From the NCBI GenBank assembly GCA_963813715.1, contig CAWFAK010000009.1, positions 544,001 to 608,000 of the forward strand: a stretch of 64,000 nt of DNA. The letters run 5' to 3'. Shown here in pieces: positions 1 through 64,000 of this stretch. Source of the DNA: an uncultured Planctomycetaceae bacterium (GTDB taxonomy: Bacteria; Planctomycetota; Planctomycetia; Planctomycetales; Planctomycetaceae). The first letter of the stretch is position 1, and every line of letters starts with the position of its first letter. Below the pieces are notes generated by a model. That model saw nothing but the letters and a program-made list of their open reading frames with translations, had not been told where the DNA came from and ran no database searches. Made by a program: the position numbers and the translations under genes.

Positions 1-299
1 GACGGCGGCGCGAGCCGGAAAAATCTCGCGAACCGCACGCATCACCCGGCCGTCCTAATTTGGCGTGAGAGCGTCCAGTTTTTTGCCCACACAGGAGCGC
101 GCTTGCGCCCGTTTGTGGAAACTTGACCGGTGTTGGAGCCACTGATATCGTTGGCAGGTCGCTGATCCGCGTCGGGTTGATTCGAGCCCGGTCGATCCTG
201 AGCCCATTTGATCGGGGTCGGGGCGTGGGATGTGCTTCTGCAGAGCCGCTGGGAGAACATCCGCGTGGCCCGCCCGGCACGTTCCCCTTGAGGCGTCCC

Positions 300-1067
300 A
301 TGTCCGAAGGACACTTGCCGCTCGACGGCACCCCCGACGCTCTGGAACCGTTGCCCTCCGACATCAGCGCCACTCAAAAGACGGCCGCCGTCTGTGGCGG
401 CCGTCATAGACGGCTGGCCACGCTGGGCGGAGCCTTCCTGGCGCTCATTGGCTTGGTGGGTTACTTCTACTGGTCGATGGTGCACGATGAGCACACGACG
501 GCCCAAATCCAGAAAGAACTGAAGGCCGAAGGCGTGCAGCTCTTCTTCTCGAAGGCCGAGCCCAAGGAAGCCAGCTTTTCTCCCTTTCAGCAATTGACGT
601 CAACCGTGAAGGTGATGGCTCCCGCGGGCAACGTCACCGACGTTCTGCTTAAGCGGATTGCCGGCATCAACCTCGATATGGACCTGGTGCTTAACAATTG
701 CCCCGTCACCGACGACGGCTTGGCCGCGCTCGAAGGCAAACCGCACCTCCGCGGCCTCGATCTGCGGAGAACCAAAGTTACCGACGAGGGAATCAAGCAT
801 CTCCGCGGGGCTCGACTGGAAGAGCTCGACCTGTCCTCCACCAAGGTCGACGACGACGGGCTGGCCGCGCTGAGCCAGCTCGAATTCCCCTACCTGGGGA
901 CTTTGACGATCGAGCACCTGCCCAACGTCACAGACAAGGGAATCCAGCAATTGGCGGGGTTCCAATCGCTGGAGTTTCTCACCGTCACCGGGACCAAGGT
1001 CACGCGCAAGGGAGCGGAGCAACTCAGGAACAAGATTCCCGGCCTCACCGTTCTGGGACTCCCGTGA
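300..1067 (+). CDS. Membrane-anchored leucine-rich repeat protein (planctomycete type)
   Basis: Repeats of LxLxxTxVTDxGLxxL (e.g. LDLRRTKVTDEGIKHL, LDLSSTKVDDDGLAAL) after one TM helix (LGGAFLALIGLVGYFYW). ATG at 300 chosen over the upstream TTG at 123. Confidence 0.85.
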   Translation: MSEGHLPLDGTPDALEPLPSDISATQKTAAVCGGRHRRLATLGGAFLALIGLVGYFYWSMVHDEHTTAQIQKELKAEGVQLFFSKAEPKEASFSPFQQLTSTVKVMAPAGNVTDVLLKRIAGINLDMDLVLNNCPVTDDGLAALEGKPHLRGLDLRRTKVTDEGIKHLRGARLEELDLSSTKVDDDGLAALSQLEFPYLGTLTIEHLPNVTDKGIQQLAGFQSLEFLTVTGTKVTRKGAEQLRNKIPGLTVLGLP

Positions 1068-1203
1068 GCGTCGCGCGACTCGCCGCTTGGCACGACCCGA
1101 TTGGTCGAATGTCCGTTCGTCGGCCGGAACCGTCGGCCCCACCCACGCATGACGTCGCGGCGCACCGACTGAGCCCGGACGTCTGCCTGCGCGAAAAGGC
1201 CCC

Positions 1204-4200
1204 ATGAGGCGCATCTCCCGTCTTCTGGTTGCCAACCGCAGCGAGATCGCGATCCGCGTCTTCAGGACCGGACACGAGCTGGGCATCCGCACCATCGCGA
1301 TCTACGCCCACGAGGATCGCTTCGCCCTGCACCGCCTCAAAGCGGACGAAGCCTACCCCATCGGGCAGCCCGGCGAGCCGATCCGCTCCTACCTCAACAT
1401 CGAAGCGATCATCGCGCTCGCGAAGGAGCGGAAGGTCGACGCGATCCATCCAGGCTACGGCTTCCTCTCGGAAAACCCCGAGCTGGCCCGCGCCTGCGCC
1501 GCCAACGACATCATCTTTGTCGGGCCGCGGGCCGAGCTGTTGGAACAATTAGGCGACAAGATCGCCGCCCGCGCCGTCGCCGAGCGGATCGGCGTGCCGA
1601 TTCTTTCCGGTAGCAAGCAGCCCTTGAAGAACGCGGCCGCCGGACTGAAGGCTGCCGAGAAGATGGCCTTCCCGGTGATCATCAAGGCGTCGAAGGGGGG
1701 CGGCGGTCGGGGCATGCGGGTGGTGCGAGCCGCCAACGAATTCGCCGGTGCCTTCGAGCAAGCCCAGCGCGAATCGCAAGTCGCCTTCGGCTCCTCCGAC
1801 GTCTTCCTGGAGAAGTACGTCCCCCGCGCCCGGCACATCGAAGTTCAGTTGATGGGCGACCTTCACGGGAACCTGGTGCACCTCTACGAGCGCGATTGCT
1901 CGATCCAGCGCCGCCACCAAAAGGTCGTGGAGATCGCGCCGGCCCCATCGCTCGATCCGGCCACGCGGCAGAAAGTCTGCGACGCAGCGCTCTCCATCGG
2001 CCGCGAGCTGCGCTACGAGAACGCCGGCACCGTCGAATTCCTGGTCGATGCCGACAGCGGCGACTTCTACTTCATCGAGGTCAATCCCCGCATTCAGGTC
2101 GAGCACACCGTGACCGAAGAGGTCACCGGCACCGACATCGTCAAATCGCAGATCCTCGTGGCCGAGGGGCTCCCCCTCTCCGATCCCGAGATCGGGCTGG
2201 GCACGCAGGACGCCGTCAAGACGACCGGATTTGCCATCCAGTGCCGCGTCACCACCGAAGACCCGGCCAACAACTTCACGCCCGATCACGGCCGCATCGC
2301 CGCCTATCGCTCGGCGGCCGGCATGGGCATTCGGCTCGACGCGGGGACGGCGTTCACCGGGGCCGTCGTCACGCCGTACTACGACTCGCTGCTGGTAAAG
2401 GTGACCGCCCGCGGTCGCCGCTTCGTCGACGCGGCCAAGCGGATGGAGCGCAGCCTGCAGGAATTCCGCGTCCGCGGCGTGAAGGTGAACGTGCCGTTTT
2501 TGATCCAGTTGATGGAACACCCGCAGTTCCTGGCGGGGGAATGCACGACCACCTTCATCGACAATACGCCCGAACTGTTCCACCTGCAGCGACGCCGCGA
2601 CCGGGCCACGCGGCTCTTGAGCTACCTGGCCGAGACGATCGTCAACGGCAATCCGTTGATGAAGGAGCGACCCGCACCGGCTCGCCGCGCGCGGCCCCTG
2701 TCCCCACGTTTTCCACCCTCGGCCCGATCCCCGAGGGGAGTCGCCAGAAGCTGCAGCGACTGGGTCCAGAGAAGCTCGCGCAATGGGTGCTCAAGCAAAA
2801 GCCGCTTTTGCTCACCGACACCACGTTCCGCGACGCCCATCAGTCGCTGTTGGCGACCCGCCTCCGCACAAACGACCTGCTTAACGTTGCCGAGGCGTAT
2901 GCCCGGCTCTGCCCCGACATCTTCTCGATCGAGATGTGGGGCGGAGCGACGTTCGACACGACGATGCGATTTTTGAAAGAGTCTCCCTGGCGGCGGCTCA
3001 CCGACCTGCGGGAGAAGATCCCCAACATCCTGTTTCAGATGCTGCTCCGCGGCTCGAACGCCGTCGGCTATTCGAACTATCCGGACAACGTCGTCCGCGA
3101 GTTCGTTCGCGAGTCGGCGGCCGCGGGCATCGATCTGTTCCGCATCTTCGATTCGCTCAATTGGCTGCCCAACATGAAGGTGGCCATGGAGGCCGTGCTC
3201 AAAACCGGCGCGATCTGCGAAGCCGGCCATCTGTTACACGGGCGACATCCTCGACCCCAGCCGGCCCAAGTACGACCTCAAGTATTACGTCACGCTCGCC
3301 AAAGAGCTGGAAAAGATGGGCGCCCACATCCTGGCCATCAAGGACATGGCCGGGCTGTGCAAACCGTACGCGGCCCATTTGCTCGTGAAAACGCTCAAGG
3401 ACGAGATCGGCATCCCGATCCATTTCCACACGCACGACACGGCGGGTATTCAGGCGGCCTCGATCCTCAAAGGCGGCCGAGGCCGATCTCGATATCGCCG
3501 ACGCCGCCATGGCGCCGATGTCCGGTGGCACGTCGCAGGTGAATCTAAACACGCTGGTCGAGGCACTGCGATTCACCCCCCACGACCCGGGGCTCGACGC
3601 CGTCGCACTCGACGGGCTGGCCGATTACTGGGAGGCCGTCCGCCAGTTCTACACGCCGTTCGAAAGCGTGGAGCTGGCGGCCACGTCCGATCTCTATCGT
3701 CACGAAATGCCGGGCGGACAGTACACCAACCTGTTTCAGCAGGCCCGCGCGTTGGGGCTGGCCGATCGCTGGGCCGAGGTCCGCCGCCGCTATGCCGAGG
3801 TCAACCAGCTGCTGGGCGACATCGTGAAAGTCACGCCGACCTCGAAATCGGTCGGCGACATGGCCCTGTTTCTCGTCGCCAACAATCTGACCGTGGAAGA
3901 CGCGCTGGACGAAAACCGCGAGCTGGCCTTCCCCGAATCGGTGATCGACCTCGTCAGCGGCCGGATGGGGCAGCCGCCGGGTGGATTTCCCAAGCGAGTG
4001 ATCAGCCGGGTGTTGCATGGCAAAGAGGCGGTGCGGGGTCGTCCCGGGGCGAGCCTACCAGCCATCGACTTCAAGCAGACGGCTGCCGACATGGTTCGCT
4101 TTCTGCACCGCGAGCCGAGCAAGCAGGAAGTGCTCTCCTACGTCCTTTACCCGAAGGTCTACGAGGAATTCTCCCGCCACCAGCGCGACTACTCGGACAC

Positions 4201-4648
4201 GAGCAGCCTGTCGACTCCCGTCTTCCTCTGCGGCCCGCTTCCGGGCGAAGAGGTGTCGATCGACATCGAGGCGGGCAAGACGCTGATCGTTAAATACCTG
4301 ACCACAGGCGACCCGCGCCCCGACGGCACCCGCAGCGTCTTCTTCGAGCTGAACGGCCAGCCGCGCGACGTCACCGTGATCGACCGCGCGATCCTGCCGG
4401 AGGAGGCCAAGGCTCGCAAGGCCGACCCGGACGACCCGCACCACGTCGGCGCCAACATGCCGGGCATGGTGGTCACCGTCGCCGTGCAAGCGGGCGACCC
4501 GGTCGCCAAGGGGCAAAAGCTGCTGACGCTGGAAGCGATGAAGATGCAGACCAACCTCACCGCGGAACGCGACGGCGTCATCGACCAGGTCCTCGTGAAG
4601 CCCGGCACCCAAGTCGAAACCGGCGACCTGCTGCTCACGCTGCGGTAG
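1204..4648 (+). CDS. pyc: Pyruvate carboxylase (three apparent frameshifts at about 2690, 3225, 3470)
   Basis: Biotin carboxylase domain (ANRSEIA, IHPGYGFLSEN, GGGGRGMR, ERDCSIQRRHQK), carboxyltransferase domain (TTFRDAHQSLLATR, IKDMAG, HFHTHD, HEMPGGQY) and biotinyl domain (EAMKM) lie colinear across ORFs 1204..2976, 1896..3542, 3316..4293 and 3509..4648. Confidence 0.95.
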
Positions 4649-4663
4649 GTCGTTGGTGGGACT

Positions 4664-5161
4664 TTAGCCGGTCTTCCAACGTTCCAATTCGTCCCGCTTT
4701 TCCATCACCGGTTTTGCGCCGGACGGAATGGGAAGATACATGAAGGTGCCGGAGGCGGCTGCGACGAGAGCGCCTTCGGCCGTGCGGATTTCGCCGCGGG
4801 AGACGGCCGTCATCTGGCCTGCGTGTCGGACTTCGGCACGGGCCGTCAGCTTCTCGCCGAGCCACGCCGGGCGGATATAGTTGATGTTGAGCTGCACGGT
4901 GACGACATGATTGTTGGGCGGAGCCAGAGTCCAGCAGGCACAGCCGAGGCACGAATCGAGCATGGTCGCCACCAGCCCGCCGTGTGCGATGCCCATCGTC
5001 CGCAGGTGCGTTTCGTCGATCGTGACCTCGAAGGCGGCCGTGCCTTTTTCAATCGTCACCGGCTTCACGTTGAGGCGATCGAGAAAATTACGCCCCTCGC
5101 TGCCGGCTTTGAATCGGTTCGCCGCTTCGGCGAACTTGGCGTCGGTCTCGTCCAAAGTCAC
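4664..5161 (-). CDS. PaaI-family hotdog thioesterase
   Basis: GIAHGGLVATMLDSCLG and VTVQLNINYIRPA motifs. Confidence 0.9.
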   Translation of the reverse strand: MTLDETDAKFAEAANRFKAGSEGRNFLDRLNVKPVTIEKGTAAFEVTIDETHLRTMGIAHGGLVATMLDSCLGCACWTLAPPNNHVVTVQLNINYIRPAWLGEKLTARAEVRHAGQMTAVSRGEIRTAEGALVAAASGTFMYLPIPSGAKPVMEKRDELERWKTG

Positions 5162-5249
5162 ACCCGCTTTCTCGGTTCGTGCCGCAAGAATTCGCTAAAT
5201 TGTGGGTTGCGATTCTAGCAGACCGCTCAACCCGTTGCAGAGGTCGTCG

Positions 5250-6656
5250 ATGCCGCTGATTCCCGACCGCCGCGCGACCATCGCCGGGGCCGCCGCCGCC
5301 CTGGCTCGCGGCGAACTCACCTGCGAGGAGCTGTTGGACAGGTGCCTAGGGCGGATCGATGCTTGGGAGAGCCAGATTCAGGCCTGGGTCCGCGTCGATC
5401 GCGAAGGCGCCCGGCGACAGGCGCGGGAATGCGATGTGCGACTCGCCCGCCATCGCTCGGAGGGATCGGTCGACTCGCTTTCGCCGCTGTTCGGTATTCC
5501 CATCGGCATCAAGGACATCATCGATATCGCCGGGCACGTGACGGGCGCAGGATCGAGTGCGCGAATGGACGGCCCGCCCGCGGAACACGACGCCCCGGTC
5601 GTCCGCAAGCTGCGCGACGCCGGGGCGATCATCCTGGGCAAAACGGTCACCACGCAATTCGCCTGCTTCGATCCGCCGCCGACGCGCAATCCGTGGAATC
5701 TCGAGCGGACACCCGGTGGCTCATCAAGCGGCTCGGCCGCGGCCGTGGCCGCCGGAATGTGCCTGGGCGCGATCGGTTCGCAGACCGGCGGATCGATCAT
5801 TCGCCCCGCGTCGTTCTGCGGCGTCGCCGGCTGCAAACCGACCTTCGGACGCGTGAGCTGCGATGGCGTGGTTCCCGTGGCTCCGAGTCTCGACACCGTT
5901 GGCCCAATCGCCGGCTGCGTGGCCGACCTGGCGATCATGCTGAACGCGATCTCGGTGGGCGACAAAGGAATCCCCGAAGAGCCGAGGCTCAAACTCTCGA
6001 TCGACCTGCGCGACTTGGAACCGCGAAATTCCAAGCCGCCGCGGTTGGCGCTGCTCACCTGTCGCACTGACGACAGACCTGAGTTGTATGAGCGTTTCAG
6101 CGACCCTTCGATGTGGTCTGCCTTAATTCGCGCGCTCGACGCCTTCCGAATTGCCGGCGCTTCAGTTGTCGAACGCCGCGGATTGTTTGTCAGCAATTCG
6201 CACAGCACCGTGATGGCGTTTGAATTGGCAAATACGCATCGCGACCGGTTTCGCCAGCTGCGGTTCGACTATCGGTCGAGCGTCCTCGGCCTAATCCAAG
6301 AAGGGATTCTGATCACGGCGAGTCAGTACGAATCAGCCCGACGAGATCAAGCAAGAGCCGCCGCCGAGTCGGAAGCTCTAATGCAAGACATCGATGCGCT
6401 CGTCTGCCCAGCCGCCAATGGCCCGGCCCCCGATCCGTCGACCACCGGCAATCCGATCTTCAATTCCTCGTGGACCTTCACGGGCCAGCCGGCCATCACT
6501 TTCCCTATGGGTCTGTCCGACGAGGGGCTGCCGCTGGGCATTCAGCTCATCGGGCGACGGTTCGACGACGTCGGCTTGTTCCGAGCGGCGGCTTGGTGCG
6601 AGGCCATTTTGCCGCGGTTGCCGCCACCGAACGTGCCGGAAAAACCGGCGGGCTGA
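5250..6656 (+). CDS. Amidase-signature family protein
   Basis: GIPIGIKD, TPGGSSSGSAAAVA and GSQTGGSIIRPASFCG (Lys-cisSer-Ser triad); C-terminal GLPLGIQLIG. Confidence 0.92.
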   Translation: MPLIPDRRATIAGAAAALARGELTCEELLDRCLGRIDAWESQIQAWVRVDREGARRQARECDVRLARHRSEGSVDSLSPLFGIPIGIKDIIDIAGHVTGAGSSARMDGPPAEHDAPVVRKLRDAGAIILGKTVTTQFACFDPPPTRNPWNLERTPGGSSSGSAAAVAAGMCLGAIGSQTGGSIIRPASFCGVAGCKPTFGRVSCDGVVPVAPSLDTVGPIAGCVADLAIMLNAISVGDKGIPEEPRLKLSIDLRDLEPRNSKPPRLALLTCRTDDRPELYERFSDPSMWSALIRALDAFRIAGASVVERRGLFVSNSHSTVMAFELANTHRDRFRQLRFDYRSSVLGLIQEGILITASQYESARRDQARAAAESEALMQDIDALVCPAANGPAPDPSTTGNPIFNSSWTFTGQPAITFPMGLSDEGLPLGIQLIGRRFDDVGLFRAAAWCEAILPRLPPPNVPEKPAG

Positions 6657-6888
6657 CACCCGCCGCTCGCCTTCTTTGCCCAGCTTCTCACCTAGATTTC
6701 GCGGCTCCGGACGGCCCGAAAGCCGTCTTGAGGCGATCGGCACTATCTGCTACTTAGGCGGCTCCACTCTCTCGCTAATCCCTCCCATTCTCGAAATTTT
6801 CCGACCAAATACGGCCGCGGCCAGCCGCGTTGCAGCGAGTCTTCGCCTGCGACGACTGCGTTTGGTGTGCCGGCCAGGAGATCGTTCG

Positions 6889-9327
6889 ATGCCACGCTTC
6901 GGCATGCTGCTGAGCCTGGTGCTCTTGGGCGCAAGCCTCGCCACGGCAACGCGCCCTGCACGGGCCGCGGTCAAAGAATTTCCATACGAGGCGGTCGTCG
7001 AAGCCGATGAGACCTTCGTCCGCTGCGGCCCCGGCAAGAACTTCTACACCACCATCAAGCTAACCCGCGGCCAGCACGTCACGGTGCGACGGCACGATCC
7101 GGGCGGATGGTTCATGATCGATCCGCCGGCCGGCAGCTTCAGCCTGATCCGCGTCGAAGACGTGGTACAGGAAGGCAACATCGCCACGGTGAAACGCCTC
7201 GAGCAGGGGCAGGCCTGCGTCCGCATCGGCAGCACCGTCGACCCGACCAACGACTCGATCTTTCAACGCAAACTCTCGACCGGCGAGCGGGCCGAGATTC
7301 TTGGCGAAGTCATGATTCCCCGCAAGGACCGGACCGTGCCGATGTTCCGCATCCGGCCGCCGCGCGGCGAGTTCCGCTGGATCGAAGGGAACGATCTGGC
7401 TCCGCTCGACCCCCAAATCAAGCAGCAGCAGGATAACGACCCGTTCACCACGCCGCCCCGCACGCAGGAGGCCCGCAACGATCAAAATCGCCAATTGCCG
7501 CCTGCCGCCAACGCGAGGACGATTGCGCTGTCGACGACCGCTCCGAGTACCCCGACCAGCTCGATCAACGGCACGACGAGCCGAGCGAGCGGGCAGCCGG
7601 GCAAAGGCAAGTCCGGCGCCGGTGCGACGACGACCGCGCAGAAAGGCAAAACATCCGCGACTCAGCAAGTCGTGATTGGGCCCGCGAACTTCGATCCGCG
7701 CGGACGCTTGGACCAAATCGACGTCGAATTTCGCGACATGATCCAAAAAGATCCGCCATCGTGGAATTTGGGTCAGATCGAGCAAGCCTATTTAGAGCTG
7801 CGACAGAACCCGGCAGCCGCGGGAGTGGCCAATCAGGTCGACCTGCGGTTCTCCGCGCTGTCGCATTACAAGCAGGTGAAAGCCGAGTACGACGATTACT
7901 ACAGCCTGGTGTCGAACACCTCGCGGCGCGACGCCGAGTTGGCCGCGGTGGAGAATTCGCTCGCGCCGCAGAATTCGCGGCCGGCCATCGGACCGGCCCA
8001 GCAGGAGGCCGTAGCGACGACCGCACCGGCGTCGAACGAGCTGCCGACCCTCAGCATGCCGGGAAACCAACCGAACGCCAGCGGGCAATCATCGGCCGAC
8101 GGTCAGCAATCGTCGCAGTCTCAAATGCCACAGCCTCAATTGTCACCGTCGCAAGATCCACGGGCGGAATATCCGCAGGCGCAATATCCGCCGGCACAAG
8201 TCGGACAGCAGCAATTCCCACAGGCGCAGCAGCAGTCGCAGTTCGAGTCGTCGCCTCAGCCCTCGGCGGGGCCGCAGTCGCCGCCGCAGGACGCGCTGCC
8301 CCAGTTTTCACAGCAGCCCGCGCCGCCTCAACACGAACAACGCCATGGGCCGGTGCTGGGCGCTCCGGTGCCGGTGCCGCTCGAAAACCAGCCGCCGGCT
8401 AATGCCGGTTTCGATCGGTCGCTCGAGCAACCGGCGAATGCCGGCGAATCGATGAATCAGGGCCGCAACCACACCAGTAATTCGCCGGGCGTCGGCGAGA
8501 TGTCTGGGGGCTCCGGCTCTATGCCGTCCGCACCGGCACCGCAGTTCCCGATGCAACAGCCCCCAATGCAGCAAGGGGCCATACAGCTAAGCCCGACGCA
8601 GCCGCTGCCCCCTCAGCAGAACCAGCCGCCGCAGATGCGGAGTTATACGAGCCAGTTCGGCCCGAATCCGGGAGTGCCGGGGCAGATGTACTCGGCTTAT
8701 CCGGGTGCTCAGGGCTCGCAGGTCGCTCCGGGGCAGGTGCAGCCGAACGCCCCCTTTAATTTGACTCCGAGTCAGCCCGGCGCTCTGCCGATGGGTCCGG
8801 TGAACGGCGCTGCGAACCAGCCGTACCCTTCCCAAAACATGGGCTATCCGCGGCAGTATCCGCCCGCCGAGAGCGCACAGCCGTTTGCCGCTCAGCAGCG
8901 CGAAATGCCCCAACAGATACCTCAGCCAATGCCGTCGCAGCAGCCGGGAATGCCGCAAGCCATCGCGTCTCAAGGCGGAGCACCGCAAAACGGGGCTCCG
9001 CAAGGCGGCTTCCCGCCCAACGGAATGAATGCTGGGACACCGCAACTGGCCGCGCCCCGGCAAATCCGTCCGCCCGGATCGCCGCCGCTAGACGGAGCCG
9101 GCATCATTCAGCGGGCCGCCACGACGTCGCCGAACGGACCACGACACGTACTGCTCGCGCCGAACGGCCGAATCCTGGCCTACCTGCAGGGCGACCGGGG
9201 CGTCAATCTCGACGCGTTCGTCGGCCGCTCGATGGGAATTATGGGCGCCCGCGCCTACCAGCCCGACCTGCAGACGGATTTGATCGTCGTCCACGGGATG
9301 GTGCCGGTACGATTGGCACAGCCGTAG
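6889..9327 (+). CDS. Secreted protein: SH3-like N-terminus, long Pro/Gln-rich linker, compact C-terminal beta domain
   Basis: GGAG 8 nt before ATG 6889; signal peptide ending ARA; VRCGPGKNFY...GWFMIDPP resembles bacterial SH3; about 370 aa P/Q-rich region. Confidence 0.75.
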   Translation: MPRFGMLLSLVLLGASLATATRPARAAVKEFPYEAVVEADETFVRCGPGKNFYTTIKLTRGQHVTVRRHDPGGWFMIDPPAGSFSLIRVEDVVQEGNIATVKRLEQGQACVRIGSTVDPTNDSIFQRKLSTGERAEILGEVMIPRKDRTVPMFRIRPPRGEFRWIEGNDLAPLDPQIKQQQDNDPFTTPPRTQEARNDQNRQLPPAANARTIALSTTAPSTPTSSINGTTSRASGQPGKGKSGAGATTTAQKGKTSATQQVVIGPANFDPRGRLDQIDVEFRDMIQKDPPSWNLGQIEQAYLELRQNPAAAGVANQVDLRFSALSHYKQVKAEYDDYYSLVSNTSRRDAELAAVENSLAPQNSRPAIGPAQQEAVATTAPASNELPTLSMPGNQPNASGQSSADGQQSSQSQMPQPQLSPSQDPRAEYPQAQYPPAQVGQQQFPQAQQQSQFESSPQPSAGPQSPPQDALPQFSQQPAPPQHEQRHGPVLGAPVPVPLENQPPANAGFDRSLEQPANAGESMNQGRNHTSNSPGVGEMSGGSGSMPSAPAPQFPMQQPPMQQGAIQLSPTQPLPPQQNQPPQMRSYTSQFGPNPGVPGQMYSAYPGAQGSQVAPGQVQPNAPFNLTPSQPGALPMGPVNGAANQPYPSQNMGYPRQYPPAESAQPFAAQQREMPQQIPQPMPSQQPGMPQAIASQGGAPQNGAPQGGFPPNGMNAGTPQLAAPRQIRPPGSPPLDGAGIIQRAATTSPNGPRHVLLAPNGRILAYLQGDRGVNLDAFVGRSMGIMGARAYQPDLQTDLIVVHGMVPVRLAQP

Positions 9328-9373
9328 GTTCCTGCGTGCGCCGCTCCTGAATGTGCGCGGCCGCGATGGGCTG

Positions 9374-10930
9374 TTACGGTTCGTTTTGCGCGACGGCGTC
9401 GTAGCCGACCTTTTCTTCGCCGGCTATGGAAACCCGGTCGCGGAAGCCGATGACGAAGATCACGCACGTGACGAGCGCCTCCACGGCCGGCCAGAGCCAG
9501 ATCTGCGGCCATTGACGGCGCCGCGCGATGTTCCATTCCGTCCGCGTCACCTCGCCATCGCCGCTTCGATCGGCTTTCGTGACCGCCTCGACGAAGCTCG
9601 CGTGATCGTAGATGGTCTCGGTGCCGAGATCCGGATTTTTCTCGGAGTACTCCGCCGGAATCATCGAGGGAGCGACCTTCGAGTCGGGCTTCAGTTTCAG
9701 AACCTCCACGAGATGACTCGGTTTCTCCTCGGTTGTGAGCCAGCTCAACCAGCCTTTCGCAGGTTCCTGATCGCCGCTCCACGCGGGAAGGGGGATTCTT
9801 GTCTCCGTGGTTTGGCCATCCGGACTCTTGATCGTCGCTTTGACGAGGATCAGCGGCGGATAGCGGTCGACAACCCAACCGGAGGCGATCGACCCCAAGA
9901 ACATGCCGACGCCGAGCATCACGAAGGCAATAAAGCTTTGCGCACTGGCCCGCTGACTCTCGTGTACTCGCGTATCGACATAGATATAGCTGGCGACGAA
10001 ATAGAAGTCGTAGCACATCCCGTGCAAAAACAGTCCGAAGATCACGGGGACCAGCGCCAGGCTCGCGAACGCCAGGTAGCGCAGAACCCACGAAAGCATG
10101 CCGACCGTCAGCATCCGCTTGACGCCCAGCCAGACAATAAAGAACGGCATGGCGGCCATGAACCCGACTTCGGAAAGCTGTCCGATCGTCTGCAGGGCCG
10201 TCGGGTACGGAGCGTCCAGCTCCACCAGAAAGCCATTGGCCTGGCTGTAGTAAAAGGACAGCGGGATGCAGATCAACAGCGAGCAGATGACGAACACGAG
10301 AAAGCTCGGGTCGGCGAGCAGCCGAAAGATGCTCTCTCCACCGGCCGATTGGGCTGGCGTACCGGCGGTCGGTGCCGCCTTGAACTTGGGAGGCGTATGC
10401 GGCAAGTACAGGCAGAAGACCGCCAGGATTGCCGACAGGGCGGCGGCGACGAAGAACTGATGATTGGTGACTCCCCCGACCAGAAAGCCGATCAGCCAGC
10501 CCGCGATAATCCAACCCCAAGTCCCCCACACGCGGATGCCGGGAAAATCTCGCTTCGAGTCGGCGATGTTCGCGAAGCTAATCGAATTGGTCAGCGCCAA
10601 GGTCGGCATGTAGCACAACGCATAGAGCTGCATGATGGGAAAGAGATGGCGGAACTCGCTGGCAAAGGCGGCCGCGATCAGCAACAGCGTGCCCATGAAA
10701 TGCAGCCCGGCGAGCATCTTTTCGGTGGAGAAGAAGCGATCCGCCACGTAGCCGACGAACAGCGGCGAGATCATCGCCGCGAGGGCCGTGGTCGAAAACA
10801 TCCAGCCGACCTGGGCGCCGTCGTAGTGCAGCGTGTTGTACATGTAACCGCCGATGGAGACGCCCCACGCGCCCCAAACGGCGTATTCCAGGAACATCAT
10901 GATGCACAAGCGCAGTCGAACGCTGAACAT
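9374..10930 (-). CDS. MFS nucleoside:H+ symporter family (NupG/XapB-like) with a large loop insertion
   Basis: RLCIMMFLEYAVWGAW, ADRFFSTEK, YMPTLALTNSISF, FPGIRVWGTWGW and LHGMCYDFYFV are typical of the family. Confidence 0.9.
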   Translation of the reverse strand: MFSVRLRLCIMMFLEYAVWGAWGVSIGGYMYNTLHYDGAQVGWMFSTTALAAMISPLFVGYVADRFFSTEKMLAGLHFMGTLLLIAAAFASEFRHLFPIMQLYALCYMPTLALTNSISFANIADSKRDFPGIRVWGTWGWIIAGWLIGFLVGGVTNHQFFVAAALSAILAVFCLYLPHTPPKFKAAPTAGTPAQSAGGESIFRLLADPSFLVFVICSLLICIPLSFYYSQANGFLVELDAPYPTALQTIGQLSEVGFMAAMPFFIVWLGVKRMLTVGMLSWVLRYLAFASLALVPVIFGLFLHGMCYDFYFVASYIYVDTRVHESQRASAQSFIAFVMLGVGMFLGSIASGWVVDRYPPLILVKATIKSPDGQTTETRIPLPAWSGDQEPAKGWLSWLTTEEKPSHLVEVLKLKPDSKVAPSMIPAEYSEKNPDLGTETIYDHASFVEAVTKADRSGDGEVTRTEWNIARRRQWPQIWLWPAVEALVTCVIFVIGFRDRVSIAGEEKVGYDAVAQNEP

Positions 10931-11133
10931 TCCCGCGTACCTTTTGCTGCAGGTGGCCGTCCGCGCGGTCGTGCGCGTTCCGGCAAAAGTCCGCTCGATC
11001 ATGCCGACTGCCCAGGCGGTGGGCAAGACTCAAACGGTTCGCGCCTGCCGATTTGTCCAATCCGCTCGGCTACAATGACCACCGGTGATTGGCGGACATC
11101 AGCCCGCCCGTTCCTGAGCGAGCGACCGACTCA

Positions 11134-11853
11134 ATGCCCGACCCAGTTCCGACCCAGCCGGCCCGACTACGCCCCCTCACCCGAGAAGAGGTCCGCGACA
11201 TCGACCGCCGGGCGATCGAGACGCTGGGACTGCCCGGCATCGTCCTTATGGAGAATGCCGGACGCGGGGCTGCCGAGCTGTTGATCGAGCTGGGAATCGG
11301 CGGCCCGGTGACCGTCGTTACCGGCAAGGGGAATAATGGCGGGGATGGGTTCGTGATTGCCCGTCACCTCGCCAATTACGGGTACGAGGTGCGGGTGCTG
11401 CTCTTTGCCGATCCGCACGACCTGACGGGCGACGCGGCCACCAACTATCACGTGCTGCGGGCTGCGCGGATGGCCATTCGCAACTGCGCGGCCGATTCCG
11501 ATCCGTCGCAGTGGCGGAACGATCTCGTTTCGGCCTCGTGGATTGTCGACGCCCTGTTGGGTACCGGTACCCGCGGCGCCGTCCGCGAACCGTTCGTCAC
11601 CGTGATCGAAGAGCTCAACGCGACGGGCGTGCCGATCCTGGCCGTCGACCTGCCGTCCGGCCTCGATTGCGACACCGGCGAGCCGTTGGGACCGTGCATC
11701 CGGGCGGCTCACACGGCGACGTTGGTAGCGCCCAAGCAAGGCTTCGAGGCTCCCGGCGCAGCCGCCTTCACGGGAAAAGTGCAGGTGATCGACATCGGGG
11801 TCCCGCGCTCGTTGCTCGAGGAGTTCGTGTTGCCCGGCCGGGCCGCCAACTGA
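11134..11853 (+). CDS. nnrE: NAD(P)H-hydrate epimerase (stand-alone YjeF-N)
   Basis: LMENAG, GKGNNGGDGFVIARHL, IVDALLGTG, AVDLPSG, DIGVP. Confidence 0.92.
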   Translation: MPDPVPTQPARLRPLTREEVRDIDRRAIETLGLPGIVLMENAGRGAAELLIELGIGGPVTVVTGKGNNGGDGFVIARHLANYGYEVRVLLFADPHDLTGDAATNYHVLRAARMAIRNCAADSDPSQWRNDLVSASWIVDALLGTGTRGAVREPFVTVIEELNATGVPILAVDLPSGLDCDTGEPLGPCIRAAHTATLVAPKQGFEAPGAAAFTGKVQVIDIGVPRSLLEEFVLPGRAAN

Positions 11854-12038
11854 AGACCAAGTCGGGTCTGCACTCGGGGGAAATCCAGAACCGGCCGGCT
11901 GACATCGGCTTGCTCGCCGTCCGGGCGACTTGGCGGCTGCCTCGGCGGCCCGGATAATGGAAGCTGGACGGCGTGCGGCTTGTACCGCGCTGGTGGACCT
12001 CGCCCGCCTGATCGTGAAATGACCCCAGAGGCAACATC

Positions 12039-13151
12039 GTGCACGATGAATCGGCGGGAGTGCCGCAGGCGGAAACGGCCGCGGTCACCGAGTCGGACCA
12101 GGAAGCGGTCGCCAGGCTCAATGAAGCCTACCGCAAGATCACCGACGAGTTGGCCAAGGTGATCGTCGGCCAGCGGAAGGTGATCGAAGAGCTGTTGATT
12201 GGCATGTTTGCTGGCGGCCACTGCTTGCTGCAGGGCGTGCCGGGGCTCGCGAAAACCTTGATGGTCCGCACGCTGGCCGACTCGCTCAACCTGTCGTTCA
12301 ACCGCATCCAGTTCACGCCCGACCTGATGCCGGCTGACATTACCGGCACGGACGTCATTCAAGACGACCGCGTGACGGGCACGCGCGAGTTCCGCTTTCT
12401 ACCGGGACCGATCTTTGCCAACGTGGTGCTGGCCGACGAGATCAATCGCACGCCCCCCAAGACGCAGGCGGCCCTGCTGGAAGCGATGCAGGAGCACCAG
12501 GTGACGGCCAGCGGCAAACGGCACAAGCTGCCCGACGCCTTCTTCGTCCTGGCGACGCAAAACCCGATCGAGCAGGAAGGCACCTATCCGCTGCCGGAGG
12601 CTCAGCTCGACCGTTTCATGTTCGAGATCCTGGTCGATTATCCCTCGGAGGACGAAGAGTTCGAGCTGGTGCGGAAAACGACGAGCGACCACACCGCGCA
12701 GATCGACAAAATTCTCTCGGCCGAAGAAGTGGCCCACCTGCAACAAGTGGTCCGCCGCATGCCCGTCGCCGACCACGTCATCCGTTATGCAATGCAGCTC
12801 ACGCGGCTGACGCGACGGCAGAATGCAGACATTCCCGATTTTGTGCGGGACTACGTTTCGTGGGGCGCCGGTCCGCGCGCGAGCCAATATCTGATTCTGG
12901 GCGCCAAGGCGCGGGCCATGCTGAAGGGGCGGGCCTTCGTCAATACCGAGGATGTCCGCGAAGTGGCTGCCCCCGTCCTGCGGCATCGCATCATCACCAA
13001 TTTCAACGCCGAGGCCGACGGGGTCTCGCCGGATACCATCGTCGGCCGCCTGACGGAGCTCGTGCCGGCCGATTCCAGCAAGGCGACCCGGGGTGGACGA
13101 CTACCGGAAGTATTTCGATCCGCAGACGCTGGCGAAGCTCGCCGGGCTTGA
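12039..13151 (+). CDS. MoxR-family AAA+ ATPase
   Basis: Walker A GVPGLAKT, RIQFTPDLMPADITG, LADEINRTPPKTQAALLEAMQE, ATQNPIEQEGTYPLPEAQLDRF. Confidence 0.95.
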   Translation: MHDESAGVPQAETAAVTESDQEAVARLNEAYRKITDELAKVIVGQRKVIEELLIGMFAGGHCLLQGVPGLAKTLMVRTLADSLNLSFNRIQFTPDLMPADITGTDVIQDDRVTGTREFRFLPGPIFANVVLADEINRTPPKTQAALLEAMQEHQVTASGKRHKLPDAFFVLATQNPIEQEGTYPLPEAQLDRFMFEILVDYPSEDEEFELVRKTTSDHTAQIDKILSAEEVAHLQQVVRRMPVADHVIRYAMQLTRLTRRQNADIPDFVRDYVSWGAGPRASQYLILGAKARAMLKGRAFVNTEDVREVAAPVLRHRIITNFNAEADGVSPDTIVGRLTELVPADSSKATRGGRLPEVFRSADAGEARRA

Positions 13152-14001
13152 TCTCAAGGCCCGCCTGATCGTCGAGGGCTACCTCACCGGCCTGCACAAA
13201 AGCCCGTATTCCGGCTTCTCGGTCGAATTTGCCGAGCACCGCGAATACTCGCCCGGCGACGACGTGCGCTACGTCGACTGGAAAGTCTTCGGCAAGAGCG
13301 ATCGCATCTATCTCAAACGCTTCGAAGAAGAGACCAACTTCGCCTGCCACATCCTGCTCGATTCCAGCGCTTCGATGGCCTATCGCTCCCGCGGCGCGGC
13401 CGTCTCTAAGCTGGAGTATGCCGAGTACGTCGCAGCGGCTCTTGCCCACCTCGTTGTCCGGCAGCAGGACGCCGTCGGCCTGGCAACCTTCAACGACTCG
13501 GTGACCAAATTTCTGCGGCCGTCGAGCCAGGCAGCCCATCTCAAAGAGATCGTGCACGTGATGGAGCACACCGTCCCGTCGGGCGAGACGGCGCTCGGGC
13601 CGATCTTTCACGACCTGGCTGAGCGGATCCGCAAGCGCGGGCTGGTGATCATTCTGAGCGATCTCTTCGACGACCCTGCCGGACTGATGTCGGGCTTAAA
13701 GCACTTTCGCCATCGCCGCCACGACGTCAGCCTGGTGCAGATCATCGATCCGGCGGAGCAGGATTTTCCGTTCGACGAACCAACCCGCTTTCGGGGCTTG
13801 GAGCAGCTCGTCGAACAGACGGCCGAACCGCGCTCGCTGCGGCGGGCCTATCAGCGGGAATTCGAGGAGTTTCTCCGCGAAGTGCGGACGCGGTGCGGCG
13901 ACTTGCGGATTGACTACACGCTCGTTCGCACCGACCGGCCGCTCGACGTCGCCCTGCGGGCCTTCCTGACGCGGCGGATGCAGCGCGCGGGGAGAACCTG
14001 A
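13093..14001 (+). CDS. DUF58 (VWA-like) MoxR partner protein
   Basis: GLHKSPYSGFSVEFAEHREYSPGDDVRYVDWK, ILLDSSASM, ILSDLF; overlaps the moxR 3' end. Confidence 0.92.
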   Translation: MDDYRKYFDPQTLAKLAGLDLKARLIVEGYLTGLHKSPYSGFSVEFAEHREYSPGDDVRYVDWKVFGKSDRIYLKRFEEETNFACHILLDSSASMAYRSRGAAVSKLEYAEYVAAALAHLVVRQQDAVGLATFNDSVTKFLRPSSQAAHLKEIVHVMEHTVPSGETALGPIFHDLAERIRKRGLVIILSDLFDDPAGLMSGLKHFRHRRHDVSLVQIIDPAEQDFPFDEPTRFRGLEQLVEQTAEPRSLRRAYQREFEEFLREVRTRCGDLRIDYTLVRTDRPLDVALRAFLTRRMQRAGRT

Positions 14002-14002
14002 C

Positions 14003-16425
14003 GTGACCGCGCCGACCCTGCGGGCACTCTCCGCGAACGGCCTTCTGGCCTTCGGCTTTGCCAATCCGTGGCTCTTATGCGGGCTGGCGCTGGGGGCCAT
14101 CCCGATCGTCATTCACTTGCTGTCGCGACGCGCCTACCGCGAAACCAACTGGGCAGCGATGCGGTTCCTGCTCGAGGCGGCCCGCAAGAACTCGCGCCGC
14201 ATGCGACTCGAGCAGCTCATTCTGCTCGCCGTACGGACGTTGATCCTGCTGTTGGCGGCGCTCGCCTTTGCCGAGCCGCTGGTCGAAGCGGTTTCGCCTC
14301 AGGCGCGGCCGCGGACCTTGTTGCACCGCGTGATCGTGATCGACGCCTCGTTCAGCATGGGAGCGCGGACGGATGCAGGTACCCGATTCGACCGCGCGAA
14401 AAGCGTCGCGCGGCAGATCGTCGCCGACTCGCAGACCGGCGACGCGATCAGCGTGCTGAGAATCGCCAGCCACACTCCCACCGCGGTGATTCGCGAGCCC
14501 GCCTTCGATCCGGAGATCGTGCAATCCGAAATCGACCGACTGCAAGTCACCGACGAGCCGGGTGAACTGATTCCCACGCTGGCCGAGGCCAGCGAAATCC
14601 TCGCCGACCCCCGGGCGCCACAGTCGAAAGAGATCATCTTCCTCAGCGATTTTCAGCGAGTCACCTGGGGCGACGACGCCTTGGCAAAATCCGAGGTGCC
14701 GGCCCTCTTTCGCAAGCTCGGCGACAAGGCCAAGATCGTGCTGATCGGCGTCGGCGACGGGCGGACGGACAACACGGCCATCACGTCGTTGACCTCCGCC
14801 GATCCGATCGTGCTGCCCGATCGGCCGGCACGGCTACGGGCGGCGGTGCGTAATTTCGGCCCCGCGCCGCTGCCCGGCGTGCGCTGCGAGCTTTATGCCG
14901 ACAACTATTTGGTCGCGTTCAAAGCGGTCGACTTGCCGGCCCGCGAGGAAACGGTGGTCGAGTTTCCGTACGAGTTTCGCCGCTCCGGCGAACATGCGGT
15001 CGAGGTCCGGATCCCCGCCGACCGTTTGACAGCAGACAATCGCCGCTGGCTGAGCGTGCCCGTCACCGATCAAATCCGCGTGCTGGTGGTCAACGGGCAC
15101 GAGGGAGGTCGGCCGGTGGAGAATGCGTCGCATTATGTGCGAACGGTGCTCGCCCCCTCGACGGTCCGCGAAAGCTGGAGCGGGGCCACGCAGCCCAAGG
15201 TGATCAACGAGGCGGACCTCACGGCCGAGGATCTCTCGAAGTTCGATTGCGTCTTTCTCTGCAACGTGGCCCTGGTCACGCGGACGGAGGCCGATCTGCT
15301 GCAAGCCTACGCGGAGGCCGGCGGCGGAATTGTCTTCGCACTGGGCGATCGCGTGAAGCCGGCCAACTACAACGCGGTGCTCTATCGCGACGGCAAGGGC
15401 GTGCTGCCGGCGCTCCTGGAAGGCCCGGTGGGCAACGCCCGCGATCCCGTGCACGGCGGCTACCAGTTCGACGCGTCCGACCTCAGCCATCCGATCGTCG
15501 CTCCGTTTCGTGGGAATCCGGGAGCGGGGCTCGATCGCGTCGTCACGCTGGAGTACCTGCAGGCCAAGCTGGCCCCCGGATCGCCGTCGCGCGTGGCCCT
15601 CAAATTCAGCTCGGGCGATCCGGCGATCATCGAGCGGCCGGTCGGGCGCGGACGCAGCGTTTTGTTGACGACATCGGCCGACGTTTCTTGGAGCACGTGG
15701 GCCGTCCATCCGACCTTCCCGCCGATGATCCACGAGACCGTCCGCTATGCGGCCGAAGGGCGCTGGCACCAGCGGCAGCACCTGGTGGGCGAACCGCTGT
15801 CGCGGACCTCTCACCGGGCGAGAGGCGGGCGTCAAAGTCGCCATCAAGTTGCCGGACGGCTCCGAGCAAAGTCTGCGACCCGTTGGCGGCGAAAACCGGG
15901 CCGACGTGACTTTCGCCGGGACCGCGCATCCGGGCATTTATGACCTGATGCTCGAGACGCCGCCCGATGCGTCGGCGGGCTCAGCGTCGAGCACGGCTTC
16001 GTCCGAGAAATTGGCTGGCGGCGTGCGACACGAGCTGTACGCAGTCAACGTCGATCCGCGCGAGAGCGACCTCGAGATGGTCGACGAAAAAGTCCTGCGC
16101 TCGACGACCCTCGCCGGCGTGCCCTACGACCGCCGCAGCGATTGGTCGCACGAGTCCCGCGAACTTGGTGCCAGCGAGCCGGCCACGTCCGGGCATGTCG
16201 CGGTGGCTGCTCGTGGCTACGCTCGCTCTGCTCCTGGTCGAGCCCCTCTTGGCTTGGAACTTTCGACAAGGGTTCGTCGTGCTGTGTGCGCTGGCGCTCG
16301 CCGGCCTGGGCTTCGCGATCGTTCCCGGTCATCCCCGCTACGCGGCAACGTTTGCCCTGCTGCTCGGGGCGGGACTGCTGGTGGCGGCGGCCGCTCGCTG
16401 GCTGTCGCGGCGACGGCGGCTTTAA
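14003..16425 (+). CDS. BatA N-terminal TM domain plus VWA protein (frameshifts at about 15810 and 16195)
   Basis: FANPWLL..LALGAIPIVIHLL..R.....WAAMRFL (BatA), MIDAS-like IDASFSMG, FLSDFQ; C-terminal YAVNVDPRESDL and WLLVATLALLLVE continue in shifted frames. Confidence 0.85.
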
Positions 16426-16444
16426 CCGGCGCCACGCGTTTAAT

Positions 16445-17431
16445 CTAGCGCGATGCTGCGCCCGTGCGGGCCGACTCGAACAAGCCCTGCGTAAAGTCGA
16501 ACACGGGCAGTGCGCACTCGGGCGGAGCAAAGTTCTCGGCCCCCAGCAGAATCGTGTCGAGAAAAGCGGTGATCGGGTCGGAGTCGGGCTCGCCGATCGC
16601 CACGCGTTCCGACCGCCCGTCTCGGGCCAGCCACAGTTCGCCGTCGCGCAGGGTCAGGTCGGCCGCCGCGCAGTGCACGCTCAACAGCTCTTGAAAGGCC
16701 TGGCCGTGGCCGACGAAGTTCATCGTCAGTGGCACGCCGCCCGAGAGCAACGCAGACACCGTCGCGGTGATTTCGACGTGGCTGCCGCAACGGTCGCATC
16801 GGGCGAAGACGGCGCTCGGCTCGAGACCGGTGACGGAAAACACGGCGTCGATCTTGTGGCTGCCGGCGTCGCCGATGAAGCCTCCCGGATTCATCTGCGG
16901 ATCGTCCCGCCAGGTCCCGGCAATCGTCGACTGCCAGTTTTCCACATTGTGCGACAGCACCGCACGCACCGGTCCGAACTCGCTGGACCGCACGAGCCGT
17001 CGCAGCGCTCGATAAGTCGCCCACATGCGGCGCTGATAGGCGACCGACAAGAACACGCCCGTTTTTTGCGACGCTTCGATCAGCGCGACGATCTCTGCTC
17101 GCGAACGGGCCAGCGGCTTTTCGCAGAGTACCGGCACGCCACGGTTCAAGAGCGCGCTGGCTTGCTCGAAATGCAGGTGCGTCGGCGAGGCGATGACGGC
17201 CGCGTCGAACTGCCCGCCGTCGAGCAGCGCGGGGAAACTCGGAAAGACGACGGCTCGCTCCGCCGGACCAAAGCGGAGTGCTTGGGCCGCAGCCGGTTCC
17301 GGATCGAACAGGGCCGTGATGTTCGCCCGACCGTCGGCGGCCACGCGCTCGCAATGCAACCGACTGATGCGTCCGCAGCCGACCAAGGCCAACCGCAGCT
17401 GACTCCGCGAAGTGGATGTCTCCTCGCTCAC
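16445..17431 (-). CDS. Gfo/Idh/MocA-family oxidoreductase
   Basis: LALVGCGRIS, IASPTHLH, VLCEKPLA, GGFIGDAGSHKID; GTG start overlaps the upstream stop (GTGA). Confidence 0.9.
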   Translation of the reverse strand: MSEETSTSRSQLRLALVGCGRISRLHCERVAADGRANITALFDPEPAAAQALRFGPAERAVVFPSFPALLDGGQFDAAVIASPTHLHFEQASALLNRGVPVLCEKPLARSRAEIVALIEASQKTGVFLSVAYQRRMWATYRALRRLVRSSEFGPVRAVLSHNVENWQSTIAGTWRDDPQMNPGGFIGDAGSHKIDAVFSVTGLEPSAVFARCDRCGSHVEITATVSALLSGGVPLTMNFVGHGQAFQELLSVHCAAADLTLRDGELWLARDGRSERVAIGEPDSDPITAFLDTILLGAENFAPPECALPVFDFTQGLFESARTGAASR

Positions 17432-17754
17432 GGCTTTTCGCCGAGATCGCAACGGCAGACCATCTGCCCGCAACCCGGGCAGCCCCGGCCGTACTTATCC
17501 AGCACGGCTTGCTCGAGGTCGATGCCCGCGACATTGGCAATCGTCACCAGCCACGCCAGCACGTCGGCAAACTCTGCGGCCAGGTCCTCCTTCGAGCCCG
17601 ACCGCAGCGCGCCAGCCAGCTCGCCGACTTCTTCCATCAGCCACATGAACGTGCCGTCGACGCCGCGGGCAGCGTCCTTGTCGGAATACATCTCGGCAAT
17701 CAGCGTCTGAAAGCCGGCAATCGTCAGCGGCGGAGCAGTTTCCGGAGATTCCAC
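17428..17754 (-). CDS. MazG-like nucleotide pyrophosphohydrolase
   Basis: WLMEEVGELA...EFADVLAWL with C-terminal CPGC..C.C. Confidence 0.88.
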   Translation of the reverse strand: MESPETAPPLTIAGFQTLIAEMYSDKDAARGVDGTFMWLMEEVGELAGALRSGSKEDLAAEFADVLAWLVTIANVAGIDLEQAVLDKYGRGCPGCGQMVCRCDLGEKP

Positions 17755-17852
17755 AGTGTTAGACCTTAGAGCCTTTGGAGCTGCCCCGACAGCAGCCCGA
17801 CGGTGAACGAAGAGTTTCTTGGTCGACTTCCTTTGAATTTCGGCGTGACGGC

Positions 17853-20842
17853 TCATTTCAATCCGTCGAGTGCGGCGCGGGCGTCGGCGTTTTTGCCGTT
17901 GCGTCCGAGGATCGCCGTCAAACGCGTGCGCGCCTCGGGGACGCGACCGCCGGCCGCGAGCGCCTTGGCGAAAGCCAGTTCCAAGTCGTCGTCCTTCGGC
18001 TTGAGATCGACCGCGGCCTCGAACTCCGGCAGCGCTTGTTTGACTTGTTTCGCACCCAGATACGCCAGTCCCAGGTCGCGGTGGATTTCCGCGTCGAGCA
18101 CGTCGACATACAGCGCCTGCTTGGCCAGGCCGATCGCGTCCGCAAATCGTTCTTGCTTAAGCGCCAGCTCGGCGAGCCGTTTGCGCGGGGCCGCGTCGTC
18201 GGGGGCCAGCTCGCACAAATGCACGAGCGCTTCGGCCAGCCGCTTCTCGTCACCCAGCAGCCCGTAGGCCGCCGCCAACCCGCGGACGAAATCGGGCTGC
18301 CAGGGGTAATATTTCGCACCCAGCTCGCACAGCTCGGCCGCTTGCTGCGGCTTGTCATCGAGGAGTCTGAGCTTGGCGAGCGTCATCAGGATCTCGCCGT
18401 GCGGGGCCGCGCGATTGAGCAGCGGCTCCAGCCGGGCGACCGCCGCACCGTACTGCTGATCGTCGGCATCCAATCGCGACAGCACGAGCGCCGCCCACGG
18501 CTGCCTGGCATCGAGGGTCAGCGCGTCTTTGGCCGTCTTCTTTGCCAGACCGGCATTCCCTTTCTCCAAAAGCGCCCAGGCGTACGCGCCGGCGATCGCG
18601 GCGTCCTTGGGATGCGCTTCGACCTGCTTCTCCAGTTCCGAAACGCTGCCGGACGGCGGCCGTTCGGCAGCGTGCAGGCCGGCCACTTTCGGTTTGAGGA
18701 AGTCGCGATAGCCGCGCTCGAACTCCGCCACATCGACGCCGAAAACTTTCTTGATCGCTGCCGGCGTCGGCAGGTTATCGTGATACGCGGCCAGCATTTT
18801 CTGCAACGAACCGGCGCCGCCGCGCTCGATCATGTATTCCGCGTAGAGGCGGCTCTGACAATAGGCGAACTGCCAATCGTCCGAATTCGACGGTCGCTCG
18901 AAGCCACGATCGAGCGTCTCCAGCGTCCGCAGTTGGCCGGGGTAGCGCCGGGCCAGGAGTTCCATCCATTGCGACGGCGGTGGATAGCCTTCGTTGAGCA
19001 CGGCCAGGGCCTCGGTGAACCAGTGCGGGATATTAAAGCCCGACTGCTGCACGGTGATCACATGCACGAATTCGTGTCGCAGCACGCGGGCCCAGTTGTA
19101 GGGCACGGAGGCCGACGTCGGGGACGCCAGCGCCACCATCACGCCCGTCGATGCGCCGATGGTTTGGATCCAGGGCAAGCCGACCATCCGCGCTGAACCA
19201 CTCATGCCCGGACCTCCCTTCGGAATTGTTGAAAACCTCGATGTGGGTCCGTTGCGGCGGCGCGTAGCCAAAACGCTCCACGAGCTGCGGATAAATCTGT
19301 TCGAGGTATTCGGCGATGTAGCCACCCAGCAGCTTGTCGAGCTTGGAATCGACGCGTATCACGAAATGCTCGGTCGAAATGGCCTGGTAACCATCGAGCA
19401 GCTTGAGCACCTTGCGGAAATTGCTCACCCGCGTGTGATACGGATCGGCCTGGAAGGCGTCATCGAGAATCTTGCGGGCCTGATCGGTGCGGCCGACACG
19501 CATCAGCAACATGCCCAGCGATGTTTTCGCCTCCGGCAATTGGGGAGCGAGGGCCATCGCCCGGCGGTAGCAAACCTCGGCCACGTCGAAGCGGCGGCGG
19601 GACTCGAGCAGCTCGCCGAGCGCGGTCAAAAAGACGCCCGGTTTGGGATCGGTTGCCGAGACTTCGGCCCAGACTTTGAGAAAGCGGGACGAGCTCGTCC
19701 GCGGTTTTCGTTTCGCTGCCGATCGGAGGTTTGGCCAGCCACGACTCGAGCGACGATCGCGAGGGAAGACCGTCGGTCAGCAGGCGCAGGCGGCCACGCG
19801 AGCGAGCACGTCTTCGTCGCGGGGATTGACGGCCAGTGCGGCATTCGCGGCGGCCAGCGCCGCCTCGATGCGTCCCGGACAAAAAATAGACGTCGGCTTT
19901 GAGCTGCAGGGCTGCGGGAAGCCGCGGGTTGATCCGCAGGGCCTCGGTCGCCTTCGCCTCGGCTTTGTCGAACTCGTTATTGTCGAGTGCGTCCTGGCCC
20001 AACAGCACGATCGCCTCGGCCGCACGGGGATTGATCGCCAGCGCCTGCTCCAACTCAGGGACGGCCTGCTCGCGGTTGTATTTCTCCAACAGGAGCGACC
20101 CGGAGATCAGATGGGCTTCCCAGGCGTTGGCATCGTTCTTGAGGGCGTCCGGGCAGAGCGTGTTGACCACGAAGTGGAAGATTTGGGTGTTGTGATTCCA
20201 GCGGGCGTACTGCACCGAGCCGCGGGCCACCACGATCAGCGTGGCCGCGTCTTCCGGCTGTCGCGAATTGTACAATCGAATGAACCAGCGGTAGCCGGCG
20301 TTGGCTTCCCGAAAGCGACCGGTCTGGGCATAAACGTCGGCGAGCACCAGCCGCGCCGTCGCGTTATCGGACGAGGCGGTGATGGCCGCCTCGGCGGTCT
20401 TCTCAGCATCGGCCAAACGGCCCCGCGCAAGCTGCAGCTCGGCCAGCCGCGCCAAGAGCTTCGGCTCCGCTGAGTTCTGTTTGCTGGCGTCGACGACGAG
20501 CTTTTCCGCCTCTTCCCAAGCCCCCACCGCCTCCCTGGCACGGCTGAGGCCGATGGCCACAGCGACCGGATCGGCCTTGGCGGCAGCCGCCTTATGAAAA
20601 ACCTCTTCGGCCTCCTCGTAACGCCCTTTCGCCAGATGCGTCTGCGCCTTGGCCAGCAACTCTTTCGGCGTATTTGCGGACGAGGCTGATAGGGGCAGCG
20701 TGACGGCGAAGATCAGCAACAAGAAGGCCGATCGAGCGATCCGCCAGTGAGCGATTCGGCAGTGAACGATCCGCGGTGAACTGGGGCTGTCGGATGGAGC
20801 CTCTCGGCACGTCGGACAGCTTGCGAGTGGACGTCGGCACAT
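17853..20842 (-). CDS. Secreted TPR-repeat protein with a peptidase MA-like (gluzincin) domain; four apparent frameshifts (about 19875, 19785, 19690, 19195); start uncertain
   Basis: Many TPR units (ALAINPRAAEA, ALRINPRLPAA, AMALAPQLPEA); HEFVH plus WFTEALA zinc motif; segments join colinearly across ORFs 19460..20842, 19777..20025, 19033..19629 and 17853..19325. Confidence 0.85.
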
Positions 20843-20989
20843 CGGTGGAAAGCCGGTCGTCGTGGCGCTTGGGCGATTCGACAGCGCGGGCGACGCGTTG
20901 CTCCGGGACCTGTTGCCCGCACGGGCGCGCGGACAGTTCGAGGCGGCGACGTTCGCCGCGTCTACCCTCCAGTATATGCGGCGACGCGC

Positions 20990-21031
20990 AAGAAAAAACC
21001 GCGAGTCTTTGTGGGACCCGCGGTTTTTCTT
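20990..21031 (-). terminator. Intrinsic terminator (minus-strand preferred, possibly bidirectional)
   Basis: Minus strand reads CCGCGGGUC-loop-GACUCGCGG-UUUUUUCUU; the one non-Watson-Crick position is G-U on minus and A-C on plus. Confidence 0.8.
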
Positions 21032-21034
21032 ATC

Positions 21035-21296
21035 AAACCTCTCAGTGTTGGCGACGGTGGAGTCGCTTTGAGAAGGGCGCGGATCGGGTAGTGACTAGCA
21101 CTCACCCTTTTGTGATCCGGGCCCACAGTTTGGGTTTGGCACCTCCGTCGGAACGATGCGAGAGGCTTGTTCTCGGCCCTGCCGTGTGGCCCGCGTGGCG
21201 GCCAGTTCTGATGCAGTCTCTGTCGTGTGTCGATCGATGCCGGGCAGGGCTTCAGTTCTGTCTCTCGCCGGGCCCTCTTGCGAGTGGCCGCGGCGA
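21035..21296 (-). ncRNA. Candidate structured non-coding RNA (unassigned family)
   Basis: Nested stems 21035-43/21160-68, 21052-57/21145-50, 21075-85/21114-24, 21086-93/21099-107, 21176-83/21243-50, 21265-77/21282-96 (GCAA tetraloop on minus); no credible ORF; terminator follows directly. Confidence 0.55.
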
Positions 21297-21412
21297 TCGG
21301 CTGCTTATTGATCGGCACAGGCAAGCCCGCTTCGTCGATCAAAAATCCAGAATTCGTGCGCCGAATTCGCGCGTTTTCGTCCGCTCGGGCGAGACATTCG
21401 GCGATTTGGCCG

Positions 21413-22633
21413 CTAGACCCGCGGCAACGCATCGTCTCTCTCTGACCAACGCCGCGACCAACGGCGATAAAAGTAGACCCCAATCCACGCCAGCAGCGGA
21501 AATACCCTCAAGAACTGGCCTAGCCCAGCATCGTTGGGCCGGGTAAAGGTCCAGGTCGCCGCCAGATCGTGGTCCGGCAAGTTCCAGATCCTAACCGTTC
21601 CGTCGTTTGAGCCGGCGGCCACCCGCCGACCATCGGGACTGAACTGCACCGTCTCGACCGCCGGCACGTCGAAATGGACTTCCGTCTTTTTTCGTTGCGG
21701 CAAATCCCACAGCGTAAGCCCGTCGAAGCGACCGCTTGCGAGCTGTTTCCCGTCGGGCGAAACGGCGATCGCCAGCACCAGCCGCTCGGGCAGCACGGCG
21801 ACGACCTTGCGACTTTGCAGGTCGACGATTTGGATCGTTTTATCGTTGGCGGCCACGAGCGTCTTTCCGTCAGGCAGCCAGGCGAGCGCCGTGACGTTCG
21901 GGGCCAGATCGCCGTTGTCGGGCGGCTCGGGAGCTTCGATCCGCTCCAGCAGTTTTCCAGCAGCCGAGTCCCACACTTCGAGGTCAAGCGTGCCCAATCC
22001 GCCGACGGCAAATCGCGAACCGTCGGGCGCGGGAACCAGCGTCTGCACGTTCGGGCCCACTTGCAGCCCGCGCAGCGGCGCATCGGAACCGAATTCGCCC
22101 AAATAGACGAACTGACGAAGCGCCAGCGCGTAACGATTGCCTTGCGACAGCGAGGCCAGAGTGCGGAAATGCAGGCGCTCCGATTTTGGATTCGACAGTA
22201 GCCGCCGTTGGGCCGTGTCCCAAAAAAACAACCCGCCATCGAAGCCCGCCGAGAGCAGCTGGCGACCATCGGCCGAGAATGCGACGGATTGTCCGATCAA
22301 CACTTCCGGCAGGATGTTGAAGATGCCCGGACGACCGACGCGTCCCAGAACGGTCGCCCGTTCCAGGTCGGTGACCGAGGCCAGCACGGCCGTATGAAAC
22401 AGGTCGGAAAGATACCAACGCTCGCGGAGCGCGCGAAACCGGCCGCTATAGACGCCGATCGCCAACTGTTTGCCGTTCGGAGAGAAGGCCAGCCCGCTCA
22501 CCGACTGCCACGTCGACCCGCGGTTTTGCGGCCAGAGAAGGAACGCCAGGCTGACGACCAAGCCCACCGCCATCGCCGACTGCCCGGGCGAGAGGTCCCT
22601 TAACCTATTTTTCACGGCCGCGAGGAGATCCAC
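21413..22633 (-). CDS. WD40-repeat beta-propeller protein with N- and C-terminal TM segments
   Basis: LAFSPNGKQLA, VAFSADGRQLLSAGFDGGLFFWD, VQFSPDGRRVAAGSNDGTVRIWN; start approximate (GTG 22633). Confidence 0.88.
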   Translation of the reverse strand: MDLLAAVKNRLRDLSPGQSAMAVGLVVSLAFLLWPQNRGSTWQSVSGLAFSPNGKQLAIGVYSGRFRALRERWYLSDLFHTAVLASVTDLERATVLGRVGRPGIFNILPEVLIGQSVAFSADGRQLLSAGFDGGLFFWDTAQRRLLSNPKSERLHFRTLASLSQGNRYALALRQFVYLGEFGSDAPLRGLQVGPNVQTLVPAPDGSRFAVGGLGTLDLEVWDSAAGKLLERIEAPEPPDNGDLAPNVTALAWLPDGKTLVAANDKTIQIVDLQSRKVVAVLPERLVLAIAVSPDGKQLASGRFDGLTLWDLPQRKKTEVHFDVPAVETVQFSPDGRRVAAGSNDGTVRIWNLPDHDLAATWTFTRPNDAGLGQFLRVFPLLAWIGVYFYRRWSRRWSERDDALPRV

Positions 22634-22896
22634 TGCGATGCCTCGGCACGCCAGCAGGGTTTTCTTAGACTCTACCCACGGTACACTAAGGGCGCCCGCG
22701 AGGATATTTCGGGCAGCTGCCAGTGGAGCCAGCGCCAGCGGAGCCAGCCAATGGGGGCCAGCAGGAACTGACGGAGGGCTGCCGAGGCGTGCCGTGAAAC
22801 CGTCCACGGGCTGCGAGGGAGTTCCACCTCGGCTGGTGAAACCGTTCACAAAAGCGCCGCGCCGGACCGCGGTGTGATTTCGGACGCGGATCGACG

Positions 22897-23172
22897 ATGG
22901 TGAACAAGAAATCAGACGAACTGGCAGTCGGAGCCAACGTCCGCGTGAAGGCGGGCACAACGATGCCTGAATTCCCGGACGTCGCCTGCGGTGGCTGGAC
23001 AGGCAAGATCGTCGAAACGTCGGGCAAGAAGCCCAATACCAAGTACTTCGTCGAATGGGACGAAGCCACTCTGGGAAGCATGCCGGAGTCGTATCTGAAG
23101 CTCTGCGAAGCGCAGGGACTCTATCATCGCATGGCCTGCCTCGACGGCTCGGTCCTTGAACCCGCGGGCTGA
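22897..23172 (+). CDS. Small hypothetical protein, probable SH3/KOW-like beta barrel
   Basis: VGANVRVK...GWTGKIVE...YFVEWD pattern; codon usage matches neighbouring genes. Confidence 0.65.
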   Translation: MVNKKSDELAVGANVRVKAGTTMPEFPDVACGGWTGKIVETSGKKPNTKYFVEWDEATLGSMPESYLKLCEAQGLYHRMACLDGSVLEPAG

Positions 23173-23520
23173 CGTCCCCGCTTGATTGCGGCGTCCGGCG
23201 TCTATTGCAATTCGTGCCGAGCGCGTTTTCTTCGGACTCGCTGCGCACCCAGATCCTGCCGCACCGACTCTTCCGGCACGTTGACCTCCATTGAGGGTAT
23301 TTCCCAGCTCTCAACGAACCGGTCATTCCAATCTTCACGAACAAATCACTTTTGCGGCGGCGCCTTTTGCGCCGTTTATCCGTGAGAACCGACGCAAGCT
23401 GCAGCAGGGCGGTCAGGAACGAGTCACCGCTGCAAGTTCACAACGCCGACAGAATAAAGAAGCCTTATATTCTCAGCGGCAAGCCATACCTTCTGGCAAA
23501 CCAGAACGTCTGAGGGATGT

Positions 23521-24434
23521 ATGATCGACTGGAAGCATCTGCGGGCGCAGGTGATGGGGAAAACGGACAAACCGCCCCTCCCGCCCAGACTCGAAGTTCC
23601 GAAACTGCCTCAGACCGTCTCGGCCGTTTGCGAGCGCGCCAGCGCCCCGACTGCACGGCGGCCGACCTGTGTGAAGTGCTCGAGCAAGATCCGGCAATCA
23701 CCGTCGACCTGCTCAAACACGTGAACTCCGCAGCGAGCGGCCTGCGCACCAAGGCGGCCACCGTTCGCCAGGCCGTGGCGCTCTTGGGCGTCAAAAACAC
23801 GCGGCTGTTTGTGACCACCACGGTCCTCGAACAGCAGATGCGGAATACGAAGTCGCCGCTGATCCTCGGGCATTTGTTCTGTCTTTCGGCGTTAGAGCGG
23901 GCATTTTTCGCGCGAGAGATCGCCAAAGCGACCAATCGCGACACGGATCTGGCATTCGCGGGGGCGCTGATTCAGGACTTCATTCTGCCCTCGTTCACGA
24001 AGCAACACGTGACCGAATACGCCTCGTTCATGAAGCAGCTCTCCGCAGGCGAGGCCGAACTTCCCGATCTGGAAAGCGCTCATTTCGGCTGCACGCACGC
24101 CGACTGTGCTGCCTTCCTGATGCTCAATTGGGGCTTTCCGGACGACCTGATCTGCTGCGCGCTTTTGCATCATCGCCCCGTGCAAATCTGGGCGCTCGAG
24201 CCGTTGCGGCATACGGCCCTCCCCGCGCTGGCCGCCACCTCGTGGCTGCCGTCGGTGCTGGCTCCGTCGACCGCCCATTTGCCCAAGCTCTGCCAATACG
24301 TCGCTGACAACTTCAAACTCGATATTGCCGTCCTCGCCCAATCGGTCGATGAGCAGCTCCGCCACCAGGTTCCCAATTTGGGCACGTACGTGACCCTGCA
24401 CCAGCATCTGGCCAGTTCCGCCGTCAGCGTGTGA
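23521..24434 (+). CDS. HDOD-domain protein (frameshift at about 23645)
   Basis: N-terminal PKLPQTV in the 23521 frame, then DPAITVDLLKHVNSA...VRQAVALLG, AFAGALIQD and E..HFGCTHA...WGFP in the 23517 frame. Confidence 0.85.
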
Positions 24435-24488
24435 ATCGCAAAACGCGCGTGTGAAGCCTGAGCGCGTCTGAGTAGTGAGCCGTGTGAG

Positions 24489-25784
24489 ATGACCGCGAAC
24501 AGCCAGACAATCACGTTTTCCATCGACCGACTCTGCTCCGGGACCACATTGCCCGGCCCGATTTACGAAGACACTGACAGCGGCGTGCTGTTGTTGCAGG
24601 CGGGGGTCTGCGTCTCCGAGGAGCAGATCGATCAGCTCAAGAACCGCGGCATCAAGCAAATCCGTATCGAGAAGCGGTTTGCCGATTCACTGTTTTCCTC
24701 CGCGCCGCGACGCGCCGGCAACCGGCCGATTCGCCAGCGCAACCCGACGACGCCGCAGGCCCAGCGGGCCGAGAAGAGCGCGCCGCCGATCTGCCGCCCG
24801 GAGCCGAAAACGACCTGGTCCGCGCAAGGATCGCAGTCGGTCGCCAAGCTGCGCAGCGCGCAATCGGAACGCCTCTCCAACGTTTACACGCTCCTGGAAA
24901 CCCAGGGCGGCATCGATGCCGACATTCTCGACGAGATCGGCCAGGAATCGATCGACCAGCTGTCCGTCGACATGGACCTGTTCATCAAGGCCTCGATCGA
25001 GCCGCAGCTCAGCGAGGCGGCGTCCGAGCACTGCGTGCGGGTCGCCCAGCTGGCGGTCGCGGTGGGCGCCGTGGCCGGCCATACGCGGGAAGAACTCCGC
25101 TGGCTAGCTATGGGATGCCTGGTTTCTCGTTGCTGCGCGACGGAATCCGCGCGAGAGCTGTCGGAAGAGCCGCGGCGCCTCACTGAGGTGGAATTCGCCG
25201 AGATCAAGCGGACGCCCGGACGCGTCTTCGATATGCTGTCAACGATCGACTTCCCCCTCGTGGCCCGGACCGTTGCGTACCAAATTCACGAACGCTGGAA
25301 CGGCACCGGCTACCCGCGACGCAAAGCCGGCAACCAGATTCACGTGCTGGCCCGCGTCGCTGGCGTCTGTGACGCTTACGTTTCGCTCAGCTCGCCCCGA
25401 CCGCACCGGCCGGCCTTCTCGCTCTATGCGGCCGTCGTGCAAATTCTGGCCGACGCGCGGGCCGGCCTGTTCGACCCGCAAACGATCCGGCACTTCCTGC
25501 GGACCGTCTCGCTCTATCCGATTGGGGCCTACGTCCGGTTGAGCACGGGCCAGATCGGCCGCGTCGTGCGGACGAGCCCGGATGCGTACGATCGCCCGTC
25601 GGTCGAAATCGTCGGCGAATCCCCGCACCGTATCATCGCCCTGACGGAGTCGCCGGACGTGCAGGTCGTCGAGGTAATCGATCCCGAGCAAGCCGCCGAG
25701 GAGATCTTCGTTCCTCAGGAGGGACAGCTCGATTCGGACCAGATCAATTTCCTGCTCGGCGTTCCCAGCACGCAGGAAATCTGA
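24489..25784 (+). CDS. HD-GYP domain protein, degenerate active site
   Basis: EHCVRVA, HERWNGTGYP, ARVAGVCDAY, SPRPHRPA, GLFDP, SLYPIGAYVRLSTGQIGRV. Confidence 0.88.
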   Translation: MTANSQTITFSIDRLCSGTTLPGPIYEDTDSGVLLLQAGVCVSEEQIDQLKNRGIKQIRIEKRFADSLFSSAPRRAGNRPIRQRNPTTPQAQRAEKSAPPICRPEPKTTWSAQGSQSVAKLRSAQSERLSNVYTLLETQGGIDADILDEIGQESIDQLSVDMDLFIKASIEPQLSEAASEHCVRVAQLAVAVGAVAGHTREELRWLAMGCLVSRCCATESARELSEEPRRLTEVEFAEIKRTPGRVFDMLSTIDFPLVARTVAYQIHERWNGTGYPRRKAGNQIHVLARVAGVCDAYVSLSSPRPHRPAFSLYAAVVQILADARAGLFDPQTIRHFLRTVSLYPIGAYVRLSTGQIGRVVRTSPDAYDRPSVEIVGESPHRIIALTESPDVQVVEVIDPEQAAEEIFVPQEGQLDSDQINFLLGVPSTQEI

Positions 25785-25837
25785 GCTCCGCCTCAGAAGC
25801 CGCGCCGCGCGTTTTCGCGTGCGGCGATCCTCGACAG

Positions 25838-26767
25838 TCACTTCGCTTCGCGGAACCGCTGCCAGGCCAGCCCCGGGCGATCAACGCGGAACGTCACGAG
25901 CCGCGTGTGCTCGACTTCCGTCACGTAGACGTTGCGACCGTCGGGCCCGCCGAAGCACAGATTGCTGGGCCGCTTGCCCAACACGTCGATCTCGCGCAGA
26001 ACCTCCCCCTGCGGCGTCATCTTGATGACGGTGCCGTTCCCGTAGCGGCAAATGTAGAGATTGCCGTCGACGTCGCAACGCATACCGTCGAACCCGTGAT
26101 TGGTGATGCGGCGAATCAAGCGGCGGTCGGCCAGCGACTTGTCCGCGCGAATCGTGAACCGCCAGATGTTCTTTTGATCGCTCTCGTTCACGTAGAGCGT
26201 CTTGCCGTCGGGACTCACCTCGATGCCGTTGGACGTTCCCTGATTGTCGGCCGCGAGGGTGATGCGGCCATCCGGGTCGATCCTCCAGACGCGTCCCGTC
26301 TTGGCCTTCCAGTTCGGATCGCTGGCGAAGATCGTCCCGTCGGGCGCGATCGCCAGGTCGTTCGGCTGAGCCATGCGGGGCTCATGAGCGAGCACGCGAA
26401 TGGCCCGTGTGGCCGGATCGATGGTGAGCACGTTGTGCCCGGTGTAGTCGGCCACGAACATCGTTCCTTTGCGGTCGAAGACGATGCCGTTGCCGTCGCT
26501 GCCCTTCGGCAAGGTGACGTAAACTTCGCCGCGTCCCTCGGGCGTGACGATGCCGATCGTACCCTCGGTGCGAAAGTTGACGGCGTAGATGTTGCCCCGC
26601 GCGTCGCAATTGGGCCCCTCGATGCCGATGGTGAATTCTCCCGGCTGCGTGAGCGGCCGCGAGACAAAGAGCGACTCGCTCGACGGTTCAGCCGCGGTGC
26701 CAAAGCGAGCTGCGCTCGTCACGAGTCCCACGAACAGTGATCCCAAAAGTAGAATTCGCGGGTTCAT
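25838..26767 (-). CDS. SMP-30/gluconolactonase family beta-propeller, secreted
   Basis: Signal peptide; IEGP, QPNDLAIAPDGTIFASDP, NGIEVSPDGKTLYV, DGMRCDVDGNLY, PSNLCFGG. Confidence 0.92.
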   Translation of the reverse strand: MNPRILLLGSLFVGLVTSAARFGTAAEPSSESLFVSRPLTQPGEFTIGIEGPNCDARGNIYAVNFRTEGTIGIVTPEGRGEVYVTLPKGSDGNGIVFDRKGTMFVADYTGHNVLTIDPATRAIRVLAHEPRMAQPNDLAIAPDGTIFASDPNWKAKTGRVWRIDPDGRITLAADNQGTSNGIEVSPDGKTLYVNESDQKNIWRFTIRADKSLADRRLIRRITNHGFDGMRCDVDGNLYICRYGNGTVIKMTPQGEVLREIDVLGKRPSNLCFGGPDGRNVYVTEVEHTRLVTFRVDRPGLAWQRFREAK

Positions 26768-26818
26768 TTCGGGAGGTCCATCGCTGGAGGTGCGGAGGCG
26801 GCTGAGGCACGGGGGAGG

Positions 26819-27763
26819 TCAGGACTGGTCCATCTCTTCGTCGCTGATCAGCGGGATGGTCGGATAGCTCGGCTTGGCTTCGCTTTCCGGCTGCGCCGTC
26901 GAGGCGGTTTCGGCCACCTTCAGGAAATCGGGGGGGATCGCGGGCGTTTCCATGCCGCGCTCGCCGTAATAGAACTTTCGCCAGACCAACCGATCGCCGA
27001 CGCCGATGATCAGCGATTTGCGAAACAGTCGCAGCGAGGGATATCGCGTACGATTGAGATGCTCGCGACAACGACGGAAACGGATCGCCACCACCGTTTC
27101 CCCCTGCAGTTGATAGCCCACCAGGAAGCCGACAAATAGGCCCAGTGGGACCAGCCAGCGCCCTTCGATGTCCCACAAAAACAACCAACCAATGCAGGCA
27201 AAGACCAGCCCGAGGATTGGTGCCCACAGCGCCCAGGTGAGATCCGGCACGCTGCGATGCTCGCTGTTCCATTCGCATTGAGTTTCGTTGCCGCAAACGA
27301 CGCAGCAGTCGGGCAGTTCGGCTGTCCAGCGATCGCCGTAGAGATAAACGTGATCGTTGTGATCCTCGGACGAGACCCGTAGCTCCTTGCGCTCACCGTG
27401 GTCCTGGAGAAAGGTCAGGTATTCGGTCGCCTGCGTCCGCAACTCGGCCCGGTTCGCCCAGTAGAATTTGGCGACGCGTTTGAGATGCTCCCAGGTCGCC
27501 AGGGCCGCCGTGCGGATCATTCGCAGGGCACGGTCGAGCCAGCGCTTCCAAGCCTCGGTCGAATTGGTTCCCGCTGTCGGTCCCTCAGGGAACAGGGGCG
27601 GCTCGAAGGCCGTGGCCGCCAGCCAGGCCTGCCCATCGAGGGACACCTGGTCACCAGGCCGCAACCGGCCGTCGCGGGCGAATTCACGAAGTTGGTCAAC
27701 GGGGAAAGGTCCCTGGACGTCGCGCAGCGCACGGGGATCCCGGTAGTAAACGTCGCCGGACAT
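26819..27763 (-). CDS. GYF_2/DUF4339-like N-terminal domain membrane protein
   Basis: YYR......GPFPVDQLREFARDGRLRPGDQVSLDG..W; LPDCCVVCG, two TM helices, then CREH. Confidence 0.7.
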   Translation of the reverse strand: MSGDVYYRDPRALRDVQGPFPVDQLREFARDGRLRPGDQVSLDGQAWLAATAFEPPLFPEGPTAGTNSTEAWKRWLDRALRMIRTAALATWEHLKRVAKFYWANRAELRTQATEYLTFLQDHGERKELRVSSEDHNDHVYLYGDRWTAELPDCCVVCGNETQCEWNSEHRSVPDLTWALWAPILGLVFACIGWLFLWDIEGRWLVPLGLFVGFLVGYQLQGETVVAIRFRRCREHLNRTRYPSLRLFRKSLIIGVGDRLVWRKFYYGERGMETPAIPPDFLKVAETASTAQPESEAKPSYPTIPLISDEEMDQS

Positions 27764-27921
27764 ACCGGTCGTTTGTACCAAGCTGCGCGAAGCGATAGAA
27801 GCCAGCGGCGGATCGAGCCGCGGCAGAATCCCTAAACCCGAAGGTGCAAGCGGCAAGTCGCGCAAACAGAAAGAAGGCGGACTCAAACCAGAGACGATTC
27901 AGGCGGCGGCCGGCGACGCGG

Positions 27922-28902
27922 TCACTTTGTGATCGCTTCCTTCGGAGCAACGGGGCGCATCTTTCCGACGCGGATGTTTAGCGGGATCGGGTCGGGAGCC
28001 GCGTTAACGGCGGGTACGCGGACGGCGCGTCGCAACACTTTGCCATCGAGCACGATCCCGTTCCCACCGGCGAAGCCCGGCGCCTGCTGGAGTTTTCGCT
28101 GCATGATCCGCCACTGCCACGGCTCAAAGATCGGCTGCAGCTTTTCTTGAGGGATCGAGCGCATTCGCGCATACACCACATTGAAATATGCGGCCGGATA
28201 CGGGCGATCCTCGAACCGGGCGGGCCGCGTCTCTTTGAGCAGCAGGTCTTCCAGACCCTTCCATTGTTCGTCGCTCAAGCCCAGGGCCGTCGACAGTCGC
28301 AACACGGTCATGTGAACTCCCGCCCGATGCTGAAAATCGCGGCGTTCGACCTCGACGCGATCGAGACTCGCGATTTGTTCTGGGCTGAGGATGCTGGCGA
28401 GGGTTTTGGCGAAGAGCGAGTCGCCGGCAAACAACGCACCGCCGCTGAGCGCCGCCTGAAACGGCTGCGTCTCCTGCCGAACCCGACGCCATTCGTCGAT
28501 CGTAATTCGTCCACCCCGATAGTGTGATTTGAACTGCTCGACCCGGTCGACAAGCCGCCGGATGTCCCCCTGGCCGGCCAGCAACAGTTTTTGCTTTTGG
28601 TTTTCGGGTATCCCGAAGCTTCGTCCAAGCGAGTCCACCTTCATGCGCAGTTGCGATTCGAGCCTTTCTTGCGGCGACCCGCCTCCCTCGTCGTTTCGGT
28701 AAACCCAATTGTCAATCATCGCCCCGATGTTGGGGACGTTGATCGACCGCTGTTCGTTCGCCGCCGGCTGCCGGGATTTGTCGACTAAATCATCGTCGTC
28801 ACCCGCGTGGGCGGGATTTGCTGCGAGCGCCAGCACGAGCAGCCACGCCGGCAGAGTCGTGCGTCCCCAACTCGTCACAGCGATCCTGGGTCCCGTTGGC
28901 AT
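27922..28902 (-). CDS. Secreted helical hypothetical protein with LS/TxxQ-type motifs
   Basis: Signal peptide ending AHA; QKQKLLLAGQGDI, ILSPEQ, LGLSDEQ. Confidence 0.7.
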   Translation of the reverse strand: MPTGPRIAVTSWGRTTLPAWLLVLALAANPAHAGDDDDLVDKSRQPAANEQRSINVPNIGAMIDNWVYRNDEGGGSPQERLESQLRMKVDSLGRSFGIPENQKQKLLLAGQGDIRRLVDRVEQFKSHYRGGRITIDEWRRVRQETQPFQAALSGGALFAGDSLFAKTLASILSPEQIASLDRVEVERRDFQHRAGVHMTVLRLSTALGLSDEQWKGLEDLLLKETRPARFEDRPYPAAYFNVVYARMRSIPQEKLQPIFEPWQWRIMQRKLQQAPGFAGGNGIVLDGKVLRRAVRVPAVNAAPDPIPLNIRVGKMRPVAPKEAITK

Positions 28903-28911
28903 GCCGGCCTC

Positions 28912-29944
28912 CTAGTCGCCGTCGTCCGGCTCGTCAATCGGCGTCCCGACGGACCCGATTCGTCCGGCATTAAATCGCGGATGCGGATCGCGACTCTTGA
29001 GGATCTCCCCCCAACGCTTCGACCTGTTCGCGATCCAACAGCGGCACGATCAGGGAATCGGGAACCGGCGGAACTTCGCGGCCCCCATCCCGCACCGCTA
29101 ATTCGATCATCTGGCTCCAAGCCGGTTCCCACTTGGGAACGAGTCTCGCCACCATGACCCGGCGCTGCGTTTCAGTGAGCGCGAGATCCTGATCAATGAA
29201 AGTCACAAACGTCCAAACGCAGGCCTCGCGTTCGTTCCCCCGTCGTTTGACGACCTCGCGGTGATAACGATCGGCGTCTGCGGGCGACAGGTGCTTCGTC
29301 ACGCATTCGGCCAGCTCGTTCGGAACCGCGTCGCACGACGCATCCGTCGCCCCAGTGGCCGCCCGTTCGAGGCACTGCACCAGATCCTTCTCCATCTCCC
29401 GCAGCTGTGCCTTCGTCGGAGCGCAGGCCTTCTTGACAAAAAGCAACTCCACAGTGACCATGGGCCGCCACTCAAGGCCCTGATCGGGCGCGTTTTGCGC
29501 GGCGAACGGGTCTTGCACCCGCCTAACCCTCGGCACGACCGGCCGGGGTCGGAATGCGGGAGCGCCGGGCGGCTCGCGGTCGGTGATGAGTACGATGCCG
29601 TTAAAGACCCGCGGCGCGAGCTTCAGGCGCCCCAGGATGTGCGTCAAGGCCTGACCGAGCGGAACGCCCTCGAGGTTCGCCGAGATCGGCGTCGTCGGCG
29701 CGACTTTGGACCGCTTCAGTCCGGCATCGTCGAGACGGACAGGGATCCGGTATTTCTGCGCGAGGAGTCGGGCGAATTCCGTCAGCGGCAGATTTTGGAC
29801 CTTGAGGTCGGTCTTCGCTTCCAACACGGCGACTGCCTGCGGACGGTCTAATTGCACTGCCGACAGCTGGGCAGGGAGCGAAACGGCCGTCGCCGTCAGC
29901 GCGACCAGTAAGAAGGCAGCGGGCAGAAGCAGGAGTCGGTTCAT
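28912..29944 (-). CDS. Secreted hypothetical protein: STN-like domain plus helical domain (probable frameshift at about 29015)
   Basis: Signal peptide; PLTEFARLLAQKYRIPVRLD...PISANLEGVPLGQALTHIL...GIVLIT resembles STN-like domains; shifted frame ends at TAG 28912, 9 nt before the next start. Confidence 0.65.
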
Positions 29945-30093
29945 GGCGCTTCCGTACTCCTCGGAAATGCCAAAACACGCCGTGCGTTGCTGCCTAGACC
30001 TTACCAGATGCGGGTCGGCAATTCGACATTTTTCTTGCCCAGCCTGAGCGGCTGCTTACGCGATCAATCCGCCTGGTTATGCGATCACTCCGT

Positions 30094-31579
30094 TCAGTGC
30101 GGGAGCGACTCGAACGGGTCGCCTTTGCTCGAACCGGAGCCGTCGGCACTGGGGATGGCGGAAGTCGGCCGCGTGGGAGGCGGCGAGCCGGCGGCCGCAG
30201 GCGCTTCGAGGAACGGATCGTCGGCGTCGGCGCTCCGCAACGGAGGCGGTGAGGACGCGGGCGAAGGGGAGCTCGACGGCAGCGAGTTGAGTGCCTGAGA
30301 GTTAAGTGGCGGCGAGTTGTGCGGTTGGAAGTTGGGCGACGACCGCGGACTCGCGTCGAACGAACCGAGTTGCACGTGGCCTGCGCCGGACGAACCGCTC
30401 GGCGTTGTCGGAATCGGCTGATTCCATTCGGCGCTATCGCCGTCAAGTCGCGAGCCCGCACCGTTGCCGGGCCCCAGCGTAGCGCGACCGGGCGGCGATA
30501 GCGGGGAAGGCGCCGAATTGGGACGGCGGATCGTTCGGCGCGAGCGGCGCAGAAGGCGGATTGGAGGAGGGCGTGCTCAAGTCGCCAACGTCCGACGACG
30601 CAGACTCGGACAAGGTGGGAGTCGCGCGGCCCCGGCCTGCCGTCGCGCCAGCGAACTGTGCTCGTTTGCGGTTCATCGCGCCGATGTCGAAGGCCGGGTA
30701 GTAGGGTTTGCGCGGAACCTGCCAGTTCCGCGGCGGAATGGTCGTCGGGTTGACCTCGATCTCCGTAATTTCGAGCTTGATCTTCAATTGAGCCTGCGGC
30801 CATTCCAGCGCAATGACATGGGGCATCACGATTCCGGTGGCCCGGTCGCGAATATGCTGATCGAGAGTCGCCCGCGCGATCAGGAGGCCGTTCATGTCAA
30901 CCAGGCTATGGCTCAGCACGAGGCCGCGGCGCAGGTCGACGCGGATCACTTTCTTGACCATTTGGCCGGACGGGGAGAGCCGCTCGGAAATCAGGTTTAC
31001 GAACTGGCCGCCAGCTTCAGGATGTAGCGATACGTGCTGTGTGTCGATCGGCACGACGCCCAGCGCTTCCATCAGCCAATCGGGCTGAAACGGAATTTGC
31101 GAGAGCATCTGTGAATTGGGCACGTCTTCGTGTCGGGCCTGGTAGACGTAGCTCGGCTGGCCGTTCATGCTGCCGTGTTTGACCCAGAACCAAAACCACT
31201 CGGCGTTCGAGCCAAAATCGGCTTCTTCGTCCATGCGGAGGATGCCGGCGGTCAGGTGAAAGTTGCGGGGCCGCTCGACCGCGATTGTGCCTGTCAGATG
31301 CACGGGCAAGCTCTGGCCGGAAATGCGGACGTCATTGGAACGCCAGGCCGACACTCGTTCGATGTTGGCGTTAACCCGCCGCACGACCTCGTCGACCGAC
31401 GCGTTGGCCGGCAGCGGCGAACCGAAGTCTTGGTGAGTGAATTGGGCCTCGAAGTGGCAGCCGCTTGCGGTGACGAGCAGCAACAGGCCGGAGCAGACCG
31501 ACAGTCGCGACCGTGGTGCCCCACCGGACATCGCTGTTGCGGTTGAGCTGCCCCCACCCCCGATAGATTCGCGATCCAT
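30094..31579 (-). CDS. Putative lipoprotein with LolA-like beta domain and Ser/Pro-rich tail (frameshift at about 30475)
   Basis: Lipobox-like LLLLVTASGC; GTIAVERPRNFHL...FGSNAEWFWFW recalls LolA-fold proteins; tail continues into ORF 30094..30375. Confidence 0.6.
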
Positions 31580-31659
31580 CGCGTTGATTCCTGTCAGCCG
31601 CCGCAGCCTTAATTGGAGTCAGCGGTTATTTGCACTCAGCGTTTATTGGGTCTCAGCAG

Positions 31660-32149
31660 TTATTTGGGCTCTGCCGTGATGCTCGCTTCGAGTTCCAGTT
31701 GCAGCGCCGCCAATCTCCGCTTCCGCAAGCTGTTGGTCGCGGACCTCAAACGGGCCTTCCCCCTGCAAGCCGGCCAGTTCCAGGATCGTCCCCTCGGCAT
31801 CGCTCCGAGTCTTCGCGATTTGCAGGCGCCGCCGTTGGACGAGCAGGAGGGCCAGCACATAGCGGAACTTTTCGCGGGCCGGGTTCGCGTCTTCGCACAG
31901 TTGTTCGAAGTGTCTCAGCAGGGCGTCTGGATCAAGTACGCGCCGTTTCGGTTGGTCGCGAACGGGGACTGTCACTCGCCAGAAGCCGAGCGCTCCCTCG
32001 GGCGGCCCTGTCCAGGCGCCGGCCGAAAAGTCGAGACGCACCCACTCGTTCCCCTTTTCGATGACAGTCGAGTAGCAGACGTCGCCGGGTCCGAAGGGCT
32101 TCCCGGTCTTCGAGCAGATCTTGCCGAGCGCCTTCAGCTCGTAATCCAT
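31660..32149 (-). CDS. Hypothetical protein (frameshift at about 31715)
   Basis: MDYELK..GKICSKTGKPF...CYS...WVRLDFS...W; FRYVLALLLVQRRRL; end LQLELEASITAEPK lies in the shifted frame. Confidence 0.7.
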
Positions 32150-32306
32150 GGGACCTCTCGAATGACGAACGCCGACCGACTTCCCCAGCGCGCGAAGGTT
32201 CGCACCCAAACGCACGGGGGGCGGATCGTACTTAAACCCTGAAAACGGCTCAAGATGAGACAGACGTCCCAAAGCGAGCTCTACGCCAGCAGTTTCGCCG
32301 GCTAGG

Positions 32307-33344
32307 TCACGACGAGACGGGGCGATCGACCGAGCGTTCCGCGGGCCGCGGAATCCGCTCCAACCAGGGCTTGGGAACCACGGAAGGCTCGGAAACGGGG
32401 GTTGCCGGACGCGGAGCTAATTGGGAGAAGAAATCGACGATGCGGCGGTCGAACTCTTCTGGGTCAACCTCGCGAGCCAAGTTGTGTTTGGCCGTCTTTA
32501 CCAGCCAGCGACGACTTGTGGCCTGCGGAAATTTCTCGAACAGGGCCTCGCTAATTTCCGGGAGAACGTACGTGTCGCGGCCGTCCACGATCATCATCGC
32601 CGAGCGATTGCCCAGCCGACCCAGCCAATCCTCCAGCACGACGTAGCGGCAATGCCGGCGGATCTCGCTGACCCAGCGCGTAAGCAGCAGCGACGTGCGG
32701 ACGTGCCAGATCGGCAAGATCCGCATGAACCATTTCGGGAAGTAGAGCGACGACCAGCGGAGCGTGTAGTGCAACGACATCGTGCTGATCGAGAAGACGC
32801 CCTCGCAGGCGACGCAGCGCACCTCCGGCGATTGGGCTGCAACAACCACGGCCGCCGAGCCGCCACGGCTCATCCCAAAAAGCCCGATCGGCAACTGCTG
32901 CAAATCGGGACGCTGGCGGGCGTAATCGACGGCCGCCCGGGCATCGCGGACTTCGTACTCTGTCAGCCAATGAATGGGCTGATAGCCCGGCAGGCGATCG
33001 CTCTCGCCCTGATTGCGAAAGTCGAAGCTAAAGACTGCAAAGCCGGCTCCCATGAGTGCGCGACAATACCAACCGGCCGACCAGTGGTCGCCGCCGAACT
33101 CGGGGCAAAAAATGACCAGGGCGCGAGGCGGTCCGTTCGTCGGCAGGTGCAGACTGCCGCGCAGCGTGACGCCGTCGGAGCTGGCAAAGGTGACCGGTTC
33201 CGCGGTGGGTGACGGGGCGATCGTGTCAACCGCGAAGGGCGGCGACCGCTCCAGAATCGGCAAGATGGCAAGCACGGCGGTGACGCGGATGATCAGGTCA
33301 ATCACGACCACAACCGCGAGAAAGCCGACAACAACCCACAGCAC
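32307..33344 (-). CDS. Membrane-anchored alpha/beta hydrolase
   Basis: N-terminal TM; FSFDFRNQGES; nucleophile elbow GMSRGG; DGRDTYV (Asp); AKHN (His); starts 7 nt after the fabF stop. Confidence 0.88.
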   Translation of the reverse strand: MLWVVVGFLAVVVVIDLIIRVTAVLAILPILERSPPFAVDTIAPSPTAEPVTFASSDGVTLRGSLHLPTNGPPRALVIFCPEFGGDHWSAGWYCRALMGAGFAVFSFDFRNQGESDRLPGYQPIHWLTEYEVRDARAAVDYARQRPDLQQLPIGLFGMSRGGSAAVVVAAQSPEVRCVACEGVFSISTMSLHYTLRWSSLYFPKWFMRILPIWHVRTSLLLTRWVSEIRRHCRYVVLEDWLGRLGNRSAMMIVDGRDTYVLPEISEALFEKFPQATSRRWLVKTAKHNLAREVDPEEFDRRIVDFFSQLAPRPATPVSEPSVVPKPWLERIPRPAERSVDRPVSS

Positions 33345-33351
33345 GAGCAGC

Positions 33352-34635
33352 TTAGCCTTTATATTCGGCGAAAATCAGGGAGATATTCTGTCCACCAAAG
33401 CCGAAGCTGTTGGACAGCGCGCGCCGCACCGGCGCTTTGCGTGCCGCATTGGGCACGTAATCGAGATCGCAGTCCGGATCACGCGTCTGGTAGTTCATCG
33501 TCGGCGGCAGTACGTCCTCGTTAATTGCCAAGAGACACGTGATCGCCTCGACACTTCCGGCAGCCGCGATCAGGTGACCCATCATGCTCTTGATGCTGGA
33601 GACGGGAATTCCCGGCGCGTGCGTCCCGCAGGCATTCCGAATGGCCATGGTCTCCACGCGGTCGTTGACCGCCGTGCTCGTGCCGTGGGCGTTGATGTAA
33701 TCGAGGTCTTCGGGATTCAGCTCGGCATCCCGCATGGCCATCTTCATGCACATCGTGGCGCCACGGCCCTCGGGGTGAATGTCGGTGATGCGGTAGGCAT
33801 CGGCGCTCGAACCGTAGCCGACGACCTCGCCATAAATATGGGCGCCGCGGGCCTTGGCCCGGTCATGCTCTTCGAGAATCAGCATGCCGGCACCTTCGCC
33901 GAGCACGAACCCGTCCCGTTCTTTATCGAACGGACGCGACGCGTGCGCGGGATCGGAATTCCGAGTCGACAGGGCCGTCAACAGGTTGAAGCCGGTCATG
34001 CCGAACGGATGAATCATGCTGTGTGCGCCGCCGGAGAGCATCACGTCGGCATCGCCGCGGCGGATAATCTCCGAAGCTTCGCCGATCGCCTGGCTGGAGG
34101 CGGCACACGCCGTCAGGCAGTTGAGGTTTGGCCCCTGAGCGTTGAAAAGGTTGGCCAGATGGCCGGCGGGCATATTGGGCTCTTGCTCGAGTTCCCGCTT
34201 GGGATTGAGTTGCTCGAGGCCGGCCTTGGTGAACCGCTCGAGGTCCAGCTCGCCGTTCTCGCGGGCCTGCGAGATCATGTTCATGAAGACGACGAAGTCC
34301 TGCTGCCCTTCGCCGGCCCCCAGATAAACGCCAAATTGCGTCGGATCGAGGGACGAATCGAGCACGCCGGAGTCTTTGATCGCCTGCGTCGCGGCAGCCA
34401 CGGCAAACTGGATGTTGCGGCCGGCCATCTCGAACCGCTTGGCGTCTTTATAGTCATCTTCGAGGTGGAAGTTTTTGACTTCGGCGGCGAATTTGGTGGG
34501 GAAATTGGAGGCATCGAAGAGGCTGATTTTGTCGACGCCGTTGCCCCCTTCTTGCAGCGACTTCCACATCGAGCGAACGTTGTTCCCCACGGGTGTGATA
34601 CAACCCAGCCCAGTTACGACGACGCGTCGTCTCAT
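33352..34635 (-). CDS. fabF: Beta-ketoacyl-ACP synthase II
   Basis: RRVVVTGLG, TACAAS (Cys), NAHGTST (His), KSMMGHL (His), SNSFGFGG. Confidence 0.95.
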   Translation of the reverse strand: MRRRVVVTGLGCITPVGNNVRSMWKSLQEGGNGVDKISLFDASNFPTKFAAEVKNFHLEDDYKDAKRFEMAGRNIQFAVAAATQAIKDSGVLDSSLDPTQFGVYLGAGEGQQDFVVFMNMISQARENGELDLERFTKAGLEQLNPKRELEQEPNMPAGHLANLFNAQGPNLNCLTACAASSQAIGEASEIIRRGDADVMLSGGAHSMIHPFGMTGFNLLTALSTRNSDPAHASRPFDKERDGFVLGEGAGMLILEEHDRAKARGAHIYGEVVGYGSSADAYRITDIHPEGRGATMCMKMAMRDAELNPEDLDYINAHGTSTAVNDRVETMAIRNACGTHAPGIPVSSIKSMMGHLIAAAGSVEAITCLLAINEDVLPPTMNYQTRDPDCDLDYVPNAARKAPVRRALSNSFGFGGQNISLIFAEYKG

Positions 34636-35013
34636 GCGAATTGACCCCTAGACTTTGGCACGGTCCGACGAAAACGACTCGGCCGAAGCGATACAACTGA
34701 AGAGGCAGAGTGTCCCGCTCCGCCTTCCCAGCCTGCCCGCCATGCTTCCGCCAGAACGGCACGATGACAGCCGGTACAGGTCCCAAATAGCACCGGCACG
34801 GATCCCCAGTTTAATAGATCGGTCCCCACGACGGGAAGAATGACCTGGGGCCCCGCCGCCGCTAGCGGCAAATACGGGGTCGTTTCCCGGAGGGACTCGC
34901 CGTAAAATCCGTATCCGACGTGGCTTGTGCCGAACCCTTGGCAACGTTGGGAACCGAAGAGTTCGATAGTTGTCCAGCGCCTCGGCGGGGACATTCACTG
35001 AACGCCTGGTCGA

Positions 35014-35511
35014 CTAAGAGCTGGCCGTTGGCGTTCCGTCCCCGGCTTGGCCCACTTCCAGGATACCCAACAGGCCCATCGAGAAGACAAAGTTCTTCTG
35101 ATCGATGGCCGCCGAGTCGCCGGCTTTGGACTTATCGAGGTGGTTGAAGAGGATCTCCGCCTCCGCCACCAACCGCTCGCCCACGTGCGCCTTGCAGTCG
35201 ACGACACCCCCCTCCGGCCGGATGTCGGTGAGCGTGGCCGTATAGGTCAGGGTGTCGCCCGGGCAGGCCCAGCTGTGAAACGTCACGTGCGGCACTTTGG
35301 CGAGGATCACGATCTCGCTGAAGCCGCTCTTTTCGCCCAGGAGGATGCCGCCCGTTTGGGCCAGCCCTTCCAGGATCAGCGAGCCGGGCATTACCGGAAA
35401 ACCGGGAAAGTGGTCGTGGAGGTGCTCTTCTGCCAGGGTGACGTTTTTAACGGCCTTGGCATACGAACCCGACTTAAACTCCACGAACCGATCGATCCAG
35501 AACCAGCGCAT
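35014..35511 (-). CDS. FabZ-like 3-hydroxyacyl-ACP dehydratase
   Basis: IDR...AVKNVT..E.HL.DHFPGFPVMPGSLILEGLAQ with His and Glu intact. Confidence 0.9.
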   Translation of the reverse strand: MRWFWIDRFVEFKSGSYAKAVKNVTLAEEHLHDHFPGFPVMPGSLILEGLAQTGGILLGEKSGFSEIVILAKVPHVTFHSWACPGDTLTYTATLTDIRPEGGVVDCKAHVGERLVAEAEILFNHLDKSKAGDSAAIDQKNFVFSMGLLGILEVGQAGDGTPTASS

Positions 35512-35557
35512 GAGGCACGTTCTCGGCTCACATCGCGTTGCGGGGCGATTGCCGCCC

Positions 35558-35950
35558 TCAAGTTCCCGAGAGCTTCGTCTCCATGAACTTCACGATCATT
35601 CCGACCGTGAACAGGTCCTGGATGTTCTCGACCTTGGGGTCCTTGGCGAACTTGTCGACGTCGGCGTGCGGCAGGCGCTTGCGCAACTCGGCGATGCCGG
35701 CCTCGGTGAGCGCGCCGTTCTTGGTGAGAGTGGGATCAGCGGCCGCAAAGTTGTCCGGGAACAGTTCGCCGCGGGGAATCTTGACGTTGAACGCCTTCTC
35801 CAGTCGAAAGACGATGTCCAGAAAGTCGATCGATTCGGCCCCGAGGTCGCCCATCAGCGTGGCGTCCATCGTGCATTCGGACTCGTCGGCCCCCAACGCG
35901 TCGACCAGGATTTCGCGCACCTTATCGTAAATCTCTTTCTCGGTCGGCAT
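35558..35950 (-). CDS. Acyl carrier protein, long form (130 aa)
   Basis: DLGAESIDFLDIVFRLEKAF (phosphopantetheine Ser); terminal TVGMIVKFM helix; about 45 aa internal insertion. Confidence 0.92.
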   Translation of the reverse strand: MPTEKEIYDKVREILVDALGADESECTMDATLMGDLGAESIDFLDIVFRLEKAFNVKIPRGELFPDNFAAADPTLTKNGALTEAGIAELRKRLPHADVDKFAKDPKVENIQDLFTVGMIVKFMETKLSGT

Positions 35951-36035
35951 CAGTCTCACCTCCGGTTGAATTCGATCTTCGACAGCATCGTGGCACCGGC
36001 CTGCCTGCATGCCGCCGTGCGCGGGCTGTTTTGTC

Positions 36036-36787
36036 TCAGAATCCGCCCAGCGTCAGGCCCCCGTCCACCCGCAGGACCTGGCCCGTGATGTAAGCGGCTT
36101 CCTCCGTCGCCAGAAAGACGACGGCATGCGCCACGTCTTCTGGTTTTCCCAGCGCTGCGCGGGAATGTGTTTCACGATCTGATCGCCCGCGGCGCTGCGA
36201 ACAGCGATCGTCATGTCGGTCTCGATGAACCCCGGTGCGACGGCGTTCACCGTGATGTTTCGCTTGGCCAGCTCGGTCGCCACGCAGCGGGTGAAGCCGT
36301 CGACGCCCCCCTTGCTGGCAGCGTAGTTCGCCTGGCCCGGATTGCCGAAGTCGGCCGCCACGCTCGACACGTTGATCATGCGGCCATAGCGCTGCGACAT
36401 CATCGGCCGGGTGACGGCCTGGCAGAAATTGAAGACGCCGTTCAAATTCGTGGCGATGACTTCGTTCCAGTGCTCTTCGCTCATCGTCGCCAGGAGCGTA
36501 TCGCGAATCACGCCGGCGTTGTTCACCAGGATGTCGATCTTTTCCCACTTCTCCAGGACGGTCTCGACGACTTTCTCGGCGGCGTTTTTCTGCTTGACGT
36601 CGCACTGGTAGCCGACGACCTCGCGGCCTTCCTTCTTCAGCTCCTCGACCAGTTCGTCGGCCGCCTGCTGATTCGAGTGATAGGCGAAGGCCACCTTGGC
36701 CCCTTCGCGGGCCAGGGCGCAGACGATGGCCCGGCCGATGCCCCGGCTGCCACCCGTCACGATCGCCACTCGCCCCTCGAGTTTCAT
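36036..36787 (-). CDS. fabG: 3-oxoacyl-ACP reductase (frameshift at about 36150)
   Basis: [30 protein letters not shown]-terminal GKPEDVA...[12 protein letters not shown] in the shifted frame. Confidence 0.92.
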
Positions 36788-36838
36788 CTTCTCCAATTCC
36801 CCTTGTCCGATTCGTCGGCCCACTCACGACAGGCCTGC

Positions 36839-37330
36839 TTAAGTGACTGATTCGTCGGCGGGGCCGGTCCAAATTTGCACAAACCGCCGCCGCATTTCGT
36901 CAATGCGGAGTTGATCGGACGGAGCCAAAGCCGCGTTCCGATCCGCCAGGTTGAATTGTTCCAGCGTCACCCGCGCACTGAAGGTCGACTTGCCGTCGAC
37001 GGTTCCCGAACCCTTCAAAATGTATTCGCGATCACCCCGCTCGTGCACGGCCGCGGTAACGGTTAGAGTTCGACCGGGCTGCACGAAGTTGTTGTATTTT
37101 AATGCTTTGGCTTGTTTGAGCAGAATCGTGCTATAGCGGAAATCTTCTGTCGTGCGCATCAGCCAAGCGCTGGTCTGCACCAGGCACTCCAGCATCATCA
37201 CGCCCGGAAGCACCGGATAGCCGGGGAAGTGATCGGCCAGATATTCCTCGGCTGCCGACACGTTTTTGATCGCCGTGATCGACTGCCCAGGCTCCAACGA
37301 AAGGATTCGATCGACCAGCAGGAAACGCAT
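36839..37330 (-). CDS. Second FabZ-like 3-hydroxyacyl-ACP dehydratase
   Basis: MRFLLVDRI...[29 protein letters not shown]. Confidence 0.9.
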
Positions 37331-37384
37331 AGCGACTCAAAGCGCCCCCGCCCCGAAGTTTTTGTCTGGGCGCATGACCGCCCT

Positions 37385-37413
37385 TTTATAGTGAGCCTAA
37401 TCCGATTTCACAA
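37385..37413 (-). promoter_or_regulatory. Possible sigma70-type promoter for the fab cluster
   Basis: Minus strand TTGTGA-N17-TATAAA, 54 nt upstream of the ATG at 37330. Confidence 0.5.
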
Positions 37414-37537
37414 CCCGAGGCACGGGCTCAAATCCAATGTCTAAAGTCGAAGGTCCAAGGTCAATTCCGCCGGCGAGGAACGCCGACGAAGCCGACCTTG
37501 GACCTAAGACGAACCGACTTTGGATTCTATCGCGGGC

Positions 37538-38774
37538 TCACTTCGACTCCGTCGGCCAGGGGACCCCGGCGCCGGACCTGGACGCGTCACCGTTCTCGTT
37601 TTGGCGGCGCGGGTTGGCGGCCCCGTCTTTGCCCACCGGCAAACGTTCGGCCTCTGCCTTGCCGACCTGGGTGGCCTGCTGGGCGGAGATCGCCCGGGCG
37701 ATTTGCCGCATTTGCTCCTGGTCGAGGTGGCGGAGGTTCCCCAGTTCGAGCAGCGGTTGCAGCGTGTGGACCGCGCGGGCGACCGTGTTTTCCATCAACA
37801 CGAATTCCATCAGGCCGCGACGGATGCCGTCGAGCGCGTGCACCTGATCCTGAAACTCGTGCTGGATGTCGATCATCATCTCGACCGACTTCAGGGCCTC
37901 GGGCAGGTTCGACTTCTCGCCAGCGAGCTTGGTCTGCATCTGAATCAACTGCGTCGCATTGCGGTCGGCCGCCTCGATCTGGGAACCCTTCTCGGCAAGG
38001 CGGTCACGGAGACCCAGCAGGTGAGTCACATTTTGCTGGGCATCCACAATCTTTCCGCCGCCGAACCACAATTTGATCCTTGAGCGCGAGCAGCCCCTTG
38101 GCCGCTGCGTCGGCCGCCGCCAGATTCGAGGTCCGCTCGATGATTTGGTCCTTCATCGCCAGGAGAGCCTTGGCCCGGTCGTTGGCCGTCGCCAGGTCTT
38201 CCGTGTGTCCCAGAATCTGGGCCTTCAAGTTCGCGAGTTGCGACAGCCCGGCCTCGGCCGCCGTGGCGTCGGCAGCTTCGGTCAGTACGCTGCGCTTGAG
38301 CGTGATCAGCCGGTTGGCGGCTTCCACCGCGTCGTCAGACGTCACGTTCTGCTCGATGAGCTGCTTCTGCAACACGACGACCTGATCAAGGGCCTTGATG
38401 GCTGGCTCAGTCAACTCGCGATTGCGCAGCACGCTCTGTTGCACAGCGGCCAGTTTCTCGACGGACGCCAGGACTTCGCTTGCCTTTTGGCATTCGGCTG
38501 TCAGCTCTTCGCGCATTTGACGCATCGAAGTCAGCGAGTGGCGGGCTTCCTCGAAGACAGCCTGCTGGGCTTTCAGGCCCGACAGCAGGTCGTTGGTGTT
38601 GCGGACCTGATCCCGTTCGCCGACCAGCAGTTGCATGTCGGACTGCATGGAGGCGATTTCCTGCTTGAATTCCTCCATCCGGTCTTTCATCGGACGGACG
38701 ATGCTCAAGTTGACGCCCAGGACGGTCGCGGCCAGGATTGCTGCGAGAAGTTTCAACGAGTCCTCCATCGCCAT
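37538..38774 (-). CDS. Membrane-anchored coiled-coil protein with 24-aa repeats (frameshift at about 38065)
   Basis: N-terminal hydrophobic helix (LLAAILAATVLGVNL); the repeat register carries on across the frameshift. Confidence 0.8.
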
Positions 38775-39043
38775 CCCGCCATTGCGGCCTGACTTTTGAT
38801 TGGCTAACACGGCTCTACCTCCCGGGTGTGTTTTTGGCGTCCGCACTGTCGGGGAACGTCGGCACAGATTGCGCAACGCTCCGCGTACCCTCAGTATCGC
38901 CATTTTTCCCAATCCGATTCGATCAAAACCGGCTGCTTGGCCGGGGGAAGACGATCGGATGGCGGGAGCGCGTTAGAATCAATCCGCTTTAGCGATTGCG
39001 ACGAATTTGCGGGGCAGAATCAGGCTTGAAGGATCAGTTTGCC

Positions 39044-39763
39044 ATGGCGAATGCGGACGCGGAAATTTGGCTGCAGAAGTTGACTCGCCGCGAGTTCCGG
39101 GAACGAATGAGTTCCGGCGAATTGGCCGGATGCATCATCCCCGTGGCGGCCACCGAGCAGCATCTCGAGCATCTGGCGATGGAGCACGACTGGCGCAGCG
39201 TGCTCTACATTTCCGGGGAAGTTGCGCGGCGCCTCGCCCCCCGCGTGCTCGTCGCTCCGTCGATGAACATCGGGATCAGCGAGCATCACATGCGGCACTT
39301 GGGCACGCTCTCGGCGATGCCCGGCCCCTGGCTGGGTGTGCTGCACGACACGATCCGCAGTATGCATCACGCCGGCTTCAAGAACATCCTGGTGCTCAAC
39401 GGCCACGGCGGCAACATCGCCCCCTGCGAGGGAATTTGGGGGCAGTTTCAACAGCGGTTCGAGATCAACCTGCAGTTCCACTCGTATTGGGACTTCCTGC
39501 CGGCCGAGTTGGCGAAAGCTCACCTCAAAACGGGCCGTTTTCCCGGGCACGCGCAAGAGTTTGAGACGGCCTTCGCACTGGCGGCCTTTCCGGAAAATGT
39601 CCGTCACACGGCGATGGCCGACCAGTCCGATCGCGAACCACTGCAAGCAACGGCCGAAACGGGACGCGTGCTGATCGCCGGTATCGTCGACTCCGTGACG
39701 CGATATCTGGCAGGGATGCTCGACGGGACGAATGTCGCCCCGATCCCGCCGTTCATGCCCTGA
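39044..39763 (+). CDS. Creatininase-family amidohydrolase
   Basis: IPVAATEQHLEHLAMEHD, GISEHH, NGHGGN, GHAQEFET. Confidence 0.92.
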   Translation: MANADAEIWLQKLTRREFRERMSSGELAGCIIPVAATEQHLEHLAMEHDWRSVLYISGEVARRLAPRVLVAPSMNIGISEHHMRHLGTLSAMPGPWLGVLHDTIRSMHHAGFKNILVLNGHGGNIAPCEGIWGQFQQRFEINLQFHSYWDFLPAELAKAHLKTGRFPGHAQEFETAFALAAFPENVRHTAMADQSDREPLQATAETGRVLIAGIVDSVTRYLAGMLDGTNVAPIPPFMP

Positions 39764-39817
39764 GCGGCCGCGACATGGGCGGCCCTGAGCGAAGCGGCGC
39801 CGTTCAGTCGCACAAAC

Positions 39818-39850
39818 AAAAAAACCACGCCCCGCGGACGGAGCGTGGTT
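39818..39850 (-). terminator. Intrinsic terminator downstream of the Cys-rich gene
   Basis: Minus strand AACCACGCUCCG-UCCG-CGGGGCGUGGUU-UUUUU. Confidence 0.75.
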
Positions 39851-39870
39851 CGCCTTAGTCTGCCCCAGGC

Positions 39871-40769
39871 TTACGGATGAGTGTAGCCACGAGTCGCCTG
39901 CCAGACGTTGGCGGCGGCTTGCGTGTTGCCGTAGGAACTGGCCGGCAGGTTGGTGTTCGATGCAACTTCCGTCGGCGACACGTTTGCCATCGGCGCCGCG
40001 GGCGGAGCGTACTGCTGGGCCGGAGCCGAGCGATACTGTGGAGCCGGCGCGACGTCCGGCTCACCATTGGCAAACGGCTGCTGCGGCATGTTCGGCGTAG
40101 CCGACGCGATGCCCTGCGACGTAAAGCCGCCAGCCGGCATCTGCTGCGAGAGGGGGAACGGCGCACCGCAGCTCGGAGCCGCAGCCGGGCAGCACGAGCA
40201 CGGAGCGCACGGCACACACGGCGGCTTCAAGTACGTGTGAGTGCACGGAACGTAACGGACGTGGCACTCGGGAATCACCTGCGTGGTGACGTGCGGCACG
40301 CATTGGGTCACCGTATAGGGAACGGTCCGCGAGCAGACCTGCTGGTGATATTCGGTGTACGGGATCTGTTTGACGACCGGGCGGGGGCACCAGACCATCT
40401 TGTAGCAACCCTCGTCGACCGTCACGCAATTGACCTTGGTCACGGGGACCGTCACGCAATACGGTTCCTGGCGATAGCAGGTTTTGCAGACCTGATGGTA
40501 TCCGACGCATTGCTGCGTCCGGTAAGTGGTGTCGCAGACCGGCTTGAACGTCGTGCAGGTGCAGATGTCGGGCGGCGGGCACGGAGCACAACACGGGGCC
40601 GGAGGACAACACGTGGGCGGAGCGCAGCACGTGGCCGGGCGCCGCAGGACGCAGCGGGTGGCGCGACGCAACCCGGTGCCTGACCGAAGATGTTCGCCGG
40701 CTGGACGAGCCCCACGGCCAGCACGAGCAATCCGGACGATCGCAGAAATCCCCGAGAGAAACTGAACAT
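39871..40769 (-). CDS. Secreted Cys/Pro-rich YTV-type planctomycete protein (frameshift at about 40640)
   Basis: Signal peptide in ORF 40452..40769, then CCAPPTCCPPAPCC and PYCVTVPVT / IPYTEY / VPYTVT beta-type repeats in ORF 39871..40875. Confidence 0.75.
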
Positions 40770-41196
40770 CGGTCGTGGCTCCTAATGAAGTGCGTAGTCG
40801 CGCCCGCGGGATGAGCGTGCCGACCTTTGCGGAAGTGAGAAGACCCGCCCGCCGACGCGAAGGCGCATCGCCCAATCTGGCGGTTCTCCTCTAGGGCTTT
40901 ATCGGAAGATTCGGCAAAGGTTCTTCAACAGAAAAAATCGATCCAGCCGGAATAGCCGGACTGGTCGGCGACGGGCTGTGGCGGTTGGGACGAGCCCCCG
41001 GAGCGGACGCCTGCCGTCGAGAGAGCCGCCGCCGAGGGCAACGCCTCGCGCGCGAACGTTCTCCCAACTCGACCCGAACCGCCGCAACCGAGAAGTTTGC
41101 GTGGGGACTTCGCCCGGCGGTAAATTAGCTCCCGGACGCTAATTCACCCGAATCTGACCTCGATCGCCGCGATCCCCTTCTAGGCGGAGCGATTCG

Positions 41197-43238
41197 ATGC
41201 GACGCTCATTGCTGCTGAGTCTTGCCGCGGAGTTGGGTTTCCTCTTTTGTTCCATCGTCTCTGGCGCGGAGCCAACGCCCGAGCAGGCGACGGTCTGTGG
41301 GATGATCGTCGACGGTAAAGGCATGGCCGTCGCAGGCGTCGAAGTGAAGGTGCTGCTTGATCGGTCGATCATTTCGGCGCGATCAGATGGGCTTGGCAAG
41401 TTCCAGGTCGGGGTCCCGAAAAATCAGGCCGCGCAACTGGCGATCCTCGCAACGGCATCGAGCGGCATCGGCGTGCTTCGACTGCACGGGGAGAGCGATG
41501 CTTCCCGAACCGAGAACCTTCGCGTTCAGCTCGTCGAATCCCGACCACTCGAGGTATCGGTCACAGATAAGAACAAGCGCCCGATCGCCGGAGCGCGGGT
41601 GGGCGCACTCGTCGACCAGGTCGAATTGCCGTTTTCCGAGACAAGCGCGCAGGGGAAAGCGTCGCTGCAACTGCCCGTTCGGCGCGGTACCTCGCGGTGT
41701 TTGCTCACAAGGCAGGGCGTGGACTGGATTATTGCATCCTCGAACTGGTTCGCCGCCACGCGAACGCTCGCGGCTGGCCGGACGACGGTCGGCTTTCCCT
41801 CTCGCTCAGCCCGCCTCGAAGAGTGACGATTCGCGCGAAAAGCGAGGAGGGCCGGCCTCTGCCTGGCATTGAACTGCGACCTGAGTTTCTGGTGAAGCCC
41901 GGTGAGCCAGCGAGCTTAGACCTCTCGTCGATGCCCGAAATATATCGGAGCGAGACAAACACTGAAGGAATCGCATCGTTTGATCTACCCGCATGGCTTA
42001 AGACTCGAGTCACGTTTTGGCCGCGTGACGGCAAGCCGGTTCCACGGCGGAACATTTGGAATCCGGCCAAGCAACCCGACGGGATTGTCGATGCAGTGAT
42101 CCCCCGACCGGTCGAGATTTCGGGACGCGTGGAATTCGCGGATGGCACTCCGGCGCCGGGCATCGCCATCAAAGTATCCGGGGCCGGGTATGACATTGAA
42201 TGGTTTCAAGGTCGCACCATTTCACGAGCGGACGGCCGCTTCGCGATCGACGTCTATCCCGACGAGATCTACATGCTTGGCGTCGACGACAAAAAATGGG
42301 GCGCTCGCGCTCTCGATGGCCTCGTCGTGCAGCGCGGCACGCCGATCAGAACCCTCAAATTCACGCTACAATCGGCCGCACGCGTTCACGGCCGGGTCGT
42401 TGAGGGAAAGGACCGCAAGCCGGTGGCGAACCAACGTCTCTCGCTGCAGCAAAACGGACGCGATCTCGGCAGCCTGCAGGGAGTCAAACTGCCAAATCCG
42501 GACGATCTCGGGTTTTATGTGGCACCCTCGCTATCGCTCGCGGTCGCGACGGATCGCGAGGGCCGTTACGAATTCCACGTCGGGCCCGGCCAGTACACCC
42601 TAACCGGACCGTCACAGGTGACGCCGAAGAATATCCGCATCTTGAACCAAGCCGAGGTGACCATCAATTTCGAGTCGTCGCGGCCGGAAAAGGGGCGGAT
42701 CATCGGGCAGGTTCTCGATGCCCAGTCGCGGCAGCCCGTCCCGCGCGCCACGATTCTCGGCATTTATCGCAGCTTGCAAGCAGACGAGGACCTGCAGCTC
42801 GTGGCGGACGACCGGGGGAAGGTCGTCGCGGAGCGGCAATTACTCCGAGTGGTCCTCTACGCGCGGAGTCCGGATGGAAAACTGGCAGGCATCGTCGAAC
42901 TGGGGCCGGACGATCGGGGCGAAATCATCCGAGTCGAGCCGACAGGCAATGCCGTGGGACAAATCATCAATCGTCAGACTCATGCGCCGCTCGCGCAGAT
43001 TCCGGTTACTTACAGCGTGCGTGTCGAACGCGAAGGTGACAGTGGGTGGCGTCCAAGCTTCGGCGGCGAAACGATGACCGACGAGAAAGGCAACTTCGAG
43101 ATCAAATCGCTGGTTGCACGTACAGAATATGACATCAAAGTTCCGTCAGGGAAATACACGGTGCAGCGCGTGGGCACCGTTGTCGTCGATTCCGCGAAAA
43201 CAAAGCAGCTTGGGCGGCTTCTGTTCCAGGGACCCTAG
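41197..43238 (+). CDS. Secreted protein with tandem carboxypeptidase-regulatory-like (transthyretin-fold) domains (frameshift at about 41690)
   Basis: Repeated G.V.D..G.P..GA.V ... TD..GRF units (e.g. ISGRVEFADGTPAPG...SRADGRFAI; TDREGRYEF; TDEKGNFEIKSL). Confidence 0.8.
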
Positions 43239-43271
43239 CCCTCGAACGGCTCTAAAATGCCGCGAACGCGC

Positions 43272-44715
43272 CTAGAGCGAAGTGCCCGAGCTTGCACCTC
43301 GGCGTGAGTTCTCTTCATCGGACGGCAGGGTGCTTTCCATCAGCGGCAGTTCGACCCGCAGGACAGTGCCCCGACCAATCTGGCTCTCCAGCCAAATTTC
43401 GCCGTCGTGAGCCGCCACGATCGACTTGGCGATCGCCAGGCCCAGTCCGGCTCCCTGGCGATCCCCGTTTGGCGAGGAATCAGCTCGGTAAAAGCGATTG
43501 AAGACGCCCGACAAATGTTCTGGCGAGATGCCGATTCCCGTGTCCTCGATCTCGACCCGCACGCGGGTGCCGGTTGGCCGCGTGCGGATTACGACCCGCC
43601 CGCCGCGGGGCGTATATTTGATTGCGTTATCGATCGCGTTGAAGAAGACCTGGCCCAGCCGCACATCGTCCCCGCGGACTGCACACGGCGTCAGCGGCTC
43701 GACCAAGAGCGTGAGACCGGATTCCTTGGCGGGCGCTTCCAATCGTTCGGCGACGTCTTTCAAGAGTGCGTCGAGCCGCACTTCTTCGCGCTCGATCTGA
43801 ACCATTCCGGCTTCCTGGCGGCTGAGAAACAGGAGCTGGTCGGCCAGCCGTGTCAGCCGGCTCGCCTCGTCGGCGGCCGCTTCGAGCGCCTGGCGATACT
43901 CCTCGGGAGATCGCGGCACGCGCAGCGCCACCTCGATGCCCGATCGCAGCACGGCCAACGGAGTCCGCAGCTCGTGGCGCAGCGTCGGCCGTGAAGCGGC
44001 GCATTTCGTCGATCGATTTCTCGAGTCGATCGAACAAGGAATTGATGGTTTGCGCCAGTCGGCCCAGCTCGTCGTCGGCGTTCACGACTTCCACACGTTG
44101 ACGCAGGTCGCTGGCGGTGATGTGTTTTGCAACTTCCACCATCCGATCGACGGGCGAGAGGACGCGGCGGGCCAGTAGATACCCGCCTAAGAGCGCCAGT
44201 CCGATCGCTACCGGCACAAACGCCGCCACGACGGTGGCCAGAATCGACATCTGCCGCTCGAACGGCTCCAGCGACATGATGGCCCGGGCAATGTAGGGAC
44301 CACCCGGCCCATCGGCCAGCGCAGTGGCAACGCGGCTCTCGCCCACTCCCGACACTTCGCGGGACTCAAATTGCTGATTGCCGGGTTCCGGCGACGTTCC
44401 CAGATCGAGCGGCGGATGCCCCTCCAGAGCCGCGCTGCGAAAAACGATTTCCCCCGCGGGTCGACGCACTTCGAATTGAAACTCGCCATGGACGGCAAAT
44501 CGCGGCGCGAGATGGGCGAGAATTCCCGCGGGCTCTTTCGGCAGTGCGAGCTCAGTTGTGACTTCCCGCAGCTCCTCGGCCAACTCGCTGTCGACGGCGG
44601 CCAACAACTGCCGCCGCATCACCAACAACAACAGCAGGCTGAAGGCGATGAGCGCGATCGCCAACGTCGCGCCGAACCACAGCGTGAACCGCCACCGAAT
44701 CGGCAACCGACTCAT
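43272..44715 (-). CDS. Sensor histidine kinase, CusS/CzcS-like (frameshift at about 43977, in the H box)
   Basis: PIRWRFTLWF, two TM helices, HAMP (DELGRLAQTIN), FTADAA/HELRTPL, NAIKYT, DTGIGI, GAGLGLAI. Confidence 0.9.
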
Positions 44716-45383
44716 TTCGCGCTTCCCAGCTGATACCCCTGGCCGCGCACCGTGTGCAGCAACGTGGGCAATCCGGGACTCTCGATCTTGCGGCGCAGCT
44801 GTGCGATATGAACCTCGATCACATTGGTCCACGTCGCCGTCGGTTCCTTCCAGACGTCGCGGGCGATCATCTCCCGCGTGACGACGGCGTGGGCGTTTTG
44901 CATCAGGTAGCTTAACAACTCGAATTGCCGATTGGAGAGTTCCAACAGACGCCCGTCGCGAAAGGCCACCCGGCGCAAGAGATCGACCTCCAGCCCTTCG
45001 ACGTAGAACACCGACTGCTCCAACGAGCGGCGGCGCAACAGGGCCCGCAGGCGTGCCAGCAGTTCGTTGAACGAGAACGGCTTGACCAGGTAATCGTCGG
45101 CTCCCGCGTCGAGCCCTTGCACACGGTCGTCGATCGAATCGCGGGCGGTGAGGATCAACACGGGCTGCCAGATTCCCTGTCCCCGAAACTGGCGCAAGAG
45201 ATCGATGCCGCTGCCATCGGGCAACATCAAGTCGAGCACGATCAGGTCGGGCTGCCGCGAGACGGCTTCGCAGGCCGCGGCGACCGACGCGGTCGGAATG
45301 ACTTCGTATCCAGCCTCGACCAGTCCGCGCTCGAGATTGCGCAAGAGAGGCCGCTCATCTTCGATGACAAGCACTCGAGTCAT
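44712..45383 (-). CDS. OmpR-family response regulator, CusR-like
   Basis: VLVIEDE, LDLMLPD, LILTARD, GADDYLVKPF, wHTH ending HTVRGQGY; ATGA overlap with the kinase. Confidence 0.95.
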   Translation of the reverse strand: MTRVLVIEDERPLLRNLERGLVEAGYEVIPTASVAAACEAVSRQPDLIVLDLMLPDGSGIDLLRQFRGQGIWQPVLILTARDSIDDRVQGLDAGADDYLVKPFSFNELLARLRALLRRRSLEQSVFYVEGLEVDLLRRVAFRDGRLLELSNRQFELLSYLMQNAHAVVTREMIARDVWKEPTATWTNVIEVHIAQLRRKIESPGLPTLLHTVRGQGYQLGSAK

Positions 45384-46191
45384 TGTGTCGACGCATTGAA
45401 TGCCGAGCACTCCGACTCTCGGCTGGCCTGACCAGTCCGAGATGCCGAGTTGGCTCCGATCCGATCGCACCCGCGCGTCACGGCGTGGGAAGCGATCGGC
45501 GCGAGAATCGCCCCCGGACCCGCTGATCGTTTGGGAGGGTCACCCATTGTCTGACGGCGCACCGCAACTTCGGTAGCAATTCCGGTTGGATAAAAATGAA
45601 TTCATAATCGAGCCCAGTTTCGTCTGGACGCGGGGGGTTTGGCGTCTGTCCTCGCTACAGACGGGGCGAACGCCGCGGCTTCGGCGGCCTCTTTCACGCC
45701 GAAACGCCGTTAGCATGAGACATCTGGGATCATTGATGCGAGATTGCCTTCCCGAAATTGTCTCACTCTGAACGACGGGAATCAGTGTTCGCACTAGTCG
45801 GCATCTCTCACGCTGACGGCCGAGACCATCTTTTGAACCGCGAACAGCTCCACCTGTGGTCAACATTTGAAAATTTTCAGCTGAAGCCCCGGATCTCAAC
45901 ACTTTGGGTCCCGAGTCGCCTCTCGCGTCCGTGTATGTTCTCCGTTTGATCGATTCTTACGCCCCTGACGACTGCCAGTGGAGGATGGGGCGCCCCGCTC
46001 GATCTCTCGGCGTCGGTCGGCAGGCGGCAAAGTTTCTCTGAGATACGTGCGCCGTTGGTCCGGTAAACCGCCCCGACGAATTTCGGACGATTGGCGTCGT
46101 TATCGAAGCGTGCCGCGGTTGCGTGATAGGTTTGCCTGTCGATCAGTGAGCCGTCGAGGAATAACGCAGGACGGTGAAACCGATCGATCAA

Positions 46192-46449
46192 CGGCCAAAG
46201 GCACCCATCACCGAGGAGGCCAGCCTTGAACGACCCACCGTGTTGGACTGGTTGAGGAACGATGTCGGCCGCGAGATCCCGCGTGCCGGGCGCCGAGGCC
46301 CGGCCCGCCTCTCCCGGGTTGACGAGCGTCGGGCGGCCCAGGTGATTTTACCTGTCCGCGGCGCGTCTCCGGCCGGCGCGTTCCTCAGCCCGTCAGACAA
46401 CGAGCCTGCCCCTGTTGAGCCTTTCTCCTGCTGGATGACCTTTGCACCG
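46192..46449 (+). ncRNA. Candidate rod-like structured ncRNA with central bubble and three-hairpin apex
   Basis: End-to-end pairing: CAAAGG 46196-201/CCTTTG 46439-44; GGTTGAGGAACG 46250-61/CGTTCCTCAGCC 46379-90; TGTCGGCCG 46263-71/CGGCCGGCG 46370-78; apical hairpins 46285-304, 46305-36, 46339-54. Wobble positions are G-U on plus. Confidence 0.6.
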
Positions 46450-46450
46450 C

Positions 46451-46498
46451 CGGCCCGCGGCCTTCCCATCGGGGGGGACCGCGGGCCGCGCTTCTTGG
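46451..46498. terminator. Terminator-like hairpin between the candidate ncRNA and the convergent ptsI
   Basis: Perfect 10-bp CGGCCCGCGG (46451-60)/CCGCGGGCCG (46479-88) with further inner pairing; weak CTTCTT tail on plus. Confidence 0.55.
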
Positions 46499-46551
46499 CG
46501 GATCGCGCCGAGCGCTGCCTTCCTCGGGTCAAACGGGGCCGCAGCCAGCGA

Positions 46552-48255
46552 TCAGGAGGAGATCGACAGGCCATGGGCTTTGAGCACGTCGCGGACCTCT
46601 CGGCCCGTCGAACAGCCGAGCACGGCCGGCCCGAGCGGTGCCACGTCGGCCAGCGACAGCCCGGCCAAGGCGGCGGCCAGGCGATTGACGTGCGAGCGTG
46701 AAACGCTGATCCGCCGCACGCCCAGCGCCAGCATCAGCGGCAGGAGCAAGGAATCGCCGGCCAGTTCGCCGCACATCGTCACCGGTTTGCCCCGGTTGAC
46801 AGCCGTCTCGACCAATCGATAGACGAGTCGCAGCACGACGGGCTGCAGCGCGTCGTGATAGCTTTCGACGTACTCGTCGTCGCGATCAGCGGCGAGCAGA
46901 TATTGCGTCAGATCGTTGAGTCCGACCGCCACCGAATCGACACGACCGATCATGTCGTCGATCAGGAGCGCGGCCGACGGCACTTCGATCATCGTGCCCA
47001 GGCGGAATGGTCGAGGCGATCCCGAGGCCACACCACAAATGCGGTCGAGTTCCCCTTCGATTCGCAGCAAGGTGTCGATCGTGTCGATCATCGGCAAGAG
47101 CACCGTGACCGGGCGCGACTTGCCGAGCCGGGCGAGCGCTCGCACCTGCGGCTCGAGAATATCGGGCCGCGACAACAACAGCCGCACGCCGCGGACGCCC
47201 AAGCTCGGATTGCGATTTACCGGGATGTCGGCGTAGGCGGGCGACTTCTCGGCACCGAAGTCGGCCAGGCGGATATTCAGTTCACCATCGCCGACGGCGT
47301 GGGCGACCCGCTCGTACGCCTGAAAGCTTTCGTCCTCCGTCGGCCAGGACATTCGATCCATATAGAGGAACTCGGTGCGGAACAGGCCGACGCCGGCCAG
47401 GCCAGCCGCGGTCGCGTTCTCCGCCTCGATCGGATCGCTGATATTGAGCAGGATGCTCACCGGCACGCCGTCACGCGTCGCTTGGGGGACCGCTCTCAAC
47501 CCGGCTTGCAGCGGCTGGTTGCGGGCCGCACGGATGGCGGCGACAGTGTCATCTTCGGCCTGGCCCGGGTCGACAATTACCACGCCGGCCCCCGCATCGA
47601 TGACCACGGGGGCTCCGTCGCGGATTCGGGCGGCGGCCCCTTCGATGCCGGTGATCATCGGAATTCCCAGCCCGCGGGCCAGGATGGCCGTGTGCGACTT
47701 GGCGCCGCAAGTTTCCGTCACGATGGCGACGACCCCCTGGTGGGCATAGCGCACGAGTTGGCTCGGCACCACGGATGAGGCCACGATCACATCGGCCTTG
47801 GGGGATTCGGCGGCGGCCGTCTCATCGAGGCAGTAAACCAGGCGCTGGCCGACGTCCATCACGTCGGCCGCCTTATCGCGTACAGAGGGGGCTTCACTGG
47901 CCTTGAGCGCGTTGTGAAACTCGATAGCGGCACGGGCCACGGCCGCCTCGGCCGCCTGCAAGTTGACGCGAATCTCTTCTTCAATCCGCCCGATCAGCTT
48001 GGGGTCGCTGATCATCGTGGCCTGCGCGGTGAAGATATCGGCATCGTGAGCGCGGCCGCGCTGGGCCACGAGCGCCCGGACACGAGCCAATTCGCGAGCG
48101 GCGCGGCTGCGGGCCGCCTCGAACCGCGCGATCTCCGCGTCGGGCTGAGTGATGCTCTCGTGCGCGAGCGCGTGCGCCAGCCAGCTCCCCACGTCGACAA
48201 CGTGGATCCGTCCCTCGGCGATACCGGCAGAAACGCATTTTCCGCGAAGGATCAT
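46552..48255 (-). CDS. ptsI: PEP-protein phosphotransferase (PTS Enzyme I family)
   Basis: SHTAILAR (phospho-His), GVGLFRTEFLY, NPSLGVRGVR, GTMIEVPSAA, NDLTQY, MCGELAGD. Confidence 0.92.
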   Translation of the reverse strand: MILRGKCVSAGIAEGRIHVVDVGSWLAHALAHESITQPDAEIARFEAARSRAARELARVRALVAQRGRAHDADIFTAQATMISDPKLIGRIEEEIRVNLQAAEAAVARAAIEFHNALKASEAPSVRDKAADVMDVGQRLVYCLDETAAAESPKADVIVASSVVPSQLVRYAHQGVVAIVTETCGAKSHTAILARGLGIPMITGIEGAAARIRDGAPVVIDAGAGVVIVDPGQAEDDTVAAIRAARNQPLQAGLRAVPQATRDGVPVSILLNISDPIEAENATAAGLAGVGLFRTEFLYMDRMSWPTEDESFQAYERVAHAVGDGELNIRLADFGAEKSPAYADIPVNRNPSLGVRGVRLLLSRPDILEPQVRALARLGKSRPVTVLLPMIDTIDTLLRIEGELDRICGVASGSPRPFRLGTMIEVPSAALLIDDMIGRVDSVAVGLNDLTQYLLAADRDDEYVESYHDALQPVVLRLVYRLVETAVNRGKPVTMCGELAGDSLLLPLMLALGVRRISVSRSHVNRLAAALAGLSLADVAPLGPAVLGCSTGREVRDVLKAHGLSISS

Positions 48256-48273
48256 CGAAGGATCATGCGTGTG

Positions 48274-51200
48274 TCAGCGGATCGCGGCGGCCGGCGCCGT
48301 CGCAGGTGCCTTGGTGGTGGGCGCGGGCTGCCGACCGGCAATCCACAACACGGCCGGACTGGCAATGTAGACCGTGCTGTAAACCCCGGTGATCATTCCG
48401 CAAAACAGGGCGTAGGCAAACCCGTGCAGGCTCTCGCCGCCCCACACATAGAGCACGAAGACGACCATGAACACCGTCCACGACGTCAGGAAGGTTCGCC
48501 CCAGGCACTGGTTCACTGCCAGGTTCACCAGATGCCCGCTGATGTGCGGATTCTTCCCTTTGATTTCGCGGAGCCGGTCGAAATTCACGATCGTATCGTT
48601 GAGCGAATAGCCGGCGATCGTCATGAACGCGGCGATCATGTTTAAGTCGATCATGAAATTCTCGAGGCCCAGGTACCGCGTGAACGGCAGGTATTTGCTC
48701 AGGTAAGCCCCCACGGCGATCATGCCCAACACCAGCAAGCAGTCGTGGATCACGGCGAGCACGAGGGCCAAGCCGTAGACGATCCGCTCGAAACGGAACC
48801 AGAGGTAAACGATCATGGCGATGAAGCTCAGTCCCATCGCCATGAGCGCCTTTTGCTTCATCTCTTCGGCGACGGCTCCCTCGAACTTGTTGACCTGGTC
48901 GAAGGCAGGTGACGAGGCCATCGTCTGCTGCATCGAGGCCAGGGCCTTTTGCATGTCGGCTTCGGAGACGGTGGCGGTTGCCTCGAGCTTCATGCCGTTG
49001 AAGCGGGCGACGTCGAATTGCCCGGCCTTCGTACCCTGGCCCTCGACCCCCTTGAACTCGAACAGGTCGGAGGCCCGTTCGTATTTCTTGCTCTTGCCGT
49101 CAGCCGTGAGGATCTTGTCGAAGGCCGACACGAGCGAGTCGCGGGCCGTCGTCGTGGTGATCTCCGAGCTGAATTTCACGTCGGTCTCGTGACCGCCGGC
49201 AAACTTCGGCGCGTCAACGCTGGCAACGGCGTCCTTCTTCTGTGGCACGGAAGGAATCGGCTTGATCGGAGCGATCGAGGTCATCGTGACTTTGAGCAAA
49301 TCGTGACCGTCGAGGGCGGAGGCTACCTTCTGGCGGACCTGCTCGATGTCCTGCTCTTTGGTGCGGATGCGGAACTGCTTGCCCTCGTCGCCGGATTGGG
49401 GTTCACCCTCCAGGGTCAGTCGCTCCAGCGACAGGCTGGGGAACTGCTTCTCGAGCAGACCGCGGACTTCTTCGATCGACTGCGGCTTGGTGAACTGGAA
49501 CGTGACCATCGTGCCGCCGGAAAGATCGACGTCGTAGTTGTCGGCGCCGCGGATCGCAAAGCAGATGAGGCCGCCGATAATGATGATGGCCGACGCGCAC
49601 CAGGCGTATTTCTGCTTGCCGATGAAGTCGAAATCGGTGTGGCCGAAGAGCTTCATCATCGTCAGCTTCTTGAGCCACCGCTTCTTTTCGGCGACGTCGA
49701 AGACCATGCGTCCGAAATAGAGGACGGTGTACAAGCTGACGACGAGCCCGATGAACAGCGTGACGGCGAAGCCGCGAATCTGGTCGGTGCCGATCATGTA
49801 CAAAATGACGGCACTGATCAGCGTGGTGACGTTTGAGTCGATGATCGCCGAGAGGGCGCGGTCGAAGCCGTTATGGATCGCCATCCGCAGGCTGGAGCCG
49901 CGTTCGCGCTCTTCCCGCATTCGCTCGTAAATCAGCACGTTCGAGTCGACGGCGATGCCGATGGTCAGCGCGATACCGGCCAACCCCGGCAGCGTAAAGG
50001 CCGAGTCGATGACCGCCATGATCCCGAACAACAGGATCAAGTTGAGCGTGAGGCACAGGTCGGCCACCAGACCGGCGAAATGGTAGTAGATGAGCATGAA
50101 CACGAAGACGAGCACCGAGGAGACGAAGACCGCCGTCATCCCCTTCTTCTGCACGTCGAGCCCCAGAGTCGGACTGATCGTCAGTTCGCTGATCGGCTCG
50201 CTCACCAGCGGCACTTCGAGCGCGCCGGCGTTGAGCACGTTGACCAGGTCATTGACTTCCTTGATGGTGAAACGCCCCTCAACGATGCCGCTGTCGTGAA
50301 TCGGCTCGTTGACCTGCGGGGCCGAATGGATCTGGTCGTCGAGCAGAATGGCGAGGCGACTGTGGAAACCGTCGGACATCGGGCCATATTCGCTGGTCAG
50401 CCGATAAAAGAGCTGACCTCCCCGATTGTTGAACTGAAAGCCGACGGCGGGCATGCCTTGCTTGTTCTTGTGACTGATATGCCCGCGTCAGGTATTGTCC
50501 GGTCACGCGCCGCTCGGGCAGCTCGTAGATGACCAGCATCTCGCGAACCTTCTGCCCGTTGCGATCGACCTCGCGCTGCACGGTTTCAGAGCCCTGGTCG
50601 GCAAAGACCGGCTTTTGTTTCCGCGGCCCGCCCTCCTTCGCCTCTTCCCAGCCCACCTCACGCCACGCCGCGACCACGTGCCCCTCTTGGCGAAGGACCG
50701 GATCGGGACTGATTTGCGCCTGGCGGATAATGTCGCGATGCTTGCGCTCGTTGGCGAGGATGGCGAACTCGAGCGACCCCAAGCGGGTCATCTGCTTCTT
50801 CTTCTGTTCGACGACTTCGCGATCGCCGCCGGGGATGATGACCTCGATGCGGTCGTTGCCGACCTGGCGCACGCTGATCTGTTCCTGGGCTGCCGGGTCG
50901 AGACGTCGCCCGACGGCGCCGATCAGCCGCTGCATCACTTCCGGAGTGACCTTTTTTTGATCCTGCGCGGCCTTTTCCGTGTCGATCTGGAAGATCAGGT
51001 CGGCGCCGCCGGCCAGGTCGATGCCCATGCGGAGGGCATCCTTCGGGCTCTTGCCCTGGGCGATCCGCCAGCCGAAGGGCGTGATGGCCAGAAACACGGT
51101 GAAGAAGACGATCCCGAGTTTCATCGAGATGTCCTTCATCCGCAGGGCCCGCGCGGCGAGCGATCCCAGAACGAAGGGGACCACGATCACCAGCACGACA

Positions 51201-51304
51201 AACAGAAACATCAACCACGCCGACGCGGCCGACGGAGCCGCGGTCTTCGTGGCTGGGGTGGCCGCCTGAGCCAGGATGAGCCCGTGCAACATACTTTCGA
51301 TCAT
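48274..51304 (-). CDS. secDF: Fused protein translocase subunit SecDF (frameshift at about 50460)
   Basis: MGIDLAGG, LAILLD, LNAGAL, SPTLG, TLPGLAG...IGIAVDSNVLIYER, IIDSNVTT, GYSLNDTIVNFDRLRE. Confidence 0.95.
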
Positions 51305-51381
51305 CGATCCGGCATCCTCTGTCCGGCGCCGATCCCTCGTCGCCCGACGCTTGACTAACAAAAGTTATTTAGGGGCAGGAA

Positions 51382-51774
51382 TTATTTCGGGGCATCTTTG
51401 AGCGTGGGAGTCTCGCTCCCCTCGCCATGTTTGCGCTGGATGGCTTCCCGCACGAAAGTCATCCGCGTGTTGTCGTCGACCTTGAGGGTGATCAGTTTTC
51501 CTTCCGGCTCGATATTCACGATCGTGCCCACGACGCCGCCGATCGTCACCACCCGGTCGTTCTTCTTGAGATTTTTGTGAAAGTTCTCCTGCTTCTGCCG
51601 TTCTCGTTTTTGGGGCAGAAACAGCAGGAAGTAGAAGAAGACAATCATCATCACGACGGGCGGAGCGAGCGCCCAAATGTTGCTGAGGCCGCTCGACTCG
51701 CCGCCTGCCGGCGCGGTCGCGGGGGGATCCACCGCCAACAGTAGAATCCACGCCGCCAGATTTCCCATTGCCAT
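51382..51774 (-). CDS. yajC: Preprotein translocase subunit YajC
   Basis: FYFLLFLPQKR...LKKNDRVVTIGGVVGTI; lies between tgt and secDF. Confidence 0.95.
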   Translation of the reverse strand: MAMGNLAAWILLLAVDPPATAPAGGESSGLSNIWALAPPVVMMIVFFYFLLFLPQKRERQKQENFHKNLKKNDRVVTIGGVVGTIVNIEPEGKLITLKVDDNTRMTFVREAIQRKHGEGSETPTLKDAPK

Positions 51775-52018
51775 CGATTCTCCGCCGCGCGCAAGGGCAG
51801 CGGCTCTTCACAAACCAATCCGTGCGACATCCGGAACGACACGGCGCCTCGAATGCGCTCTCCGGACCTTCCCCCCCGGTCTTGCGCGGGCCTTCGGAGC
51901 CAATCCGAGCCGCACGATCGGCCGCGGCCAATCGTCTCTCTCCGCCCCTGAAGTCGCCGCTAAAATCCTTCGACCACGCGGCTTGCGTCCACATCCTGGG
52001 ACCCGCGCGCTCGTAATC

Positions 52019-53142
52019 TTAGACGGTGCTCTCCCAGCGAGCAAGCAGACTCGACCGCAGCTCGGCCCCCCGGTTCTCGCGGCAAGCGGCCCGCAGATCG
52101 GCCAGCAAGCGCTGGTAAAAGGCCACGTTGTGCAGCGACAGCAAAATCGGCCCTAACATCTCGTTGGCCACGAACAGGTGTCGCAGATAGCCCCGGCTGA
52201 ATCGGCGGCAAACCGGACAGCGGCAGTCCTCGTCCAGCGGCCGCGGATCCCGCTCGTGGCAGGCGTTGCGAATGCGGACCAGTCCTCGACTGGTAAATGC
52301 CGTCGCGTTGCGGCCGTTCCGCGTCGGCATCACACAGTCGAACAGGTCGATGCCCCGCAGCACGCCTTCCACCAGGTCGATCGGCTTGCCCACCCCCATC
52401 AGGTACCGGGGGCGGTCGGCCGGCAACAGGGGGACCGTGAAATCGAGGGTCGCGTACATTGCCGACGGCTCTTCCCCCACGCTGAGTCCGCCGATCGCGT
52501 AGCGCGGGAAAACCGAGCGGCAACAGGCCTTGGGCGGAGCGTTCCCGCAGCTCCGGATCGGTTCCCCCCTGCACGATGCCGAACAGGGCCTGATCGGACC
52601 GCGTCTGGGCTGCCTGGCAGCGCGCCGGCCCAGCGCGTCGTGCGATCGACGGCCGCGATCAGCCGTTCCCGATCGACGCCGTGCGGCGGGCACTCGTCGA
52701 GACACATGATACAGTCGGCCCCCAGTTGCTCCTGAATCTGCACCGCCCGCTCCGGCGACAGCTCGAACAGACTGCCGTCGATGTGCGAGCGAAAGACGAC
52801 CTTTTCGTCGTCCAACCGCGTGAGCCTGGCGAGACTGAAGACCTGAAACCCGCCGCTATCTGTGAGGATGGGCCCGTCCCACTGCATCATGCGGTGCAGC
52901 CCGCCCAGATCGGCGACGACGTCGGCCCCCGGACGCAGCGCCAGATGGTAGGTGTTCGCCAACACCATCTGCACGCCGGCCTCGCGAAGCTGATCGGGAG
53001 TCAGCCCCTTGACCGTCGCCGCCGTCCCCACCGGCATGAAGGCCGGCGTTTCAACCGCGCCGTGGGGCGTCAGCCAGCGTCCGCTGCGCCCGCGAGAGCT
53101 GGAGTCCGCGTGCTCGAGTTCAAACCGGAACGGGCTGCTCAT
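52019..53142 (-). CDS. tgt: tRNA-guanine transglycosylase (frameshifts at about 52625 and 52510)
   Basis: [61 protein letters not shown]...H zinc site. Confidence 0.95.
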
Positions 53143-53155
53143 CGGGTCGTGGCGA

Positions 53156-55984
53156 TCAATGCTCCGCGCCCGGCTCCCGGACCCGGTACAAGTTCGGCTG
53201 ACCGCCGGACGGCGGCGACCGGAACTCGTAATGCAGACCGACGGGCAGCGTATAGTTCTGCGTAAACTGGCCGTTGACCACCCGCCGATACGAGAGCGGC
53301 TCGGAAACTTTGAACTCCTGCGACTTGCCGGGGGCGAGCGTAATCTCGCTGCTCCACGGGCTGTAGAGGTCCTTCATCTCGTAAACCAGATCCGACTTGC
53401 TGGCGTTCGTGATCTTGATCCCCGGCTCATCGAACAACACCGACAGCACCGGCGGCGACCAATCGACACCGTCGAGCCGCAGCTTGGCGTACTGGAAGTT
53501 GACATCCGACACCGGAACGTTCGTGGCCGGCCCCTTGTGCGTCCACGATTTCCACGCCGCAACGAACATCTCCTTGAGCCGGTCGGTTTGAATTTCGGAG
53601 TTCTTCGGCGTCATGCCCGGCGCGAAGTGGGCCGACGCTTTTACCTCGGGGTCGCCGGCCCAATCGATCTGCAACGCTCGCTCGGAGAAGCCACGACGCA
53701 TCAAGGTGGCGGTGGCGCGTTGCCCCAGGTCCACATCGAGCTCGGCGTACGGCGTCCACTTGGTCGCCGAAGGACTGTCCTTGATGGCGATCGAAATCAC
53801 CGCCTTCGGCACGACGAACTCGAAGGCCCGCGCCCCTGCGTGGCCAGACGGTATCTCGGTCTTGGCCGACTGGTCGTTCTTGGTGGGCGGGTCGCTCTTG
53901 GCGGGCGATTTGAGCGGCTCCGCCGGATTGGCCTTCATCGCGGTGACGCGGACGGCGTCGCCAGACTTTTGCGCGACGGCCGTGCGGGCCTCGCCCGCCG
54001 GCGGAGTCGGTCCACCGTCCTTGATCGAGATCGGGCTGACCAGTCGCAGCTCGGCCCAAATTTGCGTGTCGGCAGGCGCCGAGGCCAGGTCCGGGAAGAC
54101 CTCGCTCAACGCCTTGCGATCGGCGAAGGCGGCGAAACCCTTCTCGGGAATGTCGAGCACGTTGATCCGGGCGACGTCGTCATCGATCAGCATTTTGGTC
54201 AGTGGCTGCAGCACGTCAGGAGCTATGCCGACCCGCAGGTCGGTCCCGCCGGCGACCGAGCCGATCTCGACGCCTGCCGACCGCTCGACCCGCGGCGTCG
54301 CGGGGGCCTTGCGGGGATCGATGGCGGCGGCGGTCACTCCCATCACCAGCGAAATGCCCTTGTCGTCGGTGCTTACGCTTTGCGGATAGACCTGCAGCCG
54401 CGGACGATAAACGGGCAGCGGCCAAAAGGCGTTGGCCACCTGCGAAACTTCGGACAGGTCGAGCCGTTCCTCCACCTTGGTGAGCAAGAACGGGACGATC
54501 GATTGCACTTCCTGCTCGATTCGCGCTTTCTGACCGTAGATTCCCTGGACAAGGCCACTCGAAACTCGATCGCTGGTCATTCCCAGCCCCGACGTTGAAA
54601 CGCCGTAGGGGGCCGTGACGTACCAATCGTCCGAGGGGATTTCGAAACGCGCCGAGTTATAGCGCAGCCGCAGTCGGTCGCCGTCGATATACGGCGTCAC
54701 GTCGAGCCCTAACCAGACGGGATACTGGCTGCCGATCATCACGGAGATTGGTCCGGCATACGCCGAACGTCCGGAGCCCGACACGTAGGTCGCGCCGATC
54801 GTCAACGTGGCCCGCAGCGCGAGTTGCACGTTGAGATGCTCGGGAGCGTAGGCCTTGATGTACGCGCGATCGAGCTGGCCGGAGTAACTGATCCGCGTGA
54901 ACTGGACGGAGAAGGTGTAGCCGGACGCCTCGGTCGAGGAATAGATGTCGTTGATGCTTCCGGTCAGCGCATCCGCGGCGATCATTTTCGGCGCGGAGTA
55001 GGCGATGGCCCGCAGCACATCGTTCCCCAGCCGCACGGCAATCGCGTTAGGAATTGAAAGGGCCGGTACAAACGGCCCCTCAAGATTGGCTGGAGAAGGG
55101 GAGCGAGCCCCCGGTTGTGCCGAAAAAGCTGGCGCGCTGGCGGCGGATGCGCCGCTGGCCGTTCCCGTTGCACTCCTGGGATCCATCAACCAGACGTAGA
55201 GTTCGGAATCGTTGTAGGCATTTTTCCAGACGTCGTGGCCGACATTGGGCACAACCGTCAGCTTCGGATGACCTCCGGCCGCGCGCACGGCGTCGACCAT
55301 TTTTTCAGTTTCGCGCGCGGGCACGACCGCGTCGGTGGCACCCGCGAAGGCCCAGATCGGCACGTGAGTCAGCTTGCTCCCCCAGGCGGCATCGCCCCCA
55401 CCGGACACGGGCACGAGCGCGGCCCAGTGCGTCGGGTCGTCGGCTCCCAGGCTCCAGGTGCCATAACCGCCCATCGACCAGCCGGTGAGAATGCGGCGAT
55501 GCGAGTCGATCGCATAATCACGCTCGACCTGCGCGAGGATGGCCAGAGCCCGCTTCCCGTCGACCGAGTTCGGACCCCACGCCTGCAGAATGGAAATTTG
55601 CAGGTCCTCGCATTGCGGGAAGACCACGATGTACGGAAAGTCGTCGCGCCGCGCTTTCACGAAGGGAGCCAGGCCAACCGTCGTTTGGAGAGTCCCGTCA
55701 TTTCCGCGCTCGCCCGCACCATGCAAATAGAGGATCACGGGCCAGTTCACATCCGGCGAATAGTTCTGCGGAAGATAGACGACGTATTTGTGGTCGCCCG
55801 TCGCGTCGTGAAAGACCCGATTGAGAAAGCCCGTCGTCTGCGGTCCGGCGGTCGCCTTGGGAGCGGGCGCCCCGAGATTGACCTGCGCGCTCGCAGTCGC
55901 GGGAAGACCGGCTGCCAAGCCGCCGGCCAGCACCAGTGTCACAAAGAATCGGCGTGCGGTTCCAAAATGCTTAACGCGGTCCAT
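53156..55984 (-). CDS. Secreted esterase/'predicted peptidase' alpha/beta hydrolase fused to a large C-terminal region
   Basis: Signal peptide ending [29 protein letters not shown] triad; about 640 aa further non-catalytic sequence. Confidence 0.85.
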
Positions 55985-56331
55985 CGGACGCTTCCTCTCA
56001 ATAGCGGCAGTTTGAAACATCGTGGCGAGCATCCCTCTCGACGAACCGAAGTCGGGTCTCGGCCTGTCGCCGATCCCAAGTTTCCACCAGCCTCACATCG
56101 TGCGGACGGGTCCGTGGCCATTATAGGCGCGGCGGGCTCAGGTGCACGCGTTCAGAAACAAGGTGGGGCCCCCTGCGAAAATGGTGCCGAGCGTCGGCTG
56201 CTGCAACTGACGGACGGGGTGGGAGAAACGGCGAGACTGACCAGAGAAAACGCGGCGGGTAAGGTCAGTGCACAGCGGAAGAAACCGACGGGCGAATACC
56301 ACTGCGCTCGCTCGAAGGCAGTGCCGGCGAT

Positions 56332-56910
56332 TTACGTCGCGGTGCCACGGCGGAGTTTCTGACGAGCCCGCGTGAGAGTTGGGCCGATCGTGTTTTCCGG
56401 GATGCCCAACTGCGAGCTGATCTCCCGGTAGGAACGGCCCTGCAAGTGGAACTGCTTCACGACTTCCGCATCGTCGGCCGGAAGATTGACGAGCATCCGC
56501 TGCACTTCGTCCTGGTCTTCGATCCGCTTGAGATCGAAGTGATGCGAGTCGGCCTGCTGCTTCATGTCGGGATGCTGGGCGACCACGTGTCCCAGCGCCT
56601 CGGCCATGCGGCGGCGGATTACGCCGTGCACGACGACGCGGCGGGCAATTACCGTGAGATAGGTCGCCAGCGAGCTTTCGCCGCGGAACCGGCGGAGAAC
56701 GGCATAGTCCTGTGCCAAGAGGGCCAGGAAGACTTCGCCCACCAGGTCGTCAATATCTTCCTGGGCTAAGCGAACGCTGCGAGCGTGCGCCGTGTGGTTG
56801 ACCACATGGACGAACAGGCCCATGAAGCGGTCAACAAAGTCCTTCCACGCTCCCGGCTCTTCGGCCAGGCACCGCTTCAGTAGATTGCGGTCGATTTCGG
56901 TGAGACTCAT
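56332..56910 (-). CDS. ECF-type RNA polymerase sigma factor
   Basis: Region 2 (DDLVGEVFLAL...FRGESSLATYLTVIARR) and region 4 (GRSYREISSQLGIPENTIG..L.RAR.KL). Confidence 0.92.
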   Translation of the reverse strand: MSLTEIDRNLLKRCLAEEPGAWKDFVDRFMGLFVHVVNHTAHARSVRLAQEDIDDLVGEVFLALLAQDYAVLRRFRGESSLATYLTVIARRVVVHGVIRRRMAEALGHVVAQHPDMKQQADSHHFDLKRIEDQDEVQRMLVNLPADDAEVVKQFHLQGRSYREISSQLGIPENTIGPTLTRARQKLRRGTAT

Positions 56911-57264
56911 GTGACGGCAGCACCCGCAGGCGTGAGATTTCCGGTGTCACTAGCGACAAATCCGGTGGTCCGCACCGTCCGATGGACCGGCATTTTTCGA
57001 GGCAGGATTCCAACCGCTGCAGTTCACTTAATCTTAACGGCGCAGGGATCTCGCGACCATACGCTATTTACGATTCTCCCGGGTTTTGGGCAATAGCGAT
57101 CCAAACGGCTGAAGGGCCCTTTACGCCCTGTGACGGCGCCTGGCCGCCGGGAAACCAGTCACTTGGTGCGGCCCGCGAGCGGGGCACTTTTGAAGTTCGC
57201 CGCGCCGCGCGAAAACTTGAGAAAAAGCCTGCAAATCCAGCCGTTTTTTGCGATTTCGCGTCGC

Positions 57265-57293
57265 TTGACAGCGCGCGTGCTCACCACTAAGAT
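57265..57293 (+). promoter_or_regulatory. Sigma70-type promoter for the ferredoxin gene
   Basis: TTGACA-N17-TAAGAT, 59 nt upstream of the ATG at 57353. Confidence 0.75.
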
Positions 57294-57352
57294 CGCGATT
57301 CTTCCAGGCCAGTTCCGTGGCCAGTGAGGCTGCGGATCAGAAAGGGATCCGA

Positions 57353-57658
57353 ATGACCCACGTTGTTGCCGAACCCTGTTTCAACTGCAAATACACCGAC
57401 TGTGTCGTGGTTTGCCCCGTAGAGTGTTTCTACGAGGGACAGTCGATGCTGTATATCCATCCCGACGAGTGCATCGACTGCGAAGCGTGCGTTCCGGAGT
57501 GCCCAGTCGAGGCCATCTTCCACGAAGACAATCTTCCGGCCGAATGGAAGGACTACACCGCGCTCAACGCCGAGTTGGCGACGCAATGTCCGGTCATTAC
57601 CGAGAAGAAAGAATCGATGGCCGACACCGCCGGCACCTGCCCGCACACGCCTAAGTAA
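57353..57658 (+). CDS. fdxA: 7Fe (3Fe-4S plus 4Fe-4S) ferredoxin, Azotobacter FdI type
   Basis: [18 protein letters not shown] and [21 protein letters not shown]. Confidence 0.93.
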
Positions 57659-57760
57659 GGCGGAGACGTCGTCCGTTCTCGCATCGAGCGCTGGTGGACG
57701 TGCGTCTCACAGTTCGCTGGTCCCCCCAGTGAACAGCGTCGATGTCTGAGCGACCTTGCT

Positions 57761-59074
57761 GTGAAGCCGGCTCTTCTCACCTCAATTCTCGTGGCCGGCG
57801 CCGGCTTGGCGCTCGGGGCTGCCGTGGCAGTGTGTGCGGACAAACCGGCAGCACGCTTCCCGGCCTTTGAGCAATTGCCGTCGCAGACCGGGCTCCCCGA
57901 TCCGCTCACGCAGTTCGACGGCACGCCTGTGCGGACGCGCGACGACTGGTTCCAGAAGCGCCGGCCGGAAATCCAGGCACTCTTCGAGTTCTACGAATAT
58001 GGGCACGCTCCCCCGCCGCCCACCAACCTCGCGGGGACCATTGTGCGGCACGAGGGGCACTACTTCGGCGGTAAAGCCACGCTCGACGAAGTCCGCATCC
58101 ATTTCGGACCTTCCGGCACGCCGCCGATCAACCTGTTGTTGGTCGTCCCAACCAAGAACCAGCCCGCCCCGGTGTTCGTCGCCCTGAATTTCTGCGGCAA
58201 TCATGCCGTCCTCAACGATCCGGCCATCGCGCTGCCGGAGCTGTGGATGCCTGACAGTTGCAACGGCTGCGTCAAACATCGGGCGACCGACGACGGCCGC
58301 GGAGCGCAGGCCGGAGCATGGGCGATCGAGAACGCCATCGATCGCGGCTATGCGATCGCTACTTTTTATGACGGCGATATCGACCCGGACAAAAACGACT
58401 CTGCCGACGGCGTGCAGCCGCACTACTTCGCCACCCGGCAGACCGCGCCGGGCGAGCATGACTGGGCGACAATTCGCGCGTGGGCCTGGGGCTTGAGCCG
58501 CGTCGTCGATTATCTCGAGACGCGACCCGACATCGACCGTCTGCGGATCTGCGCGACGGGCCATTCGCGCTTGGGCAAGACGGCCCTCGTCGCGGCTGCC
58601 TTCGACGAGCGGATTGCGCTCGCCGCCCCGCACCAATCGGGAACGGGCGGCTGTGCGCTCTCGCGAAACAACGACCAGGAAACGGTGGCGCGGATCACGC
58701 GAGTCTTTCCGCACTGGTTCAATCATACGTTTATCAAGTTCGCCGGCCACGAGGATCGCCTGCCTGTCGACCAGCACCTCTTGATGTGCCTCGTCGCGCC
58801 GCGACCGATCTTCGACAGCGAAGGCGACCAGGACAAATGGGCCAACGGGACAAGCGGCCTCAAGGCCCTCCAGGCGGCCGACAAGGTCTACAAGTTTCTC
58901 GGCCTCCGCGGACTGGTCGGCACGGGCCTGGTTCGCGACGAAGAGCCGCTGACGGGTCCCGCGGTGGGCGACCTGGTGCAGTATCACCGCAACACGAAGC
59001 ACGAATTGAGCAAGGCGTATTGGACGCGGCTCTTCGACTTCGCAGACGGTTACTTCGCGCAGCGGCTGCGGTAG
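57761..59074 (+). CDS. CE15 glucuronoyl-esterase-like secreted esterase
   Basis: Signal peptide; LPDPL..FDG, AWAWGLSRVVDYL, GHSRLGK, DERIA, LPVDQH.L..LVAPRP. Confidence 0.9.
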   Translation: MKPALLTSILVAGAGLALGAAVAVCADKPAARFPAFEQLPSQTGLPDPLTQFDGTPVRTRDDWFQKRRPEIQALFEFYEYGHAPPPPTNLAGTIVRHEGHYFGGKATLDEVRIHFGPSGTPPINLLLVVPTKNQPAPVFVALNFCGNHAVLNDPAIALPELWMPDSCNGCVKHRATDDGRGAQAGAWAIENAIDRGYAIATFYDGDIDPDKNDSADGVQPHYFATRQTAPGEHDWATIRAWAWGLSRVVDYLETRPDIDRLRICATGHSRLGKTALVAAAFDERIALAAPHQSGTGGCALSRNNDQETVARITRVFPHWFNHTFIKFAGHEDRLPVDQHLLMCLVAPRPIFDSEGDQDKWANGTSGLKALQAADKVYKFLGLRGLVGTGLVRDEEPLTGPAVGDLVQYHRNTKHELSKAYWTRLFDFADGYFAQRLR

Positions 59075-59079
59075 CGCGA

Positions 59080-60360
59080 TTACGCGAGAAGGCGCGCGAT
59101 TGGTTTGCCCGAGCTAAAGGCCATTGGACGGCCGATCGGCGTGATCACTTCGTGAGCCCCGTCGACGCCGAACGTCTTGAAGATGGTCGCGAACAGGTCG
59201 GCGACCTCGACCGGATCCTCGGGATTCTTTTCGCGACCTTCGGGGTCGGTGGCCCCGATCACCAGCCCGCTCTTCAGCCCACCGCCGCCGACCACGCAGG
59301 AGAATCCGCTCGGCCAATGGTCGCGGCCGTCGAGCGGATTGATCGCCGGCGAGCGACCGAATTCGCCGATCACCAGCACGACGGTCGATTGCCAGAGATC
59401 GCGTTCGCGCAAATCGCGGACGAGCGTGGCGAGAGCCGGATCGAGCACGCGGGCATTGTCCCGATGGCCGTTGAAGTTGTTGGCGTGCGTATCGAAGCCC
59501 GAGAGCGTGATCTCGACGGCCCGCACGCCCGCCTCTACCAGTCGCCGCGCCACGAGACAACCGCGGCCGAAGTTGCTCTCGCCGTACGCGTCGCGCAGTT
59601 TGCGCGACTCGCCCTCAATCTGAAAGGCGCGGAGCTGATCCGACGACATCATCTCCAAGGCCCGCTCGATCGTGTGCTGATGTAAGGTCTTCTCGACTTG
59701 CATGCGGCGGCCCTGCTCGAACGCTTTCGAGACGACCTCCAGGTTGCTGACGCGGCGGGTTTGCCGCGCGACGTCGACGGGCGCCTTGAGATTGGGCACG
59801 TCGCGGCCCGGATCGTAAACCCGAAACGCGTCGAGCTGATCGCCCAGGAAACCGCCACGTGGCGGCCACTGCGAGCTGCCGATCGCAACGTGCTGGGGAA
59901 TCACCAGCGATGAGTTGGGCAACTGGTTGACCAGGATCGCGCCGAGCGAAGGATGCCGCAGCGTCGGATCGGGGCGATAACCGGTTTTGAGGAAGTACGA
60001 CCCGCGCTCGTGGTCTCCCTCCTTCGACACCAGCGAGCGAACCACGGAGAGCGTACTCAGCTCGGCCGCAATGGCGGGGAACGTGTCGGCAATCTGCACG
60101 CCGGCGATCGAAGTGGCGATGGCTTTCGTCGGCCCGCCGATCTTCGTCCCCGGATGGGGATCCCAAGTCTCGAGCTGGCTCGCGCCCCCTTCCAACCAAA
60201 TCGTCACGAGCGACTTTTGCCGTCGCACGCCCCGCTCGTTCGCAGCCCGGGCCTCGAGCGGTGGCAACAGAAAACTCAGGCCGAGTGCTCCGGCCGCCCG
60301 CAGCACGTCGCGACGAGAGACCGCCGGCGTCGCATTTGCGAGGACGTTTCTGTCAGCCAT
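59080..60360 (-). CDS. DUF1501-domain protein with Tat-like leader
   Basis: SRRDVLR; IWLEGGASQLETWDP, FGRGCLVARRLVEAGV, FDTH, GEFGRSP.IN...GRDHWP. Confidence 0.93.
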   Translation of the reverse strand: MADRNVLANATPAVSRRDVLRAAGALGLSFLLPPLEARAANERGVRRQKSLVTIWLEGGASQLETWDPHPGTKIGGPTKAIATSIAGVQIADTFPAIAAELSTLSVVRSLVSKEGDHERGSYFLKTGYRPDPTLRHPSLGAILVNQLPNSSLVIPQHVAIGSSQWPPRGGFLGDQLDAFRVYDPGRDVPNLKAPVDVARQTRRVSNLEVVSKAFEQGRRMQVEKTLHQHTIERALEMMSSDQLRAFQIEGESRKLRDAYGESNFGRGCLVARRLVEAGVRAVEITLSGFDTHANNFNGHRDNARVLDPALATLVRDLRERDLWQSTVVLVIGEFGRSPAINPLDGRDHWPSGFSCVVGGGGLKSGLVIGATDPEGREKNPEDPVEVADLFATIFKTFGVDGAHEVITPIGRPMAFSSGKPIARLLA

Positions 60361-60442
60361 GCTCCGTCTCCTCGAGCCGCATTTGGGCTCCTCGAACCGC
60401 GTTCGGATCGCCCGGCGAATGCGTCGGCCAGCCAAACGACAG

Positions 60443-62215
60443 TTAATGATTCCAGGAAAACTCCGGCGAGTTGAACAGGCTCCAGAAGATGTCTTCCACC
60501 ACCTGCGAGCGGCCTTTCGGGCCAGCGTCGGCGAATTGATGCAGGAAATACTCCGACTCGGCCGGCGTCGGGCGGCGCGAGAGGACGACCAGATAGCAGC
60601 CGTCCAGGCAACTGGCATCGCTGCCCGCAAAGGTGCTCAAGCGTGCCGACGCGTTCAGTGGGTCGGCTTTGAGCGCGTCGGCCGCAATCTTGCCGTTCAT
60701 CCGCAGCAGCGCCTGCGAGATCGTTCCCGTTCGTTCGTCGAGCTCGTTCTCGCCCAGGTCGCCGTACTCTTTGACGAAGTCGTTCTCCTGGAAGAATCGC
60801 GTCGCCCGCACGAAGAGATGCGAGTTCTGATCGATCGTCCGCACCCAGCGAGCCTGCAACATCGCGCCGATCAACTGTTCGGGCCGCAGCCGCGTCATCG
60901 GAAAGCTGGTCCACGCGTCGGCGGCCGACGCGGCATCGGCCGAGTCGGCTGCGGAGGCGCTGGCTGCCTTCTCCGTCGATTTGTTCCAATCGGCGGCGTC
61001 CGTCGACTGCGAATGTGCGGACTTCGTCGCCGCCGGCGCTTTTGCCGCGACGCTGGCTTCCTCGCCGATCGAATCGAGGCGATAGGGCCGCGACGCCGCG
61101 ATGACGCGAATCAAACGTCGCAAATCGCAATTGTGAGCGCGGAAGTCGGCCCCCAGCAGGTCGAGCAGGTCGCGATCGGCGGCGGACGGAGGATCGGGCA
61201 AATCGTCGACCGGGCTGTGAAACGCCTTACCGAACATCAACCCCCAAATCCGGTTGACGGTCGCACGCTCGAAACGGCGATTATCGGGATGCGTGATCCA
61301 CGCGGCCAGGCGTTCCCGCCGTGTGCCGGTGCCGGGCAACCATTCCGAATGGAACGGCACGGCCGGCTCAACCACATGCTTCTTGAGCGTCTTGCGGTCC
61401 TCGACGACGTAGTCCCGTCGCGGCTTGTCCTCGATGCCCACCAGCGAGTTGGTCGCCTGACCGAACATCGAGGCCAGCCCCTGGAACTGCTGCTGCTTCC
61501 ACTCGGCGAAGGGATGATCGTGGCACTGGGCGCAATCAATCCGTTGCCCGAGGAAGGCCCGCACCGTGCGGCCGGCCAATTTGTTCTCGTCGAGTTCGCC
61601 GTTGGCGATCGCCGCCGTCACGTAGTTGGTGGCGGGATGATCGGTCCACAGCCCGGTCCCGGAGATCATTTGGCGAACAGTCTCATCGTAGGGAGCATTC
61701 TTCGTGAGCTGCTGCCGAAGCCAGTCGGAAAACCGGTCGCGGCGAAAGACCACGACCTGTCCCATTTCGTTGCCGACAAAACTGCGGGCCAGCCGCTCGG
61801 CAAAATAGTCGGCAAAGCGACTGTCGGCGAGCAATCGGTTCGTCCACTGATCGAGCCGATCGGGCGCGGGGTTCGACTCGAAGATGCGAATTTCTTCCAG
61901 CGAGGGGATCGTGCCGCAAAGCGCGAGCGTCAGGCGTCGGAGCACCTGCAGCTCGTCGGCCGAGGGTGCCGGTTTGCGACCGCTCTCCTTCCACGTCGAC
62001 TCGAAGTAGCCGTCGACGGCGTGAACGGCGTCCGCAATTTCGGCGGGGGGCTGGCTCGGCGATCGAAAGTCGGTCGTGCGTGCCGACCCCGCCGGACGAA
62101 CCTGCCGCCAATCGACGGGACTGTGGGCGGCCCAGGCCACCAACGTGCACACGGCCAGCACCACTACAAGCGGCAAGCCGAGCGACTTCAGGCGCGAAAA
62201 ACGTTTTGTTGCCAC
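60443..62215 (-). CDS. DUF1549 plus DUF1553 (PSCyt2/PSD1) planctomycete protein
   Basis: LRRLTLALCGTIPS, FLGQRIDCAQCHDHPF, RLAAWIT, VNRIWGLMFG, PVDD, QALLRMNG, EDIFWSLFNSPEFSWNH. Confidence 0.92.
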   Translation of the reverse strand: MATKRFSRLKSLGLPLVVVLAVCTLVAWAAHSPVDWRQVRPAGSARTTDFRSPSQPPAEIADAVHAVDGYFESTWKESGRKPAPSADELQVLRRLTLALCGTIPSLEEIRIFESNPAPDRLDQWTNRLLADSRFADYFAERLARSFVGNEMGQVVVFRRDRFSDWLRQQLTKNAPYDETVRQMISGTGLWTDHPATNYVTAAIANGELDENKLAGRTVRAFLGQRIDCAQCHDHPFAEWKQQQFQGLASMFGQATNSLVGIEDKPRRDYVVEDRKTLKKHVVEPAVPFHSEWLPGTGTRRERLAAWITHPDNRRFERATVNRIWGLMFGKAFHSPVDDLPDPPSAADRDLLDLLGADFRAHNCDLRRLIRVIAASRPYRLDSIGEEASVAAKAPAATKSAHSQSTDAADWNKSTEKAASASAADSADAASAADAWTSFPMTRLRPEQLIGAMLQARWVRTIDQNSHLFVRATRFFQENDFVKEYGDLGENELDERTGTISQALLRMNGKIAADALKADPLNASARLSTFAGSDASCLDGCYLVVLSRRPTPAESEYFLHQFADAGPKGRSQVVEDIFWSLFNSPEFSWNH

Positions 62216-62468
62216 GATCTGGGCTCCCGGCCCGGGCGCCGCCCCGAATCCCCCGCGGTGAAATGCGTCCAATGGGGAATTCGCCACTGAGTATACCAAT
62301 CTTAAGTCAATTCGGTTGCAGCGGATCGGTCGGGACTGCGGCCTAGTCAAATGGACAGCGGCCAGCCAAGACTCACCGCTGTCCAGCGAATGGCAGAGGA
62401 GTGACAATCGGCGCTCTGTTATTGGAACGCTCGGTTCACGCTATTTGGTACCATGAGTTTGCGCCGGA

Positions 62469-63777
62469 ATGCCCCATGGGCCAGAGGATCGGCAGGGGAA
62501 CGATGACGTGACTGAAGCCCGCGACGAGCTCGACCCGAACGGCTGGGACAGCCCGACTTGGTCGGCCGATTCTGGGACAGCCGCCGCAGTTTTGCCGGTC
62601 GCGGAGATCGCTCCGCCCGTGCCGCGAGCGACGCCCGCGGTTCATGATTATCGGGGCGCCGGCCGCTTGGCGGAGTTTCCTTCGCCGTGGCGACACCCCG
62701 TCTGGGCCGTTGCCTGGGGCATTCGCGCCGCGTTTGGAATCGTCAGCCTGATCGTGCTGCTGGCGCTCCTGGCCGCCATTCCGGTCATCAATTTTCTCGT
62801 GCTTGGCTATTTGCTGGAGGCCGAGGGTGGCCTGGCGCAGGCGGTCGGCTGCGGCGGGCCTTTCCTCTGTTGAGCATTGCGCCGCGCCTGGGATCGATCG
62901 TACTAGGAATCTGGCTGTGGCTGTTGCCATTGCGGATTCTGGCAAACGCCGCCGCCGATGCGCAGCTGATCGATCCGACGAGCCGCGCCACCAGGCGACT
63001 GGCGTGGATCGTCAGCACGTTGGCCGCAATGATCGCCGTGCACTTGTGTCTGGCCCTCGCGCGAGGCGGTTCGTTCGGCTGCTTCTTGCGGCCGATCAAA
63101 AACGCGCGATGGGCCATCCGCCAGCTGCGACAGGGAGGCTATGGCGAAAAGGCGGCGGCCGAAATCGGCGCCTTCGTCGCCGGGCTGCGCTGCGCTACCA
63201 CTTCTGGCTGGGGATCCGGGGATTCTTTGGGGCGCTGGCCTGGCTGTTTGTGCCGACCGCGCTCTTCGCCGCCGCAAATAAGACCGAAGGGAGACAGATC
63301 GTCGTCACGATCGTCGGCGGGCTGCTGCTCGTGCCCGTGCTGGCCTGGCTGCCGTTTTTACAAGCACGGTTCGCGAGCGAGAACCGACTCCGGGGAATGT
63401 TCGAGCTGCGAACCGTGCGGCGATTGTTCGGACACGCGCCCCTCGCGTGGCTCTTGGCGGTGATCGCCACGTACGTGCTCGCGTTGCCGCTCTACCTGCT
63501 CAAGATCTTTTTGCTGCCGCAGGATGCGATGTGGTTCGTGACGCTCGTCTTCATCCTGAGCATCTATCCGGCGCGGCTGGTGACGGGCTGGGCCTATGGC
63601 CGAGCCACGCGACGCCCGCAGCCGGCCCACTTTGCAACACGCTGGTTCGCCCGGCTCTTGATGGGGCCGCTCCTGGCTGTCTACGTATTTCTGCTCTTCT
63701 TCACGCAGTTCATCGGCCAACACGGGAAAGGCGTGCTGTTTGAGCACCATGCGTTTCTGCTGCCGGTGCCGTTCTAG
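62469..63777 (+). CDS. Polytopic membrane protein of unknown function (frameshifts at about 62830 and 63190)
   Basis: Hydrophobic helices join across ORFs 62469..62873, 62687..63463 and 62803..63777 (LAAIPVINFLVLGYLLEAEG ... LFEHHAFLLPVPF). Confidence 0.75.
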
Positions 63778-63822
63778 AAACGGCCGGCCGAGTCGCATCT
63801 GTTGCCGCGTGTTGCTTTCCCC

Positions 63823-64000
63823 TCAGCCCTGCGTCCACGTGCCGTCCACGAGGCGCCACATCCGGCCCGTGGGATTGGCGTCGCGAAGGGCCGGTGGCAA
63901 CCGATGTGGCCGCACGTTGTCGTAGCATTCCAGGGCCGCGAACCGATGAATCGCGGCAGGAATGCCGACCGCCGTAAAACCCGCATGGCCCGTCGCGGGA
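63823..64000 (-). CDS. 3' end of an aldehyde dehydrogenase, 2,5-dioxovalerate/alpha-ketoglutaric semialdehyde dehydrogenase-like (partial, not in the ORF track)
   Basis: Hand translation from 63999 gives PATGHAGFTAVGIPAAIHRFAALECYDNVRPHRLPPALRDANPTGRMWRLVDGTWTQG*, matching the LPPAL.DANP...RLVDG tail of this subfamily. Confidence 0.75.
   Translation of the reverse strand, partial: PATGHAGFTAVGIPAAIHRFAALECYDNVRPHRLPPALRDANPTGRMWRLVDGTWTQG

Follow-up and report, generated by a model that had tools for sequence, protein, structure and literature searches.

The closest described system is 6S RNA, a single-copy, irregular rod built around an internal loop. In 6S RNA of the Escherichia coli type, synthesis of a product RNA unwinds helix P2, whose 3' strand then pairs with the 3' bubble strand as a hairpin, and truncated 6S-1 RNAs with short arms still function (excerpts of PMC8876501). 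Precedents for a further polymerase-binding rod RNA, accompanying canonical 6S or replacing it, are 6S-2 of Bacillus subtilis and Ms1 of Actinobacteria (excerpts of PMC4793215 and PMC9130861). Small RNAs under the control of the flagellar sigma factor are represented by UhpU, MotR, FliX and FlgO, which depend on sigma-28 in E. coli (excerpt of PMC10578931). For Thermogutta, no 6S RNA was found, and a 2014 screen cited in the same excerpt reportedly found none in Pirellula and Rhodopirellula (PMC5673643).

Here we describe an RNA gene from a 64-kb stretch of planctomycetal DNA (the window). Its product is a new structured small RNA family, confined to Pirellulales-type Planctomycetia, of which it is the first described member. 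The reality of the gene, its strand, its boundaries (with a predicted start), its fold, its distribution and two competing pairings are established. In the literature covered by our search, no description of the RNA was found. To our knowledge, almost no regulatory RNAs have been described from Planctomycetia. Pirellulales have a budding, dimorphic life style, and an apparently abundant single-copy RNA that occurs in many families and combines a well-determined fold with a distinctive promoter and a conserved two-state element offers an entry point into RNA-based regulation in this group, possibly in the control of the cell cycle or of motility.

A stand-alone RNA gene

The ncRNA gene extends from 21301 to 20990 on the minus strand and stands alone. 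All elements of the RNA are housed in a 570-nt intergenic gap on this strand, flanked upstream by a WD40-repeat gene (21413-23344, minus strand) and downstream by a TPR-repeat gene (19460-20842, minus strand), which follows 147 nt past the terminator. The elements listed in the initial annotation were all located at their given coordinates or a few bases away. The stretch is present in a single copy in its own genome. The initial annotation had made its candidate dependent on a folding energy better than that of shuffled controls, and the fold is indeed beyond chance: the minimum free energy of the 336 nt is -136.9 kcal/mol, whereas 100 dinucleotide-shuffled versions average -108.1 +/- 5.1 kcal/mol (z -5.6). 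When folded as the plus strand, the same 336 nt reach a z of -4.6. The RNA is assigned to the minus strand because G-U pairs are frequent in the alignment (for example, 22/80 at one pair of the closing stem P1) and because the opposite-strand scores of the covariance model R1, described below, are low (at most 29.3 bits versus 127). A coding reading was rejected, since the lengths of the core are spread evenly over the three mod-3 classes (32/25/23).

Comparison of 37 loci revealed that the flanking genes vary among genera, and the RNA is therefore not a leader. The largest common cluster of downstream genes comprises 6 loci. The neighbour met most often encodes a xylose-isomerase-like TIM-barrel protein and is located upstream, mostly in divergent orientation, at 13 of the 37 loci; the upstream gene is divergent in 11 loci. 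Downstream genes in other genera, named from their translations by eye, include CstA-like and MATE-like genes as well as genes on the opposite strand. With variable neighbours and with RNA contigs confined to the gene (see below), the earlier proposal of an independent minus-strand RNA gene, equipped with a promoter-like box and a terminator, is upheld.

Family and distribution

The initial annotation could not match the RNA to a known family. In agreement, a scan of the 64-kb window with the 4227 models of Rfam 15 gave no match at gathering score, and in E-value mode the region 20600-21700 yielded only three sub-threshold matches, all of them to the terminator hairpin. The RNA is not the SRP RNA of the source genome (G000), as the RF00169 match is located elsewhere (G000:C8:324774-324870, 39.5 bits). 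Weinberg's Rhodopirellula-1 motif was also rejected; it has a different sequence in the excerpted supplement text of PMC2864571.

BLAST detects the stretch in 17 of 41 relatives. Outside the genus only query positions 170-333 are kept, and the core was delimited on this basis as 21169-21032 on the minus strand. This conserved segment of 138 nt defines the family. Two covariance models were built: R1 from 17 cores, using only helices supported by RNAalifold, and the broader R2 from 80 sequences. R1 scores the core of the window at 159.2 bits. Within the taxonomic family it detects the RNA in 113/151 genomes and 71/92 genera, nearly always as one full-length copy; a second draw of family genomes gave 123/151. 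Across the class, R1 matches 68/151 genomes: 33/35 in the window's own family (f1), 17/19 in f3, 5/5 in f8, 3/3 each in f11 and f15, and 1/1 in each of four further families. It gave no match in f4 (0/35), f5 (0/30), f6 (0/5) and f14 (0/5) of the class, nor in the 144 genomes from other families of the phylum. R2 matches 71/151 genomes of the class, including 19/19 in f3. The R1 model can be converted directly into a family entry.

Five nearly complete f1 genomes from five genera (G013, G014, G019, G023 and G056) gave no match with R1 and a best E-value of 0.08 with R2, which points to lineage-specific loss or strong divergence. These five genomes, without detectable RNA, still encode FliA. 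When a single genome of each species was searched for the exact pattern, 94 stretches were found; all 80 of them for which titles were listed come from Planctomycetota MAGs, many named Pirellulales or Pirellula.

Architecture of the conserved core

The core forms a rod with several covarying helices, for which pairs were counted in 80 sequences aligned to the model. P1, CAAGCCUCUC / GAGAGGUUUG (21169-21160 with 21043-21034, minus strand), closes the rod; each of its 10 pairs has two-sided changes, with 94.1% of the cells paired (n = 80). P3, GGGCCCGGAUC / GAUCCGCGCCC (21124-21114 with 21085-21075, minus strand), consists of 4+6 pairs, with double changes at 10/10 pairs and 97-98% of the cells paired (n = 80). 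A variant in a metatranscriptome contig, C21075 to U, yields a G-U pair in this helix. The apical hairpin P4 (21107-21086, minus strand) has double changes at 6/6 pairs, with 97.0% of the cells paired (n = 80). The covariation observed in P1, P3 and P4 was reached by 0/500 shuffles, and shifting the partners by 1-3 columns decreases the paired cells to 38-46%. The closing stem, P3 and the apical hairpin all lie where they had been drawn from the single sequence, and P1, P3 and P4 covary strongly.

A scan of column pairs outside the model structure revealed two additional pairs, P2b (UG / CA, 21127-21126 with 21070-21069, minus strand). Columns 60-186 (U21127-A21069) contain CG in 54 sequences, UA in 12, GC in 10 and other combinations in 4, while columns 61-185 (G21126-C21070) contain GC in 69, AU in 10 and another combination in 1; no one-sided changes are found at either position. 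Because of the P2b pairs, the loop in the source genome measures approximately 14 nt on the 5' side and 6 nt on the 3' side, not 17 x 12. The bubble originally annotated in the rod thus exists as an internal loop, but it is smaller and contains two covarying pairs. Its description as A/C-rich does not extend to the family, as only in the genus is the 5' strand of the loop composed in this way. Approximately 50 near-invariant positions are retained in many families, and invariant nucleotides occur in loops and bulges beside the covarying helices.

Genus-specific 5' domain and terminator

The core is preceded by a 5' domain (21170..21301, minus strand; predicted fold). These approximately 130 nt are conserved within the genus only; in other genera the spacer before the core differs in both length and sequence, being shorter or longer. 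The domain contains a GCAA-capped (GNRA) hairpin (21295-21266, minus strand), which was found at the place and on the strand given in the initial annotation. Reading of the alignment by eye shows the GNRA loop of this first hairpin in 6/7 closest relatives. The long-range stem of 8 bp proposed for this region, GCCCUGCC/GGCAGGGC, is likewise present (21250-21243 with 21183-21176, minus strand), encloses smaller hairpins and is kept as CCCUGCC/GGCAGGG in 11/11 sequences of the genus. A repeat of CAGAACTG had been noted as well. Both copies (21203-10 and 21253-60) are present, but the repeat is not conserved even in the 96%-identical relative, and 31/100 window shuffles contain at least two copies.

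At its 3' end the RNA carries an intrinsic terminator (20990..21028, minus strand), in which a 9-pair core stem inside a longer hairpin is followed by UUUUUUCUU; the U-tailed terminator of the earlier description was located here. A hairpin with a U-run is found directly 3' of the core in 68/79 homologues. The terminator stem covaries on its own and does not overlap with the switch element described below.

Two competing pairings of segment Z

Within the rod, the G-rich, Shine-Dalgarno-like segment X, CGACGGAGG (21150-21142, minus strand), forms the 5' strand of helix P2 and lies opposite the C-rich segment Z, CCACCGUCG (21060-21052, minus strand). Z can alternatively pair with segment Y in the hairpin GCGAC-UCCACC-GUCGC (21066-21051, minus strand). 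The pairings with X, in the rod, and with Y, in the hairpin, are mutually exclusive. The three segments, X (CG.C.GAGG), Y (GCGAC) and Z (..CC.CC-GUCGC), are nearly invariant, whereas the other helices drift. This conservation may arise because Z must fit two partners.

The alternative hairpin, which had been proposed from the sequence of the window as exclusive with a helix of the rod, is conserved. It is predicted in 77/80 homologues, 94.3% of the cells are paired, and compensatory changes are present in two clades. One clade has GCGGC/GCCGC. In the other, which has GCAGU/ACUGC, three pairs differ in both partners; its rows had been misplaced by the model alignment. The rare changes are coordinated across X, Y and Z: the GCAGU/ACUGC clade also has ..CCAGAGG in X, and X34 is G in 2/3 rows with GCGGC/GCCGC, so that X-Z is preserved too.

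Support is good for the Y-Z hairpin and modest for the rod helix X-Z. At the X-Z pair 36-210, 58 sequences have GC and 9 have AU, and 11 double changes were counted (n = 80). Position 34-216 is unpaired in 34/80, and just 21/80 sequences have an X-Z duplex that outperforms 95% of those formed with shuffled X. When each pairing was enforced in 71 sequences, E(rod) - E(hairpin) was +1.2 +/- 3.1 kcal/mol. The two forms lie within 2 kcal/mol of each other in 33/71 sequences, and the hairpin is predicted to be more stable in 49/71.

Promoter

The initial annotation had pointed to GCCGATCA, resembling a sigma-28 -10 element, just upstream of the RNA, and the box is present there (21309..21316, minus strand), with GCCGAT as its conserved part. 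Within 250 nt upstream of the core, GCCGAT is found on the sense strand at 58/80 loci, compared with 7/80 on the antisense strand and a mean of 5.0 in shuffles; for the longer TGCCGAT the counts are 42/80 versus 2/80. The distance from the GCCGAT box to the core is 27-200 nt (median 100). An A/T-rich block (AUUUUU, 21341..21346, minus strand) precedes the G of GCCGAT by 25-30 nt. It looks like an UP element, and across 56 aligned promoter regions the A+T fraction at -30 to -25 is 0.7-0.9. The consensus of the sigma-28 -10 element, GCCGATAA, sits at -15 to -8 (excerpt of PMC12784957), which places the predicted transcript start at approximately 21301. The -35 sequence TAAA, located in sigma-28 promoters some 15-16 nt before the -10 element, is not conserved at the promoter of the new RNA.

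FliA is encoded in the source genome (255.7 bits), and the flagellin gene of this genome has a textbook sigma-28 promoter, TAAA-N16-GCCGATAG. This flagellin promoter (G000:C9:409631-409658) is located approximately 295 nt before the start of the gene, implying a long 5' leader. In five other genomes, [GT]CCGAT occurs within 500 nt upstream of 4/8 flagellin matches, which is about chance level. The presence of FliA does not separate genomes with the RNA (5/5) from those without it (5/5). For a regulon search, the genome was screened with a weight matrix based on 54 promoter regions; the RNA's own promoter obtained the top score (33.6). Comparison of 18 ORFs downstream of high-scoring sites with Pfam left 16 without a family, the other two being one ferredoxin-like and one ParB-like protein, and no regulon emerged. 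From the promoter sequences we infer that a sigma-28-type factor may drive the RNA.

Expression in metatranscriptomes

Part of the stretch is contained in 24 listed sequencing runs, 22 of which are metatranscriptomes, and the contigs of four of the 24 (X1, X8, X9 and X10) were compared with the locus. X8 and X9 are soil metatranscriptomes from different studies and are very small (12.9 and 57.2 million letters). In each of them a single contig matches, and it does not extend beyond the RNA; it spans 244 nt (21039-21282) in X8 and 267 nt (21034-21300) in X9. Both contigs cover much of the 5' domain and end short of both flanking genes. In run X1 the flanks are covered too, with a break at 21088-21113, while run X10 covers only 20700-20920, in the downstream gene. 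The contig ends roughly coincide with the predicted start and the end of P1, which is a weak hint, as contigs cannot prove ends or strand.

Relation to 6S RNA and other small RNAs

A canonical 6S RNA is encoded elsewhere in the source genome (C16:57869-58062), where RF00013 scores 47.6 bits (gathering score 46.4 bits). RF00013 gave no match on 20600-21700 even at E<=10, and R1 with filters off gave none at the 6S positions of 13 canonical 6S loci. We also built a lineage-specific 6S model, R3, from 9 canonical 6S RNAs; in the source genome it reports only the 6S locus on C16. Among 101 genomes of the class, 6S RNA is detected in 72 by RF00013 and in 86 by R3 (f1 21/22, f4 23/23, f5 20/21, f8 3/4, f3 3/13, f11 0/2). 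The new RNA is not the 6S RNA, because canonical 6S is found elsewhere in the same genomes, and the two coexist in most lineages. A replacement of 6S by the new RNA was considered for f8, f10, f12 and f15, which RF00013 missed, and rejected, as R3 finds canonical 6S there; f3 and f11 alone remain largely without a match. Five f3/f11-type genomes lacking a 6S match gave 0 matches with both RF00013 and R3. BLAST with one f3 6S RNA found 5/41 genomes and missed one known 6S, so that a true absence is not demonstrated.

The resemblance to 6S RNA is one of shape and switch topology only. Both are single-copy, irregular rods around an internal loop, and in both the 3' strand of the loop-adjacent helix can refold with the 3' strand of the loop, here as the predicted Y-Z hairpin. 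A closing stem of the form ..CCUCU../..AGAGGUU.. is shared with canonical 6S of the same genomes (4 6S loci compared), with no other similarity detectable. The sequence CAGGGACCAAU in the 6S RNA of the source genome resembles the f3 form of X; homology on this ground was rejected, as the sequence is not kept in other 6S genes. The core comprises 138 nt, compared with about 185-200 in 6S RNA, and has shorter arms. Its asymmetric loop (~14 x 6 nt in the source genome) does not reach the size of that in 6S RNA and is in part base-paired. The promoters differ as well, with GCCGAT here versus TTGnnn-N17-TAnnnT at 4 canonical 6S genes (read by eye).

Other described RNAs differ in further respects. 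The 6S model recognizes B. subtilis 6S-2, whereas no Rfam family matched the new RNA. Ms1 is found in a phylum without 6S and binds the core enzyme (excerpt of PMC9130861); here, in contrast, canonical 6S coexists. With UhpU, MotR, FliX and FlgO, which the flagellar sigma factor drives, the RNA has in common a GCCGAT.A box resembling the sigma-28 -10 element. Unlike these UTR-derived, Hfq-dependent and base-pairing RNAs, however, it is encoded by a separate gene and has a large conserved fold.

Possible modes of action

The reading that we tentatively prefer, although it is still doubtful, is that the RNA serves as a 6S-type decoy of RNA polymerase or of another protein. In this reading, the RNA acts in trans. 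It is transcribed from the promoter with the sigma-28-type -10 box (GCCGAT.A) and the A/T-rich block, and transcription ends at the intrinsic terminator. The core is an irregular rod (P1, P2, P2b, P3 and P4) around the asymmetric internal loop, in which Z can pair either with X, resulting in the rod, or with the loop strand Y, resulting in a three-way junction with a hairpin. A protein would bind the rod form, most plausibly the RNA polymerase holoenzyme. Z would be freed by an event affecting strand X, for which 6S RNAs use a short product RNA made on the template; it would then snap into the Y-Z hairpin and release the partner. Any protein that binds and whatever sets off the switch are, like the sigma factor, inferred. 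In favour of a 6S-type decoy are the topology of the refolding and the precedent of functional 6S-1 RNAs with short arms. Several observations speak against it. With canonical 6S present, the new RNA is not needed as 'the' 6S; moreover, its loop is small, asymmetric and interrupted by P2b, its arms are short, the hairpin form is predicted to be the more stable one in most sequences, support for the rod helix X-Z is modest, and there is no similarity to 6S at the level of the models. If RNA polymerase were bound, the RNA would constitute an independent invention of the 6S principle, and if not, a new RNA-protein or RNA-RNA system.

In a more specific and distinctly unlikely form of the decoy reading, a second, unrelated 6S-type RNA made from a sigma-28-like promoter would trap RNA polymerase in the motile swarmer stage of budding Pirellulales, to be released through the X/Y/Z switch by a templated short RNA. 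It could then be the sole 6S-like RNA where canonical 6S is undetected (f3 10/13, f11 2/2). Such a role would also be relevant to the reports that found no 6S in Pirellula, Rhodopirellula and Thermogutta (excerpt of PMC5673643).

A base-pairing small RNA, which we consider somewhat unlikely, would target mRNAs with an anti-Shine-Dalgarno seed, namely the conserved C-rich hairpin loop of Y-Z (UCCACC, adjoined by the CU-rich UUCUC). In the rod form this seed would be covered by X (GGAGG), acting as an internal mimic, and the sigma-28-type promoter would tie the RNA to the motile stage. The RNA has its own promoter box and U-tailed terminator, the hairpin loop retains CC or UCC in nearly all 80 sequences, X contains an invariant GAGG, and sigma-28-dependent small RNAs exist in E. 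coli (excerpt of PMC10578931). However, four covarying helices and ~50 near-invariant nucleotides are unusual for a seed-type small RNA, and there is only a single C-rich loop. The position of the invariant nucleotides, in loops and bulges beside covarying helices, is what could be expected of a protein-binding surface, and the RNA may instead be a part or a decoy of a protein other than polymerase, such as an RNA-binding regulator of the motile stage, contacted through the conserved internal loops and bulges (UCU, CCA and the bulged A in P4). The single-copy state, the wide distribution and the assembly of RNA contigs from very small metatranscriptomes are in line with this reading. We nevertheless regard it as unlikely: no conserved neighbour suggests a partner, the commonest being found in 13/37 loci only, and by eye the alignment contains no more than one or two GGA motifs, in contrast to sponges of the CsrB type.

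Readings in which the RNA senses a signal or controls an adjacent gene fare less well. Conserved nucleotides cluster at the three-way junction of the hairpin form and the two folds are nearly isoenergetic, as might be the case for a ligand or temperature sensor, that is, a riboswitch-like aptamer on a trans-acting transcript, in which the signal would shift the balance between X-Z and Y-Z. Such a sensor is very unlikely, given that no gene family is constant downstream, the terminator does not overlap the switch and no Rfam riboswitch model matched. The initial annotation had also offered an attenuating leader of the TPR gene. In the genus, this gene is indeed on the same strand, 147 nt past the terminator. 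Downstream genes nevertheless differ among genera, the upstream gene being divergent in 11 loci, and the terminator stem covaries freely, located 5-12 nt after P1. There is neither a constant downstream family nor an expression platform overlapping a sensor, as in cis-regulatory leaders, and reading of the alignment by eye revealed no antiterminator pairing that competes with the terminator. The RNA contigs of X8 and X9 end before both genes, and the upstream gene owns a terminator-like hairpin. Together, these findings make it exceedingly improbable that the RNA serves the TPR gene as a leader or attenuator, or the WD40 gene as a 3' element.

Sequences flanking the gene

Upstream, the WD40 gene has a terminator-like hairpin (GAATTCGGCGCACGAATTC), predicted at 21350-21368 on the minus strand. 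Its T-run is the same A/T block that lies 25-30 nt upstream of the GCCGAT box of the RNA. On the other side of the gene, a TGCGC motif (~20980-20989, minus strand) is located at a fixed distance past the U-run, 36-47 nt after the core. It is found at 27/79 loci from several families, compared with 8/79 in the next 75 nt.

Follow-up and report, generated by a model that had tools for sequence, protein, structure and literature searches.

A conserved structured RNA element convergent with ptsI in uncultured soil planctomycetes, a candidate trans-acting regulator

The DNA considered here is a stretch of 64,000 nt (the window) from the genome of an uncultured Planctomycetaceae bacterium, referred to as G000. 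The genes of interest follow in the order CarboxypepD_reg gene (+), histidine kinase (-), OmpR-type regulator (-), the element described below (+), ptsI (-) and secDF (-). The element is oriented convergently with ptsI and lies ~55-56 nt downstream of its stop codon. This neighbouring ptsI is a genus-specific paralogue, with 73-99% identity inside the genus and 29-36% outside. Complementarity of the element to the ptsI start region is ordinary by a crude method (-78, with a background of -81 +/- 10). A sequence-only reading had described, at 46192-46498, a rod-shaped non-coding RNA with a central bubble, a junction head and a trailing hairpin. The features recognised at the locus are as follows.

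46026-46063, plus strand: semi-conserved non-coding motifs GGCAAAGTTTC (46026-36) and GTGCGCCGTTGGTCCGG (46047-63), from an alignment of 9-10 homologues; possibly regulator sites
46124-46132, plus strand: candidate extended -10 promoter TGATAGGTT (TGnTAnnnT), kept in all 10 of 10 sequences; the promoter role is putative
46140-46214, plus strand: variable 5' leader, different from species to species; the G000 version folds into a hairpin and an outer helix with 46437-46452 (per-homologue folds)
46214-46223, plus strand: 5' arm of P1, with a Shine-Dalgarno-like GGAGG at 46215-46219; partner 46415-46426 (consensus fold)
46224-46245, plus strand: 5' strand of the internal loop, ~22 nt, CCUUGWACGAYCCRCCGUGUUG, with 11-, 12- and 39-nt insertions at its 3' end
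46226-46255, plus strand: candidate mini-frame of 6-13 codons, UUG (AUG in L068), then N/Y-D-P-P-C and a variable tail; starts 6 nt after GGAGG
46246-46277, plus strand: 5' arm of P2, a 28-pair helix; partner 46365-46394
46279-46361, plus strand: P3 (46279-83/46357-61, 5 pairs), closing the four-way junction (consensus fold)
46285-46304 (P4), 46305-46336 (P5/P5a) and 46338-46355 (P6), plus strand: hairpins of the four-way junction (consensus fold)
46365-46394, plus strand: 3' arm of P2 (consensus fold)
46395-46414, plus strand: 3' strand of the internal loop, ~20 nt, containing the conserved AGCCUGCC; a small hairpin is possible in most species (helix 9, 90% paired)
46415-46426, plus strand: 3' arm of P1, UUGAGCCUUUCU, pairing with GGAGG (consensus fold)
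46439-46447, plus strand: unpaired CCUUUGCAC, the longest invariant unpaired run, directly 5' of the terminator; candidate partner-binding site
46449-46496, plus strand: intrinsic terminator, an 18-pair G+C-rich hairpin (arms 46449-46467/46472-46491) followed by UUCUU (MFE and consensus fold)

The fold of the plus strand of 46192-46498 is well beyond chance for its composition. Its minimum free energy (MFE) is -168 kcal/mol; dinucleotide shuffles give -141.9 +/- 5.6 (z -4.69), and none of the 100 was as good. This fold gives back every helix that had been listed from the letters, namely the ends, the internal loop, the irregular and long helices, GAGA/UCUC, CCGCG/CGCGG, the three hairpins and the trailing hairpin. 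Some details, though, needed correction. The paired outermost ends (46192-46201/46440-46452) form in the G000 clade and the L068 lineage, but they are absent in the other homologues, the 5' arm lying in non-conserved DNA. The trailing hairpin, taken for one of 10 bp, is present but has 18 consensus pairs (46449-46491) and runs into UUCUU, which makes it a plus-strand terminator. In the folds of single homologues, CCUUUGCAC is masked by the variable leader in G000 and L068, while in the consensus it is unpaired. A tRNA-like reading of the four-way head was also tried and dropped, as ARAGORN returned no match.

The element occurs once in the G000 assembly (7.49 Mb, 82.6% complete), where the next best match covers 65 nt at E 0.044. 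For the search of other genomes, a covariance model of the 171-nt core (R1) was used. Of the genus's 12 species genomes, 7 (G000, G002, G003, G006, G007, G009 and G010) each gave a single strong match on the plus strand, at E 1e-33 or better, and the remaining five gave none. Under strict filters, with 18 candidates scored per genome, R1 found nothing in ~150 (148) genomes from 91 other genera of the family, nor did it match any of 150 further genomes sampled across the class. Two exact-pattern scans covered 185,579 species genomes, and the true matches came only from the same Planctomycetaceae bacterium MAGs; 14 of the 21 matches of the genome-contig pattern scan fell in unrelated taxa and were discarded. 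No match was found in the phage and plasmid collections.

A scan of metagenomes added six contigs with the element. Three of them are new variants (L067, L068 and L071), and two correspond to G010 and G007, being identical over the 431 nt extracted. L070 was left out of the alignment because it is apparently identical to G000 within the element, and three of the nine metagenome matches (L065, L066 and L072) were set aside as chance, their best R1 score being 11.6 bits. The alignment (A4) therefore holds ten of the eleven distinct sequences. Four species, G001, G005, G008 and G011, have this ptsI but lack the element: in the region downstream of ptsI nothing scores above 12.8 bits with the model, and no blastn match is better than E 0.47. 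As a side observation, a convergent TPR gene in G005 ends ~100 nt from the ptsI stop. The best-supported reading is of a stand-alone gene for a stable structured RNA, new as a family, whose range is limited to one subclade within a single genus of soil planctomycetes.

Within these genomes, the element stands out as a conserved island with sharp limits, from 46215 (GGAGGCCAGCCTTG) to 46496 (the hairpin and GCGCTTCTT). The conserved unit measures ~280 nt; the predicted transcript, counted from the predicted start to the terminator, would have ~355 nt. Identity was compared between G000, as the reference, and the four sister species G003, G009, G010 and G007. In that order, the core is 86%, 85%, 85% and 73% identical to G000, a 39-nt insertion accounting for the low last value; the figures for the terminator are 90%, 92%, 75% and 85%. 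The 68 nt directly upstream of the element show 24-36% identity in the same species, the 55-nt spacer to the ptsI stop 28-38%, and the third codon positions of ptsI 53-62%. Since the core and terminator are far better kept than the flanks and the third positions of ptsI, purifying selection is stronger on the element than on adjacent silent sites.

The structure is kept along with the sequence. The consensus energy over the 10 distinct homologues is -139.3, against -95.8 +/- 5.2 for column shuffles (z -8.4), and 98.0% of the 918 cells of the 92-pair consensus hold standard pairs. When the 3' partners are slid by 1-3 columns, pairing falls to 37-43%. In 500 alignment shuffles, the observed value was never reached for four of the five measures, although such controls overstate the case because the homologues are close kin. 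Variable columns amount to 44 of 184 among the paired and 50 of 98 among the unpaired positions of the 10-sequence alignment. The helices P2-P6 are nearly free of indels, and insertions in the 5' strand of the internal loop are confined to one spot.

Compensatory double changes are seen at six pairs of the consensus, four of them in the terminator and two outside. P1 has 10 pairs, of which six are invariant, three show one-sided changes with pairing kept and one is broken in some sequences. In the 28 pairs of P2, 18 are invariant, five carry one-sided changes, one is compensatory and four include some unpaired cells. Examples of covariation in the head are the P4 pair 125:142 (CG/UG/UA) and the P6 pair 182:191 (GU/GC/AU). 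The covariation is real but thin, and most pairs are invariant. Pairing is maintained through substitutions among these closely related homologues, which speaks for the sequence-only reading.

Which strand is meant by this conservation can be read from the wobble pairs. The sequence-only reading had pointed out that several pairs are G-U on plus and A-C on minus, and this asymmetry is borne out by the alignment: of the 918 cells of the plus-strand consensus pairs, 97 are G-U and 9 are A-C, and G-U is found in at least one sequence at 24 of the 92 pairs. The excess of G-U over A-C argues for an RNA on the plus strand. Other measures show the same preference. Over the ten homologues, pairing drops from 98.0% on plus to 88.5% on minus, and the structure conservation index from 0.89 to 0.80. 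R1 scores 164-195 bits on plus and 20-45 bits on minus. On plus, UUCUU(U) comes after the terminator hairpin, and on minus no U run does. It is thus very probable that the locus is an RNA gene of the plus strand.

A contrary view would assign the structure to the minus strand, as a 3' UTR or terminator region of ptsI. The element lies 56 nt past the ptsI stop, and the minus strand of 46192-46498 folds well by itself, at -163.8 kcal/mol (z -2.48, one of 100 shuffles as good). However, the 97 G-U cells become A-C on that strand, with the loss of pairing and of structure conservation given above; the minus hairpin has no U run, and the spacer between ptsI and the element is poorly kept. In G006, a gene of 3 kb stands between the two, and the four ptsI orthologues named above lack the element altogether. 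Such an assignment is scarcely credible.

The coding potential of the stretch is equally poor. Two long ORFs overlap the element in G000, for which Pfam gives no match, and no reading frame is open in all ten sequences, the species differing by 1-nt indels. A type I toxin mRNA was considered and rejected: the 10 sequences share no frame longer than the mini-frame, which is not hydrophobic. The two overlapping ORFs, together with the inverted-repeat architecture, could speak for a decayed protein gene or for mobile or repeat DNA, such as a MITE or REP-type palindrome. Yet the frames are broken between species, and conservation is far above that of the neutral flanks. The dispersed copies by which a MITE might have been recognised were not found; there is a single copy in G000, and one locus, the same one, in each related genome, with no phage or plasmid match. 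An origin of this kind is extremely doubtful. The minus-strand UTR, the repeat and the coding readings were accordingly all rejected on strand asymmetry, single copy, broken frames and conservation.

Comparison with known RNA families was likewise unproductive. Within the window, the gathering score is not reached for any Rfam family. Between 45400 and 47000, with E allowed up to 10, the only matches are a ybhL leader (minus strand, E 1.5) and Cis52 inside ptsI (E 3.8), both at chance level. The SRP, RNase P and tmRNA signatures, remarked on earlier as absent from the element, have matches elsewhere in the genome, and the element is not its copy of one of these housekeeping RNAs: RNase P lies at C5 (281 bits) and tmRNA at C17 (167.9 bits), while an SRP-like match at C8 scores 39.5 bits, just below the cut-off of 40. 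The element had further been called either 6S/Ms1-like or the founder of a new class. The second part stands, as it is conserved, structured, of the plus strand and without an Rfam match; the likeness to 6S and Ms1 proved to be one of shape alone. The element is a new RNA family, judged from its sequence to be non-coding and structured.

The shape nevertheless deserves attention. A closing stem (P1) and a bubble are present, and the terminal part is formed by the 28-pair helix leading into a four-way junction. Like 6S RNA (RF00013), the element is a rod whose ends are paired and whose internal loop is large and conserved, and it measures a few hundred nucleotides. It differs in its four-way-junction tip, in the separate terminator hairpin outside the rod and in its restriction to 7 of the 12 species of the genus. 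Ms1 of mycobacteria is also an RNA of ~300 nt found in one lineage, a rod with a bubble and extra hairpins; unlike the element, it is actinobacterial and binds the core polymerase, and here too the likeness is one of shape alone.

Both RNAs bind RNA polymerase, and 6S also serves as template for a product RNA. By analogy with them, the element might be a decoy that sequesters RNA polymerase, the loop mimicking an open promoter, and would then be a second, lineage-specific decoy beside the canonical 6S RNA. The paired ends, the large conserved internal loop between long helices and the length of ~280 nt fit this idea, and the strands of the loop are among the best-conserved unpaired parts; some bacteria have two 6S-type RNAs. 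On the other hand, the element matches 6S neither at the gathering score within the window nor at E up to 10 between 45400 and 47000, and no Ms1 match is among those listed at that threshold. A 6S gene is usually single and widely conserved; the canonical one of this genome maps to G000:C16:57869-58062 (47.6 bits, with the cut-off at 46.4), and its fold, compared by eye, bears no resemblance to that of the element. Moreover, the tip is a four-way junction in place of a hairpin, insertions of 11-39 nt are tolerated in the 5' loop strand, and five of the 12 species of the genus do without the element. A polymerase decoy is, on balance, quite improbable.

Upstream of the element, the DNA has diverged, and CGTGATAGGTTTG (46121-46134) is the sole well-kept block in it, with 63-81% identity against 24-36% beside it. 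It contains the extended -10 motif listed above, from which a transcription start is predicted at ~46138-46142. As a simple promoter scan found no full -35/-10 pair, the promoter is something we infer. The terminator at 46449-46496 was missed by a simple scan that asked for at least five T in eight; the run of U residues after the hairpin is short and broken up, and compensatory changes are seen at 4 of the 18 pairs. Farther upstream, the motifs at 46026-46063 were considered as part of the RNA and rejected, having no conserved fold (alifold -8.4, with one column shuffle reaching -9.6); as a small gene they were rejected too, no frame being open across all sequences. No further genomic copies of the promoter-like or upstream motifs stood out.

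The gene order around the element is less constant than the element itself. In G003, the order is kinase, regulator, CarboxypepD_reg gene, element and ptsI; in G009 and L068, the regulator (-) is followed by the element (+). In G006, the element (+) is followed by a co-oriented gene of ~3 kb, encoding a CarboxypepD_reg/thioredoxin-like protein of 979 aa, and then by ptsI. That the element and the -10-like motif upstream are kept together through these changes argues for an independent unit. The kinase and the OmpR-type regulator lie beside the element in 6 of 7 genomes, the regulator being divergent in G000, G009 and L068; in G010, the kinase was not found with the query used. Co-occurrence of kinase and element is not established, since the similarity of paralogues comes close to that of the adjacent copies (54-56% for the best matches in species without the element, 58-62% for the element-adjacent copies).

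RNA libraries offer a hint that the element is transcribed. Part of an 801-nt query is present in six metatranscriptome-labelled runs from six studies, and four of these runs were placed on 45500-47300. The evidence consists of contigs throughout, which carry no information on strand, ends or level and may stem from DNA carry-over. In X18, the only long contig on 45500-47300 has 298 nt and covers 46148-46445 at a depth of 8.9; besides it, there are just two 61-nt contigs at 46216-46276, which come from a variant. X14 holds a contig of 564 nt (46051-46613). In X3, the entire stretch lies within one contig of 2.3 kb, and X17 gives scattered pieces, flanks included; both cover the flanks at a depth similar to that of the element, as expected of DNA carry-over. 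The uncovered parts of 45500-47300 in X14 and X18 were not taken as silence. A transcript starting shortly after the -10-like motif and running into the terminator hairpin would agree with where the X18 contig begins and ends. The earlier proposal of a transcribed locus is favoured in so far as RNA-library contigs cover the element; they are strandless, and carry-over could account for them.

Another peculiarity of the element lies in P1. The CCUUUCU of its 3' arm equals the last 7 nt of the 3' tail of the genome's own 16S rRNA, as read on contig C17. Since this copy is paired with GGAGG, P1 is an internal mimic of the SD:anti-SD duplex. The mini-frame that follows has its start codon and M-N/Y-D-P-P-C in all ten sequences, although its tail is altered by indels in four of them (12 nt in G002, 11 nt in L071, 39 nt in G007 and 1 nt in L067). 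Just two sites vary within ACGAYCCRCCGUGU, both of them synonymous third codon positions; they are not decisive for coding, because both also fall in the loop of a small ACG/CGU hairpin. Genome-wide use of SD sequences is modest, with a bump at 5-9 nt. D-P-P is a strong stalling motif that depends on EF-P.

These features could be modelled as a ribosome-sensing, leader-type RNA, in which the anti-SD mimic masks the mini-frame and a ribosome translating this frame, or stalled at D-P-P, would unfold P1 and P2. The outcome might be altered RNA stability, access to the 3' tail or read-through of the terminator, with transcripts that would extend into ptsI in antisense or, in G006, into the co-oriented gene. 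GGAGG, the 6-nt spacer and a start codon recur in all ten sequences, with UUG replaced by AUG in L068; the synonymous sites, the copy of the 16S tail, some SD use in the genome, the stalling property of D-P-P and the same-direction CarboxypepD_reg gene downstream in G006 all agree with it. Against it, the frame has just 6-13 codons and an inconstant tail, the synonymous sites are explained equally well by the small hairpin, and in 6 of 7 genomes no gene follows. Both the sensing mechanism and the outcomes named here are unlikely. Precedents would be SgrS/SgrT, RNAIII/hld and the cat and erm leaders, structured RNAs that likewise carry a short frame with start codon and SD sequence, an internal anti-SD masking the latter. 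They differ from the element in its frame of 6-13 codons, its unstable tail and the lack, mostly, of a regulated gene following.

A bolder model takes the element as free-standing: either a ribosome-gated sensor or decoy of a type not described so far, with P1 as SD:anti-SD switch, D-P-P and an exposed CU-rich tail, or a second, lineage-specific and junction-headed decoy of RNA polymerase. The pair of ideas is improbable. If true, the status of the ribosome or of EF-P and proline would decide whether the rod opens, and the element would be a riboregulator without a downstream gene. Ribosome gating is kept as an open lead and is the most interesting of the alternatives.

The explanation favoured overall is that the element is an independent plus-strand gene for a stable, folded non-coding RNA, with a riboregulator acting in trans as the favoured role, and it is held with somewhat more belief than doubt. 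Transcription would probably run from the extended -10 motif (46124-46132) to the intrinsic terminator (46449-46496), giving an RNA of ~355 nt. In the predicted RNA, GGAGG would be locked in P1 against the copy of the 16S anti-SD tail, and the rod would continue through the large internal loop and the 28-pair helix to the four-way-junction head, with CCUUUGCAC left between the rod and the terminator. On such a rigid scaffold, the conserved single-stranded parts, the internal loop and the CU-rich 3' tail, could be kept accessible for a partner, candidates being the SD regions of mRNAs or a protein. Expression may be controlled by the adjacent two-component system of the OmpR type. Conservation, fold, strand, single copy, narrow distribution, the lack of a known family and presence in RNA libraries are shown, whereas the promoter, the exact ends, the trans action and the partner are what we infer in this scheme. 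On this model, a regulator acting in trans has about an even chance of being correct; action by base-pairing through the CU-rich parts is a tentative suggestion, and a scaffold of 230 nt so elaborate exceeds the usual need of base-pairing sRNAs.

Trans-encoded sRNAs that lie beside their regulator are a known theme, exemplified by OxyS/oxyR, GcvB/gcvA and SgrS/sgrR. With sRNAs of this type the element has in common a promoter-like motif, an intrinsic terminator, an unpaired stretch before the terminator and, in several genomes, a divergent regulator. It is, however, 2-3 times larger than they are, and its conserved scaffold is far more elaborate. A different comparison is offered by the orphan large structured non-coding RNAs of bacteria (raiA, OLE, ROOL and GOLLD), which Weinberg and colleagues reportedly found by comparative genomics in 2010. 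The complex conserved fold, the non-coding nature and the orphan status are shared with the element, which is smaller, has a much narrower distribution and has no match at an Rfam gathering score.

To our knowledge, almost no regulatory RNAs have been described in planctomycetes. A full-text literature search turned up no work on small or structured RNAs specific to Planctomycetes, general motif surveys aside. The present candidate is a clean one: it is single-copy and strand-specific, forms an island of purifying selection, is found in contigs of soil RNA libraries and has a fold unusually elaborate for a small RNA. On present evidence its reach is limited, because it is an orphan structured RNA with a narrow host range. 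If a partner were found, the element would provide a first handle on RNA-based regulation in these widespread, uncultured soil planctomycetes, and it would be an example of a complex RNA fold arising within a single genus.

The source genome carries a canonical 6S RNA outside the window, at G000:C16:57869-58062 (locus L028:1501-1694), whose score of 47.6 bits lies above the cut-off, 46.4. This RNA forms a classic rod of 194 nt with a central bubble, and its G+C content is far below that of the structured RNA beside ptsI.

Within the alignment of 10 distinct homologues of this element, insertions cluster in the 5' strand of the large internal loop, at window position about 46242/46243 (alignment columns 27-81). 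The congener G002 has a 12-nt tandem duplication of CGTGTTGGACTG at this site, and the metagenomic variant L071 carries the same duplication minus one base. The insertion of another congener, G007, is 39 nt long and resembles the beginning of P2, the 28-pair helix of the element, as a diverged duplicate of it would.

The element is present at two contig ends, C25 and C225, of the metagenome-assembled genome G006 (loci L044, L059 and L012). C25 ends 36 nt inside the element, and C225 begins about 105 nt upstream of it. These ends probably represent an assembly fork at strain variation, and not two copies.

Sister species differ in how the element is ordered relative to the CarboxypepD_reg gene and the kinase/regulator pair, and in the order of these genes themselves (window 41697-46214; loci L109, L110, L108 and L068). 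From the regulator gene to the upstream motifs of the element (window 45471-46025, about 550 nt), no ORF was recognised by Pfam; positions 45500-45788 are covered by an RNA-library contig of run X17, whose contigs show neither strand nor level. The element is adjoined on its other side by the following gene:

46552-48255, minus strand, ptsI

Between the element and ptsI, G006 has an inserted gene for a 979-aa CarboxypepD_reg/thioredoxin-like protein. The ptsI orthologues of G003 (G003:C1:1961675-1963361) and G011 (G011:C4:383771-385458) each match in two pieces, which points to a frameshift that may be genuine or an assembly error. The source genome has two other PtsI-like loci, both on contig C5. 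The identity of the window ptsI is 73-99% inside the genus but only 29-36% outside; by sequence comparison, it is a paralogue specific to the genus.
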